Assembly (NCBI GenBank): GCA_963730935.1
Contig: CAVSTP010000004.1
Span: 1,536,001-1,600,000 of the forward strand
From: an uncultured Nitrospiraceae bacterium
Lineage (GTDB): Bacteria > Nitrospirota > Nitrospiria > Nitrospirales > Nitrospiraceae
DNA: 64,000 nt
Direction of reading: 5' to 3'
The first letter of the stretch is position 1; the number at the start of each line of letters is the position of its first letter. Below, in pieces: positions 1 through 64,000 of this stretch. The translations under genes were made by a program, and so were the position numbers. The notes under the pieces were generated by a model. The model had not been told where the DNA came from, did no database searches, and saw only the letters and a program-made list of their open reading frames with translations.

Positions 1-434
1 TCGAAGGCGGCATCACGCACCGCATTCTTGTGAAAATACACTTCAGTCCCATCCTCGAGCGTAATGAAGCCGTAATCTTCTCCGGGAAACAGCTGCGTCA
101 CAATCCCCCGCTCGGGCGGCTCGCTGACATAGATCTCATGTGATGTCCGCTTTTCGCGGATTCTGTCCAGCTCGAGTCCCAGCGCGTCGAACGTCAGGCG
201 GATGGATTCATCGAACGTCTCCTGGTGCTTCGCGGCCGTGATCGTATGCCCAGGGATCTGCACGACGAGGAGCACGCTGTGAGAATCGGCGGGCTTGCGG
301 TGATCGTGCTTTGTGAGCGTGACGCGGATATGCGTGATCTCATGATTCCGATGTAAATCAGCCACCCGCGATTCGATGTCGGACCGCCACTCGGCTCTAA
401 GAGCGGTTTGTCGTCCTTCAATTTCCAGATCCAT
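1..434 (-). CDS. HPF/RaiA (sigma54 modulation/S30EA-like) domain fused to a cold-shock domain; C-terminus runs off the window
   Basis: Not in the ORF track. Manual translation from the ATG at 434 (preceded by AGGAG): MDLEIEGRQTALRAEWRSDIESRVADL...ITAAKHQETFDESIRLTFDALGLELDRIREKR...GIVTQLFPGEDYGFITLEDGTEVYFHKNAV. The cold-shock RNP motifs YGFI and VYFH are present. Confidence 0.8.
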   Translation of the reverse strand, partial: MDLEIEGRQTALRAEWRSDIESRVADLHRNHEITHIRVTLTKHDHRKPADSHSVLLVVQIPGHTITAAKHQETFDESIRLTFDALGLELDRIREKRTSHEIYVSEPPERGIVTQLFPGEDYGFITLEDGTEVYFHKNAVRDAAF

Positions 435-810
435 GCTGGACTCCTCTCCTACAATAAATAAAATAGTGGCCGGAGATATCCGCCATTAACGCTCCCGCGT
501 CTGAATAAAGAAAACTAGCATCATCCCTGGCAGGAATCGTGACGGCCCTAGCGTGAGGAGCCGTGAGAAAAGGATTTGTTGTGAGAGGATAGGGAAGCGC
601 CCGTTCGTCAAGAGTCTTGAGGAGGCGGATAGTGGACCTAGCTGCGACTTGCGAGGGTGCAGGGCGCTATCGTTGTGTTCGCTAATGGCGATGGCGAGAC
701 GCACTGTCCGAAGGTTCGTTCAGGCGCAGTCTGGAACGGACCAAGTTGCGGAGCCAAGCATCGATAGCGCCATGCGGTTTCACCCTCGCTGGAGCAAGCG
801 GTCCACCGCG

Positions 811-1659
811 TCACATCTTCACCCTATCTCCACGCTTCACTATCCCGCCCTGGATCACCTTCGCATAGACCCCGACATTTCCCTCGTTCTGCTGGACGGC
901 TGTCCGGAGGATGCCGTTGTCTTTGGGCAGATCTCCCTGCGCCAGCGTCGTCATGACGCAGCGGCCGCAAGGGCCGGTGATGGTGAGATGCACCTCGCCG
1001 ACCTTGATCGTCTTGCCGACCCAGGACTGCTCGACGAAGCCATTCGTCCCTTCCGGTGTGTCGACCAGAATGTTGGGACGAAAGCGCTGCGGCTCGAAGC
1101 GGCCCTTCGAATAGGCGGTGTGCAATTTGATCAGCGTGGCGATCGTGATCAGGTGGATCGTGGCGCCGTCGAAAAACGTACCCCGAGGGAGCGTGAAGTC
1201 CGTCACCGCGTCCCGATAGTCGAGGCCATCTATATCGGGCCAATATTGCTCGGCCTTACCGGCCCATGCAGCAGGTAACGTCGCATGGACGCCGCTCATC
1301 CAGCCGCGGTCGGCTACCGCAAGGATCACGGGCCTCTTCAAGGCCTTGGAGAGAATCTGGTGACAGTCGCGCGCGGTGCTTTCCGTATTGGAGCCGTCGT
1401 GCAGCGCGATACGAACGGCTGGAGGCGCGGCGCCCTTTTTCGGCGGGTCGGTGAAGGCTGCCTTGCAGCCGAAGAGCATCGGCCACTTGACCGGGTTCTT
1501 CGCAGACGCCGCCTTGCCTTCGGCCACGTCGATCAGCGCGTAGACCCGATCACCCAGCAGGCCGTGCTGTGTCATCTCGGCTTCCGATAGCTCCTCGCCC
1601 TGCATTGACTTGACCGGATACCGCCACAGGGAGGCGACTTTACCCAGTTCGGCCGTCAT
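811..1659 (-). CDS. MOSC domain-containing protein
   Basis: N-terminal LWRYPVKSMQGE and GLLGDR, RFRPNILV, and the C-terminal GPCGRCVMT motif, all typical of MOSC proteins. Confidence 0.9.
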   Translation of the reverse strand: MTAELGKVASLWRYPVKSMQGEELSEAEMTQHGLLGDRVYALIDVAEGKAASAKNPVKWPMLFGCKAAFTDPPKKGAAPPAVRIALHDGSNTESTARDCHQILSKALKRPVILAVADRGWMSGVHATLPAAWAGKAEQYWPDIDGLDYRDAVTDFTLPRGTFFDGATIHLITIATLIKLHTAYSKGRFEPQRFRPNILVDTPEGTNGFVEQSWVGKTIKVGEVHLTITGPCGRCVMTTLAQGDLPKDNGILRTAVQQNEGNVGVYAKVIQGGIVKRGDRVKM

Positions 1660-1686
1660 GTAGCTCTCCTAAATGAAGTTCAGAAA

Positions 1687-3060
1687 TCATAGCACGGAGG
1701 ACCGTTTTGGAACAGACTCAGGGTCGTCGGATGCCTGCTTGCTTTCCAATTCATGAAGCAGGATGGCCACTAACATGTCGCTCATCACGTTCACGCCCGA
1801 GCGCACGCGCGCAAGGATCCAATCAACCGACATGATCAGCGGAATGGCGGCGGCGATGACCTGGTTCGGAAGCCCCGCGGCCGAAAGCACGAGCGGCAGG
1901 ACGATCAGTCCGGCTTCAGGAATGCCCGCCACACCGACGCCCGCCATGATGGAGGCGAGGACGATCAGGAGTTGATGTCCCATCGAAAGCTCGTAGCCGA
2001 GCGCCTGCGCGAGAAAAAGGGCTGCCATTGCTTCATAGAGGGTGACCCCGTCGTTGTTGAGGTTGGTGCCGACGCAGGCGGCGAGCCTCGCCGATTGCGG
2101 CGACACGCCCATGCGGTCCAGGCTGCGGAGCGTGACCGGCACGGTGGCGAGGCTGCTGTTGCAGGAAATGGCCGTCATAATCGCGTCGACACCGCGGCCG
2201 AAATAGATGCGGGGCGGTTTCTTGCCGACCAACCAGGCAACGAGTGGGTAGTAGACGAATGCGTGCACCGACAGACCGACCAGAATGGCCACGAGAAAAA
2301 TCCAGAGCGCAGAAAACACCCCCAATCCAACCCGGCCCACAATAGAGGCCAACACGCCGAACACGGCGAACGGCACAAGCTGGATAATCCACCACAGAAT
2401 ACGGACAAGCCAGCGATAGATGCTTCCAACCGCATGGACCAACGGTTCCATCGGTCCGCGATCGTCATCCTCGGGGCCGCGCAGACGCCGCAGCAACGCG
2501 CCAAGTACCAGGGCCAGGATCACGACGCCGATGACGTTGTTGGTCGTAAAGGGCTGGAGCATCGTGCGCGGGATGTAGGAAGCGATTTCCTCGAGCGGAT
2601 GGCCGTTGGCAGCAAGGCCACCAGCGGGGGATAACGCGGAGCCTGGCGTAAGATTGAGCAATTCGTCGACGTGGCCCCGCCAGGTGAGGCCCGGCTGCCA
2701 GCTGTTCATGATGACGAGGCCGATCCCCATCGCAACCGAGACGTTGATCAAGCAGATGAGGATCAGCCGCGTGCCCTGCCGCAGCGGGAGGACCGTCGTG
2801 AGAAAAGCATCGAGGACGGCAAAGAAGATGAGAGGGATCGCAAGGGTCTTGAGCAACAGGATGACGACCATCCCCAGCTGGCCCAGCTGTTCGTTGCGCA
2901 GACCACCTGCATAGGGCTCCTGGCCGAACAGGGCGCCGACGATGGTGCCGCAAATGACGGCGATCACCACCTGGGTGTAGAGCGGCAGGCGGAAGCGAAA
3001 AAAGGTGGCACGGGCGCCGGGGGAAGCGGCTGGTATCTGCGGCTGATCGGGAGTGCTCAC
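1687..3060 (-). CDS. Dicarboxylate/amino acid:cation symporter (DAACS, GltP-like)
   Basis: Multiple TM helices, SCNSSLATVP, GTNLNNDG (NMDG-like), GVAGIP and DWILARVRSGVNV motifs. Confidence 0.9.
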   Translation of the reverse strand: MSTPDQPQIPAASPGARATFFRFRLPLYTQVVIAVICGTIVGALFGQEPYAGGLRNEQLGQLGMVVILLLKTLAIPLIFFAVLDAFLTTVLPLRQGTRLILICLINVSVAMGIGLVIMNSWQPGLTWRGHVDELLNLTPGSALSPAGGLAANGHPLEEIASYIPRTMLQPFTTNNVIGVVILALVLGALLRRLRGPEDDDRGPMEPLVHAVGSIYRWLVRILWWIIQLVPFAVFGVLASIVGRVGLGVFSALWIFLVAILVGLSVHAFVYYPLVAWLVGKKPPRIYFGRGVDAIMTAISCNSSLATVPVTLRSLDRMGVSPQSARLAACVGTNLNNDGVTLYEAMAALFLAQALGYELSMGHQLLIVLASIMAGVGVAGIPEAGLIVLPLVLSAAGLPNQVIAAAIPLIMSVDWILARVRSGVNVMSDMLVAILLHELESKQASDDPESVPKRSSVL

Positions 3061-3120
3061 GTGCGGGGCCGCATCATACCAGATTTCATGTCCATATTTA
3101 TCTGTGGCGAGCCTGGTTAT

Positions 3121-3747
3121 TCAGATTTTTGGAATGCGGAGAGTTTTGCTAATCATGAGGCTGCCGGAGAGAACAAAAAGCAAAGACAATGGATGCAGTT
3201 CCCAGGGACCAAACATCCAGACGCCCCAATAGACTTCATCGCCCAGCCTCCCCTGCCAGCCGGCCAGCGCCAGGACGGCCGTCAGCAGAAAAGTCGTTGG
3301 AATCGGCGTGCCTTCGAAATAGGCGACCTTGTCGCTGCCTTCAGAAAGACGCTCGGCAGTGACGTTGTAGCGCGCGAGCCGGCTCACCCCGCAGCAGACG
3401 AAATAGATCAGCGCCAGCCAATCCCACGTTCCCCGAAGGCCTGCGGCAAAGCCGAGCGTCGCCGGCGCAAGCCCGAACGAGATGATGTCGGCGAGCGAAT
3501 CAAGCTCCCGGCCCAGGGCAGAATGCGTGTGCCGCCAGCGCGCGACACGCCCGTCCAGCCAGTCGAAGACGAGAGCAGCCGGCGTGAGCGCCGCAGCGGT
3601 GAAGTAGTGAGCCGACGAGTGGCTGCCCATATAGAGCATAGCGCATAGAACCGCCGCCACCCCGCATGCCGCATTGGCCAGCGTGAGCACATCGGCCAGA
3701 TGAAACTCGCGGATCATGGAAAAATGCTTGGGACGAAGAGTCGCCAT
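3121..3747 (-). CDS. pssA: CDP-alcohol phosphatidyltransferase (phosphatidylserine synthase-like)
   Basis: DWLDGRVAR...LGRELDSLADIISFG signature, RLARYN and FEGTPIP. The ATG at 3747 was chosen over the longer ORF start at 3837. Confidence 0.8.
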   Translation of the reverse strand: MATLRPKHFSMIREFHLADVLTLANAACGVAAVLCAMLYMGSHSSAHYFTAAALTPAALVFDWLDGRVARWRHTHSALGRELDSLADIISFGLAPATLGFAAGLRGTWDWLALIYFVCCGVSRLARYNVTAERLSEGSDKVAYFEGTPIPTTFLLTAVLALAGWQGRLGDEVYWGVWMFGPWELHPLSLLFVLSGSLMISKTLRIPKI

Positions 3748-4110
3748 GAGAAAACCGTACGCGGGATTTATGGAAATGTCCAGAATCTGATAGGTGGGAA
3801 GAAGAAGAAAGTAGCGAAAGCACCAACGGATGCTCAATAAGGAAGGGGCGAAGAGGAGCAGAGAGGTCTGGAGTTCTCATTAGGATGAGGAGAGACTTTG
3901 GCGGGTTTGACGCCTCGGAGCTGCAAACTGAACCGGACGGAAAGGCAAATAGTACACTGACCTCCCATGCGGCTGATAAGACATCCAGACGCTCGGATAA
4001 GACTCCCAGTACTTGATTCCCCTATAGTCCGCGGCATGTCATCGCACCGGCGATGTGAAACCCTGTCCGATCGAGATCACGCTCGATCCGGCATCACGAG
4101 GAGGCACGTC

Positions 4111-5289
4111 ATGCTACCGCTCAGACTCTTGTTGGTCACTCTTGGTTTGTTGGTCTTGTGGGCATCGCCCGCATCGGCCGAACTGCTGGCCCTATTGAAC
4201 TATGAGAGCAAACCGGGTCAACCGGTCCGGCGCGAAGGGATCGCCATCATGGAGATCGATCCCGAATCACCGGACTTCGGGAAAATCCTGATGGATATCC
4301 CGCTCCCGTCCGATGTCGTCGCCCATCATATCTTTTTCAACCGCGACAAGAGCAAGGCGTACATCACGTCCTTGGGGAAGAGCATTCTGCTTGTCGTAGA
4401 TCTCACCAAGTTCCCGTATCGTCTGCGCACCATTGATGTCCCGGATTGCCAGGTCAACGAGGATCTCGTTGTCTCGGAAGATAACAAGACCTGGTTCCTC
4501 ACCTGCATGGGTTCGAGCAATGTCGTGATGGGGGATGCACAAACTGATAAGCCGATCAAGACGATCAGCTCGTCCGAAGCGGCCGCGTTCATCCTGTATC
4601 CGCACGGCATTGCAATTCACAACGGCATCGATCGGGTGCTCGTTACCAGCACGGTCAAGCCGGATATGTCGGATCAGGGTGACACGGTGACCGTGCTGGA
4701 GGCGAAGACCGGGAAGGTCCTGTCGACGCACAAGGTGGCATCAAAGCCATCGCCCGCGAAATCCGCCCCCGTCGAAGTCATGTTTTCGCCCTATTCGAAC
4801 CCGCCGGTGGTGCACATTACCAATATGCTTGAGGGCACCTTGTGGGCCGGGGTCTGGGATCCGAAGACGAAGGCCTTCACGTTCAATCAGGTCGACGACT
4901 TCGGCGCGAAGGAACAGGGAATGCCGTTGGAGATGCTGTACAACAAGCAGGGGGACCGCCTCTTCGTTACCACGGCCAAGACGGGATTCGTGAATCTTTA
5001 TGACAACAGCGAGCCACGTCAGCCGAAGTTCATTAAAGCCATTCCCTCAGCACCCGGTGCCCATCATAGCGTGCTCTCGCCGGATGAGCGGTACCTGTTC
5101 GTTCAGAATAGCTTTCTCAATCTGGAAGGCATGAGCGACGGATCCATCACGGTGATCGATCTGAAGAATGACAAGGTACTGGGCAGCATCGATACCTTGA
5201 AATCTGCCGGGTACAACCCGAATTGCATCATGCTGCTGCCGAATCATTTTCAGAACAGAGGATTGCGGGCGAACGTTCATCTCCATTAG
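4111..5289 (+). CDS. Exported beta-propeller protein (YncE / selenium-binding protein SBP56-like)
   Basis: GAGGAGG before the ATG at 4111; signal peptide ending ASA; repeated propeller blades; His motifs VAHH, YPHG and GAHH. Confidence 0.7.
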   Translation: MLPLRLLLVTLGLLVLWASPASAELLALLNYESKPGQPVRREGIAIMEIDPESPDFGKILMDIPLPSDVVAHHIFFNRDKSKAYITSLGKSILLVVDLTKFPYRLRTIDVPDCQVNEDLVVSEDNKTWFLTCMGSSNVVMGDAQTDKPIKTISSSEAAAFILYPHGIAIHNGIDRVLVTSTVKPDMSDQGDTVTVLEAKTGKVLSTHKVASKPSPAKSAPVEVMFSPYSNPPVVHITNMLEGTLWAGVWDPKTKAFTFNQVDDFGAKEQGMPLEMLYNKQGDRLFVTTAKTGFVNLYDNSEPRQPKFIKAIPSAPGAHHSVLSPDERYLFVQNSFLNLEGMSDGSITVIDLKNDKVLGSIDTLKSAGYNPNCIMLLPNHFQNRGLRANVHLH

Positions 5290-5309
5290 CGCGCTTGCAG
5301 GGGCAGGAA

Positions 5310-5339
5310 GCGGCTGGCCGCCGGTCGGCGGCCAGCCGC
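5310..5339. terminator. GC-rich hairpin between convergent genes
   Basis: GCGGCTGGCCGCC-GGTC-GGCGGCCAGCCGC is a 13-bp perfect stem with no clear U-tract. Confidence 0.45.
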
Positions 5340-5345
5340 GATCAG

Positions 5346-5945
5346 TCAATTCGGTTTGACGACGAGGTGGCCGCGCCGGTTTTGCTGATAGCAGGACTCG
5401 CTGCGGTCATTACAAAACGGGCGCTCCTTGCCATAAGACACGCCGACCAGGCGTTCGCGCTTGATGCCGAGATCGTTCAGGTAGTTAAGAATCACCTTGG
5501 CCCGCTTCTCAGCGAGTACGAAATTGTAGGTCGAGCTGCCGCGCTCATCGCAATGCCCCTCCACTTTCAACTGGGCGGCTGGGTGGCTGCGCAGCCATTC
5601 GGCGTTGCGGCTCAGGACCTGTCGGCCTTCCTCGCTGATTGTCCAACTGTCGTATCCGAAGTAGACATCGCGGAGACCCGCGGCCGCGGTCGCGGCCTGC
5701 TCCGCCCGTACTTCGTCCATTTGCCGTCTGGCGGTCGCGGGGTCATTCTTGGCCACCGCAATGCCGGAACTCAGCCGCTCCGTGCCTGCCGGATCGTCCA
5801 AGGACAAGTTGGGCAGCGGTTCTTGAACCGGCGCACGGGAGGCGCCTGTCGTGCGCCCATCTGACTGGACCGATTTCTTCGAACATCCCGCCGTCCACAT
5901 GGCCATGCAGCCCACCATCAGTAGACAGATTATTCGACAAGTCAT
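5346..5945 (-). CDS. pal: Peptidoglycan-associated lipoprotein (OmpA_C domain)
   Basis: Lipobox TAGC; VYFGYDS, VEGHCDERGS, SYGKERP and NRR motifs. AAGGAGGG precedes the ATG at 5945. Confidence 0.85.
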   Translation of the reverse strand: MTCRIICLLMVGCMAMWTAGCSKKSVQSDGRTTGASRAPVQEPLPNLSLDDPAGTERLSSGIAVAKNDPATARRQMDEVRAEQAATAAAGLRDVYFGYDSWTISEEGRQVLSRNAEWLRSHPAAQLKVEGHCDERGSSTYNFVLAEKRAKVILNYLNDLGIKRERLVGVSYGKERPFCNDRSESCYQQNRRGHLVVKPN

Positions 5946-6095
5946 ACTCCCTCCTTGGTGAACATCACGAAACGGCTCCGCCCCAATGCCCACGGGTCTT
6001 TTCGTTCCGTGCCGGCCAGAGTGTATCAATTTAGGCGCCTCTGGGCAATACGCTAAGCAATGTTTGTTAAGAATTGGTGAAGTCATCCGCCTCCA

Positions 6096-7016
6096 TTACT
6101 TCTGCGTATGGGCAAACATCCGTTTGGGCACATCGAATGCGAATCGCAATTGGACTGCCCAGTATTCCTGGATGAGCGTGCCCGGTTTATCTGTCGAGAG
6201 ATCCTGCTCGCGATAGACACTTATTTCGTAGTTGTCTTTGAAACGAAAGGCGAGACCGACAATCCAATCCAATTCAGTGGGTCTCAGCTTGTTGCTCAAT
6301 TCACGGTCGGTAAAGAAATTCACGTCGCCGTAGAGCACGAACATGTTCTTGTACAAATCGAAGTCAGCGTGAGCCACATACCGAAACAGCGCCCTTCCGG
6401 TATTGTCCGGTCGAGCGAAATAGCTGCTGTTATGAAACAACCAGCCAAATCCCGCATACGCATTCAAATTTTGGTGAGGGAAGTACTTGCGCCACCACGA
6501 AAAATCATCGGCGGCGTGAAGGTTACCGGTCCCTAGTACATCGGCATACGCTTGCTTGAGGCCGCTCTTGTCGATGGGAGCATCGCGTTCATACTGAATG
6601 CGCCACCCCCACCGATCGATCAGACCGGTCAAGGCATACGCCATATCCCACTCGCTGAGTATGATCCACCCGTTCGTGCGATCAGAAAAGAAGTTTTGAT
6701 CTGTGTAGAACGTGAGGTACTGCTTGTAGAGGTCGACCTCAAGATGGGCCATATAGCGCATTCCGACGAGGCCGGTGTTGTCCGGACGAGCGGCAAACGT
6801 TGGATTCGATACAAAAGGTGCAGCGAGGAGGTAGCCGCCGAATAAGGTTTCCTCGGCCTCGCGCGCCTCCTCGCCTTGTTTCTCCATCGAGGGCAGCGGG
6901 CGGCCATATTTTTCTAATCCATAGGCAGATGACAGCCCGGCACACCAGGAAAGAACTACGAAGCAGAGGATTCTGCTAAGGCCGGATCGATGTAATGAAA
7001 CAGTCGCGAGCATCAT
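6096..7016 (-). CDS. Hypothetical exported protein, probable outer-membrane beta-barrel with an internal two-fold repeat
   Basis: Signal peptide; aromatic-rich alternating strands; duplicated ARPDNTG...RYxAHxxxDLYK...NFFxDR segment. Confidence 0.6.
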   Translation of the reverse strand: MMLATVSLHRSGLSRILCFVVLSWCAGLSSAYGLEKYGRPLPSMEKQGEEAREAEETLFGGYLLAAPFVSNPTFAARPDNTGLVGMRYMAHLEVDLYKQYLTFYTDQNFFSDRTNGWIILSEWDMAYALTGLIDRWGWRIQYERDAPIDKSGLKQAYADVLGTGNLHAADDFSWWRKYFPHQNLNAYAGFGWLFHNSSYFARPDNTGRALFRYVAHADFDLYKNMFVLYGDVNFFTDRELSNKLRPTELDWIVGLAFRFKDNYEISVYREQDLSTDKPGTLIQEYWAVQLRFAFDVPKRMFAHTQK

Positions 7017-7228
7017 GGCTGCGTCCTTAAGCCCATCCGCATGGACTGGGCCGGTGGCAGCCATCATGTTATCTGGTCACACCATGAAGGGGACAGCTGC
7101 CGAAGACACACAGCAAGGCGAAGAACCAATTCCGTTTAAGCGGCTACCGTCGGGATCCATTCCATTCATCCGTAAATGAATAAGAATTTAGTCATACCGA
7201 TGGCCTGTACCGGATTTGCTACAGGTTG

Positions 7229-7621
7229 TCAATGAGGAAGTTCTGACTGCAGGCAACCCACAAAGATGTCCTCGCAGTGATCGTATTCAGTTCCGTCTGG
7301 CACTGGCCGAAATTCCACCCCCGTGATCTCGTCCTTTTCGAGGAGCAGGCTGGCCCAACATCCATGGTGTTCCTGGGCAATGCTGCCCTTTAAAAATGGG
7401 CGGGACTCCTCGAACATGGACGCCTCCTTGTAATAACGGAAGACGACACCTTGCCCGTAGGGCACTTCTCGCAGGGGCGTGCCAGCGCATTGAAGAAGCT
7501 CTGCTCGAGTTTTTCCGACGAGGCGTTTTGCCGTTGGATTATCGGTTTTCATCTCCGGCGCACCTGACACGCATCCACTGAAGAGAACAATGAGGACGGC
7601 AGATGCACGCAGGACGAACAT
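7229..7621 (-). CDS. Hypothetical lipoprotein
   Basis: Lipobox-like LFSGC; four additional Cys residues. Confidence 0.6.
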   Translation of the reverse strand: MFVLRASAVLIVLFSGCVSGAPEMKTDNPTAKRLVGKTRAELLQCAGTPLREVPYGQGVVFRYYKEASMFEESRPFLKGSIAQEHHGCWASLLLEKDEITGVEFRPVPDGTEYDHCEDIFVGCLQSELPH

Positions 7622-7897
7622 AGGACCTTACTTCCTGCCGATAGTTCGTGGAGCGCTAGAGTAAGCTAAATGCAGTGGCGACACAAACCATAGCTTCCGG
7701 AATGAATCCGGCGCAGCCGGCCAGAGCGAGGAGTCCCAGACCGAACAGCTATGGGACCCGGGGACCAGACCTGTAGGTCTGCCGAGTCATGCCGAAGAAT
7801 ACCCTAGGAAAATCTGAAAGAAAAGCCGCAAACTGGGAGCCGTTGTTTGCGGTAGGGGGAAGAACTTTGCTATAGTCCGCGCCGGAGCGACAAGGCG

Positions 7898-8152
7898 ATG
7901 GGATTAGAGCCCAACTATATCGTGGTGGACGGCCAGACCTTCACCAAGGCCAAACTCGCCCTCGACAATCACGTCTACAAGAATTGTCACATCGACGACT
8001 GTGATCTGTATTATAGCGGTGGACAGTACGAGCTGCTCGATACCCACATCACCAATTCACGGCTGATCCTTAACCATCCCGCCAAGGGCATCTACAACGC
8101 GCTGCAGATCTTCCGGATGAAGTCGCCGGGTTCGCGGATTGTCTACGAGTGA
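7898..8152 (+). CDS. Small hypothetical protein (84 aa)
   Basis: GGAG upstream, a TG-n-TATAGT extended -10-like sequence just upstream, and coding-like codon usage. Confidence 0.7.
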   Translation: MGLEPNYIVVDGQTFTKAKLALDNHVYKNCHIDDCDLYYSGGQYELLDTHITNSRLILNHPAKGIYNALQIFRMKSPGSRIVYE

Positions 8153-8200
8153 AATCCGCTGTAGGAACTCAATCTCAAATTTCAGATCTGCGTGCTGGCG

Positions 8201-9553
8201 CTAGGACGTCTGCCGATTGCCCGCTGTCGCCAACGCCCAGACTTCGGCCGCTGCCCTGATACCGCTTTCCACCGCTCCATTCATATAGCCCTGCCACGTG
8301 ATGCTGGTGTGCTCGCCCGCGAACAGCAGGCGGCCATGCGGACGGGCCAGCCAGGGCCGCCAGACGGGATCGAACGAAGGGTCGAAATAGGCGTACCCGC
8401 CTTGAGCCCACGAGTCGTGCTCCCACGTGACGTGGTGACTGTGGAGGAGTGCAGCCTCGTCCGGCTTCAGCCAGTCGAGGGCATGCACCAATCCCTGCAC
8501 GCCTTCCTGCGCCAGAATCTTTTGGGTATCTTCGCTCGCCTGCCCGCCCGCCATGAGCGTCAGAATGCCCGCCGGGCCGCGCTGTTCCTCATTCGCGTCC
8601 CAGATCGCGCCGGTCGGCGCATCGGTGCCGTACGCAGACGAGCGACCCTTGCGCTTCCAGAAGCGCCGGTCGAACTGTAAAAGACTCTTCGTGACCCGGC
8701 CGTACCTCAACCGTTCAAATACTTTCGCCTGCTCGAGCGGCAGGTCCGGTGTGATCTCGATGGCGTGCAGCGTGGTCACCGGCACGGCCAGGATCACATA
8801 GTCCGCGTTCAGCTGCGTCCGATCCCCGCCAGCCCGCTCGACTGTGGTACACACCGACGTCTGGTTGTCATGGACCGCGCGCGCTGTCGTATTGAGATGC
8901 AATGCCTCGCCCAGTTCCACAGCCATGGCCTTCGGCAGCCGGTCGTTTCCGCCTTCGATGCGCCCTGCCGGTTCTGCTCCAGGCGCCTCTGAGGCGAGTT
9001 GTTCGATCAGCACCAGCAGGGAAAGGTCTTCTGGATCGGCGAGAAAGAAGCCGCGCAGACCGCGGACCATCGCGCGCATGTTCCCGTCGGCGTGGACCTC
9101 ATCGAGCCATTGCGCGACCGATCTCTGGGCGATGCTCCTGACGACGGCACTTTCCCAACGCTGCTCCGCCCGCCGATAGGCTTCGATCAACGGCTTCGCG
9201 TGGTCGACGATCGGCTTCCACGCCCGCTCCCCTTTCATCGGACGGCCGTGAATTTTCCCTCTACCCTTGTCGCGCACGAACGAAAACCCCTGCCGCAAAA
9301 TCGTGCGCACGGGCAGATCGTACTGGTCGGCGAGCCGCCGGATGTCTTCCTGCGCGTGGTCAATGAAGTCGCCACCGGCCTCTGCATGCTGGCCTTTGGC
9401 AAAGCCATCGCGAATCGTCAGCACTCGTCCGCCGACGCGGTCTCGCGCCTCCACGACCGTCACGCGTGCGCCGTCCTTCCTGAGACGGACGGCGGCGGAG
9501 AGCCCAGCGAGTCCGGCGCCGACGACGAGAACGGATGTGCCGTTGAGACGCAT
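8201..9553 (-). CDS. Flavin monoamine oxidase family (FAD-dependent) oxidoreductase
   Basis: GAGLAGLSAA, EARDRVGGR, and C-terminal FAGEHT...GYMNGAVESG. Confidence 0.9.
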   Translation of the reverse strand: MRLNGTSVLVVGAGLAGLSAAVRLRKDGARVTVVEARDRVGGRVLTIRDGFAKGQHAEAGGDFIDHAQEDIRRLADQYDLPVRTILRQGFSFVRDKGRGKIHGRPMKGERAWKPIVDHAKPLIEAYRRAEQRWESAVVRSIAQRSVAQWLDEVHADGNMRAMVRGLRGFFLADPEDLSLLVLIEQLASEAPGAEPAGRIEGGNDRLPKAMAVELGEALHLNTTARAVHDNQTSVCTTVERAGGDRTQLNADYVILAVPVTTLHAIEITPDLPLEQAKVFERLRYGRVTKSLLQFDRRFWKRKGRSSAYGTDAPTGAIWDANEEQRGPAGILTLMAGGQASEDTQKILAQEGVQGLVHALDWLKPDEAALLHSHHVTWEHDSWAQGGYAYFDPSFDPVWRPWLARPHGRLLFAGEHTSITWQGYMNGAVESGIRAAAEVWALATAGNRQTS

Positions 9554-9630
9554 GCGGATAGCCTACCCCGCAGTCTCACGGTCCGCCAGAGCCTGGTTCC
9601 CTAGGTGCCCGATCGCGGATCGGAGCGTGT

Positions 9631-9708
9631 CGGGTAATCGATTGCGAGGCAATCGGTGGGTCGGGTGGGTGGAAAGAGTCGACCGCGGTTGGGTGGGTGA
9701 AAAAACGA
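9631..9708 (-). repeat. Partial copy of an intergenic dispersed repeat
   Basis: The reverse complement ACCCACCGATTGCCTCGCAATCGATTACCCG closely matches ACCCACCGATTGCTTCGCAACCGACTACCCG at ~30033-30063. Confidence 0.7.
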
Positions 9709-9784
9709 CTTTGGGCAGGCTGGCCCCAAAATGCTTGTTCTGTAAGGACAAAATCTTGGAGGGGTAGGGGGACCGGCGCAACAG

Positions 9785-11035
9785 CTACTTCACGACCGGG
9801 ATGTTCTCGGACTTCTTCACAATGTCGATCGGCTGGAAGACGGGATCGGATGCGCCTTTGGAGGACTCAGCCTCGATGCGTTGCAGGAATGCTGCAGGAC
9901 CTGAGATTGGCGCGTAGCTCAACGTGGCCTCGACATCGAAGGTCCGCGTGTCCTTCGGCGTGGGGAAGGTGAAGGTTTCGACGCGCAATTCTTCCGGCTT
10001 CAACACCGTATCCTCGACAACCTTCACGGCTTCAAAGTCGAACATGGTGTTCTGGCCCTTCGCGTCCTGAAAGACCCTGCCATAGACACGCTTCTCCGCA
10101 AAGACCGTCCTGAGATTCTTGCCCTTGATGTCCAGCTGCAGCACGACGGTCGCCCAGGCCGGGTGGGTCGTCGGAAGATTGTGGGGTACGAGGCTCTGCA
10201 CTTTGACCGCCACGGTCGTTTTATCGCCCTCGATCTTCGTCTCGATGTCGAGCTTGGCCGCTTCCTGCCGTAACTTGCCGATACGTCCGGGGAACGTGTG
10301 ATTGGCCACGGTCCGTTTCTTTTCCCCATTCGCCGATTCTCCGGTCTGCTCCGGCATGTGACAGGACTGGCACTCCTTCCCCGACTTGATGGCTTTGCTT
10401 TGATCCCAATTGCCGAGCAGGTCGTTCGTTTTGCCGAGATTGGCCCCCGCCGGCACCGCCTGGTGGCAGTTCAAGCAGAGATCGGATTTGTGAAACAGTC
10501 CCAGCTCCATCGACTGATGGGCGAGGTTCTGGGCGAAATCCTTGTAGGGGCCATACAGCGTCTTGCTGCCCGCAGGTTCATATTTGGGCTCCGGCGGCTG
10601 CTTCGTGCGGTCCACCTGCTTGATGAGGTGGCACTGCGAACAGGCGACGCCGTCCATCTGCGGATCGCCCGACTTGGCCTGATCGATGAAGAACTGGACT
10701 TTATCGGGGAATTCGCGCACATGCGGCGCATGGCAGCGGAAGCACAGCGCCTTGTCCTTGCCGGCAGGCGACGCCAAAAACGCGTCGAGCGAGGCACGGA
10801 ATGCGGGCGAATGGATCGACCGCGACAAGGGAGAGGTCTCCCACTCTTCGAAGACGCGCTCATGGCAGCGTTTGCACTTGTTGGAATTCGGGAAGGCCTT
10901 GTCCATCGTGATGGGCGCTTTGCCGTCCTGCTGCGCCAACAGCCGGTCACCCCACAGATGCGAGGCCGCGCCGCCGAGCAGCACGACGCCGGCCACAACA
11001 ATTGACAGACCTGCCTTTTGCAGCACGCTTCGCAT
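9785..11035 (-). CDS. Periplasmic pentaheme c-type cytochrome
   Basis: Signal peptide; five CxxCH motifs (CKRCH, CFRCH, CSQCH, CLNCH, CQSCH); C-terminal beta-rich domain. Confidence 0.9.
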   Translation of the reverse strand: MRSVLQKAGLSIVVAGVVLLGGAASHLWGDRLLAQQDGKAPITMDKAFPNSNKCKRCHERVFEEWETSPLSRSIHSPAFRASLDAFLASPAGKDKALCFRCHAPHVREFPDKVQFFIDQAKSGDPQMDGVACSQCHLIKQVDRTKQPPEPKYEPAGSKTLYGPYKDFAQNLAHQSMELGLFHKSDLCLNCHQAVPAGANLGKTNDLLGNWDQSKAIKSGKECQSCHMPEQTGESANGEKKRTVANHTFPGRIGKLRQEAAKLDIETKIEGDKTTVAVKVQSLVPHNLPTTHPAWATVVLQLDIKGKNLRTVFAEKRVYGRVFQDAKGQNTMFDFEAVKVVEDTVLKPEELRVETFTFPTPKDTRTFDVEATLSYAPISGPAAFLQRIEAESSKGASDPVFQPIDIVKKSENIPVVK

Positions 11036-11047
11036 TCCCTTCTGCCT

Positions 11048-12337
11048 TCAGAGAGTCTTCGCCCGGTAGGTCAGTATACGAGGCTGCGTGTACTCGTCGA
11101 AAATCTTCTTGGCGGTCTCTCGCTCTTTGTCATCTTTGAGAGTCGCGAGATATTTGGCTTTCAGGGCCGGCTCTGCCGTTGGAATCAGGCTGTAGCTCAA
11201 CACCGCCTCCACGGAGGCGGGAGTCGCGCCGGCCGGAACTGCGAATGAGAACGGCACCTTTCTCGTGTTCCCGCCTTTGATGAACGGATCCGGAATCGGC
11301 CCGCGAAGAATCTTCTCGTAGGGAAGCCCGAAGTGCTTGGTCTCCTGCGCCAGCACCTTGCCCTGCGCATCCTTGACGGTAATGGCCAAATCGAATTGCT
11401 TGAGCACCGGGTCGCCGTCCGGGAAGCTGTGTGGCAAGCTGCCGACCTTGACCAGCGCCGTGCCTTCGACTTTCTCGGCGGACTTGCTGCTGTCGATGTC
11501 GATGCGGGGCATCCACTCGGCCTGAAGGTTACGGTTCTTGAGCAGGATGCCCGGGATCACGACACCCCGGAAATAATGGCGGCCGATCGAACGCGTCATG
11601 GCGCCCCGCTTCGAGGTCGAACTGCCTGTGGACTGCTCCATGTGACAATCCTGACAAATCGTGCCCTGCAGGATTTCTCCCGGCAGATCCTTTTGCGTGA
11701 CGTCTTTCACCTTGTCGAAATGGCAGGAGGCGCAGTAATTGGCGCCGCGGAACAACGGCACCTGCACCGCCTCATGAACGAGATTCTCCTCCGGATCGGC
11801 ATAGGGGCCGTGCATGGTCTTGCCCGGCTCGATCTTGAACGTGGGCGGCGGGCCATTGGTGCTTTCCTTGATCAGATGACAGGACGCGCAGCCGATGCCT
11901 TCGATCTGCGGCTTCCCGGAGATGACCTGTGCGGCGATTTTTTCGGCGTACTGCGGGAACACCGTCGTCGACGGTACATGGCAGGAGAGGCAGCGCTTGC
12001 GTTCGTCCGCCGTGGGATTCGTCTGCAGCCACACACCGAGCACGGTGCGGAACACCGCCGATTCCAGCGAGGTGCCGTGCAGCAAGGCGGCGTCCACCCG
12101 GCCGAAGGTCTTGAGGTCGGGGGTTTGCTCCCTCGCGCCTTTCCATTCTTCATAGTGCCGGTCGTGACATTGCTTGCATTCCTCGGAACGGATGAAGACC
12201 TTCTCGATCTCATCGACCCACTTTTCCGGGCTCTGGCCGTTGGCCTTCTGCGCCACCGCCCCGTCTTGGTAGAAGACCATGACGCCAAGCAGGAGCAGGG
12301 CTATGCACGTTGCGACTATGGGTCGTCTTGTCAACAT
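11048..12337 (-). CDS. Periplasmic pentaheme c-type cytochrome (paralog of the neighbouring gene)
   Basis: Signal peptide; CKQCH, CLSCH, CASCH, CASCH, CQDCH. Confidence 0.9.
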   Translation of the reverse strand: MLTRRPIVATCIALLLLGVMVFYQDGAVAQKANGQSPEKWVDEIEKVFIRSEECKQCHDRHYEEWKGAREQTPDLKTFGRVDAALLHGTSLESAVFRTVLGVWLQTNPTADERKRCLSCHVPSTTVFPQYAEKIAAQVISGKPQIEGIGCASCHLIKESTNGPPPTFKIEPGKTMHGPYADPEENLVHEAVQVPLFRGANYCASCHFDKVKDVTQKDLPGEILQGTICQDCHMEQSTGSSTSKRGAMTRSIGRHYFRGVVIPGILLKNRNLQAEWMPRIDIDSSKSAEKVEGTALVKVGSLPHSFPDGDPVLKQFDLAITVKDAQGKVLAQETKHFGLPYEKILRGPIPDPFIKGGNTRKVPFSFAVPAGATPASVEAVLSYSLIPTAEPALKAKYLATLKDDKERETAKKIFDEYTQPRILTYRAKTL

Positions 12338-12356
12338 TCGTCTGAACGTGCGAGTC

Positions 12357-12866
12357 CTAGTCTCGCCTACAGCCTACAAAGTGAAAGTTAACACCCCAGC
12401 CGACGGGGTCGCCCGGGTCGGCCGGCTCGTAGGTGCCGACCGTGAAGTTGCATTCGTTCATGGCTTTCTTGATGTGCCGTCCGAAATCGAGCATGGTCTT
12501 GACTTCCTTCTTGTCGATTTCCTTGATGACGGACCGCACCTTGATCCCCGCGTAGTCGGCGCGAGAATTGCCAATGACTTCGAACACTGCCACGCCTTGG
12601 GGGCGCTGCAGTTTCAATTCCTTCTGGATCTCTTCGTCGACCTCGCCGACGACGACGCCGAAGTCTTCCCCAAGCTTGGTCGCCTCGTCCACCGTCATAC
12701 CGTCGGCCCCTTCGTTCGCCGTTTGTCCCGGAAGCGGGCTTCCCAGCAGACCGAAGAATACCCCACACACAACAAGGGCCCTTCCCCAACGAAGGGCCCT
12801 CGTGGTGACCTGCACGAAACTCTTGCGATGTTCCCCCAAGGTCGGCGCCTCGCGAAGCCCGATCAC
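12357..12866 (-). CDS. Exported PDZ-like domain protein (start uncertain)
   Basis: GVAVFEVIGNSRADYAGIKVRSVIKEID resembles the PDZ core; hydrophobic N-terminal segment. Confidence 0.6.
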   Translation of the reverse strand: MIGLREAPTLGEHRKSFVQVTTRALRWGRALVVCGVFFGLLGSPLPGQTANEGADGMTVDEATKLGEDFGVVVGEVDEEIQKELKLQRPQGVAVFEVIGNSRADYAGIKVRSVIKEIDKKEVKTMLDFGRHIKKAMNECNFTVGTYEPADPGDPVGWGVNFHFVGCRRD

Positions 12867-12902
12867 CCGCGCGATGGTTTCTCGTTCATCACACCATGAA
12901 AC

Positions 12903-13739
12903 CTAGATTTTCGCAATCGGATCAATGACCAACTGAAACCACGGCGCCACCGCTTTTTGACCGTTCCGCTCCTTGTTTTCCCCGTTCCAGACCGCGAAGG
13001 CGACGGTTTGCACGCGCCCGGGAATCAGTTTGGCCTCGTTGTCCTGCTCTTCGCGCGCCGAGTGGCCGGCGCATCACCACATGCCAGACCCCGTCCTTCC
13101 AGGTCGCCTTGCCCTGCACCCGCCCCTGCTTCTCCTTCGTCGTCAACGTGCTGAATCCGCCGCCGATCAGGTCTTCCACCGAGGACACGCGGCGCGGGAT
13201 CACCTCGAAGGTTCGCACGCCTTCCCGCTGCTTATCGGTGCTTCGGGCGGCCCGCCGGTCGATGTCGCTCTGCCAATCGGCCTTCCAGTGCCAGATATTG
13301 ATGTAGTGGTCGAGTTGGCCCATGCAGAAGAACGCCGGCGCATCGCCGAGCGGAAGGCCAATCGCCACCCCGTCGCGGAACGTGCCGGGCGTCAACCGAT
13401 CATTCTTCGTGTTGTCCTGCCATTCCAACAGAAACGCGATATCGCTCCCGTTGTGGATGGACCGGACGCTCAAGGCGCGCGCGGTTGGCTCCGGCCAGAC
13501 AGGCCTGGTGATCACCTGGCCGCTCAACGGCAGCGTCATCGGGGGAACCTTTGCCCAGGTAGGATCCTCGGGGTCGTCGGCAGGTCGCCCTCGATCAGAT
13601 GGGCGCGGATCACCATGCCTTCGGAGCTCACGAGCGGAATGCCCATGCCGCCCAACACCGCGGCCGACACAAGAATGCAGGAGAAGAGGAAGAGCAGAGA
13701 GCGGGGGGGGTTCTTGGTCGTCTTGCGCAGCATGCTCAT
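12903..13739 (-). pseudogene. DMSO-reductase type II heme-b (ethylbenzene dehydrogenase gamma / NxrC-like) protein, interrupted by two frameshifts (~13577, ~13054) that are probably sequence errors
   Basis: Joined frames read MSMLRKTT...EGDLPT/DPEDPTWAKVPPMTLPLSGQVIT...FRDGVAI...FFCMGQ...WHWKADWQ...GFSTLT...RRPL/EEQDNEAKLIPGRVQTVAFAVWNGENKERNGQKAVAPW. This is colinear with 19440..20393. Confidence 0.8.
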
Positions 13740-13856
13740 GTCCTGGTTGACCAAGCCGAGAGCCGGCGGAAACAGCCTGCGGACCGTCCAGAGGCGGCCG
13801 CCGATGTCACCATACCACAAAACACTTGAGCGACCAATGAACGCGGATTCGGGTTT

Positions 13857-15110
13857 CTACCAGAGACGCACGCGCCGGATCTTGTTCTCGCCGCGCTCGC
13901 AGATGTAGAGGTGCCCGACGGAATCCAAAGCAAGCCCGACCGGAGAATTGACGACCGCCTCGACGCCCAGCAGGCCGTCGCCGTGCTTGAGCGTGCCGGC
14001 GGATTCCTTGGCGACGAACCGGGCCGCGCCGCAGCCGCCCATGTTCTTGTCATCGTAGCCGCTGTCGCCGTTCCCCGCCACGGTGGTGATGATGCCGGTG
14101 GCCGCATCGACTTTGCGCACGCGATGGTTCATCGTGTCGGACACGTACAGATTGTCCTGTGCGTCGAAGACGACGGCCTCTGGCGCATGGAGCATCGCGC
14201 GGGTCGCCGGCTTGTCGTCGCCATCGTAGCCGTAGCGGCAGACGCCGGCGAGCGTGGAAATCACGCCCGTCTTCCGATCGATCTTGCGAACTCGGTTGCT
14301 GCCCTTGTCGACGATCACGACGTCGCCCTTCCCGTCCACCGCAATGCCGACGACGTCGTAGAGGCGGGCCTCCATCGCGGGCTTGCCGTCATCCAGATAC
14401 ATCGACATGTCGAGGCCGTCCGAGCAGACCGGCATGAGCCAGCCGTGATCGTCGCTGAAATCAATGCCGATGGCGTCGCCCGAGAGGACCACGAGGTTGC
14501 GGGCCACGAGCGGCTGCTCGCGTGCATCATCTTCGGCGGACCAGGCGCCGGCAATCGTCGTCACCAGGCCCGTGCGGGGGTCGTAGCAGCGGATCTTGTG
14601 GGCCTGCGTGTCGGCGATGTACAGCACGTCGTCTTTGTCGAAGGCCATGGCCGAGGGCCACGTGAGATTGACCTCGAGCGCCGGACCGTCGCCGTTAAAT
14701 CCATGCTGGCCGGTGCCGACGATCGTGGTGATCACGCCGGTGTCGCGGTCGACTTTGCGGATGCGGTTGCTGCCGGAGTCGCAGATGTAGAGATGGTTCT
14801 GGGAATCGAAGGCGAGGTCGAGCGGCAGATAGAGACCCGCTTCACCGCAGGGCCCCTCGTCGCCGCTGTAGCAGGTTTCACCGATGCCGGCGAAATTGTG
14901 CAGCGTGCCCTCTTGAAGGTCGACGCGCCTGATGCGGTCTGACCCGGACTCGGCAAAATAGAACCAGCGCTCGTGCTTGTCGAGCGCAGCATGGTGCGGC
15001 AGCGGAATGCCGGCCTTGACCGCGCGTTTGCCGTCTCCGGTGCTGCGCGCCTTGCCGTTTCCCGCAAAGGTCTCGATGTACCCGAGGGCGAGCTGAAGTG
15101 CTGTGTCCAT
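13857..15110 (-). CDS. NHL-repeat beta-propeller protein
   Basis: Repeated LYI(C/A)DxxxxRIRKVD...G.ITT.AG.G..GY.GD units. Confidence 0.85.
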   Translation of the reverse strand: MDTALQLALGYIETFAGNGKARSTGDGKRAVKAGIPLPHHAALDKHERWFYFAESGSDRIRRVDLQEGTLHNFAGIGETCYSGDEGPCGEAGLYLPLDLAFDSQNHLYICDSGSNRIRKVDRDTGVITTIVGTGQHGFNGDGPALEVNLTWPSAMAFDKDDVLYIADTQAHKIRCYDPRTGLVTTIAGAWSAEDDAREQPLVARNLVVLSGDAIGIDFSDDHGWLMPVCSDGLDMSMYLDDGKPAMEARLYDVVGIAVDGKGDVVIVDKGSNRVRKIDRKTGVISTLAGVCRYGYDGDDKPATRAMLHAPEAVVFDAQDNLYVSDTMNHRVRKVDAATGIITTVAGNGDSGYDDKNMGGCGAARFVAKESAGTLKHGDGLLGVEAVVNSPVGLALDSVGHLYICERGENKIRRVRLW

Positions 15111-15133
15111 GGCGTCCTGATCCGTCGCGCCGC

Positions 15134-15400
15134 TTAGGCGCGGGTCGCCGGCTGCGCGGTCGGCTGTTCAACGGCCGGCGCCGTGTTCGACTGGATGGAC
15201 GCCTGAGGCGCCGCCATCTGCTGCTGGGCCGCGGCTTCTGCCTCGGCTTCGATAGCGTCCGCTTCATGCACCGACTTCTTGAAGCCCTTGATGGCCTTCC
15301 CGAGTCCTTCTCCCAGCTGCGGCAGCTTGCCCGCACCGAAAATGATCAAAACGATGAAGAGGATCAGGATCAGCTCTGTAAATCCCATACTCCCAAACAT
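15134..15400 (-). CDS. tatA: Twin-arginine translocase subunit TatA/E
   Basis: [50 protein letters not shown] before 15400. Confidence 0.92.
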
Positions 15401-15425
15401 GGTGTGTTCCTCCGGTAAGAGTGAA

Positions 15426-16226
15426 TCAGGATGCGCTCGTTTTACTCCGTTTGGCAAAGCGTTCTTTCAACCGCTGACGCGCCTGCTCGGCCTGTTCGAA
15501 CATTTTGCACTTGTCATAGACGCTGATCAGATTGTAGTAGGCCAGGGGCTCGTCCGCATTGTGCTCGACGGCGTCTTCCATGACCTTGATCGCCAGGTCC
15601 GATTTCTTGTGAATGAGGGCCAGCTCCATCAGCTTGAAACTGCCCTCGAGATGCTTGGGATCCAGCTCGAGCGTGCGGAGATAGCACTGGATCGCCGCAT
15701 CGATCGTGTTGTAGTCGGAGACCTGGGGATTGTCGAGCTCGACGTAGATGCCCGCAAGATTGTACCAGGCCATCGGGTCGTCCGGCGTGATCTCGACCAG
15801 CCGTTCATAAAAGCCCTTGGCGTCCATATACTTTTTCTTGTCGGCGCAGAGCCGGCCCAGGTTGAAGAGCGCCAGCACGTCGTGCGGGAACACGTCCAGC
15901 GCGCGCTTGAACTCAGCTTCGGCTTCATCCGCCATGTTCTTGGTCGCGTAGATCGTGCCGAGATTCGAGTAGTACATGGCGAGTGAGCGGTTCATTTCCG
16001 CCCGGATACCTTCCGCCATTTCAATCGACTTCTTCACTTCGACCAAGGCGTCGTCCAACCGGCCCTTGCTGAAATAGAGCTCACCCAGACGGCAACGGGC
16101 TTGAAAATCGTCCGGCTCGGCGGCCAGCAGCTTTTCAATTTCGATGATTTCCTCATCCGGGTTCAACGGCTGATCGCCAGGATCCACTGCTGCCCTGCTC
16201 TGCTCCGATGACGTGGTTTCGTCCAT
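15426..16226 (-). CDS. Tetratricopeptide repeat protein
   Basis: Multiple TPR units (YYSNLG, ALFNLG, AWYNLA, AYYNL). Confidence 0.9.
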
Positions 16227-16257
16227 GACAAGCCCCTATGGCAAAAGATTACACAGG

Positions 16258-17374
16258 TTACACATGTCCGCCGACCAACGAATCGGACGTTCTCATCACC
16301 GCCTGGTCCGCCACGGAGTCGGACGCATCGCGCCGGTAGCGGTCCATCGTCAACAACATGACACCCAAGACGACCATCAGCGTCAAATTCGAGTACAAGA
16401 GGGCATAGCCCGCGATAAACATGAGCCCCAGGCCGTAGCCCGCCAGCCGCCCCATGGTCAGCAGCTTGATCACAGTGTAGGACCAACACAGAAGGCCGGC
16501 CATATACAGCGCGAACGGAAGATAAAAGGTGTATCCCATCCCGAACTGGAAAATCCACCCGATGCCGTCCGCGGCCTTGCGGATGTTATTGGCAAGCGCC
16601 GGGTTGTATTGATTGAGCAGATAATCCAGGAAGAACATCGAGACGAAGATTGCCGCAGCCGTGCTCCAGAACCAGATGGCACGGTGCCGCTGGCGCTGAT
16701 TGCGCGACCGGAACGACACGCCCCGCCCGTACGCCCAGAAGACCAGAATGCTGGCAAGCACCATGAAGGCTTCACCGGCCCGGTGCGCTTCGTACACCAT
16801 CGGCGGCGCGACTACGGTCCCTGACAAAACTGAAGAAGGTGGAGACGATCTGGTAATAGAGCCATCCCCCGATGCCCAAAAGATAGGTGATGCCAAGGAG
16901 CCGGTGCGACCGGTCGTGATGCGTCGACAGATATTCGCTCATCAGCAGGACGATCGCCGAGAGGGCCACGGTGTTGTAAATGGCCGAGCCGAGCATGGAC
17001 GGCGGCACAAACAGAAATCCGATCGTCAGCAGCAGCAATAGCGCAATGCAGGGTGCGATGAAGCGGGTCAATCCGGTGAACCCGCGGGCGGCCAGCCGAT
17101 TCGCCATACCGACCGTGAGGCCGAGAAACAACAGAATCGCAACGACGTTTAGGAGCCACTGCCCGACTTCGGTCAGAGCCGTAAAGGTCGGGATGATCCA
17201 CTGGTGATCGGCGGCCAGCTTGCTCAGGTGCATGCCGAGCCGGGACACCAGCCGGTAGAGGATCAACTCGAGGAAGGCGACCAAGAGCACGAGCTTGATC
17301 GTGTACTGGAAGAGGAGCGGCTGATCGCTCAGCCTTCCGGTGATGCGTTCGATGGTGGTTGCAGTTGCCGGCAC
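16258..17374 (-). pseudogene. Polytopic membrane protein of unknown function, split by one frameshift at ~16827 (T run; likely error)
   Basis: The hydrophobic ORFs 16772..17374 and 16258..16896 join in register at FFS/LSGTVVAPPM. Confidence 0.65.
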
Positions 17375-17397
17375 GAATGCTCCGACGATGGTTAAAA

Positions 17398-17427
17398 ATT
17401 ATACCGACCGGCAAAAAAACCGGTCAA
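17398..17427 (-). promoter_or_regulatory. Putative sigma70 promoter
   Basis: TTGACC-N18-TATAAT on the minus strand, upstream of the membrane protein/TPR/tatA/NHL/NxrC-like/cytochrome run. Confidence 0.6.
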
Positions 17428-17443
17428 CCCTGCCCGCCTTCAG

Positions 17444-19225
17444 TTACGACTGTGCCGCGGAGACCGCGCCCCGCTCTTCCGCCTTGGCCCGTGCGATGTA
17501 CAGCAGCCCGTCCGCCATCGAGTAGTTGAACGGCAGCTCGCACACCACTTCGCTGATTTTTTCGTACACGTGCTGATAGAGCCGCTCGGCCTCGTCGGGC
17601 GTCATGCCTTCCTGTACTTCGTAGAAGAACCCGAGGCTCAGATCTTCGGCCGATGGCCGCATGATCCGCCGGATGCCGTAGCCGCCCGGATCGCTCATGA
17701 TCGGCGCTTCCTTCTCGAGATCGAACAGGCAGGGCTGGCAGGAGAAGCCGTAGGACTCGTTCAGCTTCTTGTTCTCCACGATGAAATTCATCGTCTCCAG
17801 CGCTTCCTCTTCCTTCTCGGTCGGGAAGCCGACGATGATGTAGCAGTGCACGGCCATGCCGAGATCGACGCAGTCGCTTGCGATCCGCCGCACCCACTCC
17901 TGCTGGATGCCCTTCTTCATGAAATCCATAATCCGCTGATTGAACGACTCGAGGCCGAAGACGATTTTCAGGCAGCCGGCGTCCCGCATGGAGGCGAGCA
18001 GTTCGCGCGTCAGATGCTTCTCGAAGCGCATCTCGCACGTCCACCTCACGTCGAGCCGGCGCTCGATCATCTGCAGGCAGAGCCGCTTGGTCGGCGACAG
18101 CGCGAAGCATTCATCGGTAAAGAAGAAGTTCCGCACGCCGTAGCGCTGCTTGAGCCATTCCAGTTCCTCGATCGTGCGGCCCGGCTCCTTCTGCCGGAAA
18201 TTCTGGTGGTCCAGCGTCAAGGCGCAGAACGCGCAGTCCTTGTAGTAACAGCCGCGGGAGAACTGCACGGGCAGCACCGGCTCGGGCGAGAGATAGCGGC
18301 CCAACGGGAAGCCGTCGTAGTTGGGCGCGGGCAATTGATTGACGTTCTCCGAATAAAACGGCTGGTTCACCTGGATCTTGCCGTTCTGGCGGTAGATTAA
18401 GTTGGGGACCTGGCTGAAATCCTTCTTTCCTGCCATCTGGTTCACCAGTTCGAGCAAGGCGGTCTCCCCTTCGAAGACCACGATGTCGTCGGTGATGTCG
18501 AAGAGATTGGGACAGCGGCGGAGATTGTCGACCAGTCGCGTGAAGATGCTGCCGCCGATCGTCAGATGGATGTCGGGCGCCGTTTCCTTAATGAGCCGGC
18601 AGAGCGTGAGGCCCGGAATGATCTGCGAGGTGGCCGTGATGGAGACCCCGATCAGTTCCGGACGGTCGGCGATGATCGAAGGGAGGAAGCGTTCGCGGAA
18701 CAGCTTAATGTATGGATTCTGCTGCTCGTCGCGGATGACCTTCATCAAGTCCTTGGACGAGTAAATGGAATACGTGCTGAATTGATTGTCGACCACCGTG
18801 AGCCGCGTCGGGAAGTAGACCGTGGACAGCACTTCGAGCCACTTGTCGATCAAAAAGAGGCTTTCCCGGTAGGCTTCCATGTCGTAGAAGCCCTCGCTGC
18901 GAAGCGTATCCTTCGCCAATTCAATGCGGTCGATCAGATAGGGAAACCGGTCGAGGGATTCGGTGACTCTCGCCAGATGCTCGGCGCTGCCTGGGCCCGT
19001 TTCACCGGCCCGTTCCCGCTCAAGCGCCTGTTTCTTGTCGAGCAATTCCTGATACAGCCCGGCGCCATAGGATTTAGTGACGACCTCATCGAGGAGTTCG
19101 ATCCCCAGATCGCGCTGAGTCACATTGGTCACACCGGCCTGGGCAAGGAAGCCTGTCAGCGAGGGTAGACTGAGATAGGGTTGAGACGGATGCCAGGTCG
19201 GTGGAAAAAGCAGTGAGACTTTCAT
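17444..19225 (-). CDS. B12-binding domain radical SAM protein
   Basis: N-terminal LLFPP...PYLSLPSL cobalamin-binding region, GGS, EGE, RGCYYKDCAFC (Cx4Cx2C), FTDE, GLES, and YIIVGFPTE. Confidence 0.9.
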   Translation of the reverse strand: MKVSLLFPPTWHPSQPYLSLPSLTGFLAQAGVTNVTQRDLGIELLDEVVTKSYGAGLYQELLDKKQALERERAGETGPGSAEHLARVTESLDRFPYLIDRIELAKDTLRSEGFYDMEAYRESLFLIDKWLEVLSTVYFPTRLTVVDNQFSTYSIYSSKDLMKVIRDEQQNPYIKLFRERFLPSIIADRPELIGVSITATSQIIPGLTLCRLIKETAPDIHLTIGGSIFTRLVDNLRRCPNLFDITDDIVVFEGETALLELVNQMAGKKDFSQVPNLIYRQNGKIQVNQPFYSENVNQLPAPNYDGFPLGRYLSPEPVLPVQFSRGCYYKDCAFCALTLDHQNFRQKEPGRTIEELEWLKQRYGVRNFFFTDECFALSPTKRLCLQMIERRLDVRWTCEMRFEKHLTRELLASMRDAGCLKIVFGLESFNQRIMDFMKKGIQQEWVRRIASDCVDLGMAVHCYIIVGFPTEKEEEALETMNFIVENKKLNESYGFSCQPCLFDLEKEAPIMSDPGGYGIRRIMRPSAEDLSLGFFYEVQEGMTPDEAERLYQHVYEKISEVVCELPFNYSMADGLLYIARAKAEERGAVSAAQS

Positions 19226-19349
19226 GCCTAATCTCTACCGAGAGAATTGAAAAATAAGATAAATCTCGAAAGATATGGACCTAATTTTATACACTCCGCC
19301 CCCGCGCAAATGCAACCCTCTCCGCGGCGCAAAAGCGCTCCCATAAATA

Positions 19350-19382
19350 GAAAAGCCCCAGTTCGGAGAACTGGGGCTTTTC
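19350..19382. terminator. Rho-independent terminator downstream of the nxrC candidate
   Basis: GAAAAGCCCCAGTTC-GGA-GAACTGGGGCTTTTC is a perfect inverted repeat with A/T tails on both sides. Confidence 0.85.
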
Positions 19383-19439
19383 ATCGGGATGGCTGCTCCA
19401 CCCTGAAGGGATGGAACATGGTCACTCAACCCGTTCAGC

Positions 19440-20393
19440 TCACGGAAGTTTGAGCGTGAACCAGGTGGAGAGCGCCTTCATGCCGTTACGCTCGATATTG
19501 TTGCCGTCCCACACCGCGAACGCGATGGGCACGGACATTCCTGCCTTGAACTGCGTGTCGTTCGCATCGCCTGTTTCCATCGAACGCTTCACGACTATGC
19601 GCCAGGTCGGGCCGCTATAGCCGCCGCCCTTGACTGAACCGGCTGGCTCCCACACGCCATTCCCGATCACGTCCTGATGGGCTTGGGTGGTCAAGGTGCT
19701 GAAGCCGTTGGCGTTCAGATCCTCAACGGAGCTCACACGCAGGGTCGGATCCGACATGATGTTGCCTGACCAAATGCCGGGATTGAAGGGTCCAAGGCTG
19801 CGGCCGATCCGGTCCGGATAGGTCACACCGCCGGCGGGCTCTTCAAAGTAGTAATCCCAGAATATGCCGGGATATTGATCGTCCACATCCCAGAGGCCCG
19901 CACTGTCCTTGCCGAGGTCCTTTTGCCATTCCGCGTTCCACCGCCAGATGTTGGTGGTCCCGCCAGACTGCCCCATGCACTGGAACGGCGGCGCACCCGA
20001 GGTATTCACTGGGAACATGATCGCGGCCTGGTCACGGAAGTCCTGTGGACCAATCGTCGTATCGTTCTTGGTCTGATCGCTCCACTCGACGCGCAACCCG
20101 ACTTCCTTCCCGTTGCTCATGGCCTTCACGAACACCGACTTCACCGAGATGTTCGGGTGCATTGGCGTGGTGATCAATTGGCCGCTCAATGGCACGATGA
20201 CACCGGGAACGCTCTCCCACACAGGGTTCGCCCCATCCATCGGGATGGGCCCCTTGACCGCCTTCGCCGGGATGGTCACCGGTTGGCTGACGGCCAACGG
20301 TACCTGCCCAATCGTCAACATCACGCCAACGATCAGGGCAGAGAGAAGAATGCCAAACACCACAGACTTGTTGTGTGTCTGCACTACTCTCAT
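19440..20393 (-). CDS. nxrC: DMSO-reductase type II heme-b subunit; nitrite oxidoreductase gamma subunit candidate
   Basis: N-terminal signal/TM; EbdC-like DOMON fold motifs (FRDQAAIMFP, CMGQ, WRWNAEWQ, IAFAVWDG..ERNGMK with the Met/Lys heme-b ligand candidates); adjacent to a TorD-type chaperone. Confidence 0.75.
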   Translation of the reverse strand: MRVVQTHNKSVVFGILLSALIVGVMLTIGQVPLAVSQPVTIPAKAVKGPIPMDGANPVWESVPGVIVPLSGQLITTPMHPNISVKSVFVKAMSNGKEVGLRVEWSDQTKNDTTIGPQDFRDQAAIMFPVNTSGAPPFQCMGQSGGTTNIWRWNAEWQKDLGKDSAGLWDVDDQYPGIFWDYYFEEPAGGVTYPDRIGRSLGPFNPGIWSGNIMSDPTLRVSSVEDLNANGFSTLTTQAHQDVIGNGVWEPAGSVKGGGYSGPTWRIVVKRSMETGDANDTQFKAGMSVPIAFAVWDGNNIERNGMKALSTWFTLKLP

Positions 20394-20476
20394 GGACTAT
20401 GCCCTCCTCTCGATTAAATGATTAAGATTGACCCAAAATTGCTGCATAAAAGCGAACACCGACTCAACACGAAGCG

Positions 20477-21439
20477 CTAGGCGGTCCCGACTGGCCCCCC
20501 TTCCTCCTTGTCCTTGTCCTTTTGATCCATGAAATTCTGCGCGCCTGTTTCGTTCAACAAGAGATTCAACTCGTTGCCTTGATCCTGCGCACCGCACTCA
20601 TAGGTCTGTCCCTCGGGCGCATTGAACGTGGCCGGACGATAATCAGTTTCTGAATAGGTCTGCGGAGTCACACCGAGGAACGCCGCTTCAAAATCCATCC
20701 AGTCGCTCATCAGCTCCGCCACATGCTTGAAGAGACCGGAGTCCGCCTTCTTGATCAGCATCCGGCAGAACAGAGGCACCCAGCGCCCGATATGATTCTT
20801 CACGAACTTCTTTTGGGCATCGACGACGATTTGCGTCTTTTCGGCGCCGTCATGGCAGCGCGAGTAGGATTCTTTGTAGGCCAGGAAGTGCATGAACTCA
20901 AATTCGACACTCAGATGATCGAGCCGCTCGTGGATATCTTTGGAGAGCTCGACGCCGAACGCCTTATAGAAGCCGGCAATGTCGCCCATGACGTGGGATT
21001 GCGCAAAGACGTGATCGTTACCGAACAGCGTTTCGTAGGGTGGACAGTCGAGCGTGATGACGTTGCTGAACACGCGCCGGTGTTCGGCCTGCAGCTCACT
21101 CAATTGCCAATTCACACACTCGGAGGCGATCAGTTTTTCGATCTGGTCGAACTGCTTGCGCATCAACGCCAGCCTTTGCTTGGCCCGGTCCCCTCCGGTC
21201 CCGTCGAGGGCGGTCTCCAAAGCATCGAGGGCTGCGCGCCCGTCTTCCACGAACTCGCCGCACTGCAAATAGTCGAGAAATTCGTCGTCTTCCGGGTAGA
21301 GCAGGCTCCAGGAAACGAGGAGATAGAGCTTGCTGCGGTTGAGTGCACGTTCGACTGCGGGGGAATCTTTGATCGGGGGATTCGGAATGACAGCGGCTGC
21401 GGATTGTGTAGAACCTTGTACCGACTGCTTACTCGTCAT
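20477..21439 (-). CDS. TorD/DmsD/NarJ-family molybdoenzyme maturation chaperone
   Basis: CPPYET and DHLSVEFEFM (DHxxxE) motifs, HIGRWVP. Confidence 0.88.
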   Translation of the reverse strand: MTSKQSVQGSTQSAAAVIPNPPIKDSPAVERALNRSKLYLLVSWSLLYPEDDEFLDYLQCGEFVEDGRAALDALETALDGTGGDRAKQRLALMRKQFDQIEKLIASECVNWQLSELQAEHRRVFSNVITLDCPPYETLFGNDHVFAQSHVMGDIAGFYKAFGVELSKDIHERLDHLSVEFEFMHFLAYKESYSRCHDGAEKTQIVVDAQKKFVKNHIGRWVPLFCRMLIKKADSGLFKHVAELMSDWMDFEAAFLGVTPQTYSETDYRPATFNAPEGQTYECGAQDQGNELNLLLNETGAQNFMDQKDKDKEEGGPVGTA

Positions 21440-21522
21440 GAGAATATGCTCCTCACTTTGACCCCGTTGCCGTGAAACATTTCTTCGGCAACTTCGGTCA
21501 AACCAGTGGCGAAAGCCTGGGT

Positions 21523-21551
21523 ATGATAGGTAAAGGTCAAAAACTTGTCAA
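21523..21551 (-). promoter_or_regulatory. Putative sigma70 promoter for the chaperone-nxrC operon
   Basis: TTGACA-N17-TATCAT on the minus strand, ~85 nt upstream of the ATG at 21439. Confidence 0.7.
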
Positions 21552-21664
21552 GCACCGATTCTGACTCTTCCATCACCATTAATTCGGACTGCTTCTTCAG
21601 AGAAATCGGGGGTTATGGTGTAAGGGACCGCTTACGGTCTTGGCTCATTTCCACCAGTGACTTG

Positions 21665-22261
21665 CTAACGGGAGGCCGGCTCCATCGAACGAAAGGGCGT
21701 TATTTTGATGGCGATGTGATCGTTAACCGTGCGGCAGACGTGCTCGCACATGCCGCATCCTACACAACGTTCAACCGCCACTACAAGCCGCTGTGTACCA
21801 AAATCCATGTCCAGTGCATCCGTGGGACATTTCGACACACAAGCATGACACCCCTGCCCCGCCGTGCAGAGTCGATGGTTCACGACGGCCACCCCCATCC
21901 GGACGTCCTGCGTTCCTGCAACCGGCAGCAAGGCTTCGGTCGCACAGGCGGCAATGCAGGGCATGTCGTCGCAGAGGTAGCAAGGCACCTGGTCGGGGAA
22001 AATCACGGGTGTGCCGTCGGGGTGCAACACAATCGAGTCATGCGGGCAGGCTTTCACACAGTCGCTGCACTTGGTACAACGCTCGAAAAACAGCGCTTCG
22101 CTGACCGCGCCAGGCGGCCGCAGCCAATCCGTCCGCACGGGAGGCGCCGGCTTCTCGGGCGCCGCGTCCACATGAGCGGCATATTCCTTCGCCGCCTTCG
22201 CGACCGAGAGGACGGAGTCCTTGAAAAAGTCGCGTCGTCCGTATTTCGGATCTGTAGCCAC
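21665..22261 (-). CDS. NapG/NapF/MauM-like 4Fe-4S polyferredoxin
   Basis: GRRDFFK, LRPPGA, CTKCSDCVKACP, CYLCDDMPCIAAC, C..GQGCHACVSKCP, CVGCGMCEHVC. Confidence 0.88.
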   Translation of the reverse strand: MATDPKYGRRDFFKDSVLSVAKAAKEYAAHVDAAPEKPAPPVRTDWLRPPGAVSEALFFERCTKCSDCVKACPHDSIVLHPDGTPVIFPDQVPCYLCDDMPCIAACATEALLPVAGTQDVRMGVAVVNHRLCTAGQGCHACVSKCPTDALDMDFGTQRLVVAVERCVGCGMCEHVCRTVNDHIAIKITPFRSMEPASR

Positions 22262-22283
22262 GGTTTAGTATTGTTGTTCTTCA

Positions 22284-22472
22284 GTAGTTGGTCAAAAAGG
22301 GCACCAGCAAACCCGGCGCGAGCGAAAGGTCCGAGGAGGTACATACCACGCTTCGCTTGACCCGCTCGCTTCGATCAAATGCGAGCGGATAGGTACTTTG
22401 CCTCCAGCTAATTCGTACGTCGAGGCCTTGAGCGAAGCGAGAACGAAGCTCGCGACCTTTTTCACCATCTGC
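22284..22472. repeat. Intergenic element bounded by terminal inverted repeats (MITE/REP-like family)
   Basis: Ends GTAGTTGGTCAAAAAGG ... CCTTTTTCACCATCTGC; the 3' part (ACGTCGAG..GCGA.GCGAG.ACG.AGCT) is shared with the element at 29967..30166. Confidence 0.7.
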
Positions 22473-22474
22473 TT

Positions 22475-23473
22475 CTACATGACGCCGTCGGCGCGGAGCT
22501 TATACACCTCGACACAGCGGTCGCAGGCGCCGAACTCGACGTCCCAGCCCGGGTGATTTTCGCGGATGAAATCCAGCACATAGGATTCGATCTTGCTCCC
22601 CATGTCCTCGACCCAGGAATAGGTCGGGAAGCGGCACAACGGGCACGGGAAGCCGGGCATCAGCATGACCTTGTTTTCGGTCTCCGGCACTTCGCCGCCT
22701 TCGACGTCGACAGCGCGGTCCATGACCCGCAAGGTGTCCGTCGCCATTTCGATCAATTCTGCGTGCGTGAAGAAGCTCGTCAGCCACAAGCCTTCGAAGA
22801 CGGATTTGAGCTGCAGAGCGGGAATTTTCCGGTACCACGACCGGAATTCCTTGAAGCGGTCTTCTTTCCGGAGCATCGGTTCCTTGCCGGCGGCCGTCAA
22901 CCGGCTATCGACGCTCAAGCTCCAGAGGATGCGGTAGCGGTGGAGGATGAGGGTTTCTTCGCCGGGGTTCAGCCCGACCTTGGTATCGGGATCGTAGCCG
23001 AAGACCGGATCCAGCATGTCTGAAATGTGCATGAGCTCATGCCGGCAATACCGTGTCAGCGCCGGATCATAAAATCGCCGGGGGATGAGCTTGATCCCGA
23101 TGCCCTTCAGGCCCTTCTCTTCGAACTGCCTCGCCAGATCGTGCTCGACCGATCCCCATTTGCGCAGGATGTCCACGCCTTCCTGATCTTCCTTGAGCAC
23201 GCCTTTGACGAGCACGATGCCGACCCTATCTTTGACGAGCGGATACTCGTTGAATGCATCGCGGATAATGTCGCTGAACCCCCAGGTACCGAAGAGATAC
23301 TGGTAGAGCTTCTTGAACTCGCTTTCCCGATCGTCGAGCGTGAACTTTTCGTAGATCGGATCCGCCAGTTCGTGGAACTCCTTATAGTAGGTGGGGTCCC
23401 CTTCCCGTTCGGTTTTTTCCACGAACGAGTCGATCACTTCCTGCAGCAAAGCAGGCTGAAAACGCAGTTCCAT
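22475..23473 (-). CDS. Hypothetical protein with HExxH motif and C-terminal CxxC...CxxC
   Basis: RHELMHISD; CPLC and CDRC; strongly coding composition. Confidence 0.8.
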   Translation of the reverse strand: MELRFQPALLQEVIDSFVEKTEREGDPTYYKEFHELADPIYEKFTLDDRESEFKKLYQYLFGTWGFSDIIRDAFNEYPLVKDRVGIVLVKGVLKEDQEGVDILRKWGSVEHDLARQFEEKGLKGIGIKLIPRRFYDPALTRYCRHELMHISDMLDPVFGYDPDTKVGLNPGEETLILHRYRILWSLSVDSRLTAAGKEPMLRKEDRFKEFRSWYRKIPALQLKSVFEGLWLTSFFTHAELIEMATDTLRVMDRAVDVEGGEVPETENKVMLMPGFPCPLCRFPTYSWVEDMGSKIESYVLDFIRENHPGWDVEFGACDRCVEVYKLRADGVM

Positions 23474-23678
23474 ATCAGCCTCGGTTTTCCGGTCTTGGGG
23501 CCGCTTTCCCCAGTCGTGGTGCGGTGTGGACGGCGCGCCGAGCGGCTTGACTTGGCGCCGTAGCTTCTCTTACGATCTCCAAATCGACCGCAAATTATAC
23601 TGGCTAGAAACGGCGATTTGCAATCAAGCCTGTCGTCGCCGGCCGGTTGACCAAGAAGGATTCGGCAAGGTACCACCC

Positions 23679-24773
23679 ATGACACAACCAAGCGCCTCCT
23701 CGACCGTTCCCGCACAGCCTTCAGCTCCGGCCGCTGCTCCGACGGGTCCGATTGACTCGCTCGAATATTGGACCGCGGGCGCCCGTGAAGTCCGAACATT
23801 CCGCGGACATTCGCACGGCGTCTGGTCCGTTGCGTTTGCGCCGGACGGCTTGACGCTCGCCAGCGCCGGCGTCGACCGTCTCGTCCGGATCTGGGACATT
23901 GAGACCGGCCGGCTGCTTCGGTCGCTGCGCGGCCATACCCATGATATCCGCGCCGTCCTCTACACGCCGGACGGTCAGTCGTTGGCCACGGGCAGCGAAG
24001 ACCGGACGATCCGCTTGTGGAATCCCAAGACCGGCGAACCGTTGAAACTGCTCTTCACCCGCTACGATCACAATATCTGCAGCCTCTCGCTATCTCCCGA
24101 CGGCTTGATGCTGGCGCGAGGCAGCCACAACAAGGACATCAAGATCTGGGAAGTCACGACCGGAACCGAGTTGATGACCTTGCTGGGCAAAGACCAGTAC
24201 GATCACCATTGGTCGGTCTGCGTGGCGTTCTCACCCGACGGCCGCCATCTGGCCAGCGGCATGGACATCGGCAAGATCAAGATCTGGGAAGTCCTGCCCA
24301 GCGGCGAAGAGAAGGTCCTACACAACGGACACTGGCAGGAAACCCAGGAAGACTCGACCGAGACGCGCGGCTATTTCATCGAGGACGACGGCGGATTCCA
24401 AAAACCGATGGACTATTGGATCGGGGCCATGACCTTCACGCCTGACGGCAAGTACCTCATCACCGGCAGCCGCGATCAGACAATCAAAATATTCGAAATG
24501 CCGGAGGGGCTCGAGCAGCGAACGTTGAAGGGCCATGGAGGCTGGATCCGCTCGCTGATCGTCACAGCAGACGGCAAAGTCCTCATCAGCGCGGCCGACG
24601 ACAACACCATCCGGTTCTGGGATCTGAAATCCGGTCGCTGCTTCCGCACGCTCAAGGGTCACACAGGCGGCGTACGGGGCGTGGCGCTTTCCGCGGACGG
24701 CCTCCGGCTGGCAAGTGCGTCCTGGGACCGGACGGTGAAATTGTGGGAAGGCGGAGCGGAGCCCACAGAGTAA
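23679..24773 (+). CDS. WD40-repeat protein
   Basis: Repeated GH...V..VAF.PDG..LAS.S.D.T(I/V)(R/K)LW units. The ATG at 23679 is preferred over the GTG at 23526. Confidence 0.92.
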   Translation: MTQPSASSTVPAQPSAPAAAPTGPIDSLEYWTAGAREVRTFRGHSHGVWSVAFAPDGLTLASAGVDRLVRIWDIETGRLLRSLRGHTHDIRAVLYTPDGQSLATGSEDRTIRLWNPKTGEPLKLLFTRYDHNICSLSLSPDGLMLARGSHNKDIKIWEVTTGTELMTLLGKDQYDHHWSVCVAFSPDGRHLASGMDIGKIKIWEVLPSGEEKVLHNGHWQETQEDSTETRGYFIEDDGGFQKPMDYWIGAMTFTPDGKYLITGSRDQTIKIFEMPEGLEQRTLKGHGGWIRSLIVTADGKVLISAADDNTIRFWDLKSGRCFRTLKGHTGGVRGVALSADGLRLASASWDRTVKLWEGGAEPTE

Positions 24774-24777
24774 AAGA

Positions 24778-24884
24778 GCGCGGGTCCTGTCGCGGCGAAC
24801 AGCCCCACCGTGCTCGCACCCCCGCCCGGTGTGGGGTCCCCCGTTGCGCGCGGTCGGGCGCCCCGTTCGCCACGCCACCCGCGC
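24778..24884. other. Long GC-rich imperfect hairpin (~107 nt)
   Basis: Nested pairings GCGCGGGT/ACCCGCGC, GGCGAAC/GTTCGCC, GCCC/GGGC, ACCGTGC/GCGCGGT. Confidence 0.55.
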
Positions 24885-24995
24885 GAATTGAAAAGCCTCA
24901 ACGGGCTAGTTAAGAGGCGAGAGGTCATGCGTCCATCGCAGGTCGCAGCCAGTTTCACCATCTACACCCTACACCCGTTCACCTGAAAAATAGAG

Positions 24996-25030
24996 AGGCG
25001 ACAGGCCGCTTGAAGCCTGTCGCCTTTTCT
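24996..25030. terminator. Rho-independent (possibly bidirectional) terminator
   Basis: AGGCGACAGGC-CGCTTGAA-GCCTGTCGCCT followed by TTTCT, with an A-run upstream. Confidence 0.7.
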
Positions 25031-25079
25031 ATGTTCGTTTTCTTCTCCTCTCTTGGAAGATTGTGCAGAGGCACCAACT

Positions 25080-25259
25080 GAAAAGCTGAGCGACTTCATC
25101 GGAGAAACCGGGACCCGCCGAGACTGTGCCGAGAAGGAAAGCTGGAACTGACCGACGCGCCACGGTCTGATTAAGACCGTGGCGGAGAGAATTCCAGAAG
25201 GAGTTCCGCTCGGCACAGTCCGGAGGGGTGGTTTCGGGAGATGGGAAGCAAAGGTTTTC
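25080..25259. ncRNA. Candidate structured RNA: ~180-nt rod-like fold
   Basis: Perfect 11-bp apical stem 25158-25168/25174-25184, 12-bp stem 25122-25133/25209-25220, plus CTGGAA/TTCCAG, GGAA/TTCC, GAAACC/GGTTTC, CATC/GATG and GAAAA/TTTTC, all nested. Confidence 0.45.
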
Positions 25260-25293
25260 GGTTGGCGTTAAGCAGCTCGGTATTTCATCTGCG

Positions 25294-26742
25294 TCACTTT
25301 GGCTCGTCTTCCTCCGGCTCGTCTTTGGCGGAGGGGATGCCGTAGCGCTTGCACTTCTCCCAGAGCGCTTTTCGAGAGAGTCCCAGTATCTTCGACGCGG
25401 TCGTGCGGCTGCCTTCCACTTTTTCCAGCACCGAAAGGATGTACTCCTTCTCGAACTCCTCCCGCGCCGCCATGAGCGAATTCAATGGGCGCTCCGCCCG
25501 CTTCTGTCCCGTTAAGCCTTCGCTGCAAAATCCACAAGTGTCTTGGGGGACGCCGCCGGTGAAGGGACAGGTCTGAAAGCCGCACAAGTCCTGTGGCTGC
25601 ACCGGTTCGCGGTCGCGTCCCAGCGCCACGGCCCGCTCGATCATGTTCTCGAGTTCCCGCACGTTACCTGGGAACGAATAGCGCAGCAGCAGCTCCCGTG
25701 AGGCCGGCGAAAAGCCTTTCAGTTTCTTGTTCATCTTGACCGAACAGGTCTGCAGCACGTGGTCGGCGATGACCATGATGTCTTCCTGCCGCTTTCTCAA
25801 TGGTGGAATCACGACCTGGACGACGTTCAAGCGGTAGAACAAATCCTCGCGGAACCGTCCCATCGACACTTCCTTGCGTAAATCCTTTTGCGTGGCGCAC
25901 ACCAGGCGGACATCGACGTCGATCGTTTCGTTGCCCCCGACCCGCTCGAATTTGCGTTCCTGCAGCACCCGCAGCAGCTTGACCTGGACGACCGGGGAAA
26001 TCTCACCGATCTCGTCGAGAAACAGCGTGCCGCGATGGGCCAACTCGAACCGCCCTCGCCGTTGCCGCAAGGCGCCGGTGAACGCGCCCTTTTCATGGCC
26101 GAACAACTCCGCTTCCAACAGCGTCTCCGGCAACGCCGCGCAACTCACTTTGATGAGCGGATGCTGACTGCGGACACTGTTCTGATGAATGGCATTGGCA
26201 ACCAGCTCTTTTCCCGTCCCGCTCTCGCCCAGGATCAGGATCGTCGAATCGGTACCCGCGACGGTCTTGATCTTGTCCAGCACGCCACGCATCTGGCTGT
26301 TCGTGCCGAGAATGCCGTTGAAGCAAAACTTGCTCTCCAACGCTTCCTTCAGGTCCTGGTTCTCGCGGCGCAATGCGATAACGCGGCCGACCCGCTCGAC
26401 GATCAAGAGGAGCTCGTCCATTTGGAAGGGCTTCGTGATGTAGTCGAAGGCGCCCAGCTTCATGGCGCCGACCGCGGATTCCACCGACCCGTGGGCCGTG
26501 ATCATGACGACCTCGGTCTCGGGCGACTTGTCCTTCGTGGCCTTGAGGACCGTGAGCCCATCCGCGCCTGGCAACCGCAGATCGGTGATGACGAGATCGA
26601 ACGGCTTCTGGTGAAGCACCTCGAGGCCTTCCGTGCCCGACGCTGCAGCGTGGACGTCATAGCCGACAGCCTCCAGGGCGTCGACCATCGATAGCCGCAT
26701 GAGGGGCTCGTCGTCGACCAAAAGGATGGCCATCCCCTTCAT
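25294..26742 (-). CDS. Sigma54-dependent NtrC-family response regulator (REC-AAA+-Fis HTH)
   Basis: ILLVDDE, DLRLPG, GESGTGKE, GAFTGA, LFLDEIGE, FREDLFYRL, PGNVRELEN and a C-terminal HTH. The start at 26742 overlaps the kinase stop (ATGA). Confidence 0.95.
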   Translation of the reverse strand: MKGMAILLVDDEPLMRLSMVDALEAVGYDVHAAASGTEGLEVLHQKPFDLVITDLRLPGADGLTVLKATKDKSPETEVVMITAHGSVESAVGAMKLGAFDYITKPFQMDELLLIVERVGRVIALRRENQDLKEALESKFCFNGILGTNSQMRGVLDKIKTVAGTDSTILILGESGTGKELVANAIHQNSVRSQHPLIKVSCAALPETLLEAELFGHEKGAFTGALRQRRGRFELAHRGTLFLDEIGEISPVVQVKLLRVLQERKFERVGGNETIDVDVRLVCATQKDLRKEVSMGRFREDLFYRLNVVQVVIPPLRKRQEDIMVIADHVLQTCSVKMNKKLKGFSPASRELLLRYSFPGNVRELENMIERAVALGRDREPVQPQDLCGFQTCPFTGGVPQDTCGFCSEGLTGQKRAERPLNSLMAAREEFEKEYILSVLEKVEGSRTTASKILGLSRKALWEKCKRYGIPSAKDEPEEDEPK

Positions 26743-29700
26743 GACACTCTTTCCACCAACGACCGCTCTCTCGACAACGGTAGACATAAGGTAAATGTGG
26801 TTCCTTTCCCGACTTCGCTCTCCACCAGAATCTTACCACCATGCCGCTCTGCAATGCCGAGACTCACCGAGAGCCCCAGCCCCGTCCCCTCGCCTTCATT
26901 CTTCGTCGTGAAAAACGGATCGAAGATGCGCGGCAGCACTGTCGGCGGAATGCCGGAGCCGGTATCGCTGACATCGACCCGACACACGCCCTCGGCGACC
27001 GACGTCTGGATCGTCAGCACGCCGCCACCTTTCATGGCTTGCACAGCGTTCAGAATCAGGTTCATCAAGACCTGCTCGATCATATGCCGATCCACCATGA
27101 GGCTCAGCGAGGCGGGCCCCAGCAGCGTTTCGAGCCGGATAAGATTCGGCGCGAACAAGTGGTTCGTCAGCACGAGCACGCGGTCGACGATCTGATTGAT
27201 GTCGGTGGAGCTGAACTCGGGCTCGTGCTGTTGCGAAAAATCGAGCAGCTGCCGCACGATCTTCTGGACCCGCCGGACGCCGTCCTCCATCGACACCCAG
27301 TATTCTTCTTGACGCGCCGGGGAAAGGGTGCCTTTGCGCAGGTTATAGAGACAGTTCAGGATACCGGCGAGCGGGTTGTTGATTTCATGCGCGACCCCGG
27401 CAGCCAGTTTTCCGACGGATGCCAGCTTCTCGGAATTCCGAATCTGCTGCTCCAGCTTCTTGGTGTCGGTCATGTCGCGGGCGATGCCGAGCACGCCCAG
27501 AATTTCTCCCTCGGCGCCGTGCAGCGGAGACACGCTGACCATCACTGTGCGGGGTTCTCCCATCCGCGTCACCACTTCCACCTCGTAAACCTGCTTAGCA
27601 CCGATGTCGAGCGTATTCTTGAGGCGGCGGCCCCGATGGCGGCGAGACAACAGCGAGAGATAGGGACGGCCGAGCAGATCGTCCTTGCGATAGCCCCAGA
27701 CATTCACCTTGCTGTTGACGTAGGTGAACCGTTGCTCGGTGTCGAGAGTGTAGATCACGTCATTCGCGTTCTCGAGCAGATTTTCCAGGTATTGCTTGGT
27801 TTCTTCGATTTCCCGCGTCCGTTCCCGGACCTTGATTTCGAGTTCTTCTCGGTAGGTTTGGAGCTGCCGTTCCAGTCTCTTGCGGTCGGTAATGTCGCGC
27901 ATTTGCACCATCACCAGGACCTGCCCAGAGCCGGCCACGCGAATCAAATCCATTTCAACGGGCGTCTCGTATCCCTCGGCGTTGTAGACCGTGATTTCCT
28001 GCGTAGGCACCTGCCGTTGCCCGGTCCCGATTTCGGCCAACCATCCGGCGAGAGCCTCCCGGTGCGACGGCACGACGACGTCGTACATGCTGCCTCCGAC
28101 CACCTTCGACTCGGCATAGCCGAGCGCCTGCTCCTCGCGCTTATTGACCGCGACGACCGTCCCCGCCGCGTTGACCATGAACACGGAATCGGCGACCAGA
28201 TCGAAGAGCGCTTTGTAGCGGGCCTGGGAGGCGACCAGTTCCTGCGTGCGTTCGGAGACGGCCTGCTCCAACCCCGACGTGTAATGCTGCAGTTCCTGTT
28301 CGAGCCGATGACGCTCGGTCACGTCGCGCACGAAGGCACGGGAATGGACGAGGCCCCCGCGCTCCTGATCGAAGAGCGCCGTCGCGTGAATTTCCACGTC
28401 AATGGGGCGCCCGTCCTTGGCGAGCAGGACGGTTTCCATCGTGCTCTGCCCTTGAGAGACGAGCCGCTCGAGGTATTGCAGCACCCGAGACTCCTGCCCT
28501 CGCGGTACCACATCCCACAGCTTCATCATGAGCATTTCTGTCAGCTGATAGCCCAGCTTGTCGAGACCAGTCTTGTTCACGTGGACAAATCGGCCGCTGC
28601 GGTCCAGCTGGTAAATCATTTCGGGAGAATGCTCGATCAGATCGCGATATTTCTCTTCGAGGGCCCGGACTTCCCCCATCCGCTGTTCGATCTGCCCGAA
28701 AGACCGCTGAAGATTCGAAGCCATTTGATTGAAGGCGTCGGCCAAGGCCTCGATTTCATCGCCGGTCTTGAGTTCCAACCTCCGTTCAAGCCGGCCGCTG
28801 CCGATTTCCTGCACGCCGCCGTGTAGCAATTGAATCGGCCGGGCGATCCATCGCGCTGCCAAAAGACCCGTTCCCCAAAGCACGGCTAGGACCGCGAGCC
28901 CATACAGCAGGACCTTCGCCACGAGATCGCTCAGCGGCGCAAATGTTTCCTTGGGGTCCTGGCGGACGACCGTCACCCAGTGCTTGCCGCCAATGCTGCC
29001 GGCGGCCAACGGCTGACTGAACCGCACGGGTGCAAAACCGAGCAGTGAGTCCTTGCTGCCGTGCGTATCGTCGGCAGCGACGGTCCAACCGGACTTGAGC
29101 GTGCCCAGCACGTTGATGAACTCCGGCTTCACCGAATGTTCTTCAGGCGCCAGGATCGGACAGATAACGGGGGTGCCGTCAGAGGTGAAGAGCATGGCGT
29201 GACCGGTCGATCCGATCGTAACGTCCGCGATCGAATGGAACAACGTGTCGCGCCGGAGCAGAACCGTCACCGCACCGATGACCGATTTCTGCAGATCGTC
29301 CAAAATCGGCGCCGCGACCACCACGACGTGGGTGCCGAACGACGGGTCGAACATGATCTCGCTGACGTAGGGCTGTTGGCTGCTGCCCTTGACCACGGCC
29401 TGCCACCAGGGCGCCTTGCCATAGAAATACTCCACCTGGGGAATCGAGCTGACGACGAGCGCCCCTTGCTGATCGGTCACCAAGATGCCGACGTAATCAG
29501 ATTTCCTGATGTCGTGCCAGCGGATCAGATAGTTGGTCACGATGCGGTTGATGAACAGGGGAAACTCGCTGCGCTTGTCCCGCTGCTTCCAGCGTTGCTG
29601 CCAGTCCTTGATCATCTCCTGGATGCGGTGAGGATCTTTGTCTTCGTAGGTCCGATTGGCTTCGCTGACGGCGGTGCGCAGAAAGGGCGTGGTGGCGAGC

Positions 29701-29918
29701 TGCTGCCCCTCGTTCATCACGCGAGTGACGTGCATTTCGATCCGGCGGGCGGCGTCGACCGCGACTTCCTTGAAGCTCGTGCCGGTCGTGTCCCGCAGGG
29801 CGCGGCGCTCTTCGAGATAGGTCAGAGCGAGGAGGAACGTGAGCGGCAGAAACCCGACCATCACGATCGCCATGATGATCTTGCGCTGGAGACTGTGAGA
29901 ACGACTCCAGAATGCCAT
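26739..29918 (-). CDS. Sensor histidine kinase (periplasmic Cache-like, HAMP, three PAS, HisKA, HATPase)
   Basis: Two TM segments, DEIEALADAFNQM (HAMP), three PAS repeats ending (V/M/A)RD(V/I/M)T, AHEINNPL H-box, and N/G1/F/G2 boxes. Confidence 0.95.
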   Translation of the reverse strand: MAFWSRSHSLQRKIIMAIVMVGFLPLTFLLALTYLEERRALRDTTGTSFKEVAVDAARRIEMHVTRVMNEGQQLATTPFLRTAVSEANRTYEDKDPHRIQEMIKDWQQRWKQRDKRSEFPLFINRIVTNYLIRWHDIRKSDYVGILVTDQQGALVVSSIPQVEYFYGKAPWWQAVVKGSSQQPYVSEIMFDPSFGTHVVVVAAPILDDLQKSVIGAVTVLLRRDTLFHSIADVTIGSTGHAMLFTSDGTPVICPILAPEEHSVKPEFINVLGTLKSGWTVAADDTHGSKDSLLGFAPVRFSQPLAAGSIGGKHWVTVVRQDPKETFAPLSDLVAKVLLYGLAVLAVLWGTGLLAARWIARPIQLLHGGVQEIGSGRLERRLELKTGDEIEALADAFNQMASNLQRSFGQIEQRMGEVRALEEKYRDLIEHSPEMIYQLDRSGRFVHVNKTGLDKLGYQLTEMLMMKLWDVVPRGQESRVLQYLERLVSQGQSTMETVLLAKDGRPIDVEIHATALFDQERGGLVHSRAFVRDVTERHRLEQELQHYTSGLEQAVSERTQELVASQARYKALFDLVADSVFMVNAAGTVVAVNKREEQALGYAESKVVGGSMYDVVVPSHREALAGWLAEIGTGQRQVPTQEITVYNAEGYETPVEMDLIRVAGSGQVLVMVQMRDITDRKRLERQLQTYREELEIKVRERTREIEETKQYLENLLENANDVIYTLDTEQRFTYVNSKVNVWGYRKDDLLGRPYLSLLSRRHRGRRLKNTLDIGAKQVYEVEVVTRMGEPRTVMVSVSPLHGAEGEILGVLGIARDMTDTKKLEQQIRNSEKLASVGKLAAGVAHEINNPLAGILNCLYNLRKGTLSPARQEEYWVSMEDGVRRVQKIVRQLLDFSQQHEPEFSSTDINQIVDRVLVLTNHLFAPNLIRLETLLGPASLSLMVDRHMIEQVLMNLILNAVQAMKGGGVLTIQTSVAEGVCRVDVSDTGSGIPPTVLPRIFDPFFTTKNEGEGTGLGLSVSLGIAERHGGKILVESEVGKGTTFTLCLPLSRERSLVERVS

Positions 29919-29966
29919 GATCGCTCCGCCTAGGCCAGAAAGCCTAGTTTCCTTCGCGACTATCTT

Positions 29967-30166
29967 ACATGGTGTTCAAAAAGCGCGTCTATCTCACCCG
30001 CCCGCCCTGCGCAATCGTTTTTCACCCGGCCCACCCACCGATTGCTTCGCAACCGACTACCCGGTGACATGCGCTGTGCCCAACTCACCCGCGCAGACCT
30101 GGCGTGCCAACGTCGAGTGTCTGCGCGATGCGAGCACGCAGCTGGAGGCCTTTTTCAACACCATGT
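29967..30166. repeat. Intergenic element with 17-bp terminal inverted repeats (MITE/REP-like)
   Basis: ACATGGTGTTCAAAAAG ... CTTTTTCAACACCATGT (16/17 complementary); internal segments are shared with 9631..9708 and 22284..22472. Confidence 0.75.
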
Positions 30167-31083
30167 CATGCCCGCTTCAAGAGGCGTCCGGCCCCGCCGG
30201 GCCACAACAATAGCAGTGGGCTCGCCACAAACACGGATGAATAGGTGCCGAAAATGACCCCCCAGAGTAGCGCCAGCGAGAAGTCATGGAGCACCTCCCC
30301 CCCGGCTAGGGTCAACGGAATGAGGACCAGCACAACGGTCAAACTCGTGACGATCGTGCGGCTCAGCACCTGATTGATCGCATTATTGATCATGGTCTCT
30401 TCCTGCTCGCGGCGCCGGAGACGCAGGTTTTCCCTGATGCGATCGAACACGACCACCGTATCCGTGAGCGAATAGCCCGCCAGCGTCAGGAGCGCCGTCA
30501 CCACGAGTAGCGTGATTTCCTTGTCGAGAAGATAGAAGGCGCCCAGCACGGCGAGCACGTCGTGAAAGGTCGCCAGTGCCGCGGCCACTCCGAACCGCAA
30601 TTCAAAGCGCGCCGCGATGTACAGGATGATGCCCGCGAACGAGATCACGATGGCCACCAGCGCATCGGATTGGAGCTTCTTGCCGATCGTGGGACCAATC
30701 TCTGTACTGGATTCCACCACGAACTTGTTGCTTGGAAATTCCTTGGAGAAAATGGATACGACCTTTTCCGCCGTTTTCTCCTCAATGGTCGTCGACGCCT
30801 TCACCCGGATGAGCAGCTTGTTCTCCTGACCGAATTCCTGGAGTTCGGCATCGGCCAGGCCGTTGGACTCAAGCGCCTTTCTGGCGTCTTCGATCCGGAT
30901 GGACTGATCGAACTTCAACTGCACCGCCGTCCCGCCCGCAAAGTCGATGCCGAGGTTGGCCTGCCCACGGGCGATCTGAATCAATGCGAGGACGCCCAGG
31001 ACCACCATGATGCCGGAAAACAGAAACGCATAGCGGCGCTTGCCCATGAAATCAACATTGGTCTTCCCGAGAATTTCTAACAT
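30166..31083 (-). CDS. secF: Protein translocase subunit SecF
   Basis: GIDFAGG, IGPTIG, FHD, GYSLTDTVVVFDRIRE, RTIVTS, GTYSS. Confidence 0.97.
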   Translation of the reverse strand: MLEILGKTNVDFMGKRRYAFLFSGIMVVLGVLALIQIARGQANLGIDFAGGTAVQLKFDQSIRIEDARKALESNGLADAELQEFGQENKLLIRVKASTTIEEKTAEKVVSIFSKEFPSNKFVVESSTEIGPTIGKKLQSDALVAIVISFAGIILYIAARFELRFGVAAALATFHDVLAVLGAFYLLDKEITLLVVTALLTLAGYSLTDTVVVFDRIRENLRLRRREQEETMINNAINQVLSRTIVTSLTVVLVLIPLTLAGGEVLHDFSLALLWGVIFGTYSSVFVASPLLLLWPGGAGRLLKRA

Positions 31084-31162
31084 GCAGGCTCCTTCAAGTT
31101 CGGCGCCCAGCGCCGAGATCCCAAAATCCCGGATCTCAGATAAAGACTCGTAACGAGTGACC

Positions 31163-32806
31163 CTAGATGCTCAACTGCTCGACTTTATGGCGTTGGTTGA
31201 TGATGTCGAAAATGACCTTGGTGCCCACCAGGGCCGTAAACAGATTGATCGCGATACCGAGACACAGCGTGACGGCAAATCCCTTGATCGGCCCGGTTCC
31301 GAACAGAAAGAGGGCGACGCCCGTAATGAGCGTCGTCACGTGCGAATCGACGATGGTGTACAAGGCCTTTTCGTAGCCTCCGTCCACAGCCAGCCGGACG
31401 CCCTTTCCGCTTCGCAGTTCTTCACGGATCCGCTCGAAAATCAGTACGTTCGAATCGACGCCCATGCCGATGGTCAGCACGATGCCGGCGATGCCCGGCA
31501 GGGTGAGGGTCGCCGACAGGGCCGACAATGCTCCCATCAGGCAGATCAGATTGAGGATCAGCGCGAAGTCGGCAACCACGCCCGAGAGCCGGTAGTAGAC
31601 CACCATAAACAGCATCACCATCGCGCCAGCAATCAACGTGGCCCGCACGCCTTTTTCGATCGAATCCTTGCCCAAGGACGGCCCAACGGTGAGATCCTGG
31701 ATGATCTTCAGCGGTGCCGGCAGCGCGCCTGCGCGCAACACGATCGCCAGATCGTTAGCCTCTTGCGTCGTAAACGTGCCGGTGATTTGCGCACGGCCGC
31801 CGCTGATGCGTTCCTGGATGACCGGAGCCGAATAGATCGTGTTGTCCAACACGATGGCCATCCGCTTTTTGACGTTTTCGCTCGTGATACGATCGAACTC
31901 GCGTCCGCCCTTCCCATCGAACGTGATGGAGACGTACGGATCGTTGAACTGCCCGATGGACACACGGGCATCGCTGAGCACGTCGCCGGTCAGCATCACC
32001 CGTTTCTTCACGAGGTAAGGAATGCGGTACTCCCGCCCCGTATCCCGTTCGACGGCCCGCTCGAACAGAATTTGGCTGCCTTCCGGCAACTTGCTCTCCG
32101 CCTGCCTCACCACCTCGGCTTCCCGGTCCTTCGGAATACGGGCCGGCAAATCCAGCTTCATCTGGTTCTCTTCATCCAACATCTTGAACTCGAGCAGCGC
32201 GGTTTCCTTGATCAGATCCTTCGCCCGCTTCGGGTCGCGGATACCCGGAAGCTGCACCACGATCTGCTTCAAACCCTGCCGCTGCACGAGCGGCTCCGCC
32301 ACCCCGAACTGGTCAATCCGGTTGCGGATGGTTTCCAGCGCTTGGTTGATCGCCGAATCCTTGATGCGCTTACTCTCGGTCTCCCGCAGCTCCCAGACAA
32401 TGGTATTGGCAGAACCGGCCGAATCGACTTCACTAAATGCCGGAAAGTCATCGAGCAGCTTTTGGATCTGCGGTTTCAGGTCGGCATTCTGAAACTGAAT
32501 GGTGACTCTCGTCGACGACATCCTTTTCACGGATTCAACGGGGATCTTCTTGTCGACCAAAACGTCTTGTAGAGCCACGACGGAACGATCCACGGCGATT
32601 TCCACCGCTCGGTCTTCGTCCACTTCCATGACCAAGTGGATGCCGCCCTGGAGATCCAACCCGAGCGCGATGCCTTTGTTCGGCAAGATCGATCTGGCCC
32701 AGGCCGGAAGGGCCTGGTACCAATCAGGAATGGATGGAATGAAGCATATGACCGATACGACAACGATCAGCAGTAACAGCAAGAGCCGTCCACGTATTTT
32801 TTTCAT
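31163..32806 (-). CDS. secD: Protein translocase subunit SecD
   Basis: LGLDLQGG, RIDQFGVAEP, LRAGALPAP, VGPSLG, GMGVDSNVLIFERIREE. Confidence 0.97.
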   Translation of the reverse strand: MKKIRGRLLLLLLIVVVSVICFIPSIPDWYQALPAWARSILPNKGIALGLDLQGGIHLVMEVDEDRAVEIAVDRSVVALQDVLVDKKIPVESVKRMSSTRVTIQFQNADLKPQIQKLLDDFPAFSEVDSAGSANTIVWELRETESKRIKDSAINQALETIRNRIDQFGVAEPLVQRQGLKQIVVQLPGIRDPKRAKDLIKETALLEFKMLDEENQMKLDLPARIPKDREAEVVRQAESKLPEGSQILFERAVERDTGREYRIPYLVKKRVMLTGDVLSDARVSIGQFNDPYVSITFDGKGGREFDRITSENVKKRMAIVLDNTIYSAPVIQERISGGRAQITGTFTTQEANDLAIVLRAGALPAPLKIIQDLTVGPSLGKDSIEKGVRATLIAGAMVMLFMVVYYRLSGVVADFALILNLICLMGALSALSATLTLPGIAGIVLTIGMGVDSNVLIFERIREELRSGKGVRLAVDGGYEKALYTIVDSHVTTLITGVALFLFGTGPIKGFAVTLCLGIAINLFTALVGTKVIFDIINQRHKVEQLSI

Positions 32807-32851
32807 CGCGCGTCCATCCTGGACGTTCTTCGACCCCTCGCCGTCCTCCGA

Positions 32852-33184
32852 CTATGCATCTTTATCGTCCTCCTCCGATCGCAAACGGCCAATGTACTCA
32901 CGCTGCATCTTGATCTTTGTATTATCGGCGATCTGCAACGTCACGGTGTCTTTTCCAAGGTTGGTCACGGTACCCCAGATTCCCGAGGCCGTGACCACCT
33001 TGTCGCCTTTCTTCAATCCCTCCATCATCGCCTTCTGCTGCTTCTGCTTTTTCTGCTGAGGCAGGATCAGCATGAAATAGAAAATCACGAAGATCAACAC
33101 AAAGGGCACCAACGACAGAAGCGTCCCGGATCCCGAGCCGCTTCCTCCGCTTGTTTGTGCCCAAGCGACCGATTCCATCCACAT
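32852..33184 (-). CDS. yajC: Preprotein translocase subunit YajC
   Basis: FYFMLILPQQKK...LKKGDKVVTASGIWG; located between tgt and secD. Confidence 0.95.
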   Translation of the reverse strand: MWMESVAWAQTSGGSGSGSGTLLSLVPFVLIFVIFYFMLILPQQKKQKQQKAMMEGLKKGDKVVTASGIWGTVTNLGKDTVTLQIADNTKIKMQREYIGRLRSEEDDKDA

Positions 33185-33242
33185 ACAAGTGTTCCTCTCT
33201 TATGTGACTAACAACGCATGCAGCTCGCGCGAGGCGCTGATG

Positions 33243-34397
33243 CTATTCGCCCTGAAGTGCGCCGTCCGTCTCGGCGCAGGTGAGCCCACCCTGCTCCTGA
33301 GGTTGTTGACGGTAGAACGAATCCCGAAACTCCGTAAAGCGTCCTTCCGCGATCGCCAGGCGCATGCGACGCATGAAATCAGAAAAATACCAGAGATTAT
33401 GGATCGTGTTCAGACGCGAGGCCAGCATCTCTTTCACGTGATAGAGATGATGCAGATAGGCGCGCGAGTAACGCCCGCAGACGGCGCAGCCGCAAGCCGG
33501 ATCAATAGGCGATTCGTCGCGTTGATAGCGGGCCTGCTTGATCAGGACACGGCCGAAACTCGTGAACAGCCACCCGGTCCGTCCGTGGCGGGACGGCACC
33601 ACGCAGTCGAACATGTCGATCCCGCGAGCTACTCCTTCGATGAGATTCTCCGGCATGCCGACGCCCATCAGATAACGCGGTTTGACGGCGGGCAACTCCG
33701 GTACCGTCACCTCCAGCATGCGGTACATGTCGGTCTTGCTTTCGCCGACGGACAGTCCGCCGACCGCATAACCGTCGAATTGCAGCCTCACGAGATCACG
33801 CGCCGAGCCGGCTCGCAGCTCGGGGTCCAATCCGCCCTGGACGATGCCGAACAGCGCTTGATCGGAGCGGCGCCGGCTGGCCTGGCAACGGGCGGCCCAC
33901 AGCGACGTACGCCTGACGGCCTCCCGGATCGCATCGTGGTCCGCCGGCAAGGCCAGGCATTGATCGAACGCCATGATGATATCGGCGCCAAGCGCTTCCT
34001 GAATCTCAATCGCCGTCTCCGGCGTGATGAAATGCGCGGAGCCGTCGAGGTGCGACTGAAAGCTCACGCCGGCATCGGTAATGCGGCAGAGCTTCGCCAG
34101 ACTGAACATTTGAAACCCGCCGCTGTCGGTGAGGATCGCGCCTGGCCAGCCAGTGAACCGGTGCAGGCCGCCCATCTCGGCGATGATTTTGTGCCCGGGC
34201 CGCAAGTACAAGTGGTACGCGTTGTTCAGCATGAGCCGGAAGCCCAACTGCTCGAGGTCCTGGGGATCGATGCCCTTGACGGGGCCCAGCGTCCCCACGG
34301 GCATGAACGCGGGCGTCTCGATCACGCCGTGGGCGGTGGTCAGCGTGCCGAGTCTTGCGCTCGTGTTCCGGTCGGTATGGTCAACAGCAAAATTCAC
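33243..34397 (-). CDS. tgt: Queuine tRNA-ribosyltransferase
   Basis: TPAFMPVGT, NAYHLYLRPG, LTDSGGFQ, FGIVQGG, GGLSVGE, DMFDCV, CGCAVC. Confidence 0.97.
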   Translation of the reverse strand: MNFAVDHTDRNTSARLGTLTTAHGVIETPAFMPVGTLGPVKGIDPQDLEQLGFRLMLNNAYHLYLRPGHKIIAEMGGLHRFTGWPGAILTDSGGFQMFSLAKLCRITDAGVSFQSHLDGSAHFITPETAIEIQEALGADIIMAFDQCLALPADHDAIREAVRRTSLWAARCQASRRRSDQALFGIVQGGLDPELRAGSARDLVRLQFDGYAVGGLSVGESKTDMYRMLEVTVPELPAVKPRYLMGVGMPENLIEGVARGIDMFDCVVPSRHGRTGWLFTSFGRVLIKQARYQRDESPIDPACGCAVCGRYSRAYLHHLYHVKEMLASRLNTIHNLWYFSDFMRRMRLAIAEGRFTEFRDSFYRQQPQEQGGLTCAETDGALQGE

Positions 34398-34417
34398 GGT
34401 CGTTCGTTTGCGATGGC

Positions 34418-36169
34418 CTACATCTGGTCGGGGGCGGAAATGCCCAGCACCGTTAAGCCGTTCTTGATGACTTGCTGCACGCCCCGCATTAACGCCAGCC
34501 GCGCGGCGGTCCGTTCAGGACTCAGGGTTTCCCGTTTGGCCCCTTCATCGGCTGCTATCCCGGGAGCTGCCTGTGCGAAGACCTCCGGATCAGCGGCCGG
34601 GGGCAGAATCCGGTGCTTGTTGTAAAAGGTATGGAGCAGCGCGGCAAGCTGCTGCAAATAGTAGGTCATCCGATGTGGCTCATAGCCGATCGCCGCAGCC
34701 TCCAGTACCGACGGATAGGCGGCCAGCTTCCTGATCAGCCCCAGTTCGTCAGGATCGGACAACAACGAGAGGTTCGCACGGCTCGGCGGCGGACAGGTGA
34801 TCCCACGCGAGGCAGCAACCCGCCAGAGACTCGCAATCCGGGCGTGCGCATATTGGACGTAGTACACGGGATTGTCGGCCGACCGCTGTTTGGCGAGCTC
34901 GAGATCGAATTCGAGGTGCGTCTTGGAATCGCGCATAAGGAAATAGAACTTGGCGGCATCGGCACCCACTTCGTCGATGACTTCTGCCATCGTGATGAAC
35001 TCGCCCGTCCGCTTCGACATCTTCACTTCTTCGCCCGCTCTCAGCAGCTTCACGAGCTGGACGAGCACGACCTGCAGGCGCTCTTTGGGATGGCCATAGG
35101 CCTGCATGACCGCCTGCATGCGCGGGATGTAGCCATGGTGATCGGCGCCCCAGACATCGATCAGCAGATCATAGCCGCGTTGCAGTTTGTCCCGGTGATA
35201 CGCGATGTCGGAAGCCAGGTAGGTGTACTCCCCGTCCTGCTTCTTGACGACGCGGTCTTTCTCATCCCCAAAGTCCGACGACCGGAACCACCAGGCACCG
35301 TCCTGTTCAAACACGAGCCGGCGGGACTTCAGCTCGTCCAGCACGCGCTCGACGGCCTGTGAGGAGAGCAGCGACGCTTCGCTGAACCACGAGGCAAATT
35401 CGATCCCGAACGCCTTGAGATCTTCACGGATTAAGCTCAACAGTTGGTGGTAGGCCAACGAGCGGACGCGCTCCTCGAGCTGCTCGGCCGACAGGCCTCT
35501 CTCCGCATCGAGCGCGGCTTTGAGGCGCTCCGCCAGCGCCGTAATATAGGCGCCGTGATACCCGTCTTCCGGAAAGGCGGCAGGCTGGCCACTCAGCTCT
35601 CGATACCGGGCGGCCACTGAGGCTCCCAGTAACTTCATCTGGCGGCCGGCATCGTTGATGTAATACTCGCTGACGACCTCGAAGCCGACTGCGTGGAGCA
35701 GACTGGCGACGGCTTGACCAACGGCCGCGCCTCGTCCATGCCCGACATGCAAGGGACCGGTCGGATTCGCACTCACATACTCCACCAACGCCCGCTGTCC
35801 TTTGCCGACATCGGTGGTGCCGTATAAGGCGCCTTGTTGCTCGATTTCTCTAAGCGTTTCCTGCCACAGAGCCGGCTTGACGGTAAGATTCAGAAACCCC
35901 GGCCTGACGATCTCCACCCGATCGAAGAGTTGGTCCCGCTGCGGAAGGTTCTCGACGATGATCTGCGCGATGTCATGAGGCGCTCGCTGTTCAGAGGATG
36001 CCAGGGACATGGCCACGGTCGAGGCAAGATCGCCCCATTCCGGCCGTTTGGGCGCATCGAGGCTGAGCGTGGGCCAGGCCGCCGTTTTCAATTGCCCCTT
36101 TTTCCTGGCGCCGTTCAGAGCATCCAGGAGTGCGTTGGTCACTTTTTCCTGCACCACGCCGTGCGACAA
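34418..36169 (-). CDS. argS: Arginine--tRNA ligase
   Basis: EYVSANPTGPLHVGHGRGA, YYINDAGRQ, WGADHHGY, KMSKRTG, YYVQYAHAR, APDQM. Confidence 0.97.
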   Translation of the reverse strand: MSHGVVQEKVTNALLDALNGARKKGQLKTAAWPTLSLDAPKRPEWGDLASTVAMSLASSEQRAPHDIAQIIVENLPQRDQLFDRVEIVRPGFLNLTVKPALWQETLREIEQQGALYGTTDVGKGQRALVEYVSANPTGPLHVGHGRGAAVGQAVASLLHAVGFEVVSEYYINDAGRQMKLLGASVAARYRELSGQPAAFPEDGYHGAYITALAERLKAALDAERGLSAEQLEERVRSLAYHQLLSLIREDLKAFGIEFASWFSEASLLSSQAVERVLDELKSRRLVFEQDGAWWFRSSDFGDEKDRVVKKQDGEYTYLASDIAYHRDKLQRGYDLLIDVWGADHHGYIPRMQAVMQAYGHPKERLQVVLVQLVKLLRAGEEVKMSKRTGEFITMAEVIDEVGADAAKFYFLMRDSKTHLEFDLELAKQRSADNPVYYVQYAHARIASLWRVAASRGITCPPPSRANLSLLSDPDELGLIRKLAAYPSVLEAAAIGYEPHRMTYYLQQLAALLHTFYNKHRILPPAADPEVFAQAAPGIAADEGAKRETLSPERTAARLALMRGVQQVIKNGLTVLGISAPDQM

Positions 36170-36262
36170 CTATGGCTCCTAACGCTCGTAAGTCCTTAGC
36201 ATTGAAAGAGAAAATTAACTTGGCACTGTACCACAGGGCTTAATGATGAGACAAGGCACGAG

Positions 36263-37267
36263 TCAGGAAATCCGAGGGTTTACGCCGAGAGTTCGGATGG
36301 TTCGGCAAGCAGCGAGGATGGCCGGAGGCGATAACTCGAGACAAGGCTTCTCTATACAATTCCCGACGGCGTCCCACGAGGCGCAGCGGCAAGGATTCTC
36401 TCGAATCACCGTCACGGCCCGGCCTCGCGGCGCCCAGCGCGCCGACTCGGTTGGACCGAACAGGGCGACAGTCGGCGTTCCCAGCAACGCGGCCAGATGA
36501 GTGACCCCTGAATCATGACCGAGAAAGAGGTCGACCTGCGACAGGACGCCGGCCAGCAGGCGGATGGAGAGACCGCTCACGAGGATTGGATGTCGGGCCA
36601 TGTGGATCAGGAGACGTTGAACCATCTCATGATCCGCCGGTCCATCGAGCAGCAACGGGTGCACACCCTCTGTTTCCAGTCCTTCGAGCACAGGCAGCAA
36701 CACCGCCGGTGTTACGCATTTATGGCGGCTGCCGCTCCCGGGATGGATCATCGCCAACGGACGCTGGCGAGAAACCCCTAACCCCGCAAGGTATGCCTCA
36801 GCTTGCTCTCGAACCGTATTCGGCACTGTGAGAGGAGCCCTCGAGACCTGACGGGATTGCCCGCCCACGATCTCGAGAAATCGCTCACTTTGATGGACGC
36901 TGGACAACCTCGAGGCAAAGGGTGATTCCACCATGACAGCTGCGGCACCGCAGTCTTTCAATGTTGCTGCCAGGGTACCAGCATCATCATGAGTCCATGC
37001 GATCGCCAAGTCGCATCGGCACAGCCAGTCTCTGAGAAAGGCATCGTCGGGCTCCGCTCCACCGAAGAGTGCCGTGCAGGCGGTGGATTGAGCGGAAAGC
37101 CATCGATCGACCAGGCTACAGTCGGCAAGGAATTCCGCCGACTCGTCCTGTCCGCAGAGCAGGACCTGATGGGAGGGAAAGCGTTCCCGGAGGCCTTGAA
37201 TGGCTGGCACAGCGAGCAAGAGATCGCCGAATCCTCCCGGGTGCAGGATGAAGACTGTGCGCGACAT
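36263..37267 (-). CDS. Glycosyltransferase family 9 (heptosyltransferase-like)
   Basis: GGFGDLLL, HPGSG, GHDSGVTHLAA..GTPTVALFGPT...WAP. Confidence 0.88.
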   Translation of the reverse strand: MSRTVFILHPGGFGDLLLAVPAIQGLRERFPSHQVLLCGQDESAEFLADCSLVDRWLSAQSTACTALFGGAEPDDAFLRDWLCRCDLAIAWTHDDAGTLAATLKDCGAAAVMVESPFASRLSSVHQSERFLEIVGGQSRQVSRAPLTVPNTVREQAEAYLAGLGVSRQRPLAMIHPGSGSRHKCVTPAVLLPVLEGLETEGVHPLLLDGPADHEMVQRLLIHMARHPILVSGLSIRLLAGVLSQVDLFLGHDSGVTHLAALLGTPTVALFGPTESARWAPRGRAVTVIRENPCRCASWDAVGNCIEKPCLELSPPAILAACRTIRTLGVNPRIS

Positions 37268-37272
37268 GCTCC

Positions 37273-37905
37273 TCAGGAGGACGAGGGTTTGGCGGTTTGG
37301 TCGAAGAGCGAACGTGCGGCAGCGAGGTCAGCGGGCGTATTCACGTTATAGAAGGAGCGCCCCTCAGGATCGAGCTGGCTGAGCTCATCCGGTGTCACCA
37401 CACGCACCCGGAGCGCGGGATGATCGGCCAATCGGTAGATTTTGAAATCCTGCGCGTGAATGAGACTCTCCATGACCGGCAGACAGTTGCGATGATACAG
37501 CGCGTGCATAGGGTGAAACCCGTTCCGCAGCTTGGCCATGACCACGTCGCCTTCGCCCTTGAGGCCGGTGAAATGCCTGATCGTGCCTGGATCCAGAAAC
37601 GGCATGTCGCATGCGGCAGCAAACACCCACTGTGTCCCAGCCTCTTTCAGCCCGGTATAGAGACCGCCAAGACTGCCGCAGTGGGGGATCACGTCCCGCA
37701 AGACCGGCGCATCGGATGCCACGAGAGGACTATCCTGCGCGACGACGACCATCACCCGTTCGAAGATCGCCCGCAGCACGGATAAACTTCGCACATAGAG
37801 CGTCTCCTCTCCGACTGAGAGAAGACGCTTGTCCTGGCCCATTCTTCGGCTCTTCCCGCCTGCCAGGAGCACGCCCGTCACATCGGAAATCAGGGAGGTC
37901 TTCAC
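37273..37905 (-). CDS. mobA: Molybdenum cofactor guanylyltransferase
   Basis: LLAGGKSRRMGQDK, GSLGGLYTGL, ACDMPF, NVNTPADL. The GTG start at 37905 follows AAGGAG. Confidence 0.93.
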   Translation of the reverse strand: MKTSLISDVTGVLLAGGKSRRMGQDKRLLSVGEETLYVRSLSVLRAIFERVMVVVAQDSPLVASDAPVLRDVIPHCGSLGGLYTGLKEAGTQWVFAAACDMPFLDPGTIRHFTGLKGEGDVVMAKLRNGFHPMHALYHRNCLPVMESLIHAQDFKIYRLADHPALRVRVVTPDELSQLDPEGRSFYNVNTPADLAAARSLFDQTAKPSSS

Positions 37906-37922
37906 ATGGCTCCTTACAAAAC

Positions 37923-37951
37923 AAAAGGGGGTGGGTTTCCCCACCCCCTTC
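37923..37951 (-). terminator. Rho-independent terminator ending the bd-like/cytochrome operon
   Basis: Minus strand AAGGGGGTGGG-GAAA-CCCACCCCCTT followed by TTGTTTTG. Confidence 0.85.
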
Positions 37952-37980
37952 ATCTTGACTCCTCTGCAGACCTTCGCGAA

Positions 37981-39774
37981 TTAGAGGGTCTTCCCCTTCT
38001 TCTTGTTCGCGCGCCGCGTGAGAACCCACCCTTCCAGCAGCACGACGCCGAAGGCAATCACGACTGGATAGATATAGGTCTCTTTCGGGGTCGGGGGATT
38101 CATGAACGTGTAGTAGAACGCCGAGACAGCCATTTTCCGTCCGGCATCCCCGTTGTGTCCGTCCCAGGCGAAGAACACGGTCGGAATATACTGACCGACC
38201 TCGAAGAACGTGTCTTCATCGTAGTCCTGGTCCTTCTTGTTCCCGACAGGACGTTGAATCATCACGTACCAACGCCCGTTCTTCCATTCGCCCTTGAGCA
38301 CCTTGAGGTTCTCCTCATAGGTGTCGCGCTCCTCGAAGTCCTTGTCCCATCCCGTGCCCTTGAAGGCCCGGACGGAGCCATCGGCTTCCCACTTCACGAT
38401 GTCGACCGGGAACTGCTCGTTGGTCCCGAACAGATACCGCGGCTTGATCGGAGCAGGCAACTCCTTCCACTTCACCGGAGTTTCGATGGCAATGGCGTCG
38501 TTGTAGACCTTGTAATTGTTTTGATTCGACGCGATGGACCCTTCTTCGCCGGTCTTCGGATCCTGCTCCTTGATATCGACATTCACCTGTGTCGGAGCCC
38601 AGGGCAGTTTGCCTTCGGCAACGCTCTTGGTGCGATCATCCCACTCCAGGAGATACACCATGTACTTGTCGTTGTAGAGAGAACGGACCCAGATATCGTC
38701 GATGCGGTTGACGAAGTTCCTGGGCTTGTGCGTAATCTGCCCGCCCATCGCGATATAGCGCTTGGGCGCCTTTTGCCAGGCTTCATTTTCCATATCGACC
38801 GGAATTTCACCCTCGACCGGATCCGACGGCACAACGAAGTTGATCTTCGGCTTGTCGGTCAACGGATCGATGGAAAGGGGATTTCCATTGGCATCACGTT
38901 CACAGAGCGATTGGACGATGTTGGCAATGTCCCAACGCTCGTCGATGGTCGTGCTGTCCGCAAAAGACGGCATCGGGGTGCCGTTCACACCGGTCGAGAA
39001 GGTCCTGAAAATGTTCTTCACACTATATGGATCCTGCCGGCTGCCACGGAAGTTCCAGCACTTGTGCCAGTCGGCCGGCTGGATCGCAAAGCCCCAGTCG
39101 TCCTTGAGATTGAAGGCGTTTCCGTCCCCACGGCCTTCCACCCCATGGCACTCGATGCACTTCTTCTCCACGATCAGCTCGGCACCGCGCTTCAGACTCT
39201 CTTCGTTGGCCGCCTTCTGCTTGATATCGCCAAGCTGGAGGATCGTCTGGCTTTCCGACTGCTTATCCGTAAACTTCCGATCCTTGACTAACTGGGTCGT
39301 GACGAAGGACAGGACTTGAAGTCTCTGTTCTTCGGTCAAAATGCCTTCCCAGGAAGGCATGGCCGAGCCGGGCAAGCCGTGAGTGACCGTCTCGAACAGG
39401 TCGTTCTGTCCGGGAACGGGCTTGCGAGCGTCGAAGAGCGGTAGCTCACCACTCGCCGTATGACGAATTTTGAACGTGCCCTGATTGAAGTTGCGCGGCC
39501 GAGGCCAGAGGCGGTCTGCGCCTGGTCCATCGCCTGCCCCGTCGACCCCATGACACCAAACACACTTCGTAAAGTACACGCGCTTGCCCGCTTCGATCAT
39601 CTCGGCGGCAGGTTCCGGGGCCAAATCACCCTTCTTGAACCCTTCAGGCATGTCTTCGGCTCCGATCAGCGGAACCCCGAGACTTCCCGATGCCAGGATC
39701 ATACCGAAGGCGGCTGCGGCAACCACTCCTGCCTTCTGACTTGAACTGTTCATCATGTTTAGCCTCATCATCAA
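37981..39774 (-). CDS. Diheme cytochrome c fused to a DMSO-reductase type II heme-b (NxrC-like) domain with a C-terminal TM anchor
   Basis: Signal peptide; CVWCH and CIECH, each followed by PMP/AMP Met ligands; EbdC-like C-terminal domain (LEWDD, TVFFAWDG...RKMAVS); C-terminal TM. Confidence 0.85.
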   Translation of the reverse strand: MMMRLNMMNSSSQKAGVVAAAAFGMILASGSLGVPLIGAEDMPEGFKKGDLAPEPAAEMIEAGKRVYFTKCVWCHGVDGAGDGPGADRLWPRPRNFNQGTFKIRHTASGELPLFDARKPVPGQNDLFETVTHGLPGSAMPSWEGILTEEQRLQVLSFVTTQLVKDRKFTDKQSESQTILQLGDIKQKAANEESLKRGAELIVEKKCIECHGVEGRGDGNAFNLKDDWGFAIQPADWHKCWNFRGSRQDPYSVKNIFRTFSTGVNGTPMPSFADSTTIDERWDIANIVQSLCERDANGNPLSIDPLTDKPKINFVVPSDPVEGEIPVDMENEAWQKAPKRYIAMGGQITHKPRNFVNRIDDIWVRSLYNDKYMVYLLEWDDRTKSVAEGKLPWAPTQVNVDIKEQDPKTGEEGSIASNQNNYKVYNDAIAIETPVKWKELPAPIKPRYLFGTNEQFPVDIVKWEADGSVRAFKGTGWDKDFEERDTYEENLKVLKGEWKNGRWYVMIQRPVGNKKDQDYDEDTFFEVGQYIPTVFFAWDGHNGDAGRKMAVSAFYYTFMNPPTPKETYIYPVVIAFGVVLLEGWVLTRRANKKKGKTL

Positions 39775-39810
39775 TATCCAAATATCCAGGTTATGAATCT
39801 CTTCAGACGA

Positions 39811-40848
39811 TTAGTCCCAGGTACGGGGGTAGTAGCCCGTGTGCCAGTATTCGAACAGAACCACCTTCCAGATTTCATCGACCGTCAGGTGTTGCTCCCA
39901 GGGCGGCATAACCGAAGCCCAAGGGAACCCTTCGTTCGGCAATCCGATTCCTCCCTTGGACACACGCCAGAAAATAAACGTCTCCTGCAACTGGGCGATC
40001 GTTCCTGGATCCGTGAAGTTCGCAGGGATCGGGTTGAACGCGAAGGCATGTAAGCCGCGGCCGTTTAAATTGTCGCCGTGGCAGAAATGACAGTTCTGGA
40101 AGAAAATCTCTCCGCCCTCACGCACATACTTCAAATAACCCTGGCTCTTTTCATCCCAGGGATTGGCATTGGGCTTCATCAACCGACCCATGCCCTGTTC
40201 CACAATGTTGGCGTTCGTGTACTCCTGATCGTACTTCCCTTCGGGATTTACACGATACGGATTCTGCGACGTCTGCAACACATAGGTCTTGCCGTGCACC
40301 TTGGTGCTGGCCGGCGGGGCCGGATGCACCGTGCGCAACTCGATCGGCTCTTCCGACTTGGGCTTGAGGGCGTTGTAGGAAAATCCGCCGATGAGGATCG
40401 GGAGCAGGACGAGATAAGCGTAGCGCAGGAGCTTGTTGCCACCGGTCTGCGCATCGAGCACGTTCAGAATCGGCTGCTTGAATTTCTTCCAGTCTTCCTC
40501 GTTGGAGGACACCCACATGAAGACGGCGATGAGCGACACCGTCCCATACATGGCGCGCACACTGAACGGAATCGGAGGATAGACCCGAAACTTCAGATAC
40601 AGCAGGATGAATGCCCAGAAACCGATACCCTGCCAGAATCGAGGAAGGGCCATCCCCATCGAACTCAACATATAACTCAGGCCTGCGAAGCCGGCGACGA
40701 AGATCGTCAACTCCGCGAGCATCTGCATCGGCATGTAGCCTTCGACCAAGCGCACCGTATTGGACGGAACGACATCGAAGATCATCCCGACCAGCAGGAG
40801 GAGTCCGATGACCCCAACCAAGGCGCCCACTGACATCAATGCTTTCAT
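39811..40848 (-). CDS. Membrane-anchored monoheme cytochrome c
   Basis: About five N-terminal TM segments; CHFCH; SVMPPW. Confidence 0.88.
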   Translation of the reverse strand: MKALMSVGALVGVIGLLLLVGMIFDVVPSNTVRLVEGYMPMQMLAELTIFVAGFAGLSYMLSSMGMALPRFWQGIGFWAFILLYLKFRVYPPIPFSVRAMYGTVSLIAVFMWVSSNEEDWKKFKQPILNVLDAQTGGNKLLRYAYLVLLPILIGGFSYNALKPKSEEPIELRTVHPAPPASTKVHGKTYVLQTSQNPYRVNPEGKYDQEYTNANIVEQGMGRLMKPNANPWDEKSQGYLKYVREGGEIFFQNCHFCHGDNLNGRGLHAFAFNPIPANFTDPGTIAQLQETFIFWRVSKGGIGLPNEGFPWASVMPPWEQHLTVDEIWKVVLFEYWHTGYYPRTWD

Positions 40849-40882
40849 GGGTATACTCCCTTATGTCTACAGACGTCCAAGA

Positions 40883-42193
40883 TTAGGAAATCTTCGGAGG
40901 CGGCGCACCCGCCTTCACCTGTGACAAATAGTCGACGATTTTCTTCAGCGCTCCGGCACTCAGCTTCTGCCCGAACACTTTCGGCATCAAGTTGTCAGGA
41001 AATCCCTTCACGACATAGGTGCTGGGAGAGACCACCGATTCCATGATGTATTCTGGAGTGCTGTGTGCAGTTCCTTTGTAAGCCGGATCCTTGAATCGAG
41101 TAGGCGCATTCGTCCCCTCTTCAAGCTTGGGACCTTGAGTACCAGTCGCACCTGGAATACCGGGAATCGTGTGGCAGACCGTGCACTGAGCCTTGGCAAA
41201 AATCTGGTCGACCGGCTCGGAGCCGTCTGCCAGCAGCGCGCTCGCGCCAGCCGGTTTATCTTCCTGCATCTTCGGACGATCGGCCTCCGGGATGAACTTT
41301 TCATATGACTTGGTAATTTCTTCGAACGACGGCGCATCACGGCCTTCCCGGACATAGAGCCAGGTGTCGACCGCCGCTAATTCGGGAAGCGACAGAGAGA
41401 TCGGTGGCTTGTGGATCTTCGGCATCGGGCTTTCTTTGTCGTTCGTGCCCTTCACGCCGTAGCCGGACACGACATAGCAGTTCGGACAGGCATGAGATTC
41501 GGCAATGTACTCCTGCCCGTTCTCTGCAGTTCCACAACCCGGACAGGCTTCTTTTTCGACAAAATCACGCTTGGCTGGATTCCCCTTTGAGTATTTGGGA
41601 TCTTCCAGCCGCTCCTTCCCCGCTCGTTCCGGAAGGCCAATCAAGTTCGGCGCACGCTCGCCCAACATCCCCGCGTGGAACGCATGGCACAGCGGGCATT
41701 GGCCCTTGCCGATCGCACCCTGCACCTTATTCTGCCCGATGCCGCCGAAGATAATTTTCTCACCTTCGTCGGCCAGCTGCTGCGGGGTCATCGAACTGAA
41801 GTCCAGCTTTTCTTCCTTTGGAGGAAACCCTCCCTCGACTTGAGGCAGCCAGTTTCCGTAACCGGAGAGAAACGCGGCCACGAAGAACATGAACCCGCCG
41901 ATCTTGAGCAGCGCGGCGAGGTTCGTAAAATAGAGGGCCATGACGAACGCCGTCAGAGTAATGATCACCAGCGACACGGGAAGCAGGCGGCTTTCGCCAT
42001 AGAAATTGGTCTTGTAATTGGCGATGGCAACGAAGAGGAAGAACGCCCCAATGATACCGATGAGGGTCTTGAAGGTTGCTCGCTTCTTGGCAACAGGATC
42101 ACCGATCGACACCTGGAAATATATGAGCAAGCCGACCAGCAGGGCCAGAACCACCCAGCCCATCGAGAGGGCTTCGTTAATCATATTACCCAC
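40883..42193 (-). CDS. Membrane-anchored diheme cytochrome c
   Basis: Four N-terminal TM segments; CPLCH and CTVCH with downstream MP ligands; extra CPGC and CPNC. Confidence 0.88.
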   Translation of the reverse strand: MGNMINEALSMGWVVLALLVGLLIYFQVSIGDPVAKKRATFKTLIGIIGAFFLFVAIANYKTNFYGESRLLPVSLVIITLTAFVMALYFTNLAALLKIGGFMFFVAAFLSGYGNWLPQVEGGFPPKEEKLDFSSMTPQQLADEGEKIIFGGIGQNKVQGAIGKGQCPLCHAFHAGMLGERAPNLIGLPERAGKERLEDPKYSKGNPAKRDFVEKEACPGCGTAENGQEYIAESHACPNCYVVSGYGVKGTNDKESPMPKIHKPPISLSLPELAAVDTWLYVREGRDAPSFEEITKSYEKFIPEADRPKMQEDKPAGASALLADGSEPVDQIFAKAQCTVCHTIPGIPGATGTQGPKLEEGTNAPTRFKDPAYKGTAHSTPEYIMESVVSPSTYVVKGFPDNLMPKVFGQKLSAGALKKIVDYLSQVKAGAPPPKIS

Positions 42194-42269
42194 GTTTTAT
42201 CCTCCTGCGGCTACACCGGTGGGAGACGAACAAGTCTCCCACCGCGAGCCAATGCTCAATAAGGGATGA

Positions 42270-44183
42270 TTAGTGGCTGCCAGCAGGTTGCGGCGCGCCG
42301 CCGGGAACTCCCACTTTCTCGCCGACCGGCACTTTCTTCGCCGTCAAACTGCCCAACCAGAAGACGAAGAGAATGCTGACCCAGAAGAACAGCACATTAA
42401 ATGAAATCATGTTCGCGGCGAATCCCACCGTGTGCGTATAGGCCCAGGGCGAGTTGTCCCGCATGATCTCATTGACGTGCCAGAACAGCCGGACCGAGGA
42501 GCGGATATACCCCATCAATCCCATCATCCAGGTGAAGGCCGTCGCGAGCATGATCAATGCGTACTGCGAACGAGCGGAAATCTTACCCCACTCGATCGGT
42601 CCCATCTGCTTGGCCCCCTTCATCATCACGCTATTCAGGGCGAACATGAAGAAGAGGCAGGACAGGGTGGTCGCCACTTGGGGAACGGAAAGCCCGACGC
42701 GGACGTTGGCTGGAATGTAATACCCGTAGATCGCCAGCCAGATGATGTTGACATAGGCAAAGAAGAAGAAACAGCCCATGAAGATGTTTCCGAACTTCGC
42801 CCAAGAGACGGTGGAAACCTTGTTCCCACGCATGTACCACACAAAACTCAAAACTGTGGTGGTAATGATGACGTTAATACCGCCGTTCTTGGCGGACATG
42901 ACGCCGTAGTTACCGAGCACCGGATGTTGCTGACCTCCCATCGCCTTCAACTCAGCGGGGGACATGACCATTGTATGCGGAGTGATGAACACCAGAAATC
43001 CGCAGACGAGAAGAAATACGAGGTACTTGATGTACCGCTGATACTTCTCAGCGCCACGCATCCGACCCATTGCCTGCCACAGATAGTAATTGGTGCTCAA
43101 GAAGAGGATGCCGATCATGGTGGCCTGAATGATGAACAGCCAGGCCAGCAGACCGCCCATCAATGTGATGCCCATCTGCTGGCGATACGCATAGACTTCA
43201 CGCATCAGCCAGTACCCAGCGAAGGGTAGCGGAATCAAGAATGCCACACCGAGCGCCATCGCGATATAACCCATCCAATCGTAATGAGCCCGATCTTCCT
43301 CGTTCTTGGCCGCGAGGAACTTATAGGCCGCATAGGCCGCGACGACACCGCCACCGAAGGCCATGTTGCCAAGGATGCGGTGCACGTTGAGCGGGTTCCA
43401 CAAGGCTGTGTGAATCACATGCCAGATATTGCCAAGGAACCGGCCCTGCTCATCGACGCCCGCGGGCGACATCATGAAGCCGATCCAGGAGTTGGCCAAC
43501 ATCATCAACAGGGTTCCGATGACGTTCAGAACCACCGACATGCTCAGATGGATCCACTTGAGGAATCCTTCCTTCATCTTGTCCCAACCGTAATAGTAGA
43601 TGTAGAGGGTGCCGCTCTCGGCTACGAACATCAGCGCATAAATGTGCATCACTGGACGGAAGATGCTGGAAAGATACCCGAAGAAAGCGGGATAGAGCGT
43701 TAGGAAGGTGAAGATCAGGATGCCGCCCAGGATCGCCGTCAACGAATAGGCCGTGAGGCTGATCTTGATGAAATCATAGGCCAACTGATCGTAGCGTTTC
43801 GCGAGTGCTTTGTCTTTACAGACGATCCCCATGAACTCGATCACCATACAGAAGATCGGCACGGCCAGCACGAAGCTGCCGTAGTAGAGGTGCTGCTGGT
43901 TCGCGAACCAGAGCAGCACGCGGCTCTCGAAGTTATACCGCGGATAGTCCCTGGGACCATCCGTGGTCTTCGGCGCCGGCGCACCAACCACAATGCCTTC
44001 GGTTTTGTAATAGACATCGCGTCCCTTCTCGACCTTGTCTCCATCCTTCTTTGCTCCGTCCGCGGCCGCTTCCTCACCGGCTGCCGGCGAGGGAATCGAG
44101 ACGACCACGGGAAGCAGGAGAAGGGTGATCATCGCGCAGAGCGCCATGATTGAAAACACCTTCTTGCCGGTTACAAGACCCAT
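42270..44183 (-). CDS. Cytochrome bd-like oxidase subunit (CydA homolog, no Q-loop)
   Basis: QQHLYYGSFVLAVP (helix-I His), WIH, ANSWIGFMMSPAG, NVHRILG, and C-terminal MGYIRSSVRLFW in place of GRQPW. AAGGAGG precedes the ATG at 44183. Confidence 0.85.
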   Translation of the reverse strand: MGLVTGKKVFSIMALCAMITLLLLPVVVSIPSPAAGEEAAADGAKKDGDKVEKGRDVYYKTEGIVVGAPAPKTTDGPRDYPRYNFESRVLLWFANQQHLYYGSFVLAVPIFCMVIEFMGIVCKDKALAKRYDQLAYDFIKISLTAYSLTAILGGILIFTFLTLYPAFFGYLSSIFRPVMHIYALMFVAESGTLYIYYYGWDKMKEGFLKWIHLSMSVVLNVIGTLLMMLANSWIGFMMSPAGVDEQGRFLGNIWHVIHTALWNPLNVHRILGNMAFGGGVVAAYAAYKFLAAKNEEDRAHYDWMGYIAMALGVAFLIPLPFAGYWLMREVYAYRQQMGITLMGGLLAWLFIIQATMIGILFLSTNYYLWQAMGRMRGAEKYQRYIKYLVFLLVCGFLVFITPHTMVMSPAELKAMGGQQHPVLGNYGVMSAKNGGINVIITTTVLSFVWYMRGNKVSTVSWAKFGNIFMGCFFFFAYVNIIWLAIYGYYIPANVRVGLSVPQVATTLSCLFFMFALNSVMMKGAKQMGPIEWGKISARSQYALIMLATAFTWMMGLMGYIRSSVRLFWHVNEIMRDNSPWAYTHTVGFAANMISFNVLFFWVSILFVFWLGSLTAKKVPVGEKVGVPGGAPQPAGSH

Positions 44184-44265
44184 GGGATACCTCCTTGATG
44201 CATTCCGATAAAATCTTTTAAACATGCCTAGTCACTCTTAATGAGGGTACGACTCTCCGCGGCTG

Positions 44266-44388
44266 TTACTTGCGGAACAGGTACCAGTAATCCAACCCTT
44301 GCATATCCATCAGATAGTGATCGACCAGCGTGAAATACGCGACGCAGATCACGGTCGAAATCAGGATATAGAAAATCGTCTGCCCCAT
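44266..44388 (-). CDS. Small single-TM membrane protein (40 aa), not in the ORF track
   Basis: MGQTIFYILISTVICVAYFTLVDHYLMDMQGLDYWYLFRK; strong RBS GAGGAGGAG; directly upstream of the CydA-like gene. Confidence 0.75.
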   Translation of the reverse strand: MGQTIFYILISTVICVAYFTLVDHYLMDMQGLDYWYLFRK

Positions 44389-44451
44389 CTTCAGCTCCTC
44401 CTCAACTCAACGAAAGACGTAAGGTTAATTCACCCATTCCGTGCCCTGGGC

Positions 44452-44577
44452 TCAGCAGGGGCACTGAATGCCGGCAAACCAATAGAAAAACCACAGGCCC
44501 GTCGCAGCGGTGATGTAGAAAATCATTTTTCCGATTTTGACCTTGATCTCACTGTCTGGAGCGGTTGCCGTTGCCAT
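44452..44577 (-). CDS. Small single-TM membrane protein (41 aa) ending in CPC, not in the ORF track
   Basis: MATATAPDSEIKVKIGKMIFYITAATGLWFFYWFAGIQCPC; RBS AGGAGAAGGAG. Confidence 0.75.
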   Translation of the reverse strand: MATATAPDSEIKVKIGKMIFYITAATGLWFFYWFAGIQCPC

Positions 44578-44701
44578 CACTGTCTCCTTCTCCTGGTAGG
44601 GAATAAAAATGCGTGTGATTTACCTCGGCCCGTTTCTTGACACACACGGATCCGTATGTTATTCAAAATTCGTCGTTGGGCGCGTAACCGCAGGGAAAAC
44701 C

Positions 44702-44806
44702 ATGAATAAAAACTCAAAAGTGTTCGACATTATAGTTTTGGCTGGTATGGTTGTCAATATCATTCTGGCCGTGTTTCTGATCCTCTATTACTTCGATTTT
44801 CTCTAG
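44702..44806 (+). CDS. Possible 34-aa hydrophobic peptide
   Basis: MNKNSKVFDIIVLAGMVVNIILAVFLILYYFDFL; TTGACA upstream at ~44637. It overlaps the opposite-strand promoter, so it may be spurious. Confidence 0.35.
   Translation: MNKNSKVFDIIVLAGMVVNIILAVFLILYYFDFL
44729..44757 (-). promoter_or_regulatory. Consensus sigma70 promoter for the microprotein/bd-like/cytochrome operon
   Basis: TTGACA-ACCATACCAGCCAAAAC-TATAAT: perfect -35, 17-nt spacer, perfect -10. Confidence 0.8.
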
Positions 44807-44808
44807 AC

Positions 44809-45709
44809 TTAGCTCAGCTTTTCCCTAGTTCCAGATCCCGCAAAACTGCCCGAAATCGCGCACCGAAATCCGATTGTTTCGTCGCGGAAATCGGGCACCA
44901 TTTTGCTCCGGCTGGTGATACGAATATCACCCCCGCTCGTGGTGTACCCTCCCCCTCTCATGACTCGGTAAGTCCCAAATTCCGGGCTAGGGGGATCCTT
45001 GTCGGGAGACTCCTTGTAATAGGCCTCCTGGTACCAATCACCCACCCATTCCATCACGTTACCGGCGCCATCCATGACTCCGTAAGGGCTCTTATCCGTT
45101 TCAAACGTTCCCACACGTGCGGTGACGTCGTGGCCATCTTGCACCCGAGCCCAGTTGGCTCCGTTCGGCTTTTCCAGATTTCCCCATGGCCACAGCCGGC
45201 CGTCCGTGCCTCGCATGGCCTTCTCCCATTCGGCTTCGGTGGGCAGCCGCTTGCCTTTCCAACGGCAATACTCATTCGCATCATCCCAGGATACATACAC
45301 GACAGGCTGATTCGGTCCCCGCATCTTGCTCGATGCTCTTCGCGTAGCGCGAAGGAGGCGCAGCCTTGCGGTGGCCAGTGGCGAGGACGAATTGCTGGTA
45401 CTGATAGTTGGTGACTTCGAAGCGGTCAATCGAGAACGTGTCGACAGTGATCGTCCGTTGCGGTTGTTCGTCAAACCCGCCGCTCATCGTGCCGCGTAGA
45501 AACGGCCCAGCGGGGATCGTGACCATTTCATCCTGAATCGGTTCTTCCTGTGAGGTGGATTCGGATTCGGAAGGGACGGAACCCTCCGTGGCCGACGGAT
45601 CCTCTTCATAAGGAGTCAGCGTCGTTCCACGAAGGATGCCCATGATGGGGAGAGCAGCAAAGGCGACGACCACGAGGAGAAAGGCGACCTTGAATTTCGT
45701 TTCAAGCAT
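44809..45709 (-). pseudogene. Membrane-anchored FGE-sulfatase (SUMF1/NirV-like) domain protein, one frameshift at ~45331 (likely error)
   Basis: MVTIPAGPF..G...DEQPQR...FEVTN then [26 protein letters not shown]...DGAGNVMEW...RGG...GFRCA. Confidence 0.85.
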
Positions 45710-45718
45710 GGCGTTCCA

Positions 45719-46640
45719 TTAAGACGTCGGCGCGTGGCCTCCAGGCTCGAGGTCGCTGGCACAGCGGATCCCGATCGTAATATCTGTGCGCCAGTGTTTC
45801 GCCGCGAATCGTTTAGATAACCGCGCGTTATGCTCGGTCTCCCGCCACGATCCGCCCCGAACCACGCGCAGATCGCTTTCGCCTTCCGGACCCTTTCGGA
45901 TCACGGTAGGGAGATTTTTTGTAATAGGTTTCGTCGTACGTGTCGTTGACCCACTCGGCGACGTTGCCGGTCATGTCATATAACCCATAGGGACTGCGCC
46001 CGGCATCGAACGAGCCCGGCGGAGCCAGATATTTGTACCCGTCTTCGCTGCCATCGACATTCGCGCCGTTGGTGACGAACTTATCGCCCCAAGGGTACGT
46101 TCGCTTGCCTTCACCGCGTCCGGCCTTTTCCCATTCGGCTTCCGTCGGAAGACGCTTCCCCGCCCAACGGCAGTAGGCCAACGCTTCATCCCATGAGACG
46201 CTCATGGCGGCGAATTCCGGCTTGAGGAGCTTGGACTGATCGTCTTCGAACACTTCAATTCTGGGAGCCTGGCGTTTGGTCATCTTGGCGAACCGCGTGT
46301 ATTCTTCCTGCGTCACTTCTTTCCGATCGAGGAAAAAACCCTTGAGAAACACCTGATGTTCAGGCACCTCATCCGGGTCGCCGTCCTGGCTGCCCATCAT
46401 GAACGGTCCTTCAGGGATTTGAACCATTTCGCGACCTTCATCGCCCATCTTGGTCTTGTACATCGAGTAGTCCTGCGCGGGAACATTGCTGGCTGCAGGT
46501 CGGGCCTCAGTTTTCACCGACTGGGCGAGTTCTTTCATCTTATAGGCTTTGTTCGACTCATAGAGCATCATGACGATCATGAGAATGAAAGACCCGAAGA
46601 CGAAGATGATGGATCCGATCAAGACGCCTTTATTTTCCAT
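45719..46640 (-). pseudogene. Membrane-anchored FGE-sulfatase domain protein, one frameshift at ~45892 (G run; likely error)
   Basis: [39 protein letters not shown]; the C-terminus RVVRGGSW...GIRCA is in ORF 45719..45904. Confidence 0.85.
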
Positions 46641-46666
46641 AACCGTTTATGCTCCTCGCTGATCGC

Positions 46667-47036
46667 TCATGACGAAGGATCAGCCGTCTCCGATTGGGCC
46701 TTTCTCGCGGCCCGCACGTCCAACAACATAGAAATCTGCACACCGAGAAATCCGCCCATCGCTGCTCCCGCGCCTGCGCCCACCGAGATGCGCTCGGGCC
46801 CTGCCACGACCCATGCCAAGACACCCCCGAGAAGGCTGCCGATCAAAATACTGACGAGGAAGCGCCTCCCCCCGAGAAAGCCGATGACCCCACCCATGCA
46901 CCAGGCCGACGGCGATCGCCACCGGCATGAGGCCGCCGCCCATGATGAGACCGATCAAGCTGCCGACGGTGCCCATGACGGCTAGCCCGAACACAATATC
47001 GAGCCACTTGTGCAGGGGCATGGTTTCGGCTGTCAT
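46667..47036 (-). pseudogene. Small Gly-rich four-TM membrane protein, one frameshift at ~46900
   Basis: Hydrophobic GxxxG-rich ORFs 46680..47051 and 46667..46897 join at [17 protein letters not shown]. Confidence 0.65.
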
Positions 47037-47057
47037 GACATCCACGCTCACAAGCGC

Positions 47058-47705
47058 CTATTTTCCCGACGTCGCCACCATCGGTCCGAAATCGATTTCC
47101 ACACCGGGACCGGCAATGATGGAGATGCCCCAGGCTTTGGCCGCCGGCTCATGCTGGTGGATCCGCTTGAAGTCTTCATAAGCGTTCACTTTTTCTTCCA
47201 CCCATTGGCCGACCTGGGTCGTCCCGCTTTGCACGACGATCTCGGAGCCGCTGAACATGCCGCCTTCGATCACGGTGCCTTCAGGTTTGGTCGCGCTCCA
47301 GATATATTTGGTGAACACCGGGATGAACATGAGGTCGGTATCCAGTGACGCATACACGGCGGCGAGCGGCTCCGTGCCCTCCGATGCCTTGTTCAACCGC
47401 CAGCGCCAGGTCAGGACCGGATAGGCTTTGGGATCCCAATCGATTTTCTTCTTCTTGATCCGTTGTCCGGCATCCTTCGCCGACAAGAAATGTCTTCCGT
47501 TCTCGGATTGAACTTTATACGCTTCACGTCCCTTTGAGTGGCTGCGCTGGCTTTCATGGTCCCAGCTTGCGGGAAACCCATCGGCTTCCTTTGCCTGAAA
47601 GTCTTCCAGAACCAACTGCTGTCCCTGCGCTGAAAGCGACCCAGCCGACAACGCCAAGAGGGCAACCAGTCCCGCGGCCATCATGACATTCCCAATCCTG
47701 CTCAT
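47058..47705 (-). CDS. Exported DUF3047-like protein
   Basis: Signal peptide; LTWRWR, KYIWS, IVVQSG, W.EEKVN.YEDF motifs. Confidence 0.7.
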   Translation of the reverse strand: MSRIGNVMMAAGLVALLALSAGSLSAQGQQLVLEDFQAKEADGFPASWDHESQRSHSKGREAYKVQSENGRHFLSAKDAGQRIKKKKIDWDPKAYPVLTWRWRLNKASEGTEPLAAVYASLDTDLMFIPVFTKYIWSATKPEGTVIEGGMFSGSEIVVQSGTTQVGQWVEEKVNAYEDFKRIHQHEPAAKAWGISIIAGPGVEIDFGPMVATSGK

Positions 47706-47731
47706 GTCTTCAACAATTCCTTTCTGATGCT

Positions 47732-49594
47732 TCACACCTCTTGCGAGGAAGCCGGCGCGAACGTCTGTGAAGGCGTATCGAACAATTCTTCTCCCAGTTC
47801 CTGCTGCTGTCCCCGCTGGCACATCCAAAACAGGGCGAGCACCGCGCTCCAAAACACGACCATGTTGAGCGTCACCATCTTGGCGGCAAACCCAAGTTCC
47901 GGCGTGAAGGCCCAGGGCGAGACGTCGGCCATCACTTCGTTAACGTGCCAGGACAACCGGCCTGATGACCGGATGTATCCCATGAGACCCATCACCCATG
48001 TAAAGGCGCCGGCCAGAGCGAACAGCACCACCATGCCTCGAACCGAAATTTTGCCCCATTGCACGGGCCCGTGTACGAGCGATCCTTTGAGCATGGCACG
48101 ATTGATCGACAGGCTGGCGACGATGACGGTCAGCGTCGTGACCGCTTGCGGCGTCGAGAGGCCCACGCGCAGTTTAGCGGGCAGATAAAAGCCATAGACC
48201 GAAAGCCAGGCCACATTCACCAGTCCCACGGCGAAGAGCGTCCCGATCAGGATGTTGCCGGTCTTGACCCAGGATACGGTCATCGTGCGATTCGCCCGCC
48301 GATAGATAGAGGTAACTCAAGGCCGTGAGGAGAATCATGACGTTAACCGCGCCGTTCTTGGCGGACATGACGCCGTAATTCCCCACCACCGGATGCTGCG
48401 CGCCGCCCATCGCTTTGAGCTCGCCCGGCGGACATCAAGACCGTATGCGGGGTCAACCAAATGAACAGTGCCAGGGTCAAGGCCCCGACCAGGACCTGGT
48501 AATACGATTGATACCGCTCCCCTCCCTTGATCCGCGCCATGCTTTGCCAGATGTAGTAGTTGATGCCGAGCAACAGGGCGCCGATCAGCAGGGCTTGGAC
48601 GACGAAGAGCCATGTCAACAATCCACCCATCATCGTCACGCCCATGCTTTGGCGGAACGCGTACACGGAGCGCATCAGCCAATAGCCGGCGATCGGCATC
48701 GGCAGGAGTGCGCAGACGGTTACGAACAAGAAAATGTAGCCGACCCAATCGAAGTAGGCGCGCTCGCCATCCGTCTTGCTCGTGAAGAAGCGGTAGCAGG
48801 CATAGGCCAGCACGACGGCGCCGCCCGACATGATGTCCGCCAGGAAGCGATGGACGTTCAACGGATTCCAAAGCGCGGAGTGGAGCAGGTGCCAGCCGTT
48901 CCCCAGAAACCGGCCTTGGGCATCGACGCCGGCCGGCGACATCATGAAGGCCGCCCAGGAATTGGCGAGGAGGAGGAGTGCCGTTCCAAAGATGTTAGTC
49001 AGGATGCCGATGGCCGCATGGATCCACTTCAAGCCGGGCTCCGCCATGCGGTTCCAGCTGTAGTAATAGAGAATGAGCAGCAAGGGATTCGCCGACGAAT
49101 ACGATGGCATAGGCCGGCATGAACGCCTTAAACGTTCCCCCCATGTAGTTCATAAAACTGGGATAGAGCCAAAGAAACATCCCGAGCATCAGACTGCCCA
49201 CGACAGCCGTGACGGACAGCGCGAGCAATGCGACTTTCGCCAGGTCTCTGGCCAAACCGTCATAGCGCAGCGACAACCCCGGCTTGTTCGTCAGCAATCC
49301 CAGAAACTCCAGCAGGGCGCAGAAGATCGGCAACGCCAGCACGAAGCCGCCGAAGTAGGTGTGCTGCTGCGTGACAAACCAGACGACGAGACGGCTGTCG
49401 AACGAGCCGATCCGTGAATACACCGTGTCCGTCGGCGACGGCGCGGCAGGACCTTGGGGAGTCCCCGGTACTTGGTAGTACAGATCCGCAGTATCCTCTG
49501 CGTGCACAGGAAGCGGAAGCCCAATACCCGCCACAAGTCCGCAGGCCAACACTGCAAGAAGAAAAGCCGTTGAGAGGCATCTATACGTCGACAT
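47732..49594 (-). pseudogene. Second cytochrome bd-like (CydA homolog) subunit, interrupted by about three frameshifts (~49090, ~48425, ~48305)
   Basis: Four ORF pieces colinear with 42270..44183: QQHTYFGGFVLALP, WIH, NSWAAFMMSPAG, PLNVHRF, QHPVVGNYGVMSAKNG, MGYIRSSGRLSWHVNE. Confidence 0.85.
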
Positions 49595-49601
49595 TATGAT
49601 T

Positions 49602-50646
49602 CTACCCCTTCGAAGCGCCGGCAACAGCAGACCCGGACGACTTGCTCAGAATTCCCATGACAAACGGACACCGGAGCAAGGAGGGGCTCAGGCTGACACC
49701 TTGCCGCTCCTCGACCTGCCGCCGATGGCCTAAGATAGTATCCGTAAAGCGCCATCAAGCCGGCGACCAGCCCGCCACCACCAATGGCGTAGGACGTGGG
49801 GACGCCCGGCTGCTTCAGCAGGAAAATCACGACGCCCGCCAAGACCAGATAATAGGTCGAGGCGAATGCCAAGCCTGGCCACCACCAGTATTTCAGCAGC
49901 TCAGCCGGCTTGGTTTCCATCAATCCATCCAGCCATGAGTCCGACGGTCTCAGACCGCCGAAATAGGCGCAGAGAGCGAGGGCGCCGGCGAACACCGTCA
50001 CGGCCGAGACCTGCACGAGCATCGCGGCCTGCTGATTGTCGAAGACCGCTCCTAATGAGGCGCCCCCGGCGCCGACCATGAGTCCCACCGCAATCCACGG
50101 TCCGACGATCGTCGCGTGGGTGGCCAGCAGGCTCCGCAGGGCAAGGCCGTTCGGAAAGGTGGGACAGGGCCGTCCCATCAAGGCCACCTTGCGCACATAG
50201 CCGATTTCGAACGCGTCACGGGCGACTGCCGTACAGGAAATGATGATGGCCATCATCGCAGGCCCGTCTGGATGTTTCAGATAGTCGTAGCCAACGAGCC
50301 ATAGGAGTGCGAGGACGAGAAGCGACAGCTGCACAGCATAGACAAACCCGATCCATCCGGCCATCCATGTCAGGAGCCTTCTGCCGTCCTCGCGGAAGAG
50401 CTGAGCCCACGCCGTCCCGCGTCCCACTCGGTAGGCCAGCATCGCCGTCAGCAGGCCCACAATGCCACTGATCAGCAGCAGCACCACCGGTTCCGTCAGC
50501 GGCACCAGGTGTTTGGCCACTCGATAAATTCCAAAGGCGACCAGGCCAGGGACGAACATGACCAGGCGCTTCTGCTTCCGGACAGCATCCTCGGTCACAG
50601 CCAGGCTGAGACTAGGAAGAACCCGCAATGCCATTCGATGCAGCAT
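49602..50646 (-). CDS. Polytopic membrane protein of unknown function (probable frameshift near the C-terminus, ~49730)
   Basis: About eight hydrophobic segments; HPDGPAMM and RDAFEIG; the alternate frame continues GHRRQVEE...RCPFVMGIL. Confidence 0.65.
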
Positions 50647-50748
50647 ATCTCTATTTCGTTCCCCTCAATGAAGGGCAGGCGTCGCATCAATGGGGTCCAT
50701 ACACCGGGCGAGGTGCGAGGAGGAGCACTGATCGACGACAGGTTCCGC

Positions 50749-51240
50749 TCAGCCCTTTGCGCCCAACCCGAAATATTTTGCCTTCACTTCTTCCATCAAC
50801 GCAACTGTAATCCGACCAGCGCCGCGGTCTGCCGCCGTACGCTCAAACTCGATTTTCGCCATGGCCCGCACCGGAGCGGGCACATTGTTTAACCGGCATT
50901 CCGCGTCCGGGTCCCATTCAATCCGCGCACTGCTTCGCGGCCGCAGCAGACCGTCGTAGGTCGCCACCCGTTCTCCGCGTGCGCGCAAATCCTGCTCGAT
51001 CTCGTCCTGGAACAGCGGAGCCAGATAGGGCGGCATCCGCTCCAACCGATGCAGCGCGTCGTCGGTCCACATCATACGATCGACGAGTCCGTTCATCTGT
51101 CCTGCCGGCACGTCAACGCCGATTTTCAGGCCGCATCCCCGGCATTCGGAGCGGATGAACCATTGTTGCGAGCCGTCTTCGCAGGTCCGTTCTTCGATCC
51201 CTTCCGTATGCATCCAGCGCCCGCACCCACAGGTCAACAT
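50749..51240 (-). CDS. Zn-ribbon plus two PCP-reductase-like (BchB C-terminal-like) domains
   Basis: CGC...CRGC; WTDDALHRLERMPPYL and WDPDAECRLNNVPAPVR repeats. Confidence 0.75.
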   Translation of the reverse strand: MLTCGCGRWMHTEGIEERTCEDGSQQWFIRSECRGCGLKIGVDVPAGQMNGLVDRMMWTDDALHRLERMPPYLAPLFQDEIEQDLRARGERVATYDGLLRPRSSARIEWDPDAECRLNNVPAPVRAMAKIEFERTAADRGAGRITVALMEEVKAKYFGLGAKG

Positions 51241-51250
51241 GGTCGCACGG

Positions 51251-51972
51251 TCATCCGATCTTGCCTGGATACAAGATGTAGAGCATCGTGTACGTCGTCG
51301 TGCCGGTCACAAAGAGGACGCAATAGATGATCATCGTGAAGCGTCCGAGCGCTCGATGGCGTTGCCCGCCGTCCGGCCAAATACGCTGGATCGTCATTTC
51401 CACTGCAAACACAACCGCGATCAGCGCCAGAAGTCCGACCCACACTACGAGTCTTCCCATCCGAAAACGATCTGCTGCCACGAGGTACGACCAAGTACAA
51501 CGCGACCAGCGGCACAGAGCATCCCGAAGATCATACCGACTCTTCCCCACGTCGTCTGAAGGAGCGGCTCGCTGAGGATCCGTCGTCCCTTGCTCGATCA
51601 CCTGGGCGCGAAACCCCAGCACGATCATGTAGACCGCCATGACCAATCCAATAATCACCAGAATGATATGAACAAGTGAGAGCGGGATAAACACATAGTC
51701 GTAGAGGCTTGCGATCCGCCGAATCCTTCTTTTCCTTCAAAGGCCAGCACGCCTAATTGCCGGAAGAGATAGTAGCTCACGAAGAACCCCAGCATGGCCA
51801 CCATGCCGCCCAACATCAGCCAGTGATGGGCATCCGCCTGGCCGCTTCCGCGCCTTGAATCCAGCCGATCACGAAGAGCCCGGTAAAGAACGTCGCCATG
51901 AGCTGGCTGAGATCGGCCCCGACCGTGGCGTGAGTTCCAAAAAATCCCGGGTTCTCTTAACCAGTCCATCAT
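51251..51972 (-). pseudogene. DUF420 (CtaM/YozB-like) membrane protein with several frameshifts
   Basis: Joined frames: MMDWLREPG...ADLSQLMA...AHHWLML...FFVSYY...EGFGG...YDYVFIP...HIIL...HRALGR...TGTTTY.MLY. Confidence 0.7.
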
Positions 51973-51980
51973 GATGTCCG

Positions 51981-52973
51981 TTACCGCTCGCAGGTCTTCA
52001 TCACCTTGGACGCACTGCCGTTCGTTCCAATTCACTGACTGAAACGAAACCCGGCTTTCGTCATCCACTGCATCGCGTCCGCCGTCTTGTAGCAGGCCCC
52101 TTGCTGGGTATTGACCAGAATGTGCACGGCGAACGCCGTCGTCCAGGCGGGACCGGTGCCCGCCTCATCGAGAAAGCGATCCTTGATCACGAGTCGCCCG
52201 CCTGGCGCCAGATGTTCATAAACCTTTTTGACGAGCGCCTGATTCGTCTCGAAGGTCTGGTAGTGCAGAATGTCGGACATGAGCGCGACATCGTACGGAC
52301 CGCCAAGTTCATCCAGGTTAAAGTCTCCACCCAGCATCGCGATTCGAGATTCGAATCCGGCATCTTTGACTGTTTTCTCCGCCAGAGGAAGCGTCGCGGG
52401 AAGATCGAACACCGTCGCGGTAAGTTCGGGATAGACCTGGCAGAAGGCAATCGCGTTGGTGCCGGCCCCGCCACCCAAATCCAGGAGACGGACGCGTCCC
52501 TCGAGTCGCAATCTCTTGGCCAGTTCCGGTCCGCTCTGCTGGCCGATGCGATGGAGCACGGCCAGCACGTTCGCCCCTAAGGCTGGGTCGGTTTCGAACA
52601 CATGCCGGTCCACTGTCCGTTTCCCCGAACGGATCGTGTCTTCCAACTTCCCCCAATTATTCCATTCTGCGTCATGCAGGAGCAGGAGATGACCGATATA
52701 TTGCGGGGAATGGCGGACGAGATGTGTTTCTGCCGCAGCGCTGTTGCCGTAGAACTCCGCCGTCTTCGTCAGGAGGCGCATGGCGACGAGGGCATTCAAG
52801 AGCAGCACAAGCGTTGGCTCGTGAGCGCCGATTTTGGCTGCCACTTCGGTTGCAGTTTTGGGCTTCCCGTCAAGAGCCGAGAAGACGTCTAGCCGGACTG
52901 CGGTCAGGAGAATCTTGGTCTCCCAGTAATAGCCCAGCTGGAAGATTTCGGCGAGGCATAGTTCCCGTGACAC
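51981..52973 (-). CDS. SAM-dependent O-methyltransferase (dimerisation + Methyltransf_2); C-terminal end uncertain owing to indels
   Basis: AVRLDVF, LLDLGGGAG, FDLP, GDF, ILH, LAPGGRLVI. Confidence 0.85.
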
Positions 52974-52988
52974 ACCAATCCCCTCACA

Positions 52989-53028
52989 GCAGGATGTTGA
53001 AGAACGGCCGCCTTTTTGAACATCCTGC
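52989..53028. repeat. Minimal copy (termini only) of the terminal-inverted-repeat element
   Basis: GCAGGATGTTGAAGAA-CGGCCGCC-TTTTTGAACATCCTGC; termini resemble those of 29967..30166. Confidence 0.6.
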
Positions 53029-53118
53029 AGCCCAAATAGTTGTTGAAAGACGGCATCTTACCCAGTTCAGAAACTGAAAGGCAAGGCTGGAAGGGATCGA
53101 GAAGATGTCGATAAAACA

Positions 53119-53149
53119 CGAAGGGCAGCGGAAGATCCGCTGCCCTTCG
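53119..53149 (-). terminator. Rho-independent terminator
   Basis: CGAAGGGCAGCGGA/TCCGCTGCCCTTCG 14-bp stem followed on the minus strand by TGTTTT. Confidence 0.75.
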
Positions 53150-53182
53150 ACGGCTGCTGCCGTTGTCGCGACCGAGTCGCGC

Positions 53183-53977
53183 TTACTTGAGCTCAGCCTT
53201 CAGGTTGGCTGTTCCACCGTCTGCCACTTCGACTTCAAACTCGGTCTTCTTGCCCTTTCCAACAAACGGGTGCCAGGCCACGACCTTGTGCTTGCCGGGA
53301 GGCACATCCTTGATCTCGAACGTCCCGTCGTCCTTTACCACCGCGAAGTGGGGGTTCGAAACCGGGAGGAAGAACGACTGCATGAACTCATGCTGGTCGC
53401 ACTGCAGACGATAGAACCCGTCCTTTTCTGCACCACCACGGAAGGTGACGGGCTTGTCCAGCTTGTCGCCCTTCTTCGCGAGACCGATGTTGAAGCCGGT
53501 CGCAGAGGTGGAACCCTTCACGGTGAAGCTGTGAGGATTGTGGAGCACGCCCTGCACCGACTTGGGATCGTCGGGATCCGAGTCATGGTTTTCCACATGG
53601 AAGTTCTTGGTGTTCACCACCACGCCGGAATACGGCAGAAACTCGCAGAATTCGGCGATGACTTCCGTCCCTTTGTAGCCGTCCATGAATGCCTTGTCTT
53701 CGACATCCACGACCGCCACGACAGCGTTCTTCAACCCGCCATCCTTGCCCACTTCAATCGTGGGGAAGAACCGCTTGTCCCCATCCATGAGCTCCTTGTG
53801 GGGATTCTTCGGGCAGAACTTCGGGTTGGGGAACTTCGCGAAGGAAAACTCTTTCTTCTCAGCCTTCCCCGCGTAGGTGACTTTGCCGGCGATTGTCCCG
53901 CCTGCAAAGGAGGTGACAGGTGCCGCGACGAACGCGACGGCTGCCACGCCAAATACGATGGATAACGCACTCTTCAT
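53183..53977 (-). CDS. Exported carboxypeptidase-regulatory-like domain protein with a cupredoxin-like insert
   Basis: Signal peptide; GTIAGKV, GGLKNAVV, LHNPH, CDQHEFM, NPHFAV...G.FEIKDVPPG...AWHP. Confidence 0.8.
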   Translation of the reverse strand: MKSALSIVFGVAAVAFVAAPVTSFAGGTIAGKVTYAGKAEKKEFSFAKFPNPKFCPKNPHKELMDGDKRFFPTIEVGKDGGLKNAVVAVVDVEDKAFMDGYKGTEVIAEFCEFLPYSGVVVNTKNFHVENHDSDPDDPKSVQGVLHNPHSFTVKGSTSATGFNIGLAKKGDKLDKPVTFRGGAEKDGFYRLQCDQHEFMQSFFLPVSNPHFAVVKDDGTFEIKDVPPGKHKVVAWHPFVGKGKKTEFEVEVADGGTANLKAELK

Positions 53978-54148
53978 GTTACTGCCTCCTTGTGATTAAA
54001 CGAAAAACCCGACATTAATGGATATTAGCTCGCTGTCCCCCGTCTTCATTCCGGTTACGAGAGGAACAAGAAACCGCTCCCTCTCTGGGTACTCGATTGA
54101 CGACTTGGCTGGCGAGGCTGGTTCTAGACGGAGTAGATATACTGAATG

Positions 54149-55522
54149 TTACCGTGGGATGTCAACAGGTTGTAACCTCGCCCCGGCGGCCCCTTTCACC
54201 GGCGGAAGCACATGGAGCAATGCGCCGGCGGCAGTGGCCCGGACGGCTTCGTTTTGATCGTGCAGAGCGGCTTTCAGGTCGGCCACGATCGCCTGATCGC
54301 CGATATGGCCGAGGGAACGAAGGGCGACGGTTTTTGGACCAGGAAGCGGATCTTCGGCGAGCGCCGACAATAGGGAGATGGCCCCCTGGCGATTCGCCTT
54401 GGTGGCCTTCCCCATGGCAAACGCAGCCGACGATCGTGAAGCCGGGTCATTGTGCTGGGCAAGCGCCAATAGCGTTGGCCCGACCGTCTCGAACGGCTGG
54501 CCCAGCTGCAATAGGCCTGCGGCCATTGCAGCTCGCACACTGAATACGGCGTCATTCATTTTGCGCATCAATGCTGGCACCGCATCTTTGTTGCCAAGGT
54601 CGGCAAGCGCAGCCGCGGCGGATTCACGGACGGGGGGTACGGGATCATCGAGCAGCTTCTCGATGTCTTCCCGTGCCTCGTTTCGATGGAGATGGCCAAG
54701 CCCTCTGGCGGCGGCCGCGCGCACCGAAGGCTGATTGTAGGTCAACAGACCCCTCATCAACGGCGTGGCCCGCTGATCGTTGAGGTCCGCCATGGTACGA
54801 AGGGCCTCCGCCCGATCTTCCGGATTGGGCGCCTCGGCCGCCTTGCGCAATTCCTCCCAAGCTTCCGTGCGCCCGAGCCGGATCAATGCCCCGAAGGCGG
54901 CAATGCGGACGGTTGCCAATTCGTCCTTCGCAGCCCGTTCGATTAGCGGAAGCACGGACCGGTCTGTGCTCTTTCCCAGCGCCTTGACCGCCCGTGCTTT
55001 GACAATGCCCGCCTGATCTTCCAGCGCGCCTCGCAACTTTTTCGACTTGCGGCCCTTGTCTGATCGTCCCAACCCTTCGACAGCCAATACCCTCACCGGT
55101 CCGGAACCATCGCTCAACCCGTCTTCGAAATACGGTACTGTTTCATCGGAATCGATTTCCTTCAGCGCCGTATAGGCCGCCCCGCGCATTTGCTCCCGCA
55201 TGTCCTTGACGAGCACCACAATGAACCCAAGCGCCACCTCGCGCAGCAGCGGGACATCGTCTTGACGGAGTCCCGCCTCAAGCTTGTCATATTCCGCAAG
55301 CGCCTCTTGAGGTGTTCCGAGCTTTACCAGCGTCCGTACCTTCAAGCGGCGTACCTCGGGCGATGCCTGCTCGTCCTGACTCAGCTTGGAAAGGCCATCG
55401 ACAACCTGCTGGTATTTCTTCTCGTCGTACAACGCCTTGAGGTCTGGCGGCACAGAAGACGAACCGGCTCCCAGCGCGAAGAACGTCAGAACGACGAGCG
55501 CAGTCCATGTCATGTGACTCAT
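54149..55522 (-). CDS. Exported HEAT/PBS-lyase repeat protein
   Basis: Signal peptide; repeated D....VR..AA.ALG.L units. Confidence 0.85.
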   Translation of the reverse strand: MSHMTWTALVVLTFFALGAGSSSVPPDLKALYDEKKYQQVVDGLSKLSQDEQASPEVRRLKVRTLVKLGTPQEALAEYDKLEAGLRQDDVPLLREVALGFIVVLVKDMREQMRGAAYTALKEIDSDETVPYFEDGLSDGSGPVRVLAVEGLGRSDKGRKSKKLRGALEDQAGIVKARAVKALGKSTDRSVLPLIERAAKDELATVRIAAFGALIRLGRTEAWEELRKAAEAPNPEDRAEALRTMADLNDQRATPLMRGLLTYNQPSVRAAAARGLGHLHRNEAREDIEKLLDDPVPPVRESAAAALADLGNKDAVPALMRKMNDAVFSVRAAMAAGLLQLGQPFETVGPTLLALAQHNDPASRSSAAFAMGKATKANRQGAISLLSALAEDPLPGPKTVALRSLGHIGDQAIVADLKAALHDQNEAVRATAAGALLHVLPPVKGAAGARLQPVDIPR

Positions 55523-55526
55523 TCCG

Positions 55527-56177
55527 TTATCCACGTTGCCCTCGAACCGTCGCAAGCTGCCGCTTTTGGTACCCTGGCGGTTCGTTGAAATACTCAGGGG
55601 GCTGCGGAGACCATCTGATCCGTTCATAGACGAATGACCAGTCGCGGTCGCGGCTGACGAGCTTGAGCACCGTGCCTGTTTCCACATCGACCCATTCGAA
55701 CCACTGTTCCATTCGTCCATGCCGGTCTGTTTGGACTTCATATAGCTGTGCGGGCCGTCCTACAACCGTTGCGTCGCCGACCAGTGTCCTGCCACGTTCT
55801 CCTGGAAGGGTCGGCTGCATCGGCAGCACATCGTCTGGATCGAGCGGCGTGACCAGTAACTCCTTCTGTTGCGCCAGCAGGTACCAGGCTTCCTCACGAT
55901 CCAACCGGATGATCTCGATTGCCGCGTAGCCATAGTCCGTGCGGATCGCGTATTTGTATTCGAGCCTGAAACGGTCGCCCTTCGCAAACACCTGCGCCTG
56001 ATACTGTTTTCCGTTCACCTGCTTGATGAGGGTTCCCGAAAACTCGTGCGGGGAGGCCATCTGTTTTTCGGCGACTGCAGGAACAGGGGGTATCCAAAGC
56101 GTAGTGGCAAAGGTCGAGGCAAGTAGGAAAGAGGCCAGGGACTTGGCAGAAGCAATCGGTTCGCGGCTTTTCAACAT
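55527..56177 (-). CDS. Exported hypothetical protein (DUF4412/LolA-like)
   Basis: Signal peptide; beta-rich; VGDATVVGR..EWVD...F.EPPGY pattern. Confidence 0.6.
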   Translation of the reverse strand: MLKSREPIASAKSLASFLLASTFATTLWIPPVPAVAEKQMASPHEFSGTLIKQVNGKQYQAQVFAKGDRFRLEYKYAIRTDYGYAAIEIIRLDREEAWYLLAQQKELLVTPLDPDDVLPMQPTLPGERGRTLVGDATVVGRPAQLYEVQTDRHGRMEQWFEWVDVETGTVLKLVSRDRDWSFVYERIRWSPQPPEYFNEPPGYQKRQLATVRGQRG

Positions 56178-56180
56178 CCA

Positions 56181-57107
56181 CTAATGCTGATGTTCGACGA
56201 ACGGATCAATCTCAATAGCTCGACCAAGCGATTCCGGGCCGAAACGGGGATTGTCAACCACCTTATACGCGGACCGGTCGCCTTTCGGCGCCGGCAATGA
56301 GAGTTGCTCGGTCACTTTGCCGTCGGCCTTCACGGTCACCATCTTCGTCATACCTGGACCCGTCTGCGGATGCCAGACGACGAGTTGATAGGTTCCAGGA
56401 GGCACCTGCGCCAGAGAGAATTTTCCGTTCTCGTCCGTTAGGACGTAGTAGGGATTGTTCACCGCCATGGCCCAGCTTTCCATGTACGCATGGAACCCGC
56501 ACTGCATATAAAACGTACGCCGGCCCTTGTTCAGATAGATCGGTCCCACAAGCGACTTGCCCGGCGCATGATTGTGAATTGCATGGAGGTCGCCGCGGTT
56601 GTGCTGATGGTTCATGACCAGCGGCGTATTGAAGAGTACCCGGGCACCGGCTTCCAACGAGGTTTCATAGCCCTGAATATCATGCATGACGGGATCCATA
56701 TTGACCACTTCGACGGCGTGCCCGTTGCGCACAATCGTCATGAACGGCTGAAACATGCAGTCGCGCGCCTCTATTAATGGGACGGACACTTCAAAGGGCT
56801 TGCCTGCCTCGACTCCTTCGAGCAGCACGATCGCATCCTTCAGGCCGCCGTTAGGACCGACCACAAAATCATGAAGGAGCCGCCAACCCCGTCCGTTCGA
56901 GATGCGCCCGCAATACTGGGGGTCCGGAAACGTGATCAGGTTGAAGCCTTTGGGTTCGGGCACGGCCCCTTCGAGTGTGACCGTCCCTTCAACGACGCCG
57001 CCATGCTCCACGTCGATGACGTCATAACCGAAGGCGGCACTGTTGCAGAGGACGACCGCGACGACGAGATTCAATCGTAAGAAGTGCGTGATCAGACCTG
57101 CATTCAC
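56181..57107 (-). CDS. Exported carboxypeptidase-regulatory-like domain protein with a cupredoxin-like insert
   Basis: NMDPVMHDIQ, His-rich loop HQHNRGDLHAIHNH, CGFHAYM, VPPGTY..WHP. Confidence 0.8.
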   Translation of the reverse strand: MNAGLITHFLRLNLVVAVVLCNSAAFGYDVIDVEHGGVVEGTVTLEGAVPEPKGFNLITFPDPQYCGRISNGRGWRLLHDFVVGPNGGLKDAIVLLEGVEAGKPFEVSVPLIEARDCMFQPFMTIVRNGHAVEVVNMDPVMHDIQGYETSLEAGARVLFNTPLVMNHQHNRGDLHAIHNHAPGKSLVGPIYLNKGRRTFYMQCGFHAYMESWAMAVNNPYYVLTDENGKFSLAQVPPGTYQLVVWHPQTGPGMTKMVTVKADGKVTEQLSLPAPKGDRSAYKVVDNPRFGPESLGRAIEIDPFVEHQH

Positions 57108-57183
57108 GATGTGCTCCTTATGATGTGAAGGGAATGGATAAAAACTATGTGTATTTGTGTATTATGGATGAACGGTCGTCACC

Positions 57184-58092
57184 TTAGGGCGTCTGCACCT
57201 CGAGCGTCGGTCGAATATCCAAGGTCTTGCCAAGCGAATCAGGCCCAAAATGCGGGTTCTCTTCGATTTCATGGGCGCTGCGCCGGCCCTTGGGAGATTC
57301 GAATACGAAATCGGCCTGCGCCGATCCTTTGGCCGGAATGGTGATTTTCTTTTCGAGGACCGTTCCCACACCCGGATGCCAGGCCATCAGCGTATAGTCG
57401 CCGGGTGGCACATCGGTCAGCGAGAATCCTCCGCTACTATCGGTCAATTGATAGTAGGGATTGTCCACGGCAAGCCCCCAACTTTCCATATAGGCATGAA
57501 ATCCACACTGCATGACGAAAAATCTCCGCCCTTTGGTCATCTGGATCGATTCTCGGACCGGTTGACCAGCCAGATGCTCATGAGTCTCGGCACTCACAAA
57601 GCGCTTGTGGTGCGGGTTCATGGGAAGCGGGGTGTTGAAGAGGACCCGTGGCCCCAGGTGTGATGTCTCATAGGCTTGGATGTCGTGCATCACAGGATCC
57701 ATGTTCATCACGACCACATCTGCTCGGTCGCGGACGACTGTGACAAAGGGTAAAAACCGGCAATCTCGCGCTTCGATGGTCGGTGGCTCAAACTTAAACG
57801 GCTTGCCCTTGGTCGCATCAGCCAACCAGACGACGGCATTCTTGAGATCTCCGCTCTCCGTTACTTCGAATTCCTTTAAGATTCGCCAGCCGGTCCCGGT
57901 CGAAATCCTTCCGCAGTAGACGGGATCTGGAAATGTTACGAGGTTGAAACCTTTGGGAATCGGCTTGCCCGCGGTGATGGCCACTTTTCCCGTGACGGTT
58001 CCCCCATCGGTGACCTGAATTTCCTCGTATGCCCAGGCGGTTGCGCCAGTCATCACCAGCCAACCGCACAATAGCAGCAGCCTCTTCATCAT
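57184..58092 (-). CDS. Exported carboxypeptidase-regulatory-like domain protein with a cupredoxin-like insert (tandem paralog)
   Basis: NMDPVMHDIQ, PHH...THEH, CGFHAYM; closely similar to 56181..57107. Confidence 0.8.
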   Translation of the reverse strand: MMKRLLLLCGWLVMTGATAWAYEEIQVTDGGTVTGKVAITAGKPIPKGFNLVTFPDPVYCGRISTGTGWRILKEFEVTESGDLKNAVVWLADATKGKPFKFEPPTIEARDCRFLPFVTVVRDRADVVVMNMDPVMHDIQAYETSHLGPRVLFNTPLPMNPHHKRFVSAETHEHLAGQPVRESIQMTKGRRFFVMQCGFHAYMESWGLAVDNPYYQLTDSSGGFSLTDVPPGDYTLMAWHPGVGTVLEKKITIPAKGSAQADFVFESPKGRRSAHEIEENPHFGPDSLGKTLDIRPTLEVQTP

Positions 58093-58154
58093 GCCTCCAA
58101 GATCGATCCGATACAGTGCAGTCTGGTCATCGTACCAAATGCACTACACAAAGC

Positions 58155-58184
58155 AAAAGGGGGAAGCCTTGCGGCCTCCCCCTT
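58155..58184 (-). terminator. Rho-independent terminator after the multicopper oxidase
   Basis: Minus strand AAGGGGGAGGCC-GCAA-GGCTTCCCCCTTTT. Confidence 0.8.
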
Positions 58185-58223
58185 CATTGCTGCATTGCCC
58201 TCCGTCTCGGAAGGCGCCGATGC

Positions 58224-61200
58224 TTACTTCGCTGCGACCGGAATCACCTGCGTCGCATTGTCGAACGAGGCGCTCTTCATGCCTGCGCTCGCGCCCGCGA
58301 GAGGCAGCAACCGCTGGTCGCCAGCCGGCAACACGCGGAGGTAGCCCCATTGCCCGGACTGCGAGTACGGCAACCGCTGGTTGCTGTACACATAGTCGCC
58401 GGGCAGGCGGTAGGGTCCGCCGGCCGACGGGACGAACGCGTCCAACACTTCGGAGCCGGAGAACTCGACCACGCTGATCTGGTCGGCGCCCCGCATGAAC
58501 GGCTCGATTGGCCACTCATGTTTCTCGACGCTGAACATGCCGTTCTGCTCGTTATTCGCCCCGATCACGTGAATGCGCACGGGATCGCCCGCATGCGATT
58601 CGATGATGGGCGTCGCAGGATCTTCTGGCTTGTCCGCTTTGCACGGCTGGAACACCTTGCCGAGCGAGCAGCCCTGCTCTTCACGATACTTGTACGGCTC
58701 CGACCGGTAGTTGACGCCGGTCAAACCCGCCACGTTCTGCACATAGGGCATGAAGCTCGTGCCGATGATGTTGTCCTCGTCCTGGAAGAACAAGGCCACA
58801 TCACGATAATTCGGCCTCGACTCATTGCCCGGGATCGCGCGGTCGATGATGACATCGGCCGCCCAGGCATTCTTGTTCGAGAGATCGGCACCGGTCTTCG
58901 GGTCACGATACTTCGAACCCTTCGGACCGACCACAACGGCGCCGAACAGGCCATTGCGTGGATTCGTCATCACGTTCCCCCAGTCCCAGACCAGCGAGGT
59001 CGTCTCGCCGTTGAACGGATCCGCATAGTAGGTGTAAGTCCGTTCTCCGCCGGAAGCGATCGTCTGATCGCCTGGATTGTTGCCGACGTTGGCGCCCATC
59101 GAATCCTTCGGATCGAACACCAATCCGATGGCCGAGAAGGAGGCCTTGCTCTCCTTCATCTTGTTCTTCAACTGTACTTTCACGCAATCGCCGACGTTCA
59201 CGCGGAGCGTGAGCGGCATCGGATGTGATCCGCTCGAAACCTTCGCCGCGTCTTCTTCCAATGCGTATATCTTGGCATCGGGATTGGTGATCTGAATCTT
59301 ACGCTCGAAGTCCACTTCAATGGCCTCAGGCGCCTTCGCGTTGAAGGTCATGGCGGGATAATCCATCGCCACGACGTTGAAGGTCTTCACCGGGGCGTCC
59401 GCCGGACAGACGGGCAACGCCTTGGGAATTTCACCCTTGACCGAAAACCCGGCCGGCAGCTTCTTCAGATCCGACTGTTCCTTGTCATACACCCGGATAA
59501 TGCCCCAAGCGCCCTCTGAGAATTTCGAGGAACGTCCGTTAAAGTGGATGTAGTCGCCGGCTTGATGCCTCGGACCGCCCGCTTCGGGCACCACCAGGTC
59601 ATACCGCTCGGCAATACCGATATGAATGGAGTTCTTGCGGTTCGCATCGGACGCATAGCGCTCCGTCCAGAACGTATGGCCGGACAAGGTCCAGGTCATC
59701 GTCTCGTTCATGAGCGTATGCAACAGCCGGAACACCATCGTGTCCCCCGTGTACGCACGCAGCAGCGGCGTATAGGGATCTCCGTGGATCTGGCTGTTGA
59801 ACGCCTGCGAGACATCCGGGTTCGTCGCCAACCGCTGTGCGATGGGGCCGGCCCGGAAGTTCAGGCCGCTGCCCGTCGTGTGCGTCCCGCCGTTCAGGAA
59901 CGGCATCGGCGTCATGTACAGTTTTTCAGGCATCATGAACGAGACGGTCTTACCCGCCTCGAGCGCCACTTCAACCGGCTGTCCTGGCGGATTGCCCGCC
60001 GTCACGATGTTGACGGTGTGCGGCACGGTGTCGTGCACCTGCACCATCAATTCGCGGAAGCTGTTGTTCACGCCGTGTCCCACCGGCTCGTTGGTATGGA
60101 TGTCCGCGATCGGACCGCTCCGGACGAGCTTGCCGGTTTTCGGATCATGATAGGTCGACCCGACCGGCTCGGCGATGAACGTCCCGAATCCGCCGTGCGG
60201 CCACGTCGTGGCGCCGAACGCATGGTCATGCCAGAAGACCGTGCCGACATCCGCATCGACCCAGAACCGCTGCCGGACGAATTCCACCGTCACGATGTCG
60301 TTCGCCGGATGATCGCTCTTCAATCCCTTCGTCAACGTGATCGTATTGCCGTTGATCGCCTTGATGCGGGAGATCTCGTTGCCCTTCACATTGTCGGCCC
60401 CGACGAGGATCAATGTACCGACATGGTACTGCTTCGCATTCTTTACCGAGAGACTGTTCGAGCCCTTCTTCGCGGCCGCCGTCAACACCGTGTTCATCGG
60501 CATCGGCAGGCCCTTCTTGTTCTTCTTCTCCAGCATCGTGAACGGCCGCACCGACTGTTCGTATGAAAAGCCGGTGATCACGCCGTCCGATGACTGGTTG
60601 TCGAACTGCAGGAAATGCCAGTGGGTGTTGATCTTCGATGACTGGAAGTTCGTGTAGTCATCGTCATCCCATTCGCTGGTCAGCATCCAATCTACGCAAT
60701 CATAGATATTGCCTCGGACGACCAACGGATACTTGAGATCGTCGTTGGCCCGGATGGCCGCTTCTTCTTCATGCAGCACGTAAATCAAGCCGTTTGGATC
60801 GACCACGGGCGGCTCCTTGCCCTGCGCCTTGGCGATCTTGATCGGCAGCTTGATGAAGTGCACGTTGTAGTTCTTGCGCCCGGCGTTGACGGGACAGAGA
60901 CTCCAGTTGCCCTGCTCACCCGGCAGCGCCTGATCGACGCTCTCCTCGCCATTCGCATCACGCCGGATCATCTCCAACCAGGGGGCACCGACGTGGTTCG
61001 GAGAGAACATGACCCGCTTGCCGAAATGCGGCGTCAGATGCGGCCACCCTACTTTCCCGGTTAGCGGATCGAACATGATCGGATGCCGCTTGCCCGGATG
61101 GCTGGACTTATACTTGGGATTGTCGATCGTGCTTTCTTTCTCGCTCATCGCCACATTGCCGTTCCAAGTCCAGTCCAGCACGGTGGCGTCGTAGGATATG

Positions 61201-63065
61201 ATCTGGCCCTTCTCATCGTCCTTATGACCGGGCTTGCCCGGCGTAGGCAGCTGCATTTCCACCCAATCCTTGATCGTGATCGTCGCCGGGCTACCCTTCC
61301 AGTTGCTCTTGCCCTTGTCGACGATCTTGAACGGCGTGCCGAACCAATCGACCGTTTGCCCGATCAGCTTGTCGGATGAGATCGGCGCCTTGATGCGGCC
61401 CTTGCGATCCGGCAGCTCGCGCAAATCCGGCATCACGTCGTTCCGCAAATCGCCCTGCTGGATCGTGTTGTAGACCCGCCAATACCCCCACATGCCCGCC
61501 ACATAATGGTGGGCGACGTGGCAGTGGAACAGGAAGTCGCCGGCCAGCTGCTGGCAGAGACCGGAACCGCACTCGGTTTCGAGATCAAGGGCTTCCGACG
61601 GTCCGATGACTTCGACGTCAACGCGGTCGGTCTTGGCGCGAATCACCGGGTATTTCACCGGCCCGTTTGTAGCCGTGGCCCAGAGGTTCATGTCATCGAT
61701 CGCCCGCGGGCTCCGGGGCCATCGAATCGTACCCCCGTGCGGATGATGGCTATGGAACACTTCCGATCCGCCGTGGACCAGCCGGAACTTGGCCGGATCG
61801 CCCATGTACGAGCGCGGAATCGTCGGGGACGCGTCGCCAAAGGTATAGGAACTATAGCCCATCGACTCGTCCTCGAAGCCGAAGTACTCGTGCTGCACAT
61901 GCATGTTGTTGATGCCGAACGGCTCGCTGCGATAGTTGATCGCGCGGCCACCCGGACGATAGGCGTCGGTGAGCGGGTCGCGCTGGGGCAGGAAGTCGCC
62001 CTTCTTGTTCAGCGGACGAAACGCTTCATCGCCGACCTCATGATAGATCAGCACGAATTCGCGGAAGTCGGGACCGGTGCCGTTCTTGATGATGGTCTGC
62101 CACCCGCTCGTGGCCGGCGTGGGATCGCCCGAGCCCAACGGCTCCAGATAGCTCGAGCCGCGCGGCTCGACGACGAACGCCCCAAAGAGCCCCATGACCG
62201 TCAACTCGCGGTCGTTGCTGAAGGTATGGAATTGACGAACGCCCTCTTGCGTGCTCGGATGGATGTACCATTCATAGTCGCCACTCTTGTCCTTGGCGAC
62301 GATCGTATCGGGGTTGGTCGTCGTTGCCGCGGCGCCGGTCGCGCTGACAACCATGGCGGAGCCATGGATATGAAGGCTGACGTCCTCCCCGCCTTCTAAC
62401 TTGTTGCTGAGCTTGATCTTGACGCAATCGCCCTGGTTACCGCGGATGACCAGCGGCTGAATCCACTGGGCTTGCACGCCGGGGATTACCGCACCGGGGT
62501 CATGGCCTTCCTTGTCGCGAGATTCCTTGTTTGTGTTTTCTTCCGTGCGGATCTTATCGAGATTCTCATCGAGCACGTACATGTAGCCGGGATAAAAATC
62601 GAGCCACTGATTGAGCGTGATCTCGACATTGATCGCGGACACGTTGTACTGGCGGACCGGCGCCGTGGCCGGACATTTGCCGCCACCCGTCATGGCCACT
62701 GGCTCGACGCGTGGATCGGAGACAAGCAGCATGTCCTGGCCGCCTGCGCCATACTGGTGCATCATCGCGGAGGTGTTGTACATGCCGGTGTTGACGCCCT
62801 GCACCTGCGGATCATGGGACATGTGCTCCATGATGCGCTGATGTTGCTGCTCGACCATCGCGGCACGCTCGCCCTTGCCGGACATTGTGTCTTCGACGAT
62901 CGTCTGCCCTTTGAGTTGCTCCGCCCAGGCGGGAAGCTGATGAGTCATCGCCCCATGGGACGATGCGTTTTCGGCAGATGCGAGCGGAGCCCAGAGCAGG
63001 GCCGCGGCCGCCATCACGCCAAGGGTGTAGGTGGGTCGAAAAACCCCTGTCAGATGAGAAAGCAT
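58224..63065 (-). CDS. Large exported multicopper oxidase (MnxG-like, ~1610 aa)
   Basis: Signal peptide; HIHG, HSHHPH, HCHVAHHYVAGM, HWH and WHDH copper motifs; AAGGAGG precedes the ATG at 63065. Confidence 0.88.
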   Translation of the reverse strand: MLSHLTGVFRPTYTLGVMAAAALLWAPLASAENASSHGAMTHQLPAWAEQLKGQTIVEDTMSGKGERAAMVEQQHQRIMEHMSHDPQVQGVNTGMYNTSAMMHQYGAGGQDMLLVSDPRVEPVAMTGGGKCPATAPVRQYNVSAINVEITLNQWLDFYPGYMYVLDENLDKIRTEENTNKESRDKEGHDPGAVIPGVQAQWIQPLVIRGNQGDCVKIKLSNKLEGGEDVSLHIHGSAMVVSATGAAATTTNPDTIVAKDKSGDYEWYIHPSTQEGVRQFHTFSNDRELTVMGLFGAFVVEPRGSSYLEPLGSGDPTPATSGWQTIIKNGTGPDFREFVLIYHEVGDEAFRPLNKKGDFLPQRDPLTDAYRPGGRAINYRSEPFGINNMHVQHEYFGFEDESMGYSSYTFGDASPTIPRSYMGDPAKFRLVHGGSEVFHSHHPHGGTIRWPRSPRAIDDMNLWATATNGPVKYPVIRAKTDRVDVEVIGPSEALDLETECGSGLCQQLAGDFLFHCHVAHHYVAGMWGYWRVYNTIQQGDLRNDVMPDLRELPDRKGRIKAPISSDKLIGQTVDWFGTPFKIVDKGKSNWKGSPATITIKDWVEMQLPTPGKPGHKDDEKGQIISYDATVLDWTWNGNVAMSEKESTIDNPKYKSSHPGKRHPIMFDPLTGKVGWPHLTPHFGKRVMFSPNHVGAPWLEMIRRDANGEESVDQALPGEQGNWSLCPVNAGRKNYNVHFIKLPIKIAKAQGKEPPVVDPNGLIYVLHEEEAAIRANDDLKYPLVVRGNIYDCVDWMLTSEWDDDDYTNFQSSKINTHWHFLQFDNQSSDGVITGFSYEQSVRPFTMLEKKNKKGLPMPMNTVLTAAAKKGSNSLSVKNAKQYHVGTLILVGADNVKGNEISRIKAINGNTITLTKGLKSDHPANDIVTVEFVRQRFWVDADVGTVFWHDHAFGATTWPHGGFGTFIAEPVGSTYHDPKTGKLVRSGPIADIHTNEPVGHGVNNSFRELMVQVHDTVPHTVNIVTAGNPPGQPVEVALEAGKTVSFMMPEKLYMTPMPFLNGGTHTTGSGLNFRAGPIAQRLATNPDVSQAFNSQIHGDPYTPLLRAYTGDTMVFRLLHTLMNETMTWTLSGHTFWTERYASDANRKNSIHIGIAERYDLVVPEAGGPRHQAGDYIHFNGRSSKFSEGAWGIIRVYDKEQSDLKKLPAGFSVKGEIPKALPVCPADAPVKTFNVVAMDYPAMTFNAKAPEAIEVDFERKIQITNPDAKIYALEEDAAKVSSGSHPMPLTLRVNVGDCVKVQLKNKMKESKASFSAIGLVFDPKDSMGANVGNNPGDQTIASGGERTYTYYADPFNGETTSLVWDWGNVMTNPRNGLFGAVVVGPKGSKYRDPKTGADLSNKNAWAADVIIDRAIPGNESRPNYRDVALFFQDEDNIIGTSFMPYVQNVAGLTGVNYRSEPYKYREEQGCSLGKVFQPCKADKPEDPATPIIESHAGDPVRIHVIGANNEQNGMFSVEKHEWPIEPFMRGADQISVVEFSGSEVLDAFVPSAGGPYRLPGDYVYSNQRLPYSQSGQWGYLRVLPAGDQRLLPLAGASAGMKSASFDNATQVIPVAAK

Positions 63066-63205
63066 GGACTGGCCTCCTTGCTTGTAAATTATGAGTGGAC
63101 GACTAACAGAGTGCGAACAAATATATATAGGGCCGATAAGAAAAGACTGCGTCTCGGACGAAACCTCCCCGCGCAAAGCCTCCTCTGGGCCGCGAGGGAA
63201 TCGGA

Positions 63206-63234
63206 AAGATACGCAAGTTTTCCAAGGCTGTCAA
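63206..63234 (-). promoter_or_regulatory. Putative sigma70 promoter for the multicopper oxidase
   Basis: TTGACA-N17-TATCTT on the minus strand. Confidence 0.65.
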
Positions 63235-63365
63235 TCCCCTTGATCCCACTGGTATTATTGACAGTGCGACCCTGGTTTCAGCGGTCGTGTAGCTGAGTCT
63301 TTTGCCTCAGGTCGCAGGGCTTCTTCTCCTCTCGTTCCCCCCCTGTTTGTGAGATAATCTTTCTC

Positions 63366-64000
63366 ATGATCCTCAAACGTTGGCTGGTCGGCGACCCCAT
63401 CAAGACCGCCCAAGCCGCACACGAACGGCTCTCCAAACGGCTCGCCCTAGCCATCTTTTCATCCAATTCGATCTCCTCGGTCGCATATGCCACAGAGGAG
63501 ATTCTCTTGGTATTGATTCTTGCGGGGACTGCGGCGCTGGCATGGTCCATTCCTGTCAGTCTGGCCATCCTGTTTCTGGTCATCGTATTGACCATTTCGT
63601 ACCGCCAAATAATTTATGAGTATCCGGAGGGCGGCGGCGCCTACATCGTGGCGCGCTCCAATCTGGGCGAGATGCCCGCGTTGATCGCGGCCGCGGCGCT
63701 CATGATCGACTATGTGCTCACCGTCGCCGTGAGCGTCGCGGCCGGAGTCGCCGCAATCACCTCGGCGGTCCCCGAGTGGTTCGGCCATCGGACAGCGTTG
63801 GGCTTGCTGTTCACCCTCTTCATCGTGGTCGTGAATCTCCGTGGGGTGCGGGAATCGGGCAAGTTTTTCGCGGTGCCCACGTATTTGGCCATCGGAGGCT
63901 TGGGCCTCATGGTCGTGGCGGGCACCTATCGATCCCTCTCGAACGCCAGCATCCTGCTTCCTCCGGTCACTCCAACCGGGCTGAATAGTGGAACCGAAGC
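63366..64000 (+). CDS. APC-superfamily permease (YdaO/KimA-like), partial
   Basis: Not in the ORF track. Manual translation: MILKRWLVGDPIKTAQAAHERLSKRLALAIFSSNSISSVAYATEEIL...SYRQII.EYPEGGGAY.V...LG...AL.IDYVLTVAVS; open to the window end. Confidence 0.85.
   Translation, partial: MILKRWLVGDPIKTAQAAHERLSKRLALAIFSSNSISSVAYATEEILLVLILAGTAALAWSIPVSLAILFLVIVLTISYRQIIYEYPEGGGAYIVARSNLGEMPALIAAAALMIDYVLTVAVSVAAGVAAITSAVPEWFGHRTALGLLFTLFIVVVNLRGVRESGKFFAVPTYLAIGGLGLMVVAGTYRSLSNASILLPPVTPTGLNSGTE

Follow-up and report, generated by a model that had tools for sequence, protein, structure and literature searches.

Three small membrane proteins encoded with the bd-like enzyme of nitrite and sulfur oxidisers are probably overlooked small subunits

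Small single-helix proteins accompany several members of the CydA superfamily, and the genes of the CydX type are described as often overlooked in annotation (PMC8951039, PMC4325964). CydX-type proteins are very variable (PMC4325964). CydX and CydS bind to transmembrane helices (TMs) 1 and 4-7 of CydA, near haem b558 (PMC8951039). CydA-like proteins of the OR-N family, defined in bioRxiv 2021.01.16.426971, include the bd-like_3 type of Nitrospira, whose cluster is given as four genes, with small subunits unmentioned, in the relevant passages of PMC6606698. Transcription of the bd-like_3 cluster ranks with the highest in Nitrospira, and the cluster has been proposed to couple the oxidation of nitrite to the reduction of oxygen or to reverse electron flow (PMC6606698, PMC10839748); the corresponding passages of PMC10839748 state the subunit composition and function of the bd-like complex to be unconfirmed. 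A search of the PDB and the literature found neither an OR-N structure nor a purified bd-like_3 complex.

In the present study we describe three small genes, A, B and C, at a bd-like_3 locus in a window of 64,000 nucleotides from an uncultured Nitrospiraceae bacterium (Table 1). The host operon corresponds to the bd-like_3 / alt_NxrC_2 cluster of Nitrospira, as matched to the available text and Table S1 rows of PMC6606698. Its CydA-like product (the host protein) has the features of the OR-N family, namely partial CydA homology, a retained haem d His, ~14 helices and cytochrome c neighbours, and its structural model resembles solved CydA in part only. According to the domain matches of the window genes, cydB is absent from the operon. 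For the CydA-like gene, a strong AAGGAGG site at 44181-44196 suggests that a start at 44183 (637 aa) is likelier than that at 44225. A preliminary description of this DNA had reported two single-TM frames of ~40 aa with Shine-Dalgarno sites between a consensus promoter and the CydA homologue, and both were confirmed at their positions; the length of A depends on the start codon (41 aa from ATG, 42 aa from a GTG one codon 5'). ORF C had been overlooked, and contains the promoter of A, B and the CydA-like gene in antisense. The description of A and B as unannotated holds for this window, but elsewhere homologues are present as hypothetical or uncharacterized proteins in NCBI, UniRef and IMG. No Pfam or NCBIfam family covers A, B or C, and matches in the ESM Atlas at >=0.9 were unnamed hypothetical clusters only.

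Table 1. Position of the small genes, their signals and the host operon in the window.
Feature	Position	Strand	Basis or remark
ORF A, 41-aa single-TM protein, QCPC C-terminus	44452..44577	-	ORF and one hydrophobic stretch
ORF B, 40-aa single-TM protein	44266..44388	-	ORF and one hydrophobic stretch; predicted binder of the CydA-like protein
ORF C, 34-aa single-TM protein	44702..44806	+	divergent, just upstream of A-B
Shine-Dalgarno of ORF A, AAGGAG	44584..44589	-	6 nt 5' of ATG
Shine-Dalgarno of ORF B, GAGGAGGAG	44395..44403	-	6 nt 5' of ATG
Sigma-70-type site, 12/12, TTGACA-17-TATAAT, serving A, B and the CydA-like gene	44729..44757	-	antisense within the codons of ORF C
Likely weaker promoter of ORF C, TTGACA-17-TATTCA with TG	44637..44665	+	opposes the A-B promoter; suggested by conservation
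CydA-like OR-N-family protein, bd-like_3 type, longest frame 651 aa	42270..44225	-	partial Cyt_bd_oxida_I match
Dihaem cytochrome c, membrane-bound	40883..42193	-	same operon
Monohaem cytochrome c, membrane-bound	39811..40848	-	same operon
Dihaem cytochrome c, EB_dh domain, alt_NxrC_2 type	37981..39774	-	same operon

At 47732-49624, 44809-46640 and 51251-52068 of the window, a second bd-like paralogue lies in three frames, and splits are found in both FGE-domain genes as well as in the DUF420 gene. RNA contigs differ by single-base indels at 45330 and 45893, so that these frame breaks look like assembly errors.

A and B are real genes under purifying selection. Pairwise dN/dS in four families of the Nitrospirales was 0.08-0.13 for A, 0.10-0.16 for B and 0.01-0.08 for C, with 0.027 for the host gene, and most variation in the A and B alignments of these families is found at third codon positions. 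Of 46 related loci, 44 have a Shine-Dalgarno match of at least four letters ahead of A, and 45 have one ahead of B. The exact antisense frame is open in 39/46 loci for A and 26/46 for B, and frame +2 of B in 33/46. Since alternative frames are often open, openness alone is a weak argument, and the case is carried by dN/dS, the Shine-Dalgarno sites and the conserved motifs. Conservation, synteny and dN/dS had been put forward as a check on the two frames, and all three speak for them: A and B are kept in related genomes, with intact order and a dN/dS between 0.08 and 0.16.

The three genes extend well beyond the genome in which they were noticed, and the complete set is found in Nitrospirota and Nitrospinota as well as in Proteobacteria, marine sulfur oxidisers among them; A by itself accounts for 298 clusters at 50% identity. 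In 47 orthologous loci of the Nitrospirales, drawn from four families of the order, both A and B are located upstream of the CydA-like gene in 46, the sole miss having 56 nt of upstream sequence, and C is present in 45, the two misses having 56 and 418 nt. A wider, non-random sample consisted of the best 80 of 599 relatives of a divergent host protein, mostly from Alpha-, Gamma-, Delta- and Zetaproteobacteria, and its 75 loci with at least 600 nt upstream were scored. Among these best-matching loci, A was found in 71, B in 72 and both in 70; 33 loci had C at a distance of up to 4 kb, divergent in 23 and co-oriented in 10. No locus of the wider sample breaks the order A-B-host. Three of the five loci without the A and B pair carry the genes elsewhere in the genome, and A was not found in the flank upstream of the host gene in L153 and L156. 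Where C was outside the fetched flank it was found elsewhere in all five genomes checked. The profiles match once per locus in a search of 28,479 six-frame segments. Whole operons combining an OR-N gene with cytochromes c are widespread among Proteobacteria, including marine sulfur oxidisers (L100-L179), with carriers such as Sedimenticola, Ca. Thiodiazotropha, Thiomargarita, Magnetococcus and Rhodospirillaceae, and are often accompanied by HEAT-repeat and carboxypeptidase-regulatory-like genes resembling those at positions 53183-55741 of the window.

Inheritance of A and B goes with this CydA-like type, not with its distant paralogues. In 201 Nitrospirota genomes, A and B accompany the CydA-like gene in 49 of the 52 that have this type (the three misses are at contig ends), none of the 15 with only more distant OR-N paralogues has A and B, and of 134 genomes that lack a host match, 2 have A. 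The cassette-linked host proteins form a clade separate from the distant OR-N copies in the tree. No statistic was put on these co-occurrence counts because the genomes are kin; the loci are related by descent rather than independent. A second copy of the bd-like_3 gene, 86% identical and with the upstream block missing, is present in L048-L050.

The block is also retained where it is detached from the operon. Among 61 genomes of the Nitrospinota, taken from the phylum to which a Nitrospinae record belongs, 55 have B and 57 the CydA-like gene. A adjoins B in 18/18 loci and C is divergent in 13/18, and none of 12 host loci had A, B or C inside 1.5 kb. In several of the loci L188-L205, the block lies between a DUF420 gene and a pair of genes encoding a histidine phosphatase and an ABC ATPase.

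Each of the three proteins has its own conserved motif: G16-x3-F20...F30-F31-x-W33 in A, F19-x3-D23-x3-M27-x2-Q30-G31-L32 in B, and D9-x5-G15-x3-N19 in C. Lys or Arg is found on the N-terminal side of the helix in 131/143 A and 106/107 C sequences, which points to an N-in/C-out orientation for both, and in 54/149 B sequences, for which the orientation is less clear. In three loci (L159:3097-3600, L163:3108-3602 and L164:3139-3639), A continues into a c5-like class I cytochrome c, for which it serves as N-terminal anchor, and these fusions lie between C and B. The fusion agrees with a periplasmic C-terminus of A, and places A near electron carriers. The preliminary description had pointed to three segments, IFYI shared by A and B, QCPC in A and DHYLMDM in B; all are present as written, but IFYI and the His of B are not conserved. 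IFY[IV] is found in 52/146 A and 10/149 B sequences, and with a profile probability of 23% between A and B (3% between A and C) neither a meaningful shared motif nor a relation of A and B as paralogues was upheld. The genome of the window also has two fragments resembling the TM start of A (G000:C4:4256-4324, minus strand, and C4:1796731-1796796, plus strand), the first of which has ten residues common to A and then diverges; these stray fragments may be captured copies or the remains of decayed ones.

Structural modelling predicts a binding site for B on the CydA-like protein, at residues 477-522 in the numbering of the 651-aa frame. The complex model contained B as the scored partner, host residues 90-635, A and two haems, and three controls were run, one of them with the host replaced. 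B on the CydA-like protein scored 0.63, versus 0.00 for the best of the three controls. The mark set for this score is reached by 116/157 solved and 2/215 mismatched pairs, a calibration that applies only roughly here because of our own alignments and the inclusion of haem. Contact agreement between runs was at least 96%, with a partner pLDDT of at least 82. In the model, residues 3-37 of B run along two helices of the host (model chain 388-433), with F19 and D23 against Asn493, a residue kept in 84/85 sequences, and Met27 against residue 515. The homology of the host protein to solved CydA spans profile positions 10-239, and the predicted site of B is outside it. No OR-N structure was found in the PDB that the model could have memorised. 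Confident contacts were not listed for A, which speaks neither for nor against its binding, as only B was the scored partner. A test of covariation of B with the CydA-like protein over the 25 predicted contacts gave a z of 0.15 versus 0.00 +/- 0.23, with too few effective sequences for a verdict. Co-folding with the CydA homologue, suggested earlier as a check, supports the binding of B at the level of prediction.

The likely role of A and B, and probably of C, is in our view that of small structural subunits, unrelated to CydX, within the OR-N bd-like_3 complex. They would be single-helix parts of a complex made up of the CydA-like protein and three c-type cytochromes, inserted N-in/C-out and packed outside the helix bundle. 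By analogy with CydX in canonical bd oxidase, they may stabilise the assembled complex. B would sit on two helices in the OR-N-specific C-terminal half, presenting its F19/D23/M27 face to Asn493; for A and C we infer binding, and for the set a stable stoichiometric membership and the stabilising role. What had been suggested at first, overlooked subunits or assembly peptides, perhaps CydX- or CydS-like, is retained in so far as these are conserved genes tied to the bd-like complex, with B predicted on the CydA-like protein; kinship to CydX, CydS or CydH is not supported.

A and B are probably translated, as indicated by a published table and an assignment by position and mass. Table S1 of PMC8407350 lists two 1-TM proteins of N. 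moscoviensis, NITMOv2_3644 (4.80 kDa) and NITMOv2_3645 (4.57 kDa), as uncharacterized; they were matched to B and A, respectively, by position, mass and TM count rather than by sequence. Their transcripts rank 162 and 73, and that of bd-like_3 ranks 48. NITMOv2_3645 has 2 unique whole-cell peptides with 12 spectra, and NITMOv2_3644 has none in whole cells and 1, 10, 2, 7 and 10 in five membrane digests (all from the same table), although as many as 10 'unique peptides' can be reached with 40 aa only if modified or semi-specific forms are counted. If the assignment holds, these peptides supply the translation evidence that the preliminary description had called for. No A or B among the loci examined was an exact-mass match to the N. 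moscoviensis proteins. The two are undiscussed in the available text of PMC8407350, and the RefSeq-based table of PMC6606698 skips both. In N. marina a single small gene is called here (IMG 2597407154), and it is missing from the 7 neighbouring rows of the N. marina proteome (PMC8115632 data set). Soil metatranscriptome contigs, which carry no strand, start or level, cover 44184-44817 (X1) and 44245-44532 (X2). No link of these peptides to the bd-like complex was found in the literature searched, from which most subscription journals and the supplements of the OR-N paper were absent, or in the available passages of PMC12342949, PMC9040806, PMC3578206, PMC5322542 and PMC6431628.

A, B and C could alternatively be transient assembly factors, which sit on the CydA-like protein while it is inserted into the membrane or loaded with haem, and then leave the mature complex, and this we regard as rather unlikely. 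The predicted binding of B fits stable and transient association alike, and the Nitrospinota block, which is not co-transcribed with the CydA-like gene, adjoins a gene of the DUF420 type, to which CtaM, required for an aa3 oxidase of S. aureus, belongs (PMC4958251). A single cassette also serves genomes with two close paralogues. However, the transcript levels assigned to A and B are within 1.5- to 2.7-fold of bd-like_3, the genes head the structural operon with strong Shine-Dalgarno sites in most lineages, and the fusion of A to cytochrome c fits a permanent subunit better.

A role as metal or redox subunits, in which the CPC or His tail of A holds copper or haem, or closes a disulfide bond, or Met27 of B ligates haem, is distinctly improbable. 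In its favour, 119/146 A tails have CPC (64) or His (55), CPC is kept in families f1-f3 of the Nitrospirales and replaced by a His pair in f4, a whole cytochrome c takes the place of the tail in the three fusions, and Met27 of B is 95% conserved. Against this, 27 of the 146 A tails have neither, CPC and His are also lacking from the 13 Nitrospinota A tails that end in SVWR, and neither A nor B has an invariant set of Cys, His or Met ligands, Met27 being the only near-invariant one. In the model Met27 faces residue 515 of the CydA-like protein, which has invariant His and Met of its own. The DHYLMDM segment of B, proposed earlier as a source of metal ligands, is not supported in that role, as its His is found in only 70/149 and its second Met in 73/149 sequences. 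Because CPC is conserved in part of the range only, a metal or redox role is possible and cannot be the core function of A; the earlier suggestion of metal- or redox-active peptides is therefore kept as a possibility for the tails of A, and is supported neither for the His/Met cluster of B nor as a core function. The B proteins of the Nitrospinota have a Gly-rich tail with a final His.

A bolder form of the subunit reading, which we hold to be unlikely, is that bd-like_3 works as a machine of seven chains, CydB not among them. All three microproteins, unrelated to one another, would be obligatory, and A would serve as a modular post for electron entry, fitted with CPC, a His pair or a whole cytochrome c according to the electron donor of each lineage. 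If true, an enzyme of the bd superfamily would have gained a peptide-borne redox or metal site, and the lack of any reconstitution of the complex from the four annotated genes would be explained. More generally, if A, B and C are subunits, expressing, purifying or modelling the complex from the four annotated genes is incomplete, and the three small genes provide concrete additions, a predicted site to mutate and markers for blue-native gels.

A sigma-70 scan of the window returned 2 sites versus 1.9 expected, so that the count alone is not significant; the 12/12 site is present in 63/67 Nitrospirales loci. A conserved TTGACA is also found ahead of C in the opposite direction, and as it faces the A-B promoter the two 5' ends would overlap by ~50 nt, suggesting facing promoters with overlapping transcripts. 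The orientation of C flips among lineages, C being the first co-oriented gene in some and divergent here. We rejected the idea that ORF C is conserved only because the promoter is, since the embedded boxes are lost through codon changes in f4, where a 9/12 site is located in the intergenic stretch and the protein is retained (dN/dS 0.011), and since C is co-oriented elsewhere. Outside the Nitrospirales the embedded promoter reaches 11/12 in 0/40 loci, and it finds no support as a cause of the inversion of C in other phyla. That the small proteins are regulatory leader peptides or membrane regulators tuning the operon, with the facing promoters at C as a control element, is very unlikely: the small genes do head the operon and the two promoters overlap C in Nitrospirales, but conservation of the protein motifs extends to phyla in which the block has no linkage to the operon, the proteins persist where the embedded promoter is absent or lost (the 40 loci and f4), and B has a predicted protein partner.

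Kinship of A and B to CydX, CydS or CydH was not supported. No Pfam match to CydX, CydZ or other bd small-subunit families was obtained at E 0.05 with 85 A and 85 B members, PDB profile searches with A and B gave no match to the solved bd small-subunit chains at E 10, and PF08173 has no match at this locus; membership in the CydX, CydS, CydH or CydZ families was rejected. That A and B are highly divergent homologues of CydX, CydS or CydH is scarcely credible, for although they share size and single-TM plan with a variable group (PMC4325964), they match no family or chain, and lie upstream in an operon without cydB, and the predicted site of B is outside the CydA-homologous part of the host.

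The comparison with these systems is thus one of analogy. CydX, AppX and CydS are likewise single-TM proteins of 30-40 aa, encoded with and packing on a subunit of the CydA superfamily, a packing that is predicted here for B. CydX and CydS occupy their known site on CydA, whereas B is predicted on helices past the CydA-homologous region. The cydX gene follows cydB in the cydAB operon, whereas A and B are upstream of the CydA-like gene, a position unlike those described for cydX, cydY and cydZ (PMC4325964), in an operon that has cytochromes c, and three small genes versus one in CydX systems. CydH (YnhF) of E. coli bd-I is a single helix of ~3 kDa encoded away from the operon (PMC8951039), as the Nitrospinota cassette is, but it has no sequence match to A or B, sits between CydA TMs 1 and 9, and is confined to proteobacterial enzymes with a long Q-loop. 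The N-terminal helix of CcoP in cbb3 oxidase (FixP_N) is an aromatic TM that anchors a periplasmic cytochrome c, and is similar to the A-cytochrome c fusions; FixP_N gave weak matches in 5/85 A members (best E 0.0056), which may be compositional. A and B would accordingly stand outside the CydX family, and by analogy their function may be alike.
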